Shown here: positions 1 through 27,441 of the stretch, one piece after another
Position numbering within the stretch: position 1 is the stretch's first letter
Layout: each line of letters begins with the position of its first letter
Origin: Gemmatimonadaceae bacterium
GTDB taxonomy: Bacteria; Gemmatimonadota; Gemmatimonadetes; Gemmatimonadales; Gemmatimonadaceae
Assembly (NCBI GenBank): GCA_035692325.1
Contig: DASSIC010000492.1
Location: 1 to 27,441 of the forward strand
Direction: 5' to 3'
DNA length: 27,441 nucleotides
Program-made: the position numbers and the translations under genes
The notes under the pieces: generated by a model
The model's input: the letters and a program-made list of their open reading frames with translations, nothing else
What the model was told of the DNA's origin: nothing
The model's database searches: none

Positions 1-197
1 CTCAACCACCCCGCCTCAGACGGCGAGAGCCCCCAACGCAGCGCGAGTTGCGGGGCCACCGCGTTCGCCGCGAACCAGACCGACATGCCGAGCAGCTCGG
101 CAATCGCAACGAGCACCAGCATTCGCCAGCGGCGAGGATCCTCCGCTACCGTTTCCGGCGTTGGTCCAGCAGCTTGCTCCACAGCTTGCGCGCCCAT
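1..197 (-). CDS. MFS transporter, N-terminal part (runs off the window start)
   Basis: Not in the ORF track. Hand translation from ATG at 197: MGAQAVEQAAGPTPETVAEDPRRWRMLVLVAIAELLGMSVWFAANAVAPQLALRWGLSPSEAGWL, a typical MFS TM1-loop-TM2 start. Confidence 0.75.
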   Translation of the reverse strand, partial: MGAQAVEQAAGPTPETVAEDPRRWRMLVLVAIAELLGMSVWFAANAVAPQLALRWGLSPSEAGWL

Positions 198-250
198 GCG
201 GCGACAGTCTACATCGATTCGCGCCGCGTCGCCCGTTCCCCCCGCATCGG

Positions 251-1306
251 ATGCCCACCTTCCGCGCCATCGCGCTCGCCGCGCTCGTCGTGGCCATGAC
301 CCTCCTTGCGACGGCAGCGCTCCTTGCCGTCGGTGGCTACGACGTGCGCACGGCGCTCGGCGCGCTCTGGACCGGATCGCTGGGCTCATGGTACGCGCTG
401 ACCTCCGCGACACTCGTCCGTTCGATCCCGTTGATGTTGAGCGGTTGTGCCGTGGCCATCGCCTTCCGGGCCGGTGTGTTCAACATCGGGGCGGAAGGAC
501 AGCTGCTCGCGGGAGCCGCAGCCGCCACGGCCGTTGCGCTCGCGATACCGGCGCTCGGCGTGATCGCCCTCGCCCTTGCCTTGGTGGCCGGAGCGGCCGG
601 GGGAGCGGGGTGGGCGGGCATCGCCGCGGTGCTACGTCGCCGCTTCGGCGTGCTCGAAGTGATCAGCACCATCATGCTGAACTTCGTGGCGCTCTATGCC
701 GTGTCGTATCTGGTGCGCGGCCCGCTGCAGGAGCCCACCCACGCGTACCCCCAGACGCTGGCCATCGCGGAGGGTGTCCGGCTCGCTCAGCTTCCTGGGG
801 CGGGGCGCCTCCATATCGGAATCGTTCTCGCGCTCGCCGTCGTCGCGGTGGCGGGATGGATGCTTCGGCATACCGCCGGAGGATTTCGACTACGCGTGGT
901 CGGCGAGAGCCCTACGGCAGCCGCAACCGCTGGCGAGATCGACGTCGGTGGTGTGACCACGCGCGCCTTCCTCGTCAGCGGCGCGCTGGCCGGGCTCGCT
1001 GGTGCGGTCGAGGTAGCGGGCGTGACCTACGCGCTCTACGAGAACATCTCACCGGGCTACGGCTACACAGCCATCGCCGTGGCGCTCCTCGCCGGACTCG
1101 ATCCGTGGCGCGTCGTGCCGGCAGCGGTGCTGTTCGCGGCGCTCGAAGCCGGGGCGGGCGCGATGCAGCGCGACGCCGCCGTGCCGTCGACGCTCGTCTC
1201 CGTCGTTGAAGCACTGCTCATCCTGTCGGTCGTGGGCGCGCAGGCAATGCGGAGACGCTCGTTGGGCGGCGCTGCGGTGGGTTCGACGGCGGCAGGTGCC
1301 ACGTGA
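251..1306 (+). CDS. ABC transporter permease, nucleoside/sugar (BPD_transp_2, NupB/YufP-like)
   Basis: Hydrophobic; motifs FNIGAEGQ, EVISTIMLNF, GYGYTAIAVALL. Start placed at ATG 251 because the track start at 161 overlaps the divergent MFS. Confidence 0.88.
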   Translation: MPTFRAIALAALVVAMTLLATAALLAVGGYDVRTALGALWTGSLGSWYALTSATLVRSIPLMLSGCAVAIAFRAGVFNIGAEGQLLAGAAAATAVALAIPALGVIALALALVAGAAGGAGWAGIAAVLRRRFGVLEVISTIMLNFVALYAVSYLVRGPLQEPTHAYPQTLAIAEGVRLAQLPGAGRLHIGIVLALAVVAVAGWMLRHTAGGFRLRVVGESPTAAATAGEIDVGGVTTRAFLVSGALAGLAGAVEVAGVTYALYENISPGYGYTAIAVALLAGLDPWRVVPAAVLFAALEAGAGAMQRDAAVPSTLVSVVEALLILSVVGAQAMRRRSLGGAAVGSTAAGAT

Positions 1307-2217
1307 GGGAAGTCGAGATCGTCGCACCATTTCTTGCCGCCACGATCCGCACTGCGACCCCGCTGGCACTCGCCGCCCTCGGGGAGGTGCTCGTGGAACG
1401 CGCAGGGCTCATCAACATCGGACTGGAAGGAGCCATCCTCGCCGGCGCATTCGGCGCGCTCGTTGGAGCGACGGTCGGAGGGCTCGGCATGGGGTACGCC
1501 GCCGCCGTCGGTGCGGGACTGATCGTAGGTGCACTGTTCGCGCTGTGCGTCGTCGCGCTGAAGGCGGACCAGATCATCACGGGCACGGCGCTCACGCTCC
1601 TGAGCGTTGGTGCGACAGGCACGCTCTATCGCGCGCTGTACGGCAGCACGGGAGCGGCGCTGACCTTGCCGACGAGCGCACCGCTGCCGATTCCGGGCCT
1701 TGCCGCCATTCCCTGGATCGGTGCGGCGCTCTTCGCGCAACCGCCCGTGACATACTTCGTCTTCCTGCTCGCGCCCGCACTGGCCTGGTGGCTCGGGCAT
1801 ACCCACGCAGGACTCACGCTCCGTGCGATCGGTGAGCGACCGGACGCCGCCGAAGCGGCGGGTGTGCGCGTGAATCGTGTCCGCGTGATGGCAGTGCTGG
1901 CTGGTGGTGCGCTGGGCGGGCTCGCGGGCGGCACACTGGTGCTCGCTCAAGCCGGCACCTTCGCCGAGAACATGTCCGCAGGCCGAGGCTTCATCGCCAT
2001 CGCCATCGTGGTGCTCGGCCGCTGGCGTCCCATCGGTGTCGCATTCGGCGCGCTCCTGTTCGGCGCCGCGAGCGCGCTCCAGTTCGCCTTTCAGGCAATG
2101 GGCTGGGATGCCCCGTACCAGCTTTTTCTCGTCGTCCCGTACCTGCTCACACTCGCCGCCCTCGCTGGTGCAATGGGCCGTGCGCGGGCGCCCGAAGCGC
2201 TGGGGCGATCGCCCTAG
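1303..2217 (+). CDS. ABC transporter permease, second subunit (NupC/YufQ-like)
   Basis: ERAGLINIGLEG, DQIITG, AGRGFIAIAIVVLGRW motifs; GTGA overlap with the upstream stop. Confidence 0.88.
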   Translation: MREVEIVAPFLAATIRTATPLALAALGEVLVERAGLINIGLEGAILAGAFGALVGATVGGLGMGYAAAVGAGLIVGALFALCVVALKADQIITGTALTLLSVGATGTLYRALYGSTGAALTLPTSAPLPIPGLAAIPWIGAALFAQPPVTYFVFLLAPALAWWLGHTHAGLTLRAIGERPDAAEAAGVRVNRVRVMAVLAGGALGGLAGGTLVLAQAGTFAENMSAGRGFIAIAIVVLGRWRPIGVAFGALLFGAASALQFAFQAMGWDAPYQLFLVVPYLLTLAALAGAMGRARAPEALGRSP

Positions 2218-2232
2218 CGTGCGGAGCTCCGG

Positions 2233-3192
2233 TCAGCTGCAGCTGATCGTGCCGCTCGACCACCGGACGCGCCACTGGCGCGCCCCGGTTCGTTCGATCA
2301 TGCGGTAGGAGATACCGGCGTCATTGTCGCGCGCGATGACGAGCATGGGCGACACCCCGGCGCCGAAGTGCACTCCCGCGAGCACCTCGGGTGTGATCAC
2401 CGCTTCCTCTCGGCCGAAGTCGCGCTCCGCGTATGCAAGACGGTACGGGCCGGAGACCGCTGCGCTGTCGCGTTCCGCGATGAGGAGCGTCTGTTCCTCG
2501 CGCGGGTTCGCCTCCTGGTTCACCCGACGGACCATGTGCGCGACGAGCGCCTGTACACCCGGCGCGGCGGCAAAGCGCCGGACGTCGTAGGCGGAGAAAC
2601 GCAGCCCCTGGAACGCTGCATCCGTCGGCAGCGTGACCGTCGAGGCGAGCCGGGACGCCTCTGCCGCCAGCGTCGAACTGTCGCGCGACGAGAGCAGGGT
2701 CACCGAGTCGAAGGGCATCGGCGTCACGCGCGCATTGACGAAACCAACTCCCCACGTCTTCACCGAATCGGGCTGCATGTCGCGCAGCGGCCAGCGCTCG
2801 CACTCGTCCGTGCCGTCGCCGGACGGCGCACCGAGCAGCGCCGTGAGGATGGCCGAACCGCGCCCGAGCAGCGTCACCGGCAGCTGGCGCATGCTCGCCG
2901 AATCCAGTTGCGCCACGGCATCGCTGTCGTCTGCGGTCGGATACAGTGCGATCGCTTCCTCGCGCGCGGGACCCTGCACCAGCAGCGCCGGACCGGCGGC
3001 CACGCTCCAGCCACTGGCCACGCGGCGCTGAGCCGCCGAATCGCCGGCTTGTGTCGTCGTGGGGAGTGTCGAGTCGGCGCGCGTCGCCCCCGGTCGCCGC
3101 TCGCAAGCGACCAGCGGGAGCGTGACGAGCAGAAGAAGCACGACCACGCGGCGATGTGGACGGCTGGCAACGCGAAGGCAGCAGGACGGCAT
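2233..3192 (-). CDS. Hypothetical lipoprotein
   Basis: Basic n-region, hydrophobic VVVLLLLVTLP and lipobox LVA-C (Cys codon 3103-3105); no family recognised. Start uncertain. Confidence 0.6.
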   Translation of the reverse strand: MPSCCLRVASRPHRRVVVLLLLVTLPLVACERRPGATRADSTLPTTTQAGDSAAQRRVASGWSVAAGPALLVQGPAREEAIALYPTADDSDAVAQLDSASMRQLPVTLLGRGSAILTALLGAPSGDGTDECERWPLRDMQPDSVKTWGVGFVNARVTPMPFDSVTLLSSRDSSTLAAEASRLASTVTLPTDAAFQGLRFSAYDVRRFAAAPGVQALVAHMVRRVNQEANPREEQTLLIAERDSAAVSGPYRLAYAERDFGREEAVITPEVLAGVHFGAGVSPMLVIARDNDAGISYRMIERTGARQWRVRWSSGTISCS

Positions 3193-3268
3193 GGGCGGTA
3201 ATTTGGGGCGTCGCCAGGTGCCGTCAATCAGAATTCGAGGATCCATGGACGAATCTGCGTCATCCACG

Positions 3269-4672
3269 ATGTCCGCAAGCCCCTCACCAGTACGCGCCCC
3301 GCTGGTCGAGCGGGGAAGCTGGGCGCTCTACGACTTCGCGAACACCATCTTCTCGATGAATGTCGCGACGCTGTACTTCTCGGTCTGGCTGATCGCCGAC
3401 CTGGGCGCGTCCAACACGGTGTATGCACTCGGCAATGGCATTTCGTCGCTGCTGGTCGTGATCTCGGTGCCTGTCCTCGGTGCCCTGTCCGACGCGCGGC
3501 GCCGCCGCAAGCCATGGGTCGTGGGATTCACGGTCGCCGCCTGCATCGCCTGCGCCGCCATCGGGGTGTTCGGACAGAAGACGCTTCCGGTGATCGGCGA
3601 AGGCGTCATCGCCGCCGCTCCACCGGGGAGCTGGCACCCGACGATCGGCACCTTCGGATGGGTGCTCCTTGCCTTCATCGTGGCCAATTACTGCTACCAG
3701 GCTGCGCAGCCGTTCTACAATGCCATGCTGCCTGAGCTGGTCCCCCCTGAAGAGCAGGGGCGCCTGTCGGGAATCGGCACGGCCGTCGGGTACGTCGGGA
3801 CCATCGTCGGCCTGCTGCTCGTCGTCCCCTTCTTCAACGGCGCCTTTCCGCTCATCGGCGCGATCTCCGACTCCGCCCTGGACGTGCTGCGCTCGATCGT
3901 GCCGTTCACGTCGCATGCCGGTCGGGTGTCCACGTTCGTGCCGACGGCGATTCTCTTCTTCCTCTTCTCGCTGCCGTTATTCCTCCTCTGCCGCGACCGG
4001 CATCCGCGCGCGGGCCGCATCGAGTGGCGTCAGACCTTCGCCAACGTCGGGCATACACTGCGCGACGCGCGCGATCACAAGGGCGCGCTTCCCTTCATCG
4101 CCGCGTCGTTCCTCTATCAGGATGCCATCGGAACGATTGTGTCGTTCATGGCGCTCTATGCGGTGAAGGCGATGGGCTTCGCCAAGGGTGCCGAAACGAC
4201 ACTCTTTCTCGTGCTGACGGTGCCGGCGATCTTCGGCAGCTATGCCGCGGGCCGCCTCGTGGATCGCTTCGGTCCCCGGCGCACGCTCGTCCTCTCCATC
4301 ATCGCATGGATCGCACTGCTCGTGGCGATGATCATCGTTCCCACCCAGCGGAGTTTCTGGGTCGTGGGCGGATTCATCGGCCTGATCTTCGGCGCCGTGC
4401 CCACCGCCGAGCGGCCAATGCTGCTCGCACTCGTGCCCGAAGAGGAAGCCGGCCGCTTCTTCAGCCTCATGCTGCTGTCGTCGCGCGCGGCGGCCATCGC
4501 CGGACCGTGGGTATGGGCGGTCACCGTGGACCAGCTCGAGCCGACACAGGGTACCGGTTTCGCGTATCGTGCCGCGGTGGTGACCGTTGCCCTGATGTTC
4601 GCCGCGTCGCTGCTGTTGATGCGCCATGTGCCCGATCGTCGCGCCGGGGACACCATCGCCAGCGCCGCCTGA
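3269..4672 (+). CDS. MFS transporter, UMF1/ATG22 (YxiO-like) family
   Basis: WALYDFANTIFS, YNAMLPEL and GRLVDRFGPRR motifs, about 12 hydrophobic segments. Alternative start ATG 3245. Confidence 0.85.
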   Translation: MSASPSPVRAPLVERGSWALYDFANTIFSMNVATLYFSVWLIADLGASNTVYALGNGISSLLVVISVPVLGALSDARRRRKPWVVGFTVAACIACAAIGVFGQKTLPVIGEGVIAAAPPGSWHPTIGTFGWVLLAFIVANYCYQAAQPFYNAMLPELVPPEEQGRLSGIGTAVGYVGTIVGLLLVVPFFNGAFPLIGAISDSALDVLRSIVPFTSHAGRVSTFVPTAILFFLFSLPLFLLCRDRHPRAGRIEWRQTFANVGHTLRDARDHKGALPFIAASFLYQDAIGTIVSFMALYAVKAMGFAKGAETTLFLVLTVPAIFGSYAAGRLVDRFGPRRTLVLSIIAWIALLVAMIIVPTQRSFWVVGGFIGLIFGAVPTAERPMLLALVPEEEAGRFFSLMLLSSRAAAIAGPWVWAVTVDQLEPTQGTGFAYRAAVVTVALMFAASLLLMRHVPDRRAGDTIASAA

Positions 4673-6057
4673 TGCTCTATCGCGTCCTGCGAGCCGCTGC
4701 GGACGTCGCGCTACGCTGGTATTACGCTGATATCGTCGTGCAGGGCGCCGAGCGCATACCAGCAAGCGGTCCGCTCGTCATCGCGGCGAACCACCCGAAC
4801 GCACTGGTGGACGCCCTGCTCGCGGTGACGACGCTGCGCCGGCCGGTGCGACTCACCGCCAAGGCCACGCTGTTCGAGCATCCGCTGCTCGCGCCGGTGC
4901 TGCGCGAGGTGGGCGTCGTGCCGTTGCGCCGCGCCAAGGACGAGCGGGCGGCTCGGCGCGGTGGCGAAGTCTCGGTCGCCCGCAATACGGACAGCTTTCG
5001 ACAGGTCACGGACGCCTTGCGCCAGGGCAGCGTCGTGCTGGTCTTTCCCGAAGGAATCAGCCACGATGCCCCGACACTGGCTCCCTTGAAGACGGGCGCC
5101 GCTCGGATGGCGCTCTCGGCGGCCGATGACGGTGTCCGCGGTGTGCGCCTGCTCCCGCTCGGATTGATCTTCGAGCGCAAGGAGAAGCCGCGCAGTCGCG
5201 TGCTCGTGCGTGTCGGTGAGCCGATCGACGTCGACGCCTGGCGAGCCCGCACGACGACCGGCGACGCCAGTCGCCTAACGACCGATCTCGATGCCGCGCT
5301 GCGGCACGTGACGCTCAACTTCGCGAGCGAGGCCCGGGCGGAACGCGCCGTCTCGCTGGCGCGCGCGCTCGCGGCGATCACGGAGTCGCCTCCATCGCTC
5401 GGCCGCCCGCGCCCCTTGGCCGCCGAAGCAGAGATTGCCCGGCGCATCGAGGTAGCCACGGACGCCCTGGAGAGCGCGCCACCATCCGTCGCTCGCCAGG
5501 CGGACGCGTTCATCGCGCGCGTCGCCGCGCTGGAGGATCGGTTGTCCGCGCGCGGTGCCACGCTGGCCGACGTTCGCGTCTCACCCGCGCTGCGCCATGG
5601 CGCGCGGTTTCTGCTGCGCGAGAGTCTCGTGATCGTGGATACGCTCCCGTTCGCGCTGCTCGGTCGTGTCATGCACTGGATCCCCCTTCGCGCGGCGAGG
5701 GCGCTGGCCATGCGGCCGCTTGCCCGCGATCCGTCCCGCGATCAGCCGGCGATGCGGACGATCGTGCTGGGACTCGCCTTCGTGCTGCTCTGGTACGCGC
5801 TGCAGGCCACGTTGGTCGGCCATTGGTTCGGGTGGCTCGCGGCGTTGGCGTGGCTCATCGTGCTGTTCGTGTCCGCGCGCATCGATTTTCAGCTGCGCGA
5901 GCGCGTCGGGCGGGCGTGGCGCCGTGCCCGTACCTATCTGGCGCTCCGGGCCGATCCCGCACTGCGTGAACAGGCGCTGGCCGAGATCGACGCGGTGGTC
6001 CACGAGGCGCTGGAGCTCGAGGCGGCGCTCATCGCCCCGCTCGCGGCAGGACGCTAG
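4672..6057 (+). CDS. PlsC-type (lyso)phospholipid/glycerol acyltransferase with C-terminal membrane helices
   Basis: NHPNALVD (HX4D) and VFPEG motifs; ATG overlaps the MFS stop (TGATG). The track start at 4024 is spurious. Confidence 0.85.
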   Translation: MLYRVLRAAADVALRWYYADIVVQGAERIPASGPLVIAANHPNALVDALLAVTTLRRPVRLTAKATLFEHPLLAPVLREVGVVPLRRAKDERAARRGGEVSVARNTDSFRQVTDALRQGSVVLVFPEGISHDAPTLAPLKTGAARMALSAADDGVRGVRLLPLGLIFERKEKPRSRVLVRVGEPIDVDAWRARTTTGDASRLTTDLDAALRHVTLNFASEARAERAVSLARALAAITESPPSLGRPRPLAAEAEIARRIEVATDALESAPPSVARQADAFIARVAALEDRLSARGATLADVRVSPALRHGARFLLRESLVIVDTLPFALLGRVMHWIPLRAARALAMRPLARDPSRDQPAMRTIVLGLAFVLLWYALQATLVGHWFGWLAALAWLIVLFVSARIDFQLRERVGRAWRRARTYLALRADPALREQALAEIDAVVHEALELEAALIAPLAAGR

Positions 6058-6359
6058 CGCGCTCCACCGGGGAGCGGCGGCGGAAGGAACGGACCGCCGA
6101 GGTCCCAGTGCCATGCGTCCCGTCGCTCGCCCGTACGGGGATCCTTGAGCGGCTTGAACTGCAGGCGCTCGGCGGGAATGCCGACCGACGCGCCGTACGC
6201 CAGCAGACGCTCTCGGTCGGTGGACACGAGATGCGCCATCGGACGTCCCTTCCAGACGTGACGATGCATCCAGAGGCCGCCGTCCATGGCGTGGATCATT
6301 CCGTGACGACGCGACCGGAACTCGCGGTACGATGGGGTTTCGCGTGCGGGAGACGACAT
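6054..6359 (-). CDS. Small hypothetical protein, DUF4031-like
   Basis: MAHLVSTDRERLLAYGASVGIP...WHWDL resembles the DUF4031 pattern (HLVSD..L..FA..lG..HYDL) by eye; starts 11 bp after the polA stop. Confidence 0.55.
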   Translation of the reverse strand: MSSPARETPSYREFRSRRHGMIHAMDGGLWMHRHVWKGRPMAHLVSTDRERLLAYGASVGIPAERLQFKPLKDPRTGERRDAWHWDLGGPFLPPPLPGGAR

Positions 6360-6370
6360 GACCGCTGGCG

Positions 6371-9361
6371 TCAGCCCATCTTGGTCTCGAGCCAGTTCTT
6401 CCCGGCACCGACGTCCACGACCAGCGGCACGGCGAGCGACGCCGCGTGCTCCATCTCATGCTTCACCAGTGCGGTGACGGCCGAGAGCTCGTCGGCCGGC
6501 GCCTCGAACACCAGCTCGTCGTGCACCTGTAGCAGCATCCGCGCGGCGAAGCGCTCCCCGTCGAGCCGGTCACGGATCCGGATCATGGCGATCTTGATGA
6601 GGTCCGCCGCCGATCCCTGAATGGGCGAGTTGGCGGCGGTCCGTTCACCGAACGCGCGAATGTTGAAGTTGCGGTCGCGCAGTTCCGGGATGTAGCGCCG
6701 ACGCTTGAAGATGGTCTCCACGTATCCGTGCGCGCGCGCATACTCGACGGTGGAGTCGAGAAACTCCCGGACCTTCGAGAATCGGACGAAGTACGTCTCG
6801 ATGAAGGCCTTCGCTTCCGCGTGGGCGATCTTGAGCTGGCGCGAGAGGGCGTGCGGCCCCTGGCCGTAGATCGTGGCGAAGTTGATCGTCTTCGCCCGCG
6901 CCCGCATCTCCGAAGTCACCGACTCCAGCGGTACGTCGAAGATGAGCGCGGCCGTCTGCCGATGGATGTCGCCGCCGGATTGAAAGGCCTGCACGAACAG
7001 GGGGTCACCGGACAGGTGCGCCAGGAGCCGAAGCTCGATCTGCGAGTAGTCCGCTGCGAGCAGCAGCCAGCCCGCCCGCGGAATGAAGCCGCGCCGGATG
7101 TCGCGTCCGAGCTCGCGCCGAATCGGGATGTTCTGAAGGTTCGGCTCCGTGGACGAGAGTCGGCCGGTCGCCGCCACGGTCTGGTTGTACGACGTGTGCA
7201 CGCGACCCGTCCGCGGATTCACCAGGGCGGGCAACGCGTCGATGTACGTGCTCTCCAGCTTGGACAGCTCTCGATACTCCATGAGCAGCACGGGCAGCTC
7301 GTGTCCCGCTTCAGCAAGCTCCTGGAGCACCGTGGCGTCGGTCGACGGACCCGTCGCCGTCTTCTTGAGGATCGGCAGCTTGAGCCGCTCGAACAGCACC
7401 TCGCGCAGCTGCGGGTTCGAATTGATGTTGAACTCGCCCCCCGCGCTCACATAGATCTCCTGCTCCACCCGCTGGCGCTCGCGTGCGAACCGCTCCTTGA
7501 GCGATGCGAACAGCGCGCGATCGATCTCGATCCCTTCCCACTCGAGATCCGCCAGCACGCCGACGAGCGGGATCTCGACGTCGCGATACAGCTCGTGGAT
7601 CTGCTGCGCCTCGAGCTGCGGCCGGAAGCGCTGCTCGAGCTGCCATACGACGTCGACGCTCTCGCACGAATAGTCACGCGCGCACGACACGGGCACGACG
7701 TCGTACGGGAGCTGCTGCCGGCCCTTGCCGCACAAGTCGTCGTAGCTCGTCATCGTGTGGTCGAGGAACTCCAGCGCGAGCAGATCGAGCCCGTGCGACC
7801 GCCGACCTGGATCCAGGACGTAGCTCGCCACCATGGTATCCGAAACGAGACCCCCAACAGCGATTCCGGCGCGGCGCAGCACGAGCATGTCGTACTTTGC
7901 GTTCTGGGCCACCTTGGGGACCGCTGGATCCTCCAGCAGTGCACGCAGCGGCGCCATCGCGTCGTCATCGAGCGGCGGCAGGTTGCGCACGGGCGGAGCC
8001 CCTGCCGCCAGCGCGCGCGCCGCAATGCTCGACGGCTCCGCGGCCTTCGCGGCCTTCTTTGCGCGCGGCCGCTTTGGTTGCGCCTCGTTCGCCTCGTCAG
8101 CGTCGCTGCCGGGGTCCGTATCACCGAGCAGCAGGTTTCCCTGCGTTGGCTCGAGGGCCCTGTGGCGGAGCGGCAGATAGTAGGCCTCGCCGATGCCGAC
8201 GGCGATCGAGAGTCCGACGAGCGTGGATCGCAGCGGATCCACCGCCTGCGGGCTGTCCGGCTCGATGACGGTCTCCGTATCCAGCGCGACGTAGGGCGCG
8301 TTACGCGCGCGGTCGAGCACGCGCCCGAGCGCCTCCAGCGTGTCCACCGTCTGGTAGTTCGTGGTGGGACGCGCCGCCTCGGCCACACCCTCTGGCGCAC
8401 CGGGCAACGGCGCGGCGGCGGCCGCCGCCACGTCGCCAAGGTTGCGGGCCAGCGTGTTGAACTCGAGTTCGACGAACAGCTGGCGCAGACGCGCCGTGTC
8501 CGGCTCGCGCACACGCATCTCGTCGAGCGCGAGGGTGAGCGGTAGATCGTCGCGAATGGTTACTAATTCCTTCGACAGGCGCGCCAGATGGGCCTGTTCC
8601 TGGAGCGCCTCGCGCGGACGCTTCTTCGTCAGCGTCGGCGCTGCCGCGAGAATCGCTTCGAGATCGCCGTATTCGGCGACGAGATCGCGCGCCGTCTTGT
8701 CCCCGACGCCCTTCACCCCCGGAACGTTGTCGGACGTGTCGCCGACGAGCGCGAGATAGTCCGTGACGTGCGCCGGCGGCACTCCCAGTCGCTCCGCGCC
8801 GTTCTCCACCGACACCCACTGCTCTTCGACGCTCGCCGGTCCACCGCGCCCGGGATTCAGCAGCCACACGTTTGGCTGCACGAGCTGCTGGAAATCCTTG
8901 TCGCCCGACACGATCACGACGTTCACCCCGGCCGCGACACCCTGCGTCGCGAGCGTTCCGATCACATCATCCGCCTCGTAGCCCTTGAGCGAGAGGATCG
9001 GAATGCGATACGCCTCGAGCAGCTGGCAGATCCGCTCCATGCCCGTGTCGAAGTCCGACTGGAGCTCCTCCGTCAGCTTCTCTCGCGTCGCCTTGTACGC
9101 CGGATATCGCTCGTGCCGGAAACTCAGCCCGGAATCGTGCACCCAGCCGAGATACTCGGGGCGATGCGACGCGAGCAGGCGCTGCACGAAGTTGACGATT
9201 CCCCACGCCGCCGAGGTGTTCTCGCCGCGCGCGGTGGTGAGGGGACGCGAGATCAGCGCGAAGAACGCGCGATAGATCAGCGCGTATCCATCGATGAGGA
9301 AGAGCCGAGGGGCGTCGGGCCTGGTCGCGGCCGGCGGAGTGGCGAACGTGGGATCGGTCAC
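6371..9361 (-). CDS. polA: DNA polymerase I
   Basis: 5'-3' exonuclease motifs (LIDGYALIYRAF, EADDVIGT, SGDKD, GDTSDNVPGV), 3'-5' exonuclease domain (LDTET, NAKYD) and polymerase motifs A (DYSQIELR), B (RARAKTINF..IYG), C (QVHDEL). Start GTG 9361 or ATG 9400. Confidence 0.97.
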   Translation of the reverse strand: MTDPTFATPPAATRPDAPRLFLIDGYALIYRAFFALISRPLTTARGENTSAAWGIVNFVQRLLASHRPEYLGWVHDSGLSFRHERYPAYKATREKLTEELQSDFDTGMERICQLLEAYRIPILSLKGYEADDVIGTLATQGVAAGVNVVIVSGDKDFQQLVQPNVWLLNPGRGGPASVEEQWVSVENGAERLGVPPAHVTDYLALVGDTSDNVPGVKGVGDKTARDLVAEYGDLEAILAAAPTLTKKRPREALQEQAHLARLSKELVTIRDDLPLTLALDEMRVREPDTARLRQLFVELEFNTLARNLGDVAAAAAAPLPGAPEGVAEAARPTTNYQTVDTLEALGRVLDRARNAPYVALDTETVIEPDSPQAVDPLRSTLVGLSIAVGIGEAYYLPLRHRALEPTQGNLLLGDTDPGSDADEANEAQPKRPRAKKAAKAAEPSSIAARALAAGAPPVRNLPPLDDDAMAPLRALLEDPAVPKVAQNAKYDMLVLRRAGIAVGGLVSDTMVASYVLDPGRRSHGLDLLALEFLDHTMTSYDDLCGKGRQQLPYDVVPVSCARDYSCESVDVVWQLEQRFRPQLEAQQIHELYRDVEIPLVGVLADLEWEGIEIDRALFASLKERFARERQRVEQEIYVSAGGEFNINSNPQLREVLFERLKLPILKKTATGPSTDATVLQELAEAGHELPVLLMEYRELSKLESTYIDALPALVNPRTGRVHTSYNQTVAATGRLSSTEPNLQNIPIRRELGRDIRRGFIPRAGWLLLAADYSQIELRLLAHLSGDPLFVQAFQSGGDIHRQTAALIFDVPLESVTSEMRARAKTINFATIYGQGPHALSRQLKIAHAEAKAFIETYFVRFSKVREFLDSTVEYARAHGYVETIFKRRRYIPELRDRNFNIRAFGERTAANSPIQGSAADLIKIAMIRIRDRLDGERFAARMLLQVHDELVFEAPADELSAVTALVKHEMEHAASLAVPLVVDVGAGKNWLETKMG

Positions 9362-9466
9362 GGAAGCGTGCGGCGAGATGACTGTCGATGCGCGAAGCAT
9401 AGAGCGTGCGCACGCGCCGCGATACGGTGACCGCCGAGGCAGCACGATGACGGTCCCCAAAACGGC

Positions 9467-9492
9467 ACCGCCTGCCACGCGGGGCAGGCGGT
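9467..9492 (-). terminator. Hairpin downstream of the cold-shock gene, probable intrinsic terminator
   Basis: Perfect 10-bp stem ACCGCCTGCC/GGCAGGCGGT with a 6-nt loop, 30 nt after the csp stop, followed on the minus strand by GCCGTTTT (U-tract slightly offset). Confidence 0.55.
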
Positions 9493-9522
9493 TGCAGAAT
9501 CAACTACGGCGGACGCGGCGGC

Positions 9523-9723
9523 TCAGACGCGCTGCACGTTCGCGGCGTGGAGGCCCTTCGCGCCAGCCTGGATCTCGAACTCCACTTCCTGGCCCTCGGC
9601 GAGCGTCTTGAAGCCATCCATCGCGATCGCCGAGAAATGCACGAAGACGTCCTCGCCCCCCTCCTGTTCGATGAAGCCGTATCCCTTGGCGTCATTGAAC
9701 CACTTCACTTTCCCTCTGGCCAT
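9523..9723 (-). CDS. Cold-shock protein, CspA family (66 aa)
   Basis: [18 protein letters not shown]...DVFVHFSAI (RNP1/RNP2). The paralog name cannot be assigned. Confidence 0.96.
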
Positions 9724-9797
9724 GCGCGCTGCCTCCACCGAAGTGAATCGCTCCTGCACTGCGTGGTGCTGGGCGCGCCCTTTGGCGCGCGGCGGCT

Positions 9798-9826
9798 TAT
9801 ATAGGAACACCTTGAACTTTTGTCAA
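9798..9826 (-). promoter_or_regulatory. Sigma70-type promoter of the cold-shock gene
   Basis: Minus strand TTGACA (9826-9821), 17 nt, TATATA (9803-9798) in a local AT-rich patch; implies a 5' UTR of about 68 nt. Confidence 0.6.
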
Positions 9827-9891
9827 GCAATGACGCGCTCGGTACGCGTCCGCGCTTGCGAGCGCCCGCCGGCCGACGTTACGTTCGCCGC

Positions 9892-10797
9892 GTGCCGAAA
9901 GAGATGCTGGTCGGGCAGACGCTCGCGGGCTACGCCATCCGTAGCGAAGTCGGTGAGGGTGGGACGTCCGCCGTCTTCCGGGCTGAACACGCGACGCACG
10001 GCGTCGTTGCGGTGAAGGTGCTGCGCGAGAAGCTGCGTCACGACAAGACCGCCGTCGCTCGCTTCGTGCGCGAAGCCCGCTACGGCGAGCGCGTGCGTCA
10101 TCCCAACGTCGTGCAGACGTTGGAAGTCGGCGAGGCCGCGCCCGGCATGCACTTCCTGGCGATCGAGTGGGCCAAGGGCGAGCTGCTCGAGCGATACGTC
10201 AAGGCCCATGCGCCCCTTCCTCCCGACGAGGTCGCGACGATCGTCATCCAGATCGCCGACGCCGTGCACGCCGCGCATGCCGTGGGCATCGTGCACCGCG
10301 ACCTGAAGCCGGACAACGTGATGTACGATCCGGCGACTCGGCAGGTGAAGCTGCTGGACTTCGGCATCGCCACGGACACCGACATGGCCCCCGAACAGCG
10401 CCTCACGCGCGCCGGATTCTTCGTCGGCACGCTGATGTACGTGGCGCCGGAGGCGCTTTCCGGCGAGCTCGTATCGCCGGCCGCGGATCAGTACAGCCTC
10501 GCGACGATCGCGTATCTGATGCTCACCGGCTGTCTGCCCTTCACCGCCAAGACGCCGCGGGAGATGTTCTCACAGCTGCTGTCGCAGCCGCCCGTGCCGC
10601 TGAACGAGGCTCGCCCCGGCCTCCATTTCGCCCCCGCCGTGGAGCAGGTGGTGATGAAGGGACTCAGCAAGGATCCACGACAGCGCTACGAGGACACCTG
10701 CAAGTTCGCGGAGGCGCTGCGCGACGCGCTCGCCAACACGACCGCGCCCGCGACACCGGGCATCCTCGATCGCATGAAGTCGATCTTCAAGCGCTGA
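9892..10797 (+). CDS. Hanks-type Ser/Thr protein kinase, kinase domain only
   Basis: GEGG, VAVK, HRDLKPDN, DFG and GT.MYVAPE motifs; no TM or PASTA region. Start GTG 9892 or ATG 9904. Confidence 0.92.
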   Translation: MPKEMLVGQTLAGYAIRSEVGEGGTSAVFRAEHATHGVVAVKVLREKLRHDKTAVARFVREARYGERVRHPNVVQTLEVGEAAPGMHFLAIEWAKGELLERYVKAHAPLPPDEVATIVIQIADAVHAAHAVGIVHRDLKPDNVMYDPATRQVKLLDFGIATDTDMAPEQRLTRAGFFVGTLMYVAPEALSGELVSPAADQYSLATIAYLMLTGCLPFTAKTPREMFSQLLSQPPVPLNEARPGLHFAPAVEQVVMKGLSKDPRQRYEDTCKFAEALRDALANTTAPATPGILDRMKSIFKR

Positions 10798-10812
10798 GAC
10801 CGCGCGCTGGCG

Positions 10813-12600
10813 TCACACGACGTCGGCGACCGGATCGGTCGTGGGGGCGCTGCCCGCGGCGACGGCGGCGCGCTCTCGCGTCAGATCAGCGGGGTTGACC
10901 GGCAGCCACACGGTGAAGGTCGAGCCGCGACCCACTTCGCTTTCCACGCTGATCTCCCCGCCCAGCAGGCGTGCGAGCCGCCGCGAGATGGCGAGCCCCA
11001 GCCCTGTTCCACGCTGCATCGAGTCGCCACGAGGCCCGGCATTCACCTGCTCGAACTCGTCGAAGATGCGCTCCAGATCCGCGGCCGCGATACCCACACC
11101 GCTGTCGACGACCTGCAGCGCGACCCATGTGCCACTTCTTGGTGCACGGGCCAGAAGCGCACGCCCGCCCAGTTCCTCACCGCCCGGTGGAGTGGACCGG
11201 ACGGGGGGTGTGGCCGCATTCGAGACCGGCGGCGCACCGACCAGGCGTGCGCGGACGCTCACCGTGCCGGTTGGGGTGTACTTCACGGCGTTGCCGATCA
11301 GGTTGATGAGAATCTGCCGTAGATGCGTCGGATCCGTGCGCACACGTGGCAACGACGCGCCGACCGTGATCGAGAACGCGAGCCCCTTCTCGCTCACGAG
11401 CGACTCCAGTTCGCTCGCCACGTTCAGCACGAATGGACGCAGCACGATCGTCTCGGCATGCACCTCGAGGCGCCCGGCGGCGATCTTGGCGATGTCGAGC
11501 ACCTGATCCACGAGATGACGCAGGTGCGTCGCCGACGCGGCAATGCGGTCCACCGGCGGCACCTGACGCGGCGAGAGGTCGCCGTAGAATCCGTCGCGCA
11601 ACAACTCGACGAATCCGACGATCGCGTTGAGCGGGGTGCGCAGCTCGTGCGAGACGTTCGCCAGAAATTCGCTCTTCGCCTGGTTCGCGCGCTTCACGTC
11701 GCTGTACAGCCGCTCCAGCTCCGCCGACCGATCGGCGACCTGGATGGCTCGCTGCTGCTCACGAAGCAGGCCGAGGGCGAGGAACACCACGCCCATCACA
11801 CCAAGCGTCCAGAGCCCCCAGCGAAGCGAGCGCGAGGTGAGGGCATGCACTGCCACGACACGCCACGTTCCGCCGTTGGGCAGTCGCACCAGTACCGCCG
11901 GTCGTCCGCCCGGCGGTTGGTCGCTCCGGGCTTTCTCGCCCAGTCGGACCACGGTATCCATCCCGGCGAGCACGGCCAGCGACAGCCGGGTATCAGGTCG
12001 GGCACGCGTGAGAAGGGCCTCGAGCGAATCTCCCGCGACCAGTAGCCCGACCGTGCCCGCGCCCCCGCCGCTGGTGCGGGCGAGCCCCCGCACCAGTGCG
12101 ATCCAACGACTGCCGGAGGTACCGCGAGGCACGACGACCAGGGATCGGTCCAGGGCTCGCACGTGGTGCAGGCTGTCACGCAGGGCTTGGTGAGGAGCCC
12201 GCACGTCCGCCGAGACCACGGAAAGGATCGAATGTCCGGCCGTGTCGTCCACCCAGATCTCACGCACCCCCACGGCCGCGGAGAGCAATCGCTCGAGCCG
12301 CGCCCGAACCTCCGCGCTATCCTTCACCGGCGCGCGCGCACCGGTGAGCTCCGCCACGCGATCCAGCAGCATCGCGTGATTCGCCACAAAGGACTCGGTG
12401 AGCAGTGCGGCCGACTGGGAGTCGAGCTCGGCCTGGTTGTAGTTCGCGCGTTGCAGGGCGCGATCGAGCAGGAGCAGACCGCCCAGCAGCACGAGGAACA
12501 CCGCGCCGATGAACCGCGAGAGCAGGCCGAGCCCGACGCGCGCGCCCTCTTCCCGCCCGATTGATTGACCGCTGTCTACCGCCCCGCTAACGTCTGCCAC
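10813..12600 (-). CDS. Membrane sensor histidine kinase (2 TM, extracytoplasmic domain, HisKA, HATPase_c)
   Basis: SHELRTPL H-box, NLIGNAVKYT N-box, DSGVGI G1, GTGLGL G2; two hydrophobic helices flank about 230 aa. Start uncertain. Confidence 0.92.
   Translation of the reverse strand: MADVSGAVDSGQSIGREEGARVGLGLLSRFIGAVFLVLLGGLLLLDRALQRANYNQAELDSQSAALLTESFVANHAMLLDRVAELTGARAPVKDSAEVRARLERLLSAAVGVREIWVDDTAGHSILSVVSADVRAPHQALRDSLHHVRALDRSLVVVPRGTSGSRWIALVRGLARTSGGGAGTVGLLVAGDSLEALLTRARPDTRLSLAVLAGMDTVVRLGEKARSDQPPGGRPAVLVRLPNGGTWRVVAVHALTSRSLRWGLWTLGVMGVVFLALGLLREQQRAIQVADRSAELERLYSDVKRANQAKSEFLANVSHELRTPLNAIVGFVELLRDGFYGDLSPRQVPPVDRIAASATHLRHLVDQVLDIAKIAAGRLEVHAETIVLRPFVLNVASELESLVSEKGLAFSITVGASLPRVRTDPTHLRQILINLIGNAVKYTPTGTVSVRARLVGAPPVSNAATPPVRSTPPGGEELGGRALLARAPRSGTWVALQVVDSGVGIAAADLERIFDEFEQVNAGPRGDSMQRGTGLGLAISRRLARLLGGEISVESEVGRGSTFTVWLPVNPADLTRERAAVAAGSAPTTDPVADVV
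12565..12593 (+). promoter_or_regulatory. Sigma70-type promoter of pyrE
   Basis: TTGACC (12565-12570), 17 nt, TAACGT (12588-12593), ending 11 nt before the pyrE ATG. Confidence 0.55.
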
Positions 12601-12604
12601 GCGT

Positions 12605-13159
12605 ATGCCTGATCACGACCGTCTTCTCACGCTGCTCGCCGAACGTTCCGCGCGGCGCGGACACTTCACGCTCGCATCAGGGCGACAGTCAACTTTATAC
12701 ATCGATGCGCGGCTCACGACAATGAGCCCCGATGGACTGGCGCTCATCGGACCGCTCGGCCTTGCCGCGCTCGCATCCTCCGGCTGGGACGTTGCCGCCG
12801 TCGGCGGACTCACCCTCGGGGCAGACCCCGTCACCTACGCGATCGCCTACGCGAGCGCGCTCGCCGGGACGCCACTCCGGGCGTTCACCGTGCGCAAGGA
12901 GGCGAAGGCGCACGGAACGGGCCGGCTCATCGAGGGGCCGTTTCGGGAAGGAGACCGTGTCGCAGTAATCGAGGATGTGATCACGACTGGCGGCTCGGCT
13001 CTCCGAGCCGCCGAGGCGGTCCGGGCCGCCGGCGGTATCGTTGCCGGCGTGCTGGCGCTCGTCGATCGCGAGGAGGGGGGTCGCGAAGCCCTGCTAGCCG
13101 CGGGCCTGCCCGTGCTCGCGCTCGCGAAGGCTACGGATATCGTGGCCCGGCTCCCCTGA
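12605..13159 (+). CDS. pyrE: Orotate phosphoribosyltransferase
   Basis: GHFTLASGRQSTLYID, GGLTLGADP, RKEAKAHG, and the PRPP motif VIEDVITTGGS. Confidence 0.95.
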   Translation: MPDHDRLLTLLAERSARRGHFTLASGRQSTLYIDARLTTMSPDGLALIGPLGLAALASSGWDVAAVGGLTLGADPVTYAIAYASALAGTPLRAFTVRKEAKAHGTGRLIEGPFREGDRVAVIEDVITTGGSALRAAEAVRAAGGIVAGVLALVDREEGGREALLAAGLPVLALAKATDIVARLP

Positions 13160-14329
13160 GCTCCGCCCATCGGACGCCGGTCCATCGGCGTCTGGCGCCA
13201 CCGGCACCGTCGAAGGGATATCGAATCGGGAAGCCTTCTGCTCCGCGGCACGCGCCGGCAGGAAGAGGGTGAGCGTGACACCTTGGAGCTCGAGCTCACC
13301 GCGCATCCGCGCGGCCAGTCCGACGAGGCGCTCCAGCGCGCCAGCATCGCCGACCGGAGAACGGGGAGGGGAGCAGGCCAGATACACTGCGGTCTTCCCC
13401 TCGCGCAGCATGCCGAAGTCGACGTGCAGCTCGTCGCCGGCCGCCGCCTCCTGAAGTGCCGCGTGCAGGAGCTCGTGCAGCATCAGCTCCAGTGCGATCG
13501 CATCCACCTGGACCGGCTCCTGGCTGTATCCCACGACCACCGCCGCACTTCGTGCTTCGGCATCGGCGCGGAGCGCGCGTCGCACCCCGCAGGCGATGGT
13601 GCGGAGCGATACGCTCTGCTGGGTCAACGTGGGAAAGACGGCCGCCGTGTCGCTCAGTCGATCGGCAATCAGATCGCCGAGCGCCCGCGCGTTTCGCTTC
13701 GCCATCGCGCGGAATCGTGGATGCGCACGCGCCTCCGCGGGCATGGTCTCGTCGTCCATCATCGCCAGGACGCTCTTGATGGTGCCGAGCGGATTGCGCA
13801 GATCGTGGCGCAGGTGACGGAACTGATCCCGCATGGAATCGCCCATCGCCTGTGTGTATCCCTTGGCCGTGGAGAGCGTGAGGTGCGACGTCGCCTGCTG
13901 AAGACGTCGGCTCATCCGAACGCCGTCTGCTGCATTGCCGGCGCTGTCGCTCATTTCCGTCTCGACGGCGTAGAGCAGCATCGCCGACAGCAGGTCGAGG
14001 CTCTTGAGCGCGTGGTGCAGCGACCCTCCGAGCTCGAACGCCTCTGCCCCGAACGACAGCCCGCGCCCCACGAGATCGTCGGAGGTGGAGCCGTCGGACG
14101 CGAGGGCGGCGGCGAGCGACGCCACGAGCGCCGTGCCCGTTTCCGCGAGGCTGTCGCCCATCCCTTCCTCCCGCAGTGCGACCGTCCGCACCTGTTCCGC
14201 CCAGCGTGCTCCGATCTGATCCGCTTGCGCCTGCAGCGCGGCGGCCACGTCGCTGCGCCGTGCCGCGAAGACGGCGGATTCGCCGGCGGGCCGCTCCGGG
14301 CGTCGGGTCGCGCTGGATAGAGGGTTCAT
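13094..14329 (-). CDS. Histidine-kinase-like protein: helical (RsbRD_N-like) sensor, HisKA, degenerate HATPase
   Basis: H-box HDLRNP (13790-13807) intact; N, G1 and G2 boxes not recognisable. Alternative start ATG 14344. Confidence 0.7.
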   Translation of the reverse strand: MNPLSSATRRPERPAGESAVFAARRSDVAAALQAQADQIGARWAEQVRTVALREEGMGDSLAETGTALVASLAAALASDGSTSDDLVGRGLSFGAEAFELGGSLHHALKSLDLLSAMLLYAVETEMSDSAGNAADGVRMSRRLQQATSHLTLSTAKGYTQAMGDSMRDQFRHLRHDLRNPLGTIKSVLAMMDDETMPAEARAHPRFRAMAKRNARALGDLIADRLSDTAAVFPTLTQQSVSLRTIACGVRRALRADAEARSAAVVVGYSQEPVQVDAIALELMLHELLHAALQEAAAGDELHVDFGMLREGKTAVYLACSPPRSPVGDAGALERLVGLAARMRGELELQGVTLTLFLPARAAEQKASRFDIPSTVPVAPDADGPASDGRSSGEPGHDIRSLREREHGQARG

Positions 14330-14359
14330 CTCGTATTCTGACATCACACGTGCGTGCAT

Positions 14360-14375
14360 TGCAGCAAGCTTGCCA
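14360..14375 (-). promoter_or_regulatory. Candidate sigma54 (-24/-12) promoter for the kinase-like gene
   Basis: Minus strand TGGCAAG-CTTG-CTGCA versus consensus TGGCACG-N4-TTGCW; GG and GC dinucleotides correctly spaced. Confidence 0.4.
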
Positions 14376-14508
14376 TGCGGCACGTCGGCGTCTGCCGCTT
14401 GACCGTCGGTAGGACGAGACCGACATTGCCCGCCCTCGACGGGCGTTTGCCCTCACACGTCGCCGGCCTTCCGGGCGATCGAACCTCACCGCGCCTCAAC
14501 CCACCGAG

Positions 14509-16191
14509 ATGCTCGACCTTCAAACCGAGGACCGCGCCAAGGATACGATCACCTTTCGCCTCGGCGCGAAGCGTCGATACGTGTTGACCACGCTGCTCGG
14601 GACGGCCGGCCTGGCGGCCGCGGTCGCCGGGGTGATGCCGACGTCAGTCGGCACGGTGCTCGGGATCGCCGGCACTGCGTTCGTGCTGAACTACATGCTC
14701 ACGACGCTCGCCACCGGCTTGCTGGCATCCGTGTGGTGGATGCGGTACGCCGTCGCCACACTCGACGTCGCACTGATCAGTGCCGTCGTGGCGGTGCTTC
14801 GACAGGATGCCGGCATCATCCTCTATTTTCTGGTCGTCGTTCCGTACTCGTTCGACCGAGGCAGGGCGCTGGGCTACTTCACCGCCGTTTCCTCCGCCCT
14901 CGCATTCGTGTTCGCGCGGTTTGCCACCATGACGCCGGGCACCAGCGGGTACGTGTACGGCTGGACGCTGGCGACGGCCGCGTTGCTCGTGGTGGTCGCG
15001 TCCCAGCTCATCCCCATCACCTCGCGTCTCATCTGGCGTATTCGGCGAACACGTGAAGTGATGGCCGACGCGGAGCAGGGGAATCTCCTCGTGCGCGCGG
15101 ATGGCCGGTATTCCGACGAGCTGGGGCTGCTGCAGCGCAGCTTCAATCGCATGCTCGAAGCCACGGGACAGCTCATCGGTGCCGTGCAGCACGAGGCGGA
15201 CGAAGTCGCCGCGCTGGCCGAACGGCTCGCTTCGGCGACGGACGCGCTGTCGGCGAGCGGCACCGAATTCGCCACCACGGCGCTCGATCTCACCGAGCAC
15301 CTCGAGTCGCAGCGTCGGTCCGCGATCGATGGCGCACAGCGAAGCGAACACGCGCTGGGAACCTCCGACCGACTGCGCGAGCGGGCGGCGGCGATGGAAG
15401 CCGACGTCCATGCGCTCGTCGAAGCGGGAGAGCAGAGTCGCAGTGCGATCGGGCGAGCCTCGACCACACTCGTCACGATCAGCGATCGCGTGCGATCTAC
15501 GGCACTCACGGTCGGTGCGCTGGGCTCCGCGTCCGAACAGGTGAACGCGTTCGTCGACGCCGTCTCGCGAATCGCCAGACAGACGAATCTGCTCGCGCTC
15601 AACGCCGCGATCGAGGCAGCTCGCGCGGGTGAGCATGGGAGGGGATTCGCCATCGTGGCCGAAGAGGTCCGCAAGTTGGCAGAGGAGAGCGGTCGCGCGG
15701 CGAAGGACGTTACGGACACCATTTCGCTGGTGCGCGAGAACATCGCCGCGGCGGTCGCCTCCATGGGCGAAGGCGAGCGCGAGGTTCGAGATGTGGGGAC
15801 TGTTGCCGGCGAGGCGGATCGCGCGCTCGGCGGTATCCTGGACGGGATCCGTCGCATCGCCGACGTGGTCGCCGAAACGGCGAGCGTCTCCCGCGACCAG
15901 TCCGCGACGATGCACTCGCTGACCACGACGATGACCGGCGTCCAGCAAGTCGCGCTCGACGCATCGGCCCGTGCCGGTGCGGCATCCGCCCTGGCGATGC
16001 AGCAAACGACCTCGCTGGACGGCCTCAGCGCGACTTCTCGCCAGCTCGTGGCGCTGTCGGAGCGCCTTCGTCACTCGATCAGCCGCTTCTCCGTGACGGC
16101 GTCGCCCGCGCCGAGCGATCAGCGGCCCGACGGGGCGCGCCAGCCCAGCCCGGCGGCGCCGTCAACGGCCGCAGTGCACGCAGCACGGTGA
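14509..16191 (+). CDS. Methyl-accepting chemotaxis protein with about 6 N-terminal TM helices and HAMP
   Basis: [34 protein letters not shown] signalling hairpin; HAMP-like [13 protein letters not shown]. Confidence 0.93.
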
Positions 16192-16996
16192 GATGGGGGA
16201 GCACGAGGTCAGCGCGGAATCGCTCGAACATGCCGGCCCCGTCATACCGATGCCGAAACTCGCCCGCCGTCATGTGCAGCAGCGTCCGCACATGGCGTCC
16301 GAAGCTCTGCGGGGAGCTGTAGTCGAGGTGATTCGCCACGTTGGCGACTGAAAACCCGGCATTCTCGAACAGCCGAGCGGCGCGTACGAGCCGTGCCATC
16401 GCCAGATAGCGCTTGGGTGCCGGGGCGCCGGCGCGGAAGAAGCGGCTCATCATGGTACTCGGCAGCACCTGGAGGTGGCGCGACAGCTCGCGCACGTTTC
16501 CGATGCGGGGCGAGCACGTGAAGATCGTTTCGAAGAACCGCCAGCAATCCTCCGGCGCGCCGGCTAGATCGACGGCGAGTTGACTCAGAATGCCACGGTG
16601 CCCGCTGTCCCCCGCATCGGCCATCAGTGCGCCCCGCAGTTCCCGCCACCCGATCGGTTGGCGCACGTCGATGAGCCGCCGGATTCCGCTATGCCCGAGC
16701 GCCAGCACGGCGTGTGGCGTCTTGAGCTCCAGTTCACTCAGCAGCGCGACTGCCGGCACGCGCGGAAACTCGCGCACGAGCGACGCCACTCGGCTTGCCT
16801 GCGAGCCGGCGCACGAGACCGAGACGAGCACGGCCTGAACGCGCCGTGTCTTGAGGTCCCGAATCAGATCGTCCACGGAATCGCGATGCAGGGCTCGATA
16901 ACAGCCCTCGCCGGCGGCGTCGACTCGCTGGCGCTCGGCCGGCGTCAGGAGTGTGCTGATCGGCGGAAGGTCGTTCGGGTTGATCTCGTGCGACAT
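16079..16996 (-). CDS. AraC-family HTH regulator with a receiver-like N-terminus
   Basis: C-terminal double HTH ([14 protein letters not shown]; [22 protein letters not shown]...MTAGEFR). The track start at 17509 runs through rnpB and is spurious. Confidence 0.8.
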
Positions 16997-17128
16997 GGGA
17001 CGATTCCTCGCGTTGACGCAGTCGGGTAGCGCGCAGCTTCGCGCGGAGTGCAGGCGGCACAGTCTACCGTGGGGCGTCATTCGCGCGTCATCAGTGCCCG
17101 TGGCGTCCGAATCGACTATCTTTCGGGC

Positions 17129-17511
17129 GGATGTTGTCGGCCGGACGGTCGCGGGCACGCGAGTGCTCGAGGAAAGTCCGGGCTCCACAGGGCGCGCTGC
17201 CAGGTAACGCCTGGGCGGTGCCGCAAGGCGCCGACGGACAGTGCAACAGAGAACAGACCGCCGATGGCTTCGGTTCGCCGGAGCACAGGCAAGGGTGAAA
17301 CGGTGGGGTAAGAGCCCACCGCGGGGCTGGTAACAGACCCGGCTCGGCAAACCCCAGCGGGAGCAAGGCCAAATAAGCAGCGAGGGGCGGCCCGCCCCGA
17401 TCAAGACGCTGCGGGTAGGCTGCTTGAGGGCGCGGGCGACCGCGCTCCCAGAGGAATGACCGTCCGAGTGGCGACACTCGACAGAACCCGGCTTACAGGC
17501 CGGCATCATCC
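17129..17511 (+). ncRNA. rnpB: RNase P RNA, bacterial type A
   Basis: Universal GAGGAAAGTCCGGGC (17169-17183) and ACAGAACCCGGCTTA (17481-17495); AGTGCAACAG and GGTGAAACGG conserved blocks; 5' GGATGTTGTCGGCC pairs with 3' GGCCGGCATCATCC (P1). Candidate -10 TATCTT at 17117-17122. Confidence 0.96.
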
Positions 17512-17542
17512 ACCCCGCTCCCGCCGCCGGCCGCTTTTTACA

Positions 17543-17577
17543 TCTTTAGATATTAGTAGTTACTAAATATCTAAAGA
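17543..17577. repeat. AT-rich near-perfect inverted repeat
   Basis: TCTTTAGATAT-TAGTA-GT-TACTA-A-ATATCTAAAGA: 11 + 5 bp pairing with one bulge; 7/35 GC by hand count. Confidence 0.85.
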
Positions 17578-17594
17578 CTAATTCGGTCGGGTCG

Positions 17595-18242
17595 TCAATC
17601 GTCCTCGCGTCGGCCCAGCCGATCGCTCGTGCGCGCGTCCTGGAGAAAGCCGTGGCGCGGCACCCAGCGGCCGGCGAACACCTGGCGTAGCGTTCGCCAG
17701 ATGAGCCGCACCGCCATCACCAGCGCGCACAGCACGGCGAAGGCGAAGGCGAGCGTCAGATAAGGGTGCTGCCAGACCGTCAGGACGATCGTCGTCACGA
17801 AGCCCAGCTCGGCGGTGCTGATGACGCCGTTGCTGATGGGCTCGGGCGACATGTCGACCGCGTAGCGGAGCCCGAGCTTGGTCGTGTGCGTCGTCACGGC
17901 CAGTGTTCCGCCGACGAGCGCCGCCACGAGGACGAACGCCGGGTCACCGTGCCACGCCGTGGCGGCCGCCAGTGCTGCCGCGGCTGGAGGGCGCACGAGG
18001 GAATGCAGCGTGTCCCAGGCGGAAGCCACCGCCGGCACCAGGGAGGCCACGAACTCCACCACCATGAGCGTGAGGGCGATGATGATCACCCACCATGAAC
18101 TCAAGCCGGCCAGGCTGCCGGGCAACGGACCGATCCAGCCGAGCCGCGCCGCCAGCCCGACGACCCCGACCGTCGCGTAGAGGTTGAGTCCCGCCGCATA
18201 GGCGATTCCCGCGGCTTGCGCCAGCGTCTGCAACGCGTTCAA
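17595..18242 (-). CDS. DUF4126-family membrane protein
   Basis: AAGLNLYA, VEFV...VP.V.SAWDTLHSLVRPPAAA and RYAVDMSPEPISN patterns; TTG start with a GAGGTG SD upstream. Confidence 0.75.
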   Translation of the reverse strand: MNALQTLAQAAGIAYAAGLNLYATVGVVGLAARLGWIGPLPGSLAGLSSWWVIIIALTLMVVEFVASLVPAVASAWDTLHSLVRPPAAAALAAATAWHGDPAFVLVAALVGGTLAVTTHTTKLGLRYAVDMSPEPISNGVISTAELGFVTTIVLTVWQHPYLTLAFAFAVLCALVMAVRLIWRTLRQVFAGRWVPRHGFLQDARTSDRLGRREDD

Positions 18243-18283
18243 GCCTTCACCTCACGAACCGGGATGCCACAGAAGCGCGCACT

Positions 18284-18323
18284 CACGATCACGTCGGACT
18301 CAGCGCGACCCGACATGATCGTG
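18284..18323 (-). terminator. Hairpin between dnaN and the DUF4126 gene (terminator or processing site)
   Basis: 14-bp stem CACGATCATGTCGG/CCGACGTGATCGTG (one G-U on the minus strand) with a 12-nt loop, 9 nt after the dnaN stop; no U-tract. Confidence 0.4.
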
Positions 18324-18332
18324 TGCATCGGG

Positions 18333-19445
18333 TCAATCCACCAGGCGGAGCGGCATCACCAGGCAGAGGTAGCTCGCGGGATCGTTCCATCCTTCCGGCT
18401 CGACGGTGGCCGCGCGCTCCGGCGCCTTGAAGGTGAGCTTCACCTCCTCCGTCGGAATGTATCGCAGGATCTCGAGGAGATAGCTCGCATTGAAGCCGAT
18501 ATCGAGCTGATCGCCGGTATATCGCACCGCCAGCTCGTCGGTCGCCTCGCCAAGATCCGGTGTCTGCACGCTGAAGCGTAGCATCCCCGAGTTGAAGGAC
18601 AGTCGAATCCGATGCGTCTGATCGGACGCGATCACCGACATACGCTTGAGCGCGCTCGTGAGCGCCACCTTGTCGGCGATGGCGATGCGGTCGTTGTCCT
18701 TCGGAATGACCTGATCGTAGTTCGGATACGGTCCCTCGATCAACCGCGTGTAGACCGCGGTGAACGGGGAGCGGAAGCCGAGATGATTGTCGCCGCGGGC
18801 AATCTCCAACTCTTCGTCGGCCGGAAAGAGCCGGCGAATCTGCTCGAGCGCCTTCGGCGGAACGATGAGGTCCGTCGCCGGCGCACCACTCGACTTGATC
18901 GGCACTTCCATCTTCGCCAGGCGATGCCCGTTCGTGGCGACCATCCGCATCGAGTCGGGCTTGAGCTCCCACAACACCCCATTGAGAATGGGCCGACTCT
19001 CCTCGGTGCTCACGGCGAACGACGTATGACCGATGAGCTTCTGCAGATCGCCCGACCGGATGCGCCAACTTTCGTTGAAGCGCACCGTGGGGAAGCTCGG
19101 AAACTCGTCCTTGGGCAACCCGAGGATCTTGAAGTGCGAACGCCCGCAGTCGAGCGTCACCCGCTGTTCGCCAGCGGCCGCCATCTTCACCGGCGACGGC
19201 GGGAGCTCCCGGGCGATCTCCGTCAGCTTCTTCGCTGGGATCGTGATGGCTCCGGTGGTCTCGACGTCGGCGGAGACCTCGGTGCTCACGGCGATATCCA
19301 GGTCAGTCCCCGACAGCCGGATGCCCTTGTCGGTGGTCTCGACCAGGATGTTCGCCAGCACCGGCAGCGTGGTCTTCGTGGGAATGCTGGCCGCAACGGC
19401 GGCGAGTCCCTCCTGAAGCTTCTCCCGGGAAATCGTGAACCGCAT
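18333..19445 (-). CDS. dnaN: DNA polymerase III beta sliding clamp
   Basis: MRFTISRE..., GTDLD, VATNGHRLA, LIEGPYPNY, FNASYLLE, VMPLR; AGGAG SD before ATG 19445. Confidence 0.97.
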   Translation of the reverse strand: MRFTISREKLQEGLAAVAASIPTKTTLPVLANILVETTDKGIRLSGTDLDIAVSTEVSADVETTGAITIPAKKLTEIARELPPSPVKMAAAGEQRVTLDCGRSHFKILGLPKDEFPSFPTVRFNESWRIRSGDLQKLIGHTSFAVSTEESRPILNGVLWELKPDSMRMVATNGHRLAKMEVPIKSSGAPATDLIVPPKALEQIRRLFPADEELEIARGDNHLGFRSPFTAVYTRLIEGPYPNYDQVIPKDNDRIAIADKVALTSALKRMSVIASDQTHRIRLSFNSGMLRFSVQTPDLGEATDELAVRYTGDQLDIGFNASYLLEILRYIPTEEVKLTFKAPERAATVEPEGWNDPASYLCLVMPLRLVD

Positions 19446-19516
19446 CACCGCTCCTGTGTGCCGAGGATTGTGCAAACCCGGGTGGCTTCTGTTCTTACTC
19501 TATTCAAGAGAAGAAT

Positions 19517-19531
19517 TAGTAGCAGAAGTAG
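19517..19531 (+). promoter_or_regulatory. DnaA-trio array (unwinding element)
   Basis: TAG TAG CAG AAG TAG (3'-GAT-5' type trios), followed by GGC and a DnaA box at 19544-19552. Confidence 0.7.
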
Positions 19532-19722
19532 GGCATGTTGAGATGTGGATGAATACTCGCAAGCCTCGTAGCCGACGGGACTTGCACGGAATTTCCACGT
19601 GTTGACTGCATGTGGATGCAGAATGTTCTCCACGTTGATACTCCTCATCCGGGCCCCAAATTGACGATATCCAGGGGGCGCTGGGGGTAGCTGGGGATAA
19701 ACTAGCAGCGACCGGCCGCTGC

Positions 19723-19731
19723 TGTGGATAA
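19723..19731 (-). promoter_or_regulatory. DnaA box (perfect)
   Basis: TTATCCACA on the minus strand. Confidence 0.85.
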
Positions 19732-19747
19732 AGCTGGCGGGATTCGT

Positions 19748-21139
19748 CTACCCGGCAAGACCCTCGAGAAGACTGCGAAGCTTTCCGACGCGTTGCGCGA
19801 AGGACGGCTCCTCCTTGATGGTTCCGGCCACACGTTCCAGGCTGTGAATCACGGTGGAGTGGTCGCGGCCCCCGAAGGTGGCTCCGATTTCGACGAGCTG
19901 TAATCCCAGGAGCTCCCGCATGAGGTACATCGCGACCTGACGCGGGGTCGTGAGCGCCTTGGTCCGCGTCTTGGAACGCAGCCCCTCCGGGGTGACTCCC
20001 CACTCCTTGGCGACGGCGTGCTGGATCGTCTCGACGTTCAGGCTGGCGCCGCTCCCGCCGCCGGACTCACCTGGACGGAGCTTGTCCCGCAACGCTTCCC
20101 GTGCGACGTCGACGGTAATCTCCCGATGCTTGAGCGAGGCATACGCGAGCAGCTTGATGATCGAGCCCTCCAGCTCGCGAACGCTGGACCGCACGTGCTC
20201 CGCGATGAAGCGGATGACGTCCTCGGGAATCGTCATCTCGAGGTGATCGATCAGCGCCTTGTTGCGCAGGATGGCGATGCGATGCTCGAGGTCGGGCAGC
20301 TCGATGTCAGCGACCATCCCCCACTGGAAGCGACTCACCAGCCGCGCCTCGAGGCCGGGGATCTCGGACGGGGGGCGATCACTCGTGAGAATGATCTGTC
20401 TTCCGGCTTCGTAGAGGGCGTTGAAGGTGTGGAAGAACTCTTCCTGCGTCGCTTCCTTGCCCTTGAGGAACTGCACGTCGTCGACGAGCAGCATGTCGGT
20501 CTCACGGTATCGGCGCCGAAAATCCTGGGTCGTGCGCGTCTGGATCGAGCCGATCATCTCGTTGGTGAACTGCTCGGTCCCGATGAATGTGATCCGGATC
20601 TCCGGGTTGCGGCGCAGCACGTCGTGGGCGACCGCCTGCATCAAATGGGTCTTGCCGAGCCCGGTGTCGCCGTACAGGAACAGCGGGTTGTAGACCTTTC
20701 CCGGCGCCTGGGAAACGGCCGCCGCCGCCGCCGCCGCGAGCTCGTTCGACTTGCCGATCACGAAATGTTCGAACGTGTAGCGCTCGCTGAGCTGTGCGTT
20801 GATGCCGCCCTGTTTCTGTCGCTGTTCTGGCGCAACGGCAGCGGCAGGTGGGGCCACGAACAGGTCCATCTGGTTGCGGGTCTTGCGTTCCTCGTGGACG
20901 CGAAAAACGACCAGGAGCGGATGGCCAAGCGCGATCGGCGCAAGGCTGGTCAGCAGCTCAGCGTGCTTCGACTCGTTCCAGTCGGCGGCGAACTGGTCGG
21001 GCGACCCGATGACGATGGTATCGCCCTCGAGGGCCAATGGTTCGGTCGGTTCCAACCAGGTCCGAAACGTTTGTTCCGGCAGCTCATGGCGGGCGCGATC
21101 GAGAAGGCGCGTCCAGACTTCGGTCGCCGAGAGCGTCAT
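19748..21139 (-). CDS. dnaA: Chromosomal replication initiator DnaA
   Basis: YTFEHFVIGKSNELA, Walker A GDTGLGKT, Walker B LLVDD, QEEFFHTFN, RELEG, FGGRDHSTV. Start ATG 21139; the track start at 21250 covers promoter DNA. Confidence 0.98.
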   Translation of the reverse strand: MTLSATEVWTRLLDRARHELPEQTFRTWLEPTEPLALEGDTIVIGSPDQFAADWNESKHAELLTSLAPIALGHPLLVVFRVHEERKTRNQMDLFVAPPAAAVAPEQRQKQGGINAQLSERYTFEHFVIGKSNELAAAAAAAVSQAPGKVYNPLFLYGDTGLGKTHLMQAVAHDVLRRNPEIRITFIGTEQFTNEMIGSIQTRTTQDFRRRYRETDMLLVDDVQFLKGKEATQEEFFHTFNALYEAGRQIILTSDRPPSEIPGLEARLVSRFQWGMVADIELPDLEHRIAILRNKALIDHLEMTIPEDVIRFIAEHVRSSVRELEGSIIKLLAYASLKHREITVDVAREALRDKLRPGESGGGSGASLNVETIQHAVAKEWGVTPEGLRSKTRTKALTTPRQVAMYLMRELLGLQLVEIGATFGGRDHSTVIHSLERVAGTIKEEPSFAQRVGKLRSLLEGLAG

Positions 21140-21148
21140 GGAATGGAT

Positions 21149-21157
21149 TGTGGATAA
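21149..21157 (-). promoter_or_regulatory. DnaA box (perfect) in the dnaA 5' UTR
   Basis: TTATCCACA ending 9 nt before the dnaA ATG. Confidence 0.85.
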
Positions 21158-21176
21158 CCTGGAAGGCGGGGGAGCG

Positions 21177-21205
21177 AAGCTATTTCCGCCCTGTGGAAAA
21201 AGCAA
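21177..21205 (-). promoter_or_regulatory. dnaA promoter with an overlapping DnaA box
   Basis: TTGCTT (21205-21200), 17 nt, TAGCTT (21182-21177); DnaA box TTTTCCACA (21200-21192) overlaps the -35 and spacer. Confidence 0.6.
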
Positions 21206-21255
21206 ACCTGCCGACCCTCGGCCAGTCCCCGCATTCGTCGAGCGCTTCACTTGTC

Positions 21256-21284
21256 TTGACCTATCTCTCTGTGCTGGCTAACTT
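21256..21284 (+). promoter_or_regulatory. Sigma70-type promoter of the rpmH operon
   Basis: TTGACC (21256-21261), 17 nt, TAACTT (21279-21284); GGAG SD at 21322-21325. Confidence 0.65.
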
Positions 21285-21330
21285 TATCAGTCTGTGCCTC
21301 AGTTTCGTGTAGACCGTACCTGGAGTAGCC

Positions 21331-21495
21331 ATGGGGAAGCCGACCTATCGCCCGCGCAATACGCGCCGGCTCAAGACGCACGGGTTTCGTGCGCGAATGG
21401 AAACGAAGTGGGGCCGCGCCACGCTCGCCCGTCGCCGGAAGAAGGGACGGAAGCAGCTGACCGTCCGCATCCCAGACAAGTACGCCGGAGCGTAA
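21331..21495 (+). CDS. rpmH: 50S ribosomal protein L34 (54 aa)
   Basis: Not in the ORF track (too short). [54 protein letters not shown]. Confidence 0.96.
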
Positions 21496-21496
21496 G

Positions 21497-21895
21497 ACGC
21501 CGCAGGCGTCACTCGGCTTTCCGCGAGATGCACGAATTACGCGGGGCGCGGAGATTCAGCGCATCGCGCGAGAGGGGAAGCGCATCCGAACCACGCATGT
21601 CGAGGTCCGGGTCATCGCTTCCCCTCTCGCGCGTCCGGCCGGATCGAAAACACGCGTCGGCTTGGTCGTGCCCCGGTTCAAGCAGTCCGCGGTTGCACGC
21701 AACCGCCTCAAGCGCCGGCTGCGAGAGCTGAGCCGAATGCGTCTCCTGCCGACCGATCTCCCGGCTGATCTGATCCTTCGCATTCGGCCCGAGGCCTACG
21801 ACGCGAGTTTCGACGAGCTCGCCCATGATGTCGATCGAGCGGTCGAACAGCTCGCACGCTGGTCGTTGACTTACGGCGGAGCTCCGACGGCATGA
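21497..21895 (+). CDS. rnpA: Ribonuclease P protein component (start codon non-canonical or uncertain)
   Basis: GFPRDARI...[25 protein letters not shown] (RNR motif); position between rpmH and yidD. No ATG/GTG/TTG in frame before TTG 21662. Confidence 0.9.
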
Positions 21896-22104
21896 TGCGC
21901 CGTCTGTTCATTCTCCTCGTGCGCGGATATCAGGTGTCACTCGGACCCCTGCTTCCCGCCGCGTGCCGTTATTATCCGAGTTGTTCTGTCTATGCGATCG
22001 AGGCGCTCGAGCGTCACGGCGCATGGCGTGGCAGTTGGCTAGCGCTCCGCCGCATCGGGCGGTGTCACCCATTCCGACCCGGCGGCTACGATCCGGTGCC
22101 CTGA
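21892..22104 (+). CDS. yidD: Membrane protein insertion efficiency factor
   Basis: [14 protein letters not shown]...[17 protein letters not shown]. Confidence 0.95.
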
Positions 22105-22137
22105 GCGAGCTGCGTGCTCCCCGGGGCTCACTCACTT

Positions 22138-23850
22138 ATGGATAAGCGTTTCTTTCTTGCCCTGGTGCTGACGGCGATCGTCATCGTCGCGACACCGCTG
22201 CTGTTTTCCGGCGCCAATCGCCGGCCGGCCACGTCGACCGTAGTCGATTCGGCACGCCGCGGACCCGCGACGGACACGTCGCGGGTCACGCCGTCGGTGC
22301 AGCCACCGGTTGCGCCCCCGGTTACCACGGCGGCTGCTCCTTCTAATAGTAGCGCTTCGGCACCAATCGCCGCCGTCGAGACGACGACGGTGCGCACCGG
22401 GCACGCCACCTACGTGCTGAGCTCGCGAGGCGCCGCTCCGGTCTCCGTCGTGCTGGACAGCTATCCGTCGCGGCGTCCCGGGACGACGGGGCGAGCGGTC
22501 GACCTGGTGGGCCCTCGTGCGCCCCTCATGCACTATCGCCTCGCGCTCGGTCGCGACACCGTCGCGCTGGACACCGTCCCGTTGCGCGTCGAGAAGCACG
22601 AGCTCGCGGGCGCGCCGGTCGTCAGCTACGCCGGCAGCGTCGCAGGTCATGCCATTCAACTGGCGTACACCTTCGTGCCCGACAGCTTTCTGGTGCGGGT
22701 GAGCGGCACCGTGGCGGGCGCTCCCGCAGGCAGTGCGCTGGTGGTCGACCTGCCACGAACGCTCGCCTCCAACGAGCCGGATACCCTGGACGATATGGGC
22801 CACCTCGCCGTCAGCTACCGGCGGCGCGGCGAAGTGAAGAGTGTCGGTTTCGGCAAGCTGGACTCGACACAGGTTCGAATCGAGACGGGCCCGCTCGACT
22901 GGGCGGCGGCGCGCAACAAGTACTTTCTCGTCGCCTATCGGGCCGCGCCGAAACAACCCTTCGCTGCGCTGCAGATGCGCGGCGCGCCGCGCACCCAGAA
23001 GGTCGCCGCCGAGGCCCTCGCCAGCGTGAGTCAGCCGCTGAGCGCGGATGGACGCGCGGCGTTCGACGTATATACCGGGCCGCAGGATTTCGAGCGCCTG
23101 CAGCGGCTGGGCGCCGACCTCGATCAGGTGAACCCGTACGGTGGCTGGCTCCAGGGCGTCGTGCAACCGTTCGCCACCATCGTCATGAAGGCGCTGCTGT
23201 GGATGAAGCGCACGACCCAGCTCAACTACGGCTGGGTGCTCGTGCTCTTCGGCGTGCTGATTCGCCTGGCGCTCTGGCCGCTCAATCAGGGAGCGATGCG
23301 GTCGAGCATGAAGATGCAGCGGCTGCAGCCCGAGATTCAGGCGATCCAGAAGAAGTACGCCGACGATCCGAAGCGGCAGCAGGAAGCGATGATGAAGGTC
23401 TACAAGGATCACGACATGAGCCCGCTCAGCCCATTGCTTGGCTGTCTGCCGATGCTCCTGCCGATGCCGATCCTGTTCGCGCTCTATTTCGTGTTCCAGA
23501 ACACGATCGAGTTCCGCGGCGTTCCGTTCCTCTGGTTGCCGGACATCTCGCTCAAGGATCCGTTCTACATCACGCCGCTCCTGATGGGCGTTTCGATGTT
23601 CGTGATGTCGAAGATCGGCATGAAGGGCGCTCCGAAGAATCCGCAGGCGGAGATGATGGCGTACATGATGCCCGTCATGCTCACGGTGCTCTTCCTGAAC
23701 TTCGCGTCGGGCCTCAACCTCTACTACGCCGTGCAGAACATTGCAGCGCTGCCGCAGCAGTGGCTGCTCGCTCGGGAGCGACTCAAGGCGGGGCCGGCGC
23801 CGGTCGTGGTGTCGAGCGGACCCGTGCCGGCGGTAAAGCGCCGGTCCTAG
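22138..23850 (+). CDS. yidC: Membrane protein insertase YidC
   Basis: MDKRFFLA TM1, large periplasmic domain, NYGWVLVLFGVLIRLALWPL, GCLPMLLPMPILFALY, DPFYITP, GLNLYYAVQN. Confidence 0.96.
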   Translation: MDKRFFLALVLTAIVIVATPLLFSGANRRPATSTVVDSARRGPATDTSRVTPSVQPPVAPPVTTAAAPSNSSASAPIAAVETTTVRTGHATYVLSSRGAAPVSVVLDSYPSRRPGTTGRAVDLVGPRAPLMHYRLALGRDTVALDTVPLRVEKHELAGAPVVSYAGSVAGHAIQLAYTFVPDSFLVRVSGTVAGAPAGSALVVDLPRTLASNEPDTLDDMGHLAVSYRRRGEVKSVGFGKLDSTQVRIETGPLDWAAARNKYFLVAYRAAPKQPFAALQMRGAPRTQKVAAEALASVSQPLSADGRAAFDVYTGPQDFERLQRLGADLDQVNPYGGWLQGVVQPFATIVMKALLWMKRTTQLNYGWVLVLFGVLIRLALWPLNQGAMRSSMKMQRLQPEIQAIQKKYADDPKRQQEAMMKVYKDHDMSPLSPLLGCLPMLLPMPILFALYFVFQNTIEFRGVPFLWLPDISLKDPFYITPLLMGVSMFVMSKIGMKGAPKNPQAEMMAYMMPVMLTVLFLNFASGLNLYYAVQNIAALPQQWLLARERLKAGPAPVVVSSGPVPAVKRRS

Positions 23851-23925
23851 CGGGCCAGGGCCGGATCGAGCGCCGCGGGGCGCGCCGTCACCACGATGGC
23901 GCGCCCCGTGCGCAAGGGAGGGATC

Positions 23926-24717
23926 GTGCAGATCACTTACATCGGGCACGCAACGCTGCTGCTGGAACTGGCCGGCTCGCGCGTGCTCACCGATCCGAAC
24001 TTCGAGCCCAAGCTGGGCCGCCTGCTCGCTCGCGTCACGGCGCCCGGGCTGGCACTCGAGGAGCTGCCGCCACTCGACGCTCTGCTGCTGACGCATGCCC
24101 ACGCGGACCATCTTTCCTTCAAGTCGCTGGATCGGCTGCCGCGCGACATCCCCCTGTATGCGCCGCCGGCCGTCGCCAGGTGGCTCGTCCGGAAAGGGTA
24201 TCGACACGCGACACCTGTCGACGATGGGGAGTGTGTGCAGGTGGGAGCGTCGCTGCGCGTGCACACGGGGCGCGCCACTCACAAGGGAAATCGCTACGGA
24301 TTCGATCGCTGGCGCAGCGCGACGAACATGTATTTGCTCGAAACCGACGAGGAGAGTGCATTCTTCGCCGGCGACACGGCCCTCACGCCAACGACGCATC
24401 ATCTGGTCGAGCGGGTGCTCTGGGAAAGGGAGCGCCAGCTCGACATCGCACTCCTGCCGATCGGCTATGCTCCGCCCTGGAAGCCGGGATTCCGTCGCGG
24501 GCATCTGACGGGTGATGATGCCCTCACGTTGTTCGAGACCCTGCGCGCCCGTGCCATGCTGCCGTACCACTGGGGCACCTTCCGTCATGTCACGGCGAGT
24601 GCGCACGATGCGATCAACCGGTTGCGGGCCACGCTCGTCAAGCACGACGCGCGCGAACGAGTCCACGTGATCGAACCCGGCGAGTCGCTCACGCTGGGGC
24701 GCGCCGCTCGTCGGTGA
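23926..24717 (+). CDS. Metallo-beta-lactamase-fold hydrolase (Lactamase_B_2/3, RomA/NAPE-PLD/UlaG-like)
   Basis: ITYIGHATLLLE, LTDP, THAHADH (24094-24111), FAGDT, LPIG, PYHWGTF; GTG start with AGGGAGG SD. Confidence 0.85.
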   Translation: MQITYIGHATLLLELAGSRVLTDPNFEPKLGRLLARVTAPGLALEELPPLDALLLTHAHADHLSFKSLDRLPRDIPLYAPPAVARWLVRKGYRHATPVDDGECVQVGASLRVHTGRATHKGNRYGFDRWRSATNMYLLETDEESAFFAGDTALTPTTHHLVERVLWERERQLDIALLPIGYAPPWKPGFRRGHLTGDDALTLFETLRARAMLPYHWGTFRHVTASAHDAINRLRATLVKHDARERVHVIEPGESLTLGRAARR

Positions 24718-26093
24718 GCGGAGCGTCGGCGGACCGGATCACCGGCGCCGAAGTGGTTCACGACGGCGACACGATCGCCGCCGTCGCCACGCCTGCCGGA
24801 CGCGGCGCCCTGGCCATCGTCCGGGTGAGTGGACCGGGGGTGACGGAGCTCGCGCGCCGCCTGCTCGATCCGCCGCCGGCGACGCCGCGCCGCGCAACCC
24901 GCTGCGTCGTGCGTGACGGTGGTGAGGCCATCGACGACGTCGTCGCGACCCTGTTCGTGGCGCCCCACTCCTTCACCGGGGAGGATCTGCTGGAGCTTGG
25001 CACGCACGGCGGCCTCGTGACGCCGGCAGCGGTCCTCGCCGCCGTGCTCCGCGCCGGCGCGCGTGAAGCAGAGCGTGGCGAGTTCACCCGCCGTGCCGTG
25101 CTGAACGGCAAGCTCGATCTGCTGCAGGCGGAAGCCGTCGGCGACATGATCGACGCGAGGAGCTCCGCCGCCCGCCGCGCGGCGCTTCGACAGCTCGACG
25201 GAGGGCTCTCGCGTCGCATCGGGGCGCTGCGACAGCGGGTACTCGATCTCGAAGCGCTGCTCGCGTACGACATCGACTTTCCGGAAGAGGACGACGGCCC
25301 GATCTCGCGCGACCGGATTCACCAGGGAGCCGAAGAGCTGTTGACCGCGCTCGAGACCCTGCTGGCGACGGCGGAACAGGGGACGCTCGTGCTCGAGGGC
25401 GCGCTCGTCGTCCTCGCCGGGGCACCAAACGTCGGCAAGTCGTCGCTGTTCAACGCGCTCCTTGGCGAGGCGCGCGCGATCGTCACCGACGTCCCCGGAA
25501 CCACGCGCGATGCGATCGAGGCGGTGCTCGACCTGCCGGCGTGGCCTCTACGACTCGTGGACACTGCGGGGCTGCACGACACGACCGACGTGGTGGAGCG
25601 TCTGGGCATCGAGACCTCGAGCCGGTATCTCGCTCAGGCGGCGCTCGTGCTGGCGTGCGGCGACGACTCAGCCTCGCTCGCCGCGGTGGCCAGCGCCGTG
25701 CGCGAGCGAACGGACGCCCCGATCGTGACTGTGCGAACGAAGGGCGATTTAGTAACAGATGGTCACGAAGATGCGGACGTCGTCGTCAGCGCGCACACCG
25801 GCACCGGACTCCGCGACCTGCTCCAGCTCGTCGAGCGGCGCCTCTCGGAGCGCCACGGCGACGCGCTCCCCGACACGCCGGGGCTGACCCGCGCGCGACA
25901 TCAGCGCGCGGTGGGCATCGCCGCGGCCGAAATACGTGCGTTCGATGGGGCATGGCGCGATGGCGCGCTCCCGGCGAGCGTCGCGGCCATCCACGTGCGC
26001 GCGGCCGCAGATGCGCTCGGTGAGCTGATCGGAGTCGTCCGCGTGGACGACGTCCTGGACACGGTGTTCCGGCGCTTCTGCGTCGGGAAGTAG
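24714..26093 (+). CDS. mnmE: tRNA modification GTPase MnmE/TrmE
   Basis: DTIAAVATP, PHSFTGED, GEFTRRA, G1 GAPNVGKSS, G2 GTTRD, G3 DTAG, G4 TKGD, C-terminal FCVGK. Confidence 0.96.
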   Translation: MSGASADRITGAEVVHDGDTIAAVATPAGRGALAIVRVSGPGVTELARRLLDPPPATPRRATRCVVRDGGEAIDDVVATLFVAPHSFTGEDLLELGTHGGLVTPAAVLAAVLRAGAREAERGEFTRRAVLNGKLDLLQAEAVGDMIDARSSAARRAALRQLDGGLSRRIGALRQRVLDLEALLAYDIDFPEEDDGPISRDRIHQGAEELLTALETLLATAEQGTLVLEGALVVLAGAPNVGKSSLFNALLGEARAIVTDVPGTTRDAIEAVLDLPAWPLRLVDTAGLHDTTDVVERLGIETSSRYLAQAALVLACGDDSASLAAVASAVRERTDAPIVTVRTKGDLVTDGHEDADVVVSAHTGTGLRDLLQLVERRLSERHGDALPDTPGLTRARHQRAVGIAAAEIRAFDGAWRDGALPASVAAIHVRAAADALGELIGVVRVDDVLDTVFRRFCVGK

Positions 26094-26095
26094 CG

Positions 26096-27034
26096 CTAGG
26101 CCGTGGCCTGAGACGCGCGCGCGATCTGCGCCAGCTCGCCCGCGCTCGCGCGAACGGCCCAGGCCATCCCGCGCTCGTTGATCGCCGGCTCCACCATGCG
26201 AGCGCCAAGAAAGTAGCCGCTCCGCTCTGGCAGCACGTACCGGTCGACCGTTCGGGCTTCGTCGCTCATGCCGCCGGAGAGATAGCGCAACCGAAGGCCG
26301 AGCCCCGCGCGATCCAGATCCTCCACGACGGCGCGGCTGATGACAGCTTCGAGCTCACGCACGCGGGCGTACTGCCGGCGCCCGAAGCCGAAGTACTCCC
26401 ATGCGGCGTGACCAGGGCTGATCAGCTGCGACGCATGTACCGCCAACCCTTCATTCATCAACAGCTCGCGCAGCGGGGCACGACGGCCCGTGTCCCAGTA
26501 CGAGTAATAGCCGTTCGCCTCGTCGATCAGCTGTCGCAGCTCGCTGCGGCTCGTCGGCGAGGTGTAGCGGATGGCGTGCGCGATCTCGTGGGCGAGCCAG
26601 AGGGGGAGCAGCTCCGGGTCGAGCCCCAACCCCTGCGTATCGGGGTTCGCGACCGACGTGAAGTGCTCGAGGCACGCGAAGGCGATGCCCCGCCCGTCGA
26701 CGACGAGCTCACCGGCGTTGGCGGCGCCCACGCCGACCATGAGAACGACGTCGACATCGACGTCCTGCTCGAGCAGCTGCGCGCAGCGCTGCTCGGTGTT
26801 GCGAGCGAGCGCGACGACATCGGTGCGCTCGAGCATCTCCTGGAGGTCGGTGCGATCCGCCAGCGCGGTGGCGCGGACGACGTCCCCGAAATGCGGGCCG
26901 TCGGGATCGACGACGTAGTTGTGCCAGTACGGCTCGAGGAGACGGCGGTGGGCGTGGTAGTAGCGCTGGTAGGCGGCGACGCGGTCGGTGCTATTGAGAA
27001 CAGCGAAGAAATCTGGCAGCAGGTTGATCAGCAT
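26096..27034 (-). CDS. Putative gluzincin Zn-dependent protease (DUF2268-like)
   Basis: HEIAH (26576-26590) plus downstream NEG (26447-26455), the HExxH...E gluzincin arrangement. Confidence 0.65.
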   Translation of the reverse strand: MLINLLPDFFAVLNSTDRVAAYQRYYHAHRRLLEPYWHNYVVDPDGPHFGDVVRATALADRTDLQEMLERTDVVALARNTEQRCAQLLEQDVDVDVVLMVGVGAANAGELVVDGRGIAFACLEHFTSVANPDTQGLGLDPELLPLWLAHEIAHAIRYTSPTSRSELRQLIDEANGYYSYWDTGRRAPLRELLMNEGLAVHASQLISPGHAAWEYFGFGRRQYARVRELEAVISRAVVEDLDRAGLGLRLRYLSGGMSDEARTVDRYVLPERSGYFLGARMVEPAINERGMAWAVRASAGELAQIARASQATA

Positions 27035-27117
27035 TCGACCGGGAAGCGACCTGCGAGGGGGCAGCGGGCGACCGTCACGCGAACGGTGGCGCCGGCAGCG
27101 GGCGCATTGGACGCGGA

Positions 27118-27146
27118 ATGATAGCGGCGACCTGTGAGGTGAACAA
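27118..27146 (-). promoter_or_regulatory. Sigma70-type promoter of the putative protease
   Basis: TTGTTC (27146-27141), 17 nt, TATCAT (27123-27118). Confidence 0.5.
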
Positions 27147-27295
27147 GAGACGTCATGATCGTCGCGGCGCGAGCGCCGCGTTCAGGGACCAGAGGGCCAT
27201 CACCACGGCGACTCGGACATGCGGCGAACATGTGGCACGCTTCTTTCCTTTGATGTCCGTGACGAAAGTAGCGCCAGGGAGCGGGAGACACATCA

Positions 27296-27441
27296 ATGAC
27301 GACGTTGCAGCTAATTGAACTGCGCTGTCCCATCTGCGACACGCGATTCAAGTCCCAGCAGGTGATCTCGACGAATTCGTTCGGCGGGAAGCGCACGGAC
27401 TTTCACGAGCGCGCGGCGGGCACGCAGCCGTTGCCGTACCT
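27296..27441 (+). CDS. DUF2225-like CPxC protein, N-terminal part (runs off the window end)
   Basis: Not in the ORF track. MTTLQLIELRCPICDTRFKSQQVISTNSFGGKRTDFHERAAGTQPLPY; GGGAG SD at 27283-27287. Confidence 0.65.
   Translation, partial: MTTLQLIELRCPICDTRFKSQQVISTNSFGGKRTDFHERAAGTQPLPY

Follow-up and report, generated by a model that had tools for sequence, protein, structure and literature searches.

The replication initiator DnaA of the order Gemmatimonadales carries a pentapeptide of the β-clamp-binding type, QMDLF, in the linker that follows domain I, and this motif probably is functional and lets DnaA dock directly on the sliding clamp DnaN. Its conservation and clamp-type sequence suggest a direct link between initiator and clamp in a chromosomal DnaA, and we infer both clamp binding in the cell and the effect of that binding. 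As far as we know, little has been learned about how bacteria outside Proteobacteria and Firmicutes prevent DnaA from initiating again at the origin, because Hda, YabA, and SeqA are absent there. If DnaA does contain a clamp-docking peptide, a single protein would suffice to sense loaded clamps and thereby ongoing replication. The initiator itself would then join the list of clamp clients, and its motif could serve as a sequence signature in the search for comparable regulation elsewhere among the phyla.

The motif lies in a complete DnaA. In the window (the whole stretch of DNA analysed, 27,441 nucleotides), dnaA occupies 19748..21139 on the reverse strand, stop codon included, and encodes a chromosomal replication initiator of 463 aa. 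The open reading frame runs stop to stop over 19748..21250 on the same strand, and we set the start at the ATG at 21139 because orthologs, which are found throughout the phylum, align from MTLSATEVW. Three Pfam domains score above their cut-offs (PF11638 DnaA_N, residues 7–66; PF00308 Bac_DnaA, 117–277; PF08299 Bac_DnaA_C, 369–437), with domain I, the AAA+ domain III, and the helix-turn-helix domain IV all in one chain. The reverse complement of window positions 20858–20872, CAGATGGACCTGTTC, translates to QMDLF (residues 90–94, reverse strand) and stands in the context VVFRVHEERKTRN-QMDLF-VAPPAAAVAPEQRQKQGGINAQLSERYTFEHF or, with an alternative extent of the downstream flank, VVFRVHEERKTRN-QMDLF-VAPPAAAVAPEQRQKQ. 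All five positions match the clamp-binding consensus Q-[LM]-[SD]-[LF]-F. The Pfam coordinates put the pentapeptide between domains I and III and therefore in the domain II linker; the original prediction had located it there, directly after domain I, and both the reverse-strand reading and the Pfam domains bear this out.

This DnaA is a bona fide chromosomal initiator at an origin. Immediately downstream of dnaA lies dnaN (18333..19445, reverse strand, stop codon included), which encodes a β sliding clamp of 370 aa with three DNA_pol3_beta Pfam domains; its start codon, opening MRFTISREKL, was placed from the ortholog alignment. The closest PDB relatives of the protein are β clamps (e.g., 6ams and 1mmi), and it aligns over its full length with the clamps of E. 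coli and P. aeruginosa. On the side of dnaA opposite to dnaN are yidC and mnmE. DnaA-box-like sites with at most one mismatch number seven in the window against 1.06 expected (0/100 shuffles reach seven), and they cluster on both flanks of dnaA: three TTATCCACA-like sites in the dnaA–dnaN spacer (19544..19731, reverse strand) and two boxes just 5′ of the dnaA start codon (21149..21200, reverse strand). Further along, about 9 kb downstream of dnaN, the window holds a gene for full-length DNA polymerase I with 5′–3′ exonuclease, 3′–5′ exonuclease, and family A polymerase domains (6371–9478, reverse strand); an MCP-type chemoreceptor and two histidine kinases are encoded between the two.

The island around QMDLF is conserved throughout the order. 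We compared 66 DnaA orthologs, each from a genome or a record; they cover three families and many genera and are 59–94% identical to the DnaA of the window. R-x-Q-[MI]-D-[LFM]-F-[VI] stands at the same place in 66/66 (four unpublished genomes, G012, G089, G128, and G211, enter the presence tallies only). None of the 66 departs from the arginine at −2, Q, D, or the closing F, M is conserved in 97% and V in 98%, and the pentapeptide also occurs as QMDFF, QMDMF, and QIDLF. In the window protein the extended island reads RNQMDLFV (residues 88–95; 20855..20878, reverse strand). Entropy is 0–0.2 bits at Q, M, D, F, and V compared with about 3 bits from +8 onward, and the roughly 20 residues after the island are hypervariable; an E-E-R-x-x-R stretch before it is also fairly conserved. 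One further genome (G220) has the motif in a shifted frame, probably because of an indel in that assembly. The codons of the island vary synonymously (CAG/CAA, GAC/GAT, TTC/TTT, GTN, CGN); it is therefore the peptide, rather than the DNA, that is under selection, and a DNA-level element beneath the motif is ruled out. The expected pattern, a conserved island amid variable linker sequence throughout the phylum, thus holds order-wide and stops there: the island is specific to Gemmatimonadales and is not phylum-wide.

Structure prediction places QMDLF in an exposed, flexible segment. In an AlphaFold2 model of DnaA (50-row alignment, mean pLDDT 84), domain I is folded up to residue 81–83, and residues 85–112, the disordered domain II linker (20804..20887, reverse strand), have pLDDT below 50 and no regular secondary structure before domain III begins. 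The motif sits 8 residues beyond the last strand of domain I, and the model leaves it unpacked; burial against that domain, which would have spoken against a docking peptide, was not seen.

When, as had been proposed, the clamp (DnaN, 370 aa, 40-row alignment) was co-folded with DnaA residues 74–120 (43-row alignment), the predicted complex placed TRNQMDLF in the canonical clamp pocket, with a score of 0.72 (0.72, 0.70, and 0.72 in three runs) against 0.00 for the best of three controls, a result in which the model's memory of solved complexes may play a part. The mark was reached by 58/80 solved complexes and 2/110 mismatched pairs, counts that are only roughly valid here because we used our own alignments. 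The three runs share at least 72% of contacts, and the partner, at pLDDT of at least 43, is folded with low confidence, as expected for a peptide. Confidently predicted contacts involve T87–F94 and P97 of DnaA and T171, G173, H174, L176, P241, Y243, V246, N319, A345, L362, and M364–R367 of DnaN. In the pocket of the E. coli clamp, their counterparts are T172, G174, H175, L177, P242, V247, N320, S346, V360, and M362–R365, and they match the TDGHRL and VVMPMRL segments, which form the lining of the peptide-binding site. The pocket residues of DnaN are invariant or at least 90% conserved among 40 orthologs; covariation between the pocket and motif position 4 (L/F/M) is excluded, the pocket being invariant. 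Many clamp–peptide complexes have been solved, so the pass may stem from model memory, and what the modelling indicates is likeness to a clamp-binding peptide, not binding by this particular copy.

An initiator that carries its own clamp motif would differ from the known chromosomal arrangements in where the motif resides. In RIDA (Hda or HdaA with the DNA-loaded β clamp, in E. coli and Caulobacter), ongoing replication feeds back on DnaA, and there too a short clamp motif in a disordered segment ties the initiator to the clamp; however, that motif belongs to a separate paralog of DnaA domain III that supplies an arginine finger, whereas here it belongs to DnaA itself. YabA, an adaptor in Bacillus subtilis and other Firmicutes, connects DnaA with DnaN and holds initiation back while leaving ATP hydrolysis unstimulated. 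A motif built into DnaA would, in our judgement, most likely behave in the same manner, although YabA is a separate small protein. The clamp-binding motif of Hda is N-terminal and reads QLSLPL (PMC11139829, PMC5397184). TrfA, the initiator of plasmid RK2, contacts the clamp without an intermediary and has a clamp-binding pentapeptide of its own (PMC4980987, citing Kongsuwan 2006, Dalrymple 2007, and Wawrzycka 2015), and deletion of its L137-F138 abolishes clamp binding and replisome assembly at oriV in vitro (PMC4980987, a review). TrfA and other plasmid Rep proteins with clamp motifs are thus replication initiators with the motif built in, but TrfA is a plasmid Rep unrelated to DnaA whose contact promotes assembly at oriV, while the carrier described here is a chromosomal AAA+ initiator.

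The pentapeptide itself resembles those of canonical clamp clients, among them Pol II (QLGLF), Pol III α (QADMF), Pol V (QLNLF), and MutS (QMSLL) (PMC11139829). Shared with them are the pattern Q-hydrophobic-[SD]-hydrophobic-F, an exposed segment, and, as modelled here, the same pocket; those clients, however, work on clamp-encircled DNA as polymerases or repair enzymes, and DnaA is not known as one of them. A 2024 review of clamp clients names Hda as a clamp partner and not DnaA (PMC11139829), and no two-hybrid signal was obtained between DnaA and DnaN of S. aureus (PMC3762901). Full-text literature searches found no description of a chromosomal DnaA with its own clamp motif. The original remark that no such DnaA was known agrees with these searches for the chromosomal protein but needs qualification for initiators in general, since TrfA of RK2 has such a motif (PMC4980987).

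Docking, if it occurs, could act on initiation in either direction. We favour replication-coupled restraint, because both known chromosomal initiator–clamp links, Hda and YabA, are negative and because the tether brings no arginine finger; a negative outcome is nevertheless a tentative reading. Gemmatimonadales DnaA would dock, without an adaptor of the Hda or YabA type, into the hydrophobic DnaN pocket that lies between domains II and III. DNA-loaded clamps at and behind the forks would then capture DnaA by its linker, and captured DnaA would be kept from oriC, or steric hindrance would affect the adjacent domain I, through which DnaA loads the helicase and self-associates, or both. Such capture would amount to YabA-like tethering or titration, the outcome that we think most likely. 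Alternatively, a clamp dimer that holds two DnaA molecules might juxtapose them so as to promote ATP hydrolysis, as in RIDA, a reaction for which a bare tether without an arginine finger offers no evident catalyst.

The main rival to replication-coupled restraint is a positive, TrfA-like role, in which, once the origin is open, the DnaA there would recruit DnaN or the clamp-loader complex, or pass it on, and so speed assembly of the first replisome. The predicted docking in the co-fold serves this reading equally, dnaA and dnaN adjoin each other at an origin rich in DnaA boxes, and TrfA sets a precedent for an initiator with its own clamp-binding motif. However, the bacteria that have been studied need no contact between initiator and clamp to assemble their chromosomal replisome, Hda and YabA both act negatively, and the sequence gives no sign of the direction of the effect. 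We consider a positive role unlikely.

It is also conceivable, if rather improbable, that the island docks a different partner, such as a lineage-specific regulator, the replicative helicase or a DciA-type loader, or another part of DnaA, and that it resembles a clamp motif by coincidence. The arginine at −2 and the valine at +5 are highly conserved and lie outside the textbook clamp consensus, which could point to another partner; short hydrophobic linear motifs serve many partners, and the variants QIDLW and RLDFPE of other lineages (below) deviate from the textbook form. Against this, five of five consensus positions are matched by a pentapeptide whose chance expectation, counted as Q[LM][DS][LF]F, is about 8e-4 per 463-aa protein, the modelled docking is in the canonical pocket while controls score zero, and no candidate partner has been identified. 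An island that serves no partner at all, whether as a structural extension of domain I, a protease signal for DnaA turnover, or a DNA-level constraint, is very improbable: its place 8 residues past the last strand of domain I, the fairly conserved E-E-R-x-x-R before it, and the proteolytic control of DnaA in some bacteria would suit such a role, but residues 85–112 are predicted to be disordered and unpacked, the freely varying synonymous sites rule out a DNA-level element, and a clamp motif accounts better than a generic degron does for purifying selection on exactly Q, D, and F.

Related islands exist beyond the order, and those of two other Gemmatimonadota lineages, found at the same linker position, speak for a clamp-binding role. 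The exact motif ends at the order boundary within Gemmatimonadota. Among 94 full-length DnaAs taken from the best 150 cluster representatives in a library of 1.84 billion proteins, it occurs in four, all with a Gemmatimonadales context, and no motif of the QMDLF type was found among the roughly 70 DnaAs of other phyla. Within the phylum, we did not find it in families f4, f5, f8, f9, f11, and f12, and the DnaAs of family f7 are mostly without it, one having ELDLF (the f7 look-alikes PE[IVL][ST]V and AF[ST]LP were discarded as too loose). Family f10, from another class, has [DE]Q[IM][DNE]LW straight after domain I in 6/6 genera (L164, L201–L205), a tryptophan-ending variant at a linker position equal to that of QMDLF. 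Family f6 has [DE]RL[DV]FP[ED][IL] at the QMDLF position, right after domain I, in 5/5 genomes. In Terriglobia (Acidobacteriota), sampled at class level around a Terriglobales genome, 25/29 DnaAs have a Q-x-x-[LF]-D-[FW]-[DE]-S island 5–8 residues before the domain III box, and two named records carry it besides (L214–L243, L113, L091). By its sequence the Terriglobia island resembles the hexapeptide form of the clamp motif, and it has an RLDF core in common with the f6 island.

Taken together, the QMD[LFM]F, Q[IM]xLW, RLDFP, and Terriglobia Q-x-x-[LF]-D-[FW] islands could mean that direct initiator–clamp docking is old and widespread in bacteria without Hda and YabA, a proposal that we regard as somewhat doubtful. 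If true, it would amount to a built-in RIDA or YabA function that needs no adaptor.

Neither known adaptor was found in the order, as had been foreseen, and this lends the idea little weight. We searched 61 Gemmatimonadales genomes, 60 of them at least 90% complete. None has a match to Hda (TIGR03420) above the family cut-off, which is a strict one that only 1/14 control genomes passed, and all matches below it are DnaA, a tandem DnaA-like ATPase, or a paralog with domains III and IV. YabA (PF06156) was likewise found in 0/61, in a search whose control recovers it in B. subtilis and Lactococcus. We also found no separate Hda-like gene in five Gemmatimonadota genomes of other lineages (two of f7, one of f8, and one each of f6 and f10, the last two carrying variant islands). 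Because Hda is missing in motif-less and variant lineages as well, its absence is compatible with direct docking and is not an argument for it. A complementary distribution of motif and Hda is ruled out by the same five genomes, and most other orders of the class lack both the motif and a separate Hda-like gene, so the motif is not required to compensate for a missing Hda.

Two DnaA paralogs were considered as hidden adaptors and set aside. The tandem DnaA-like ATPase (contig C283 of the source assembly; L002:70-2589, reverse strand) has about 640 aa and two DnaA-type AAA+ domain III modules without domain I or IV, is conserved across the order (relatives L170–L186), and adjoins a gene for an MglA-like GTPase. 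We reject it as a canonical clamp adaptor: it begins at the domain III box with no N-terminal extension, an alignment of 16 copies holds no conserved Qxx[LF]F, and its own islands, DEFxxFL and a C-terminal REKxVWxWP...R[LI]xEE, both lack Q. A third DnaA paralog of about 340–350 aa consists of domains III and IV only, is 38–41% identical to DnaA, and starts at the LNPRYTF box; it carries no motif and is rejected as a clamp adaptor too. It was not found in the source assembly (80% complete) and is present in some genomes of the genus (L206–L213, e.g., G023:C33 and G002:C91).

Other proteins of the same organism carry clamp-type motifs. In the source assembly, a 3.66-Mb, 80%-complete MAG, Q[LM][DS][LF]F has seven matches in stop-to-stop frames of at least 120 aa (4.26 million residues), and at least two of the remaining matches besides that in DnaA resemble true clamp motifs, one in a family-B polymerase and one in a DUF72 protein. 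The family-B DNA polymerase has DQLSLFAP about 15 residues from its C-terminus (C323:63-2699, reverse strand, L189; also C534), and its QLSLF is counted twice among the seven because it lies on two contigs. This is the clamp motif expected of a Pol II-type enzyme, which indicates that the lineage uses the canonical signal. The DUF72-family protein (C168:1901-2779, reverse strand, L188) ends in QMSLF, a C-terminus that resembles a clamp-binding one.
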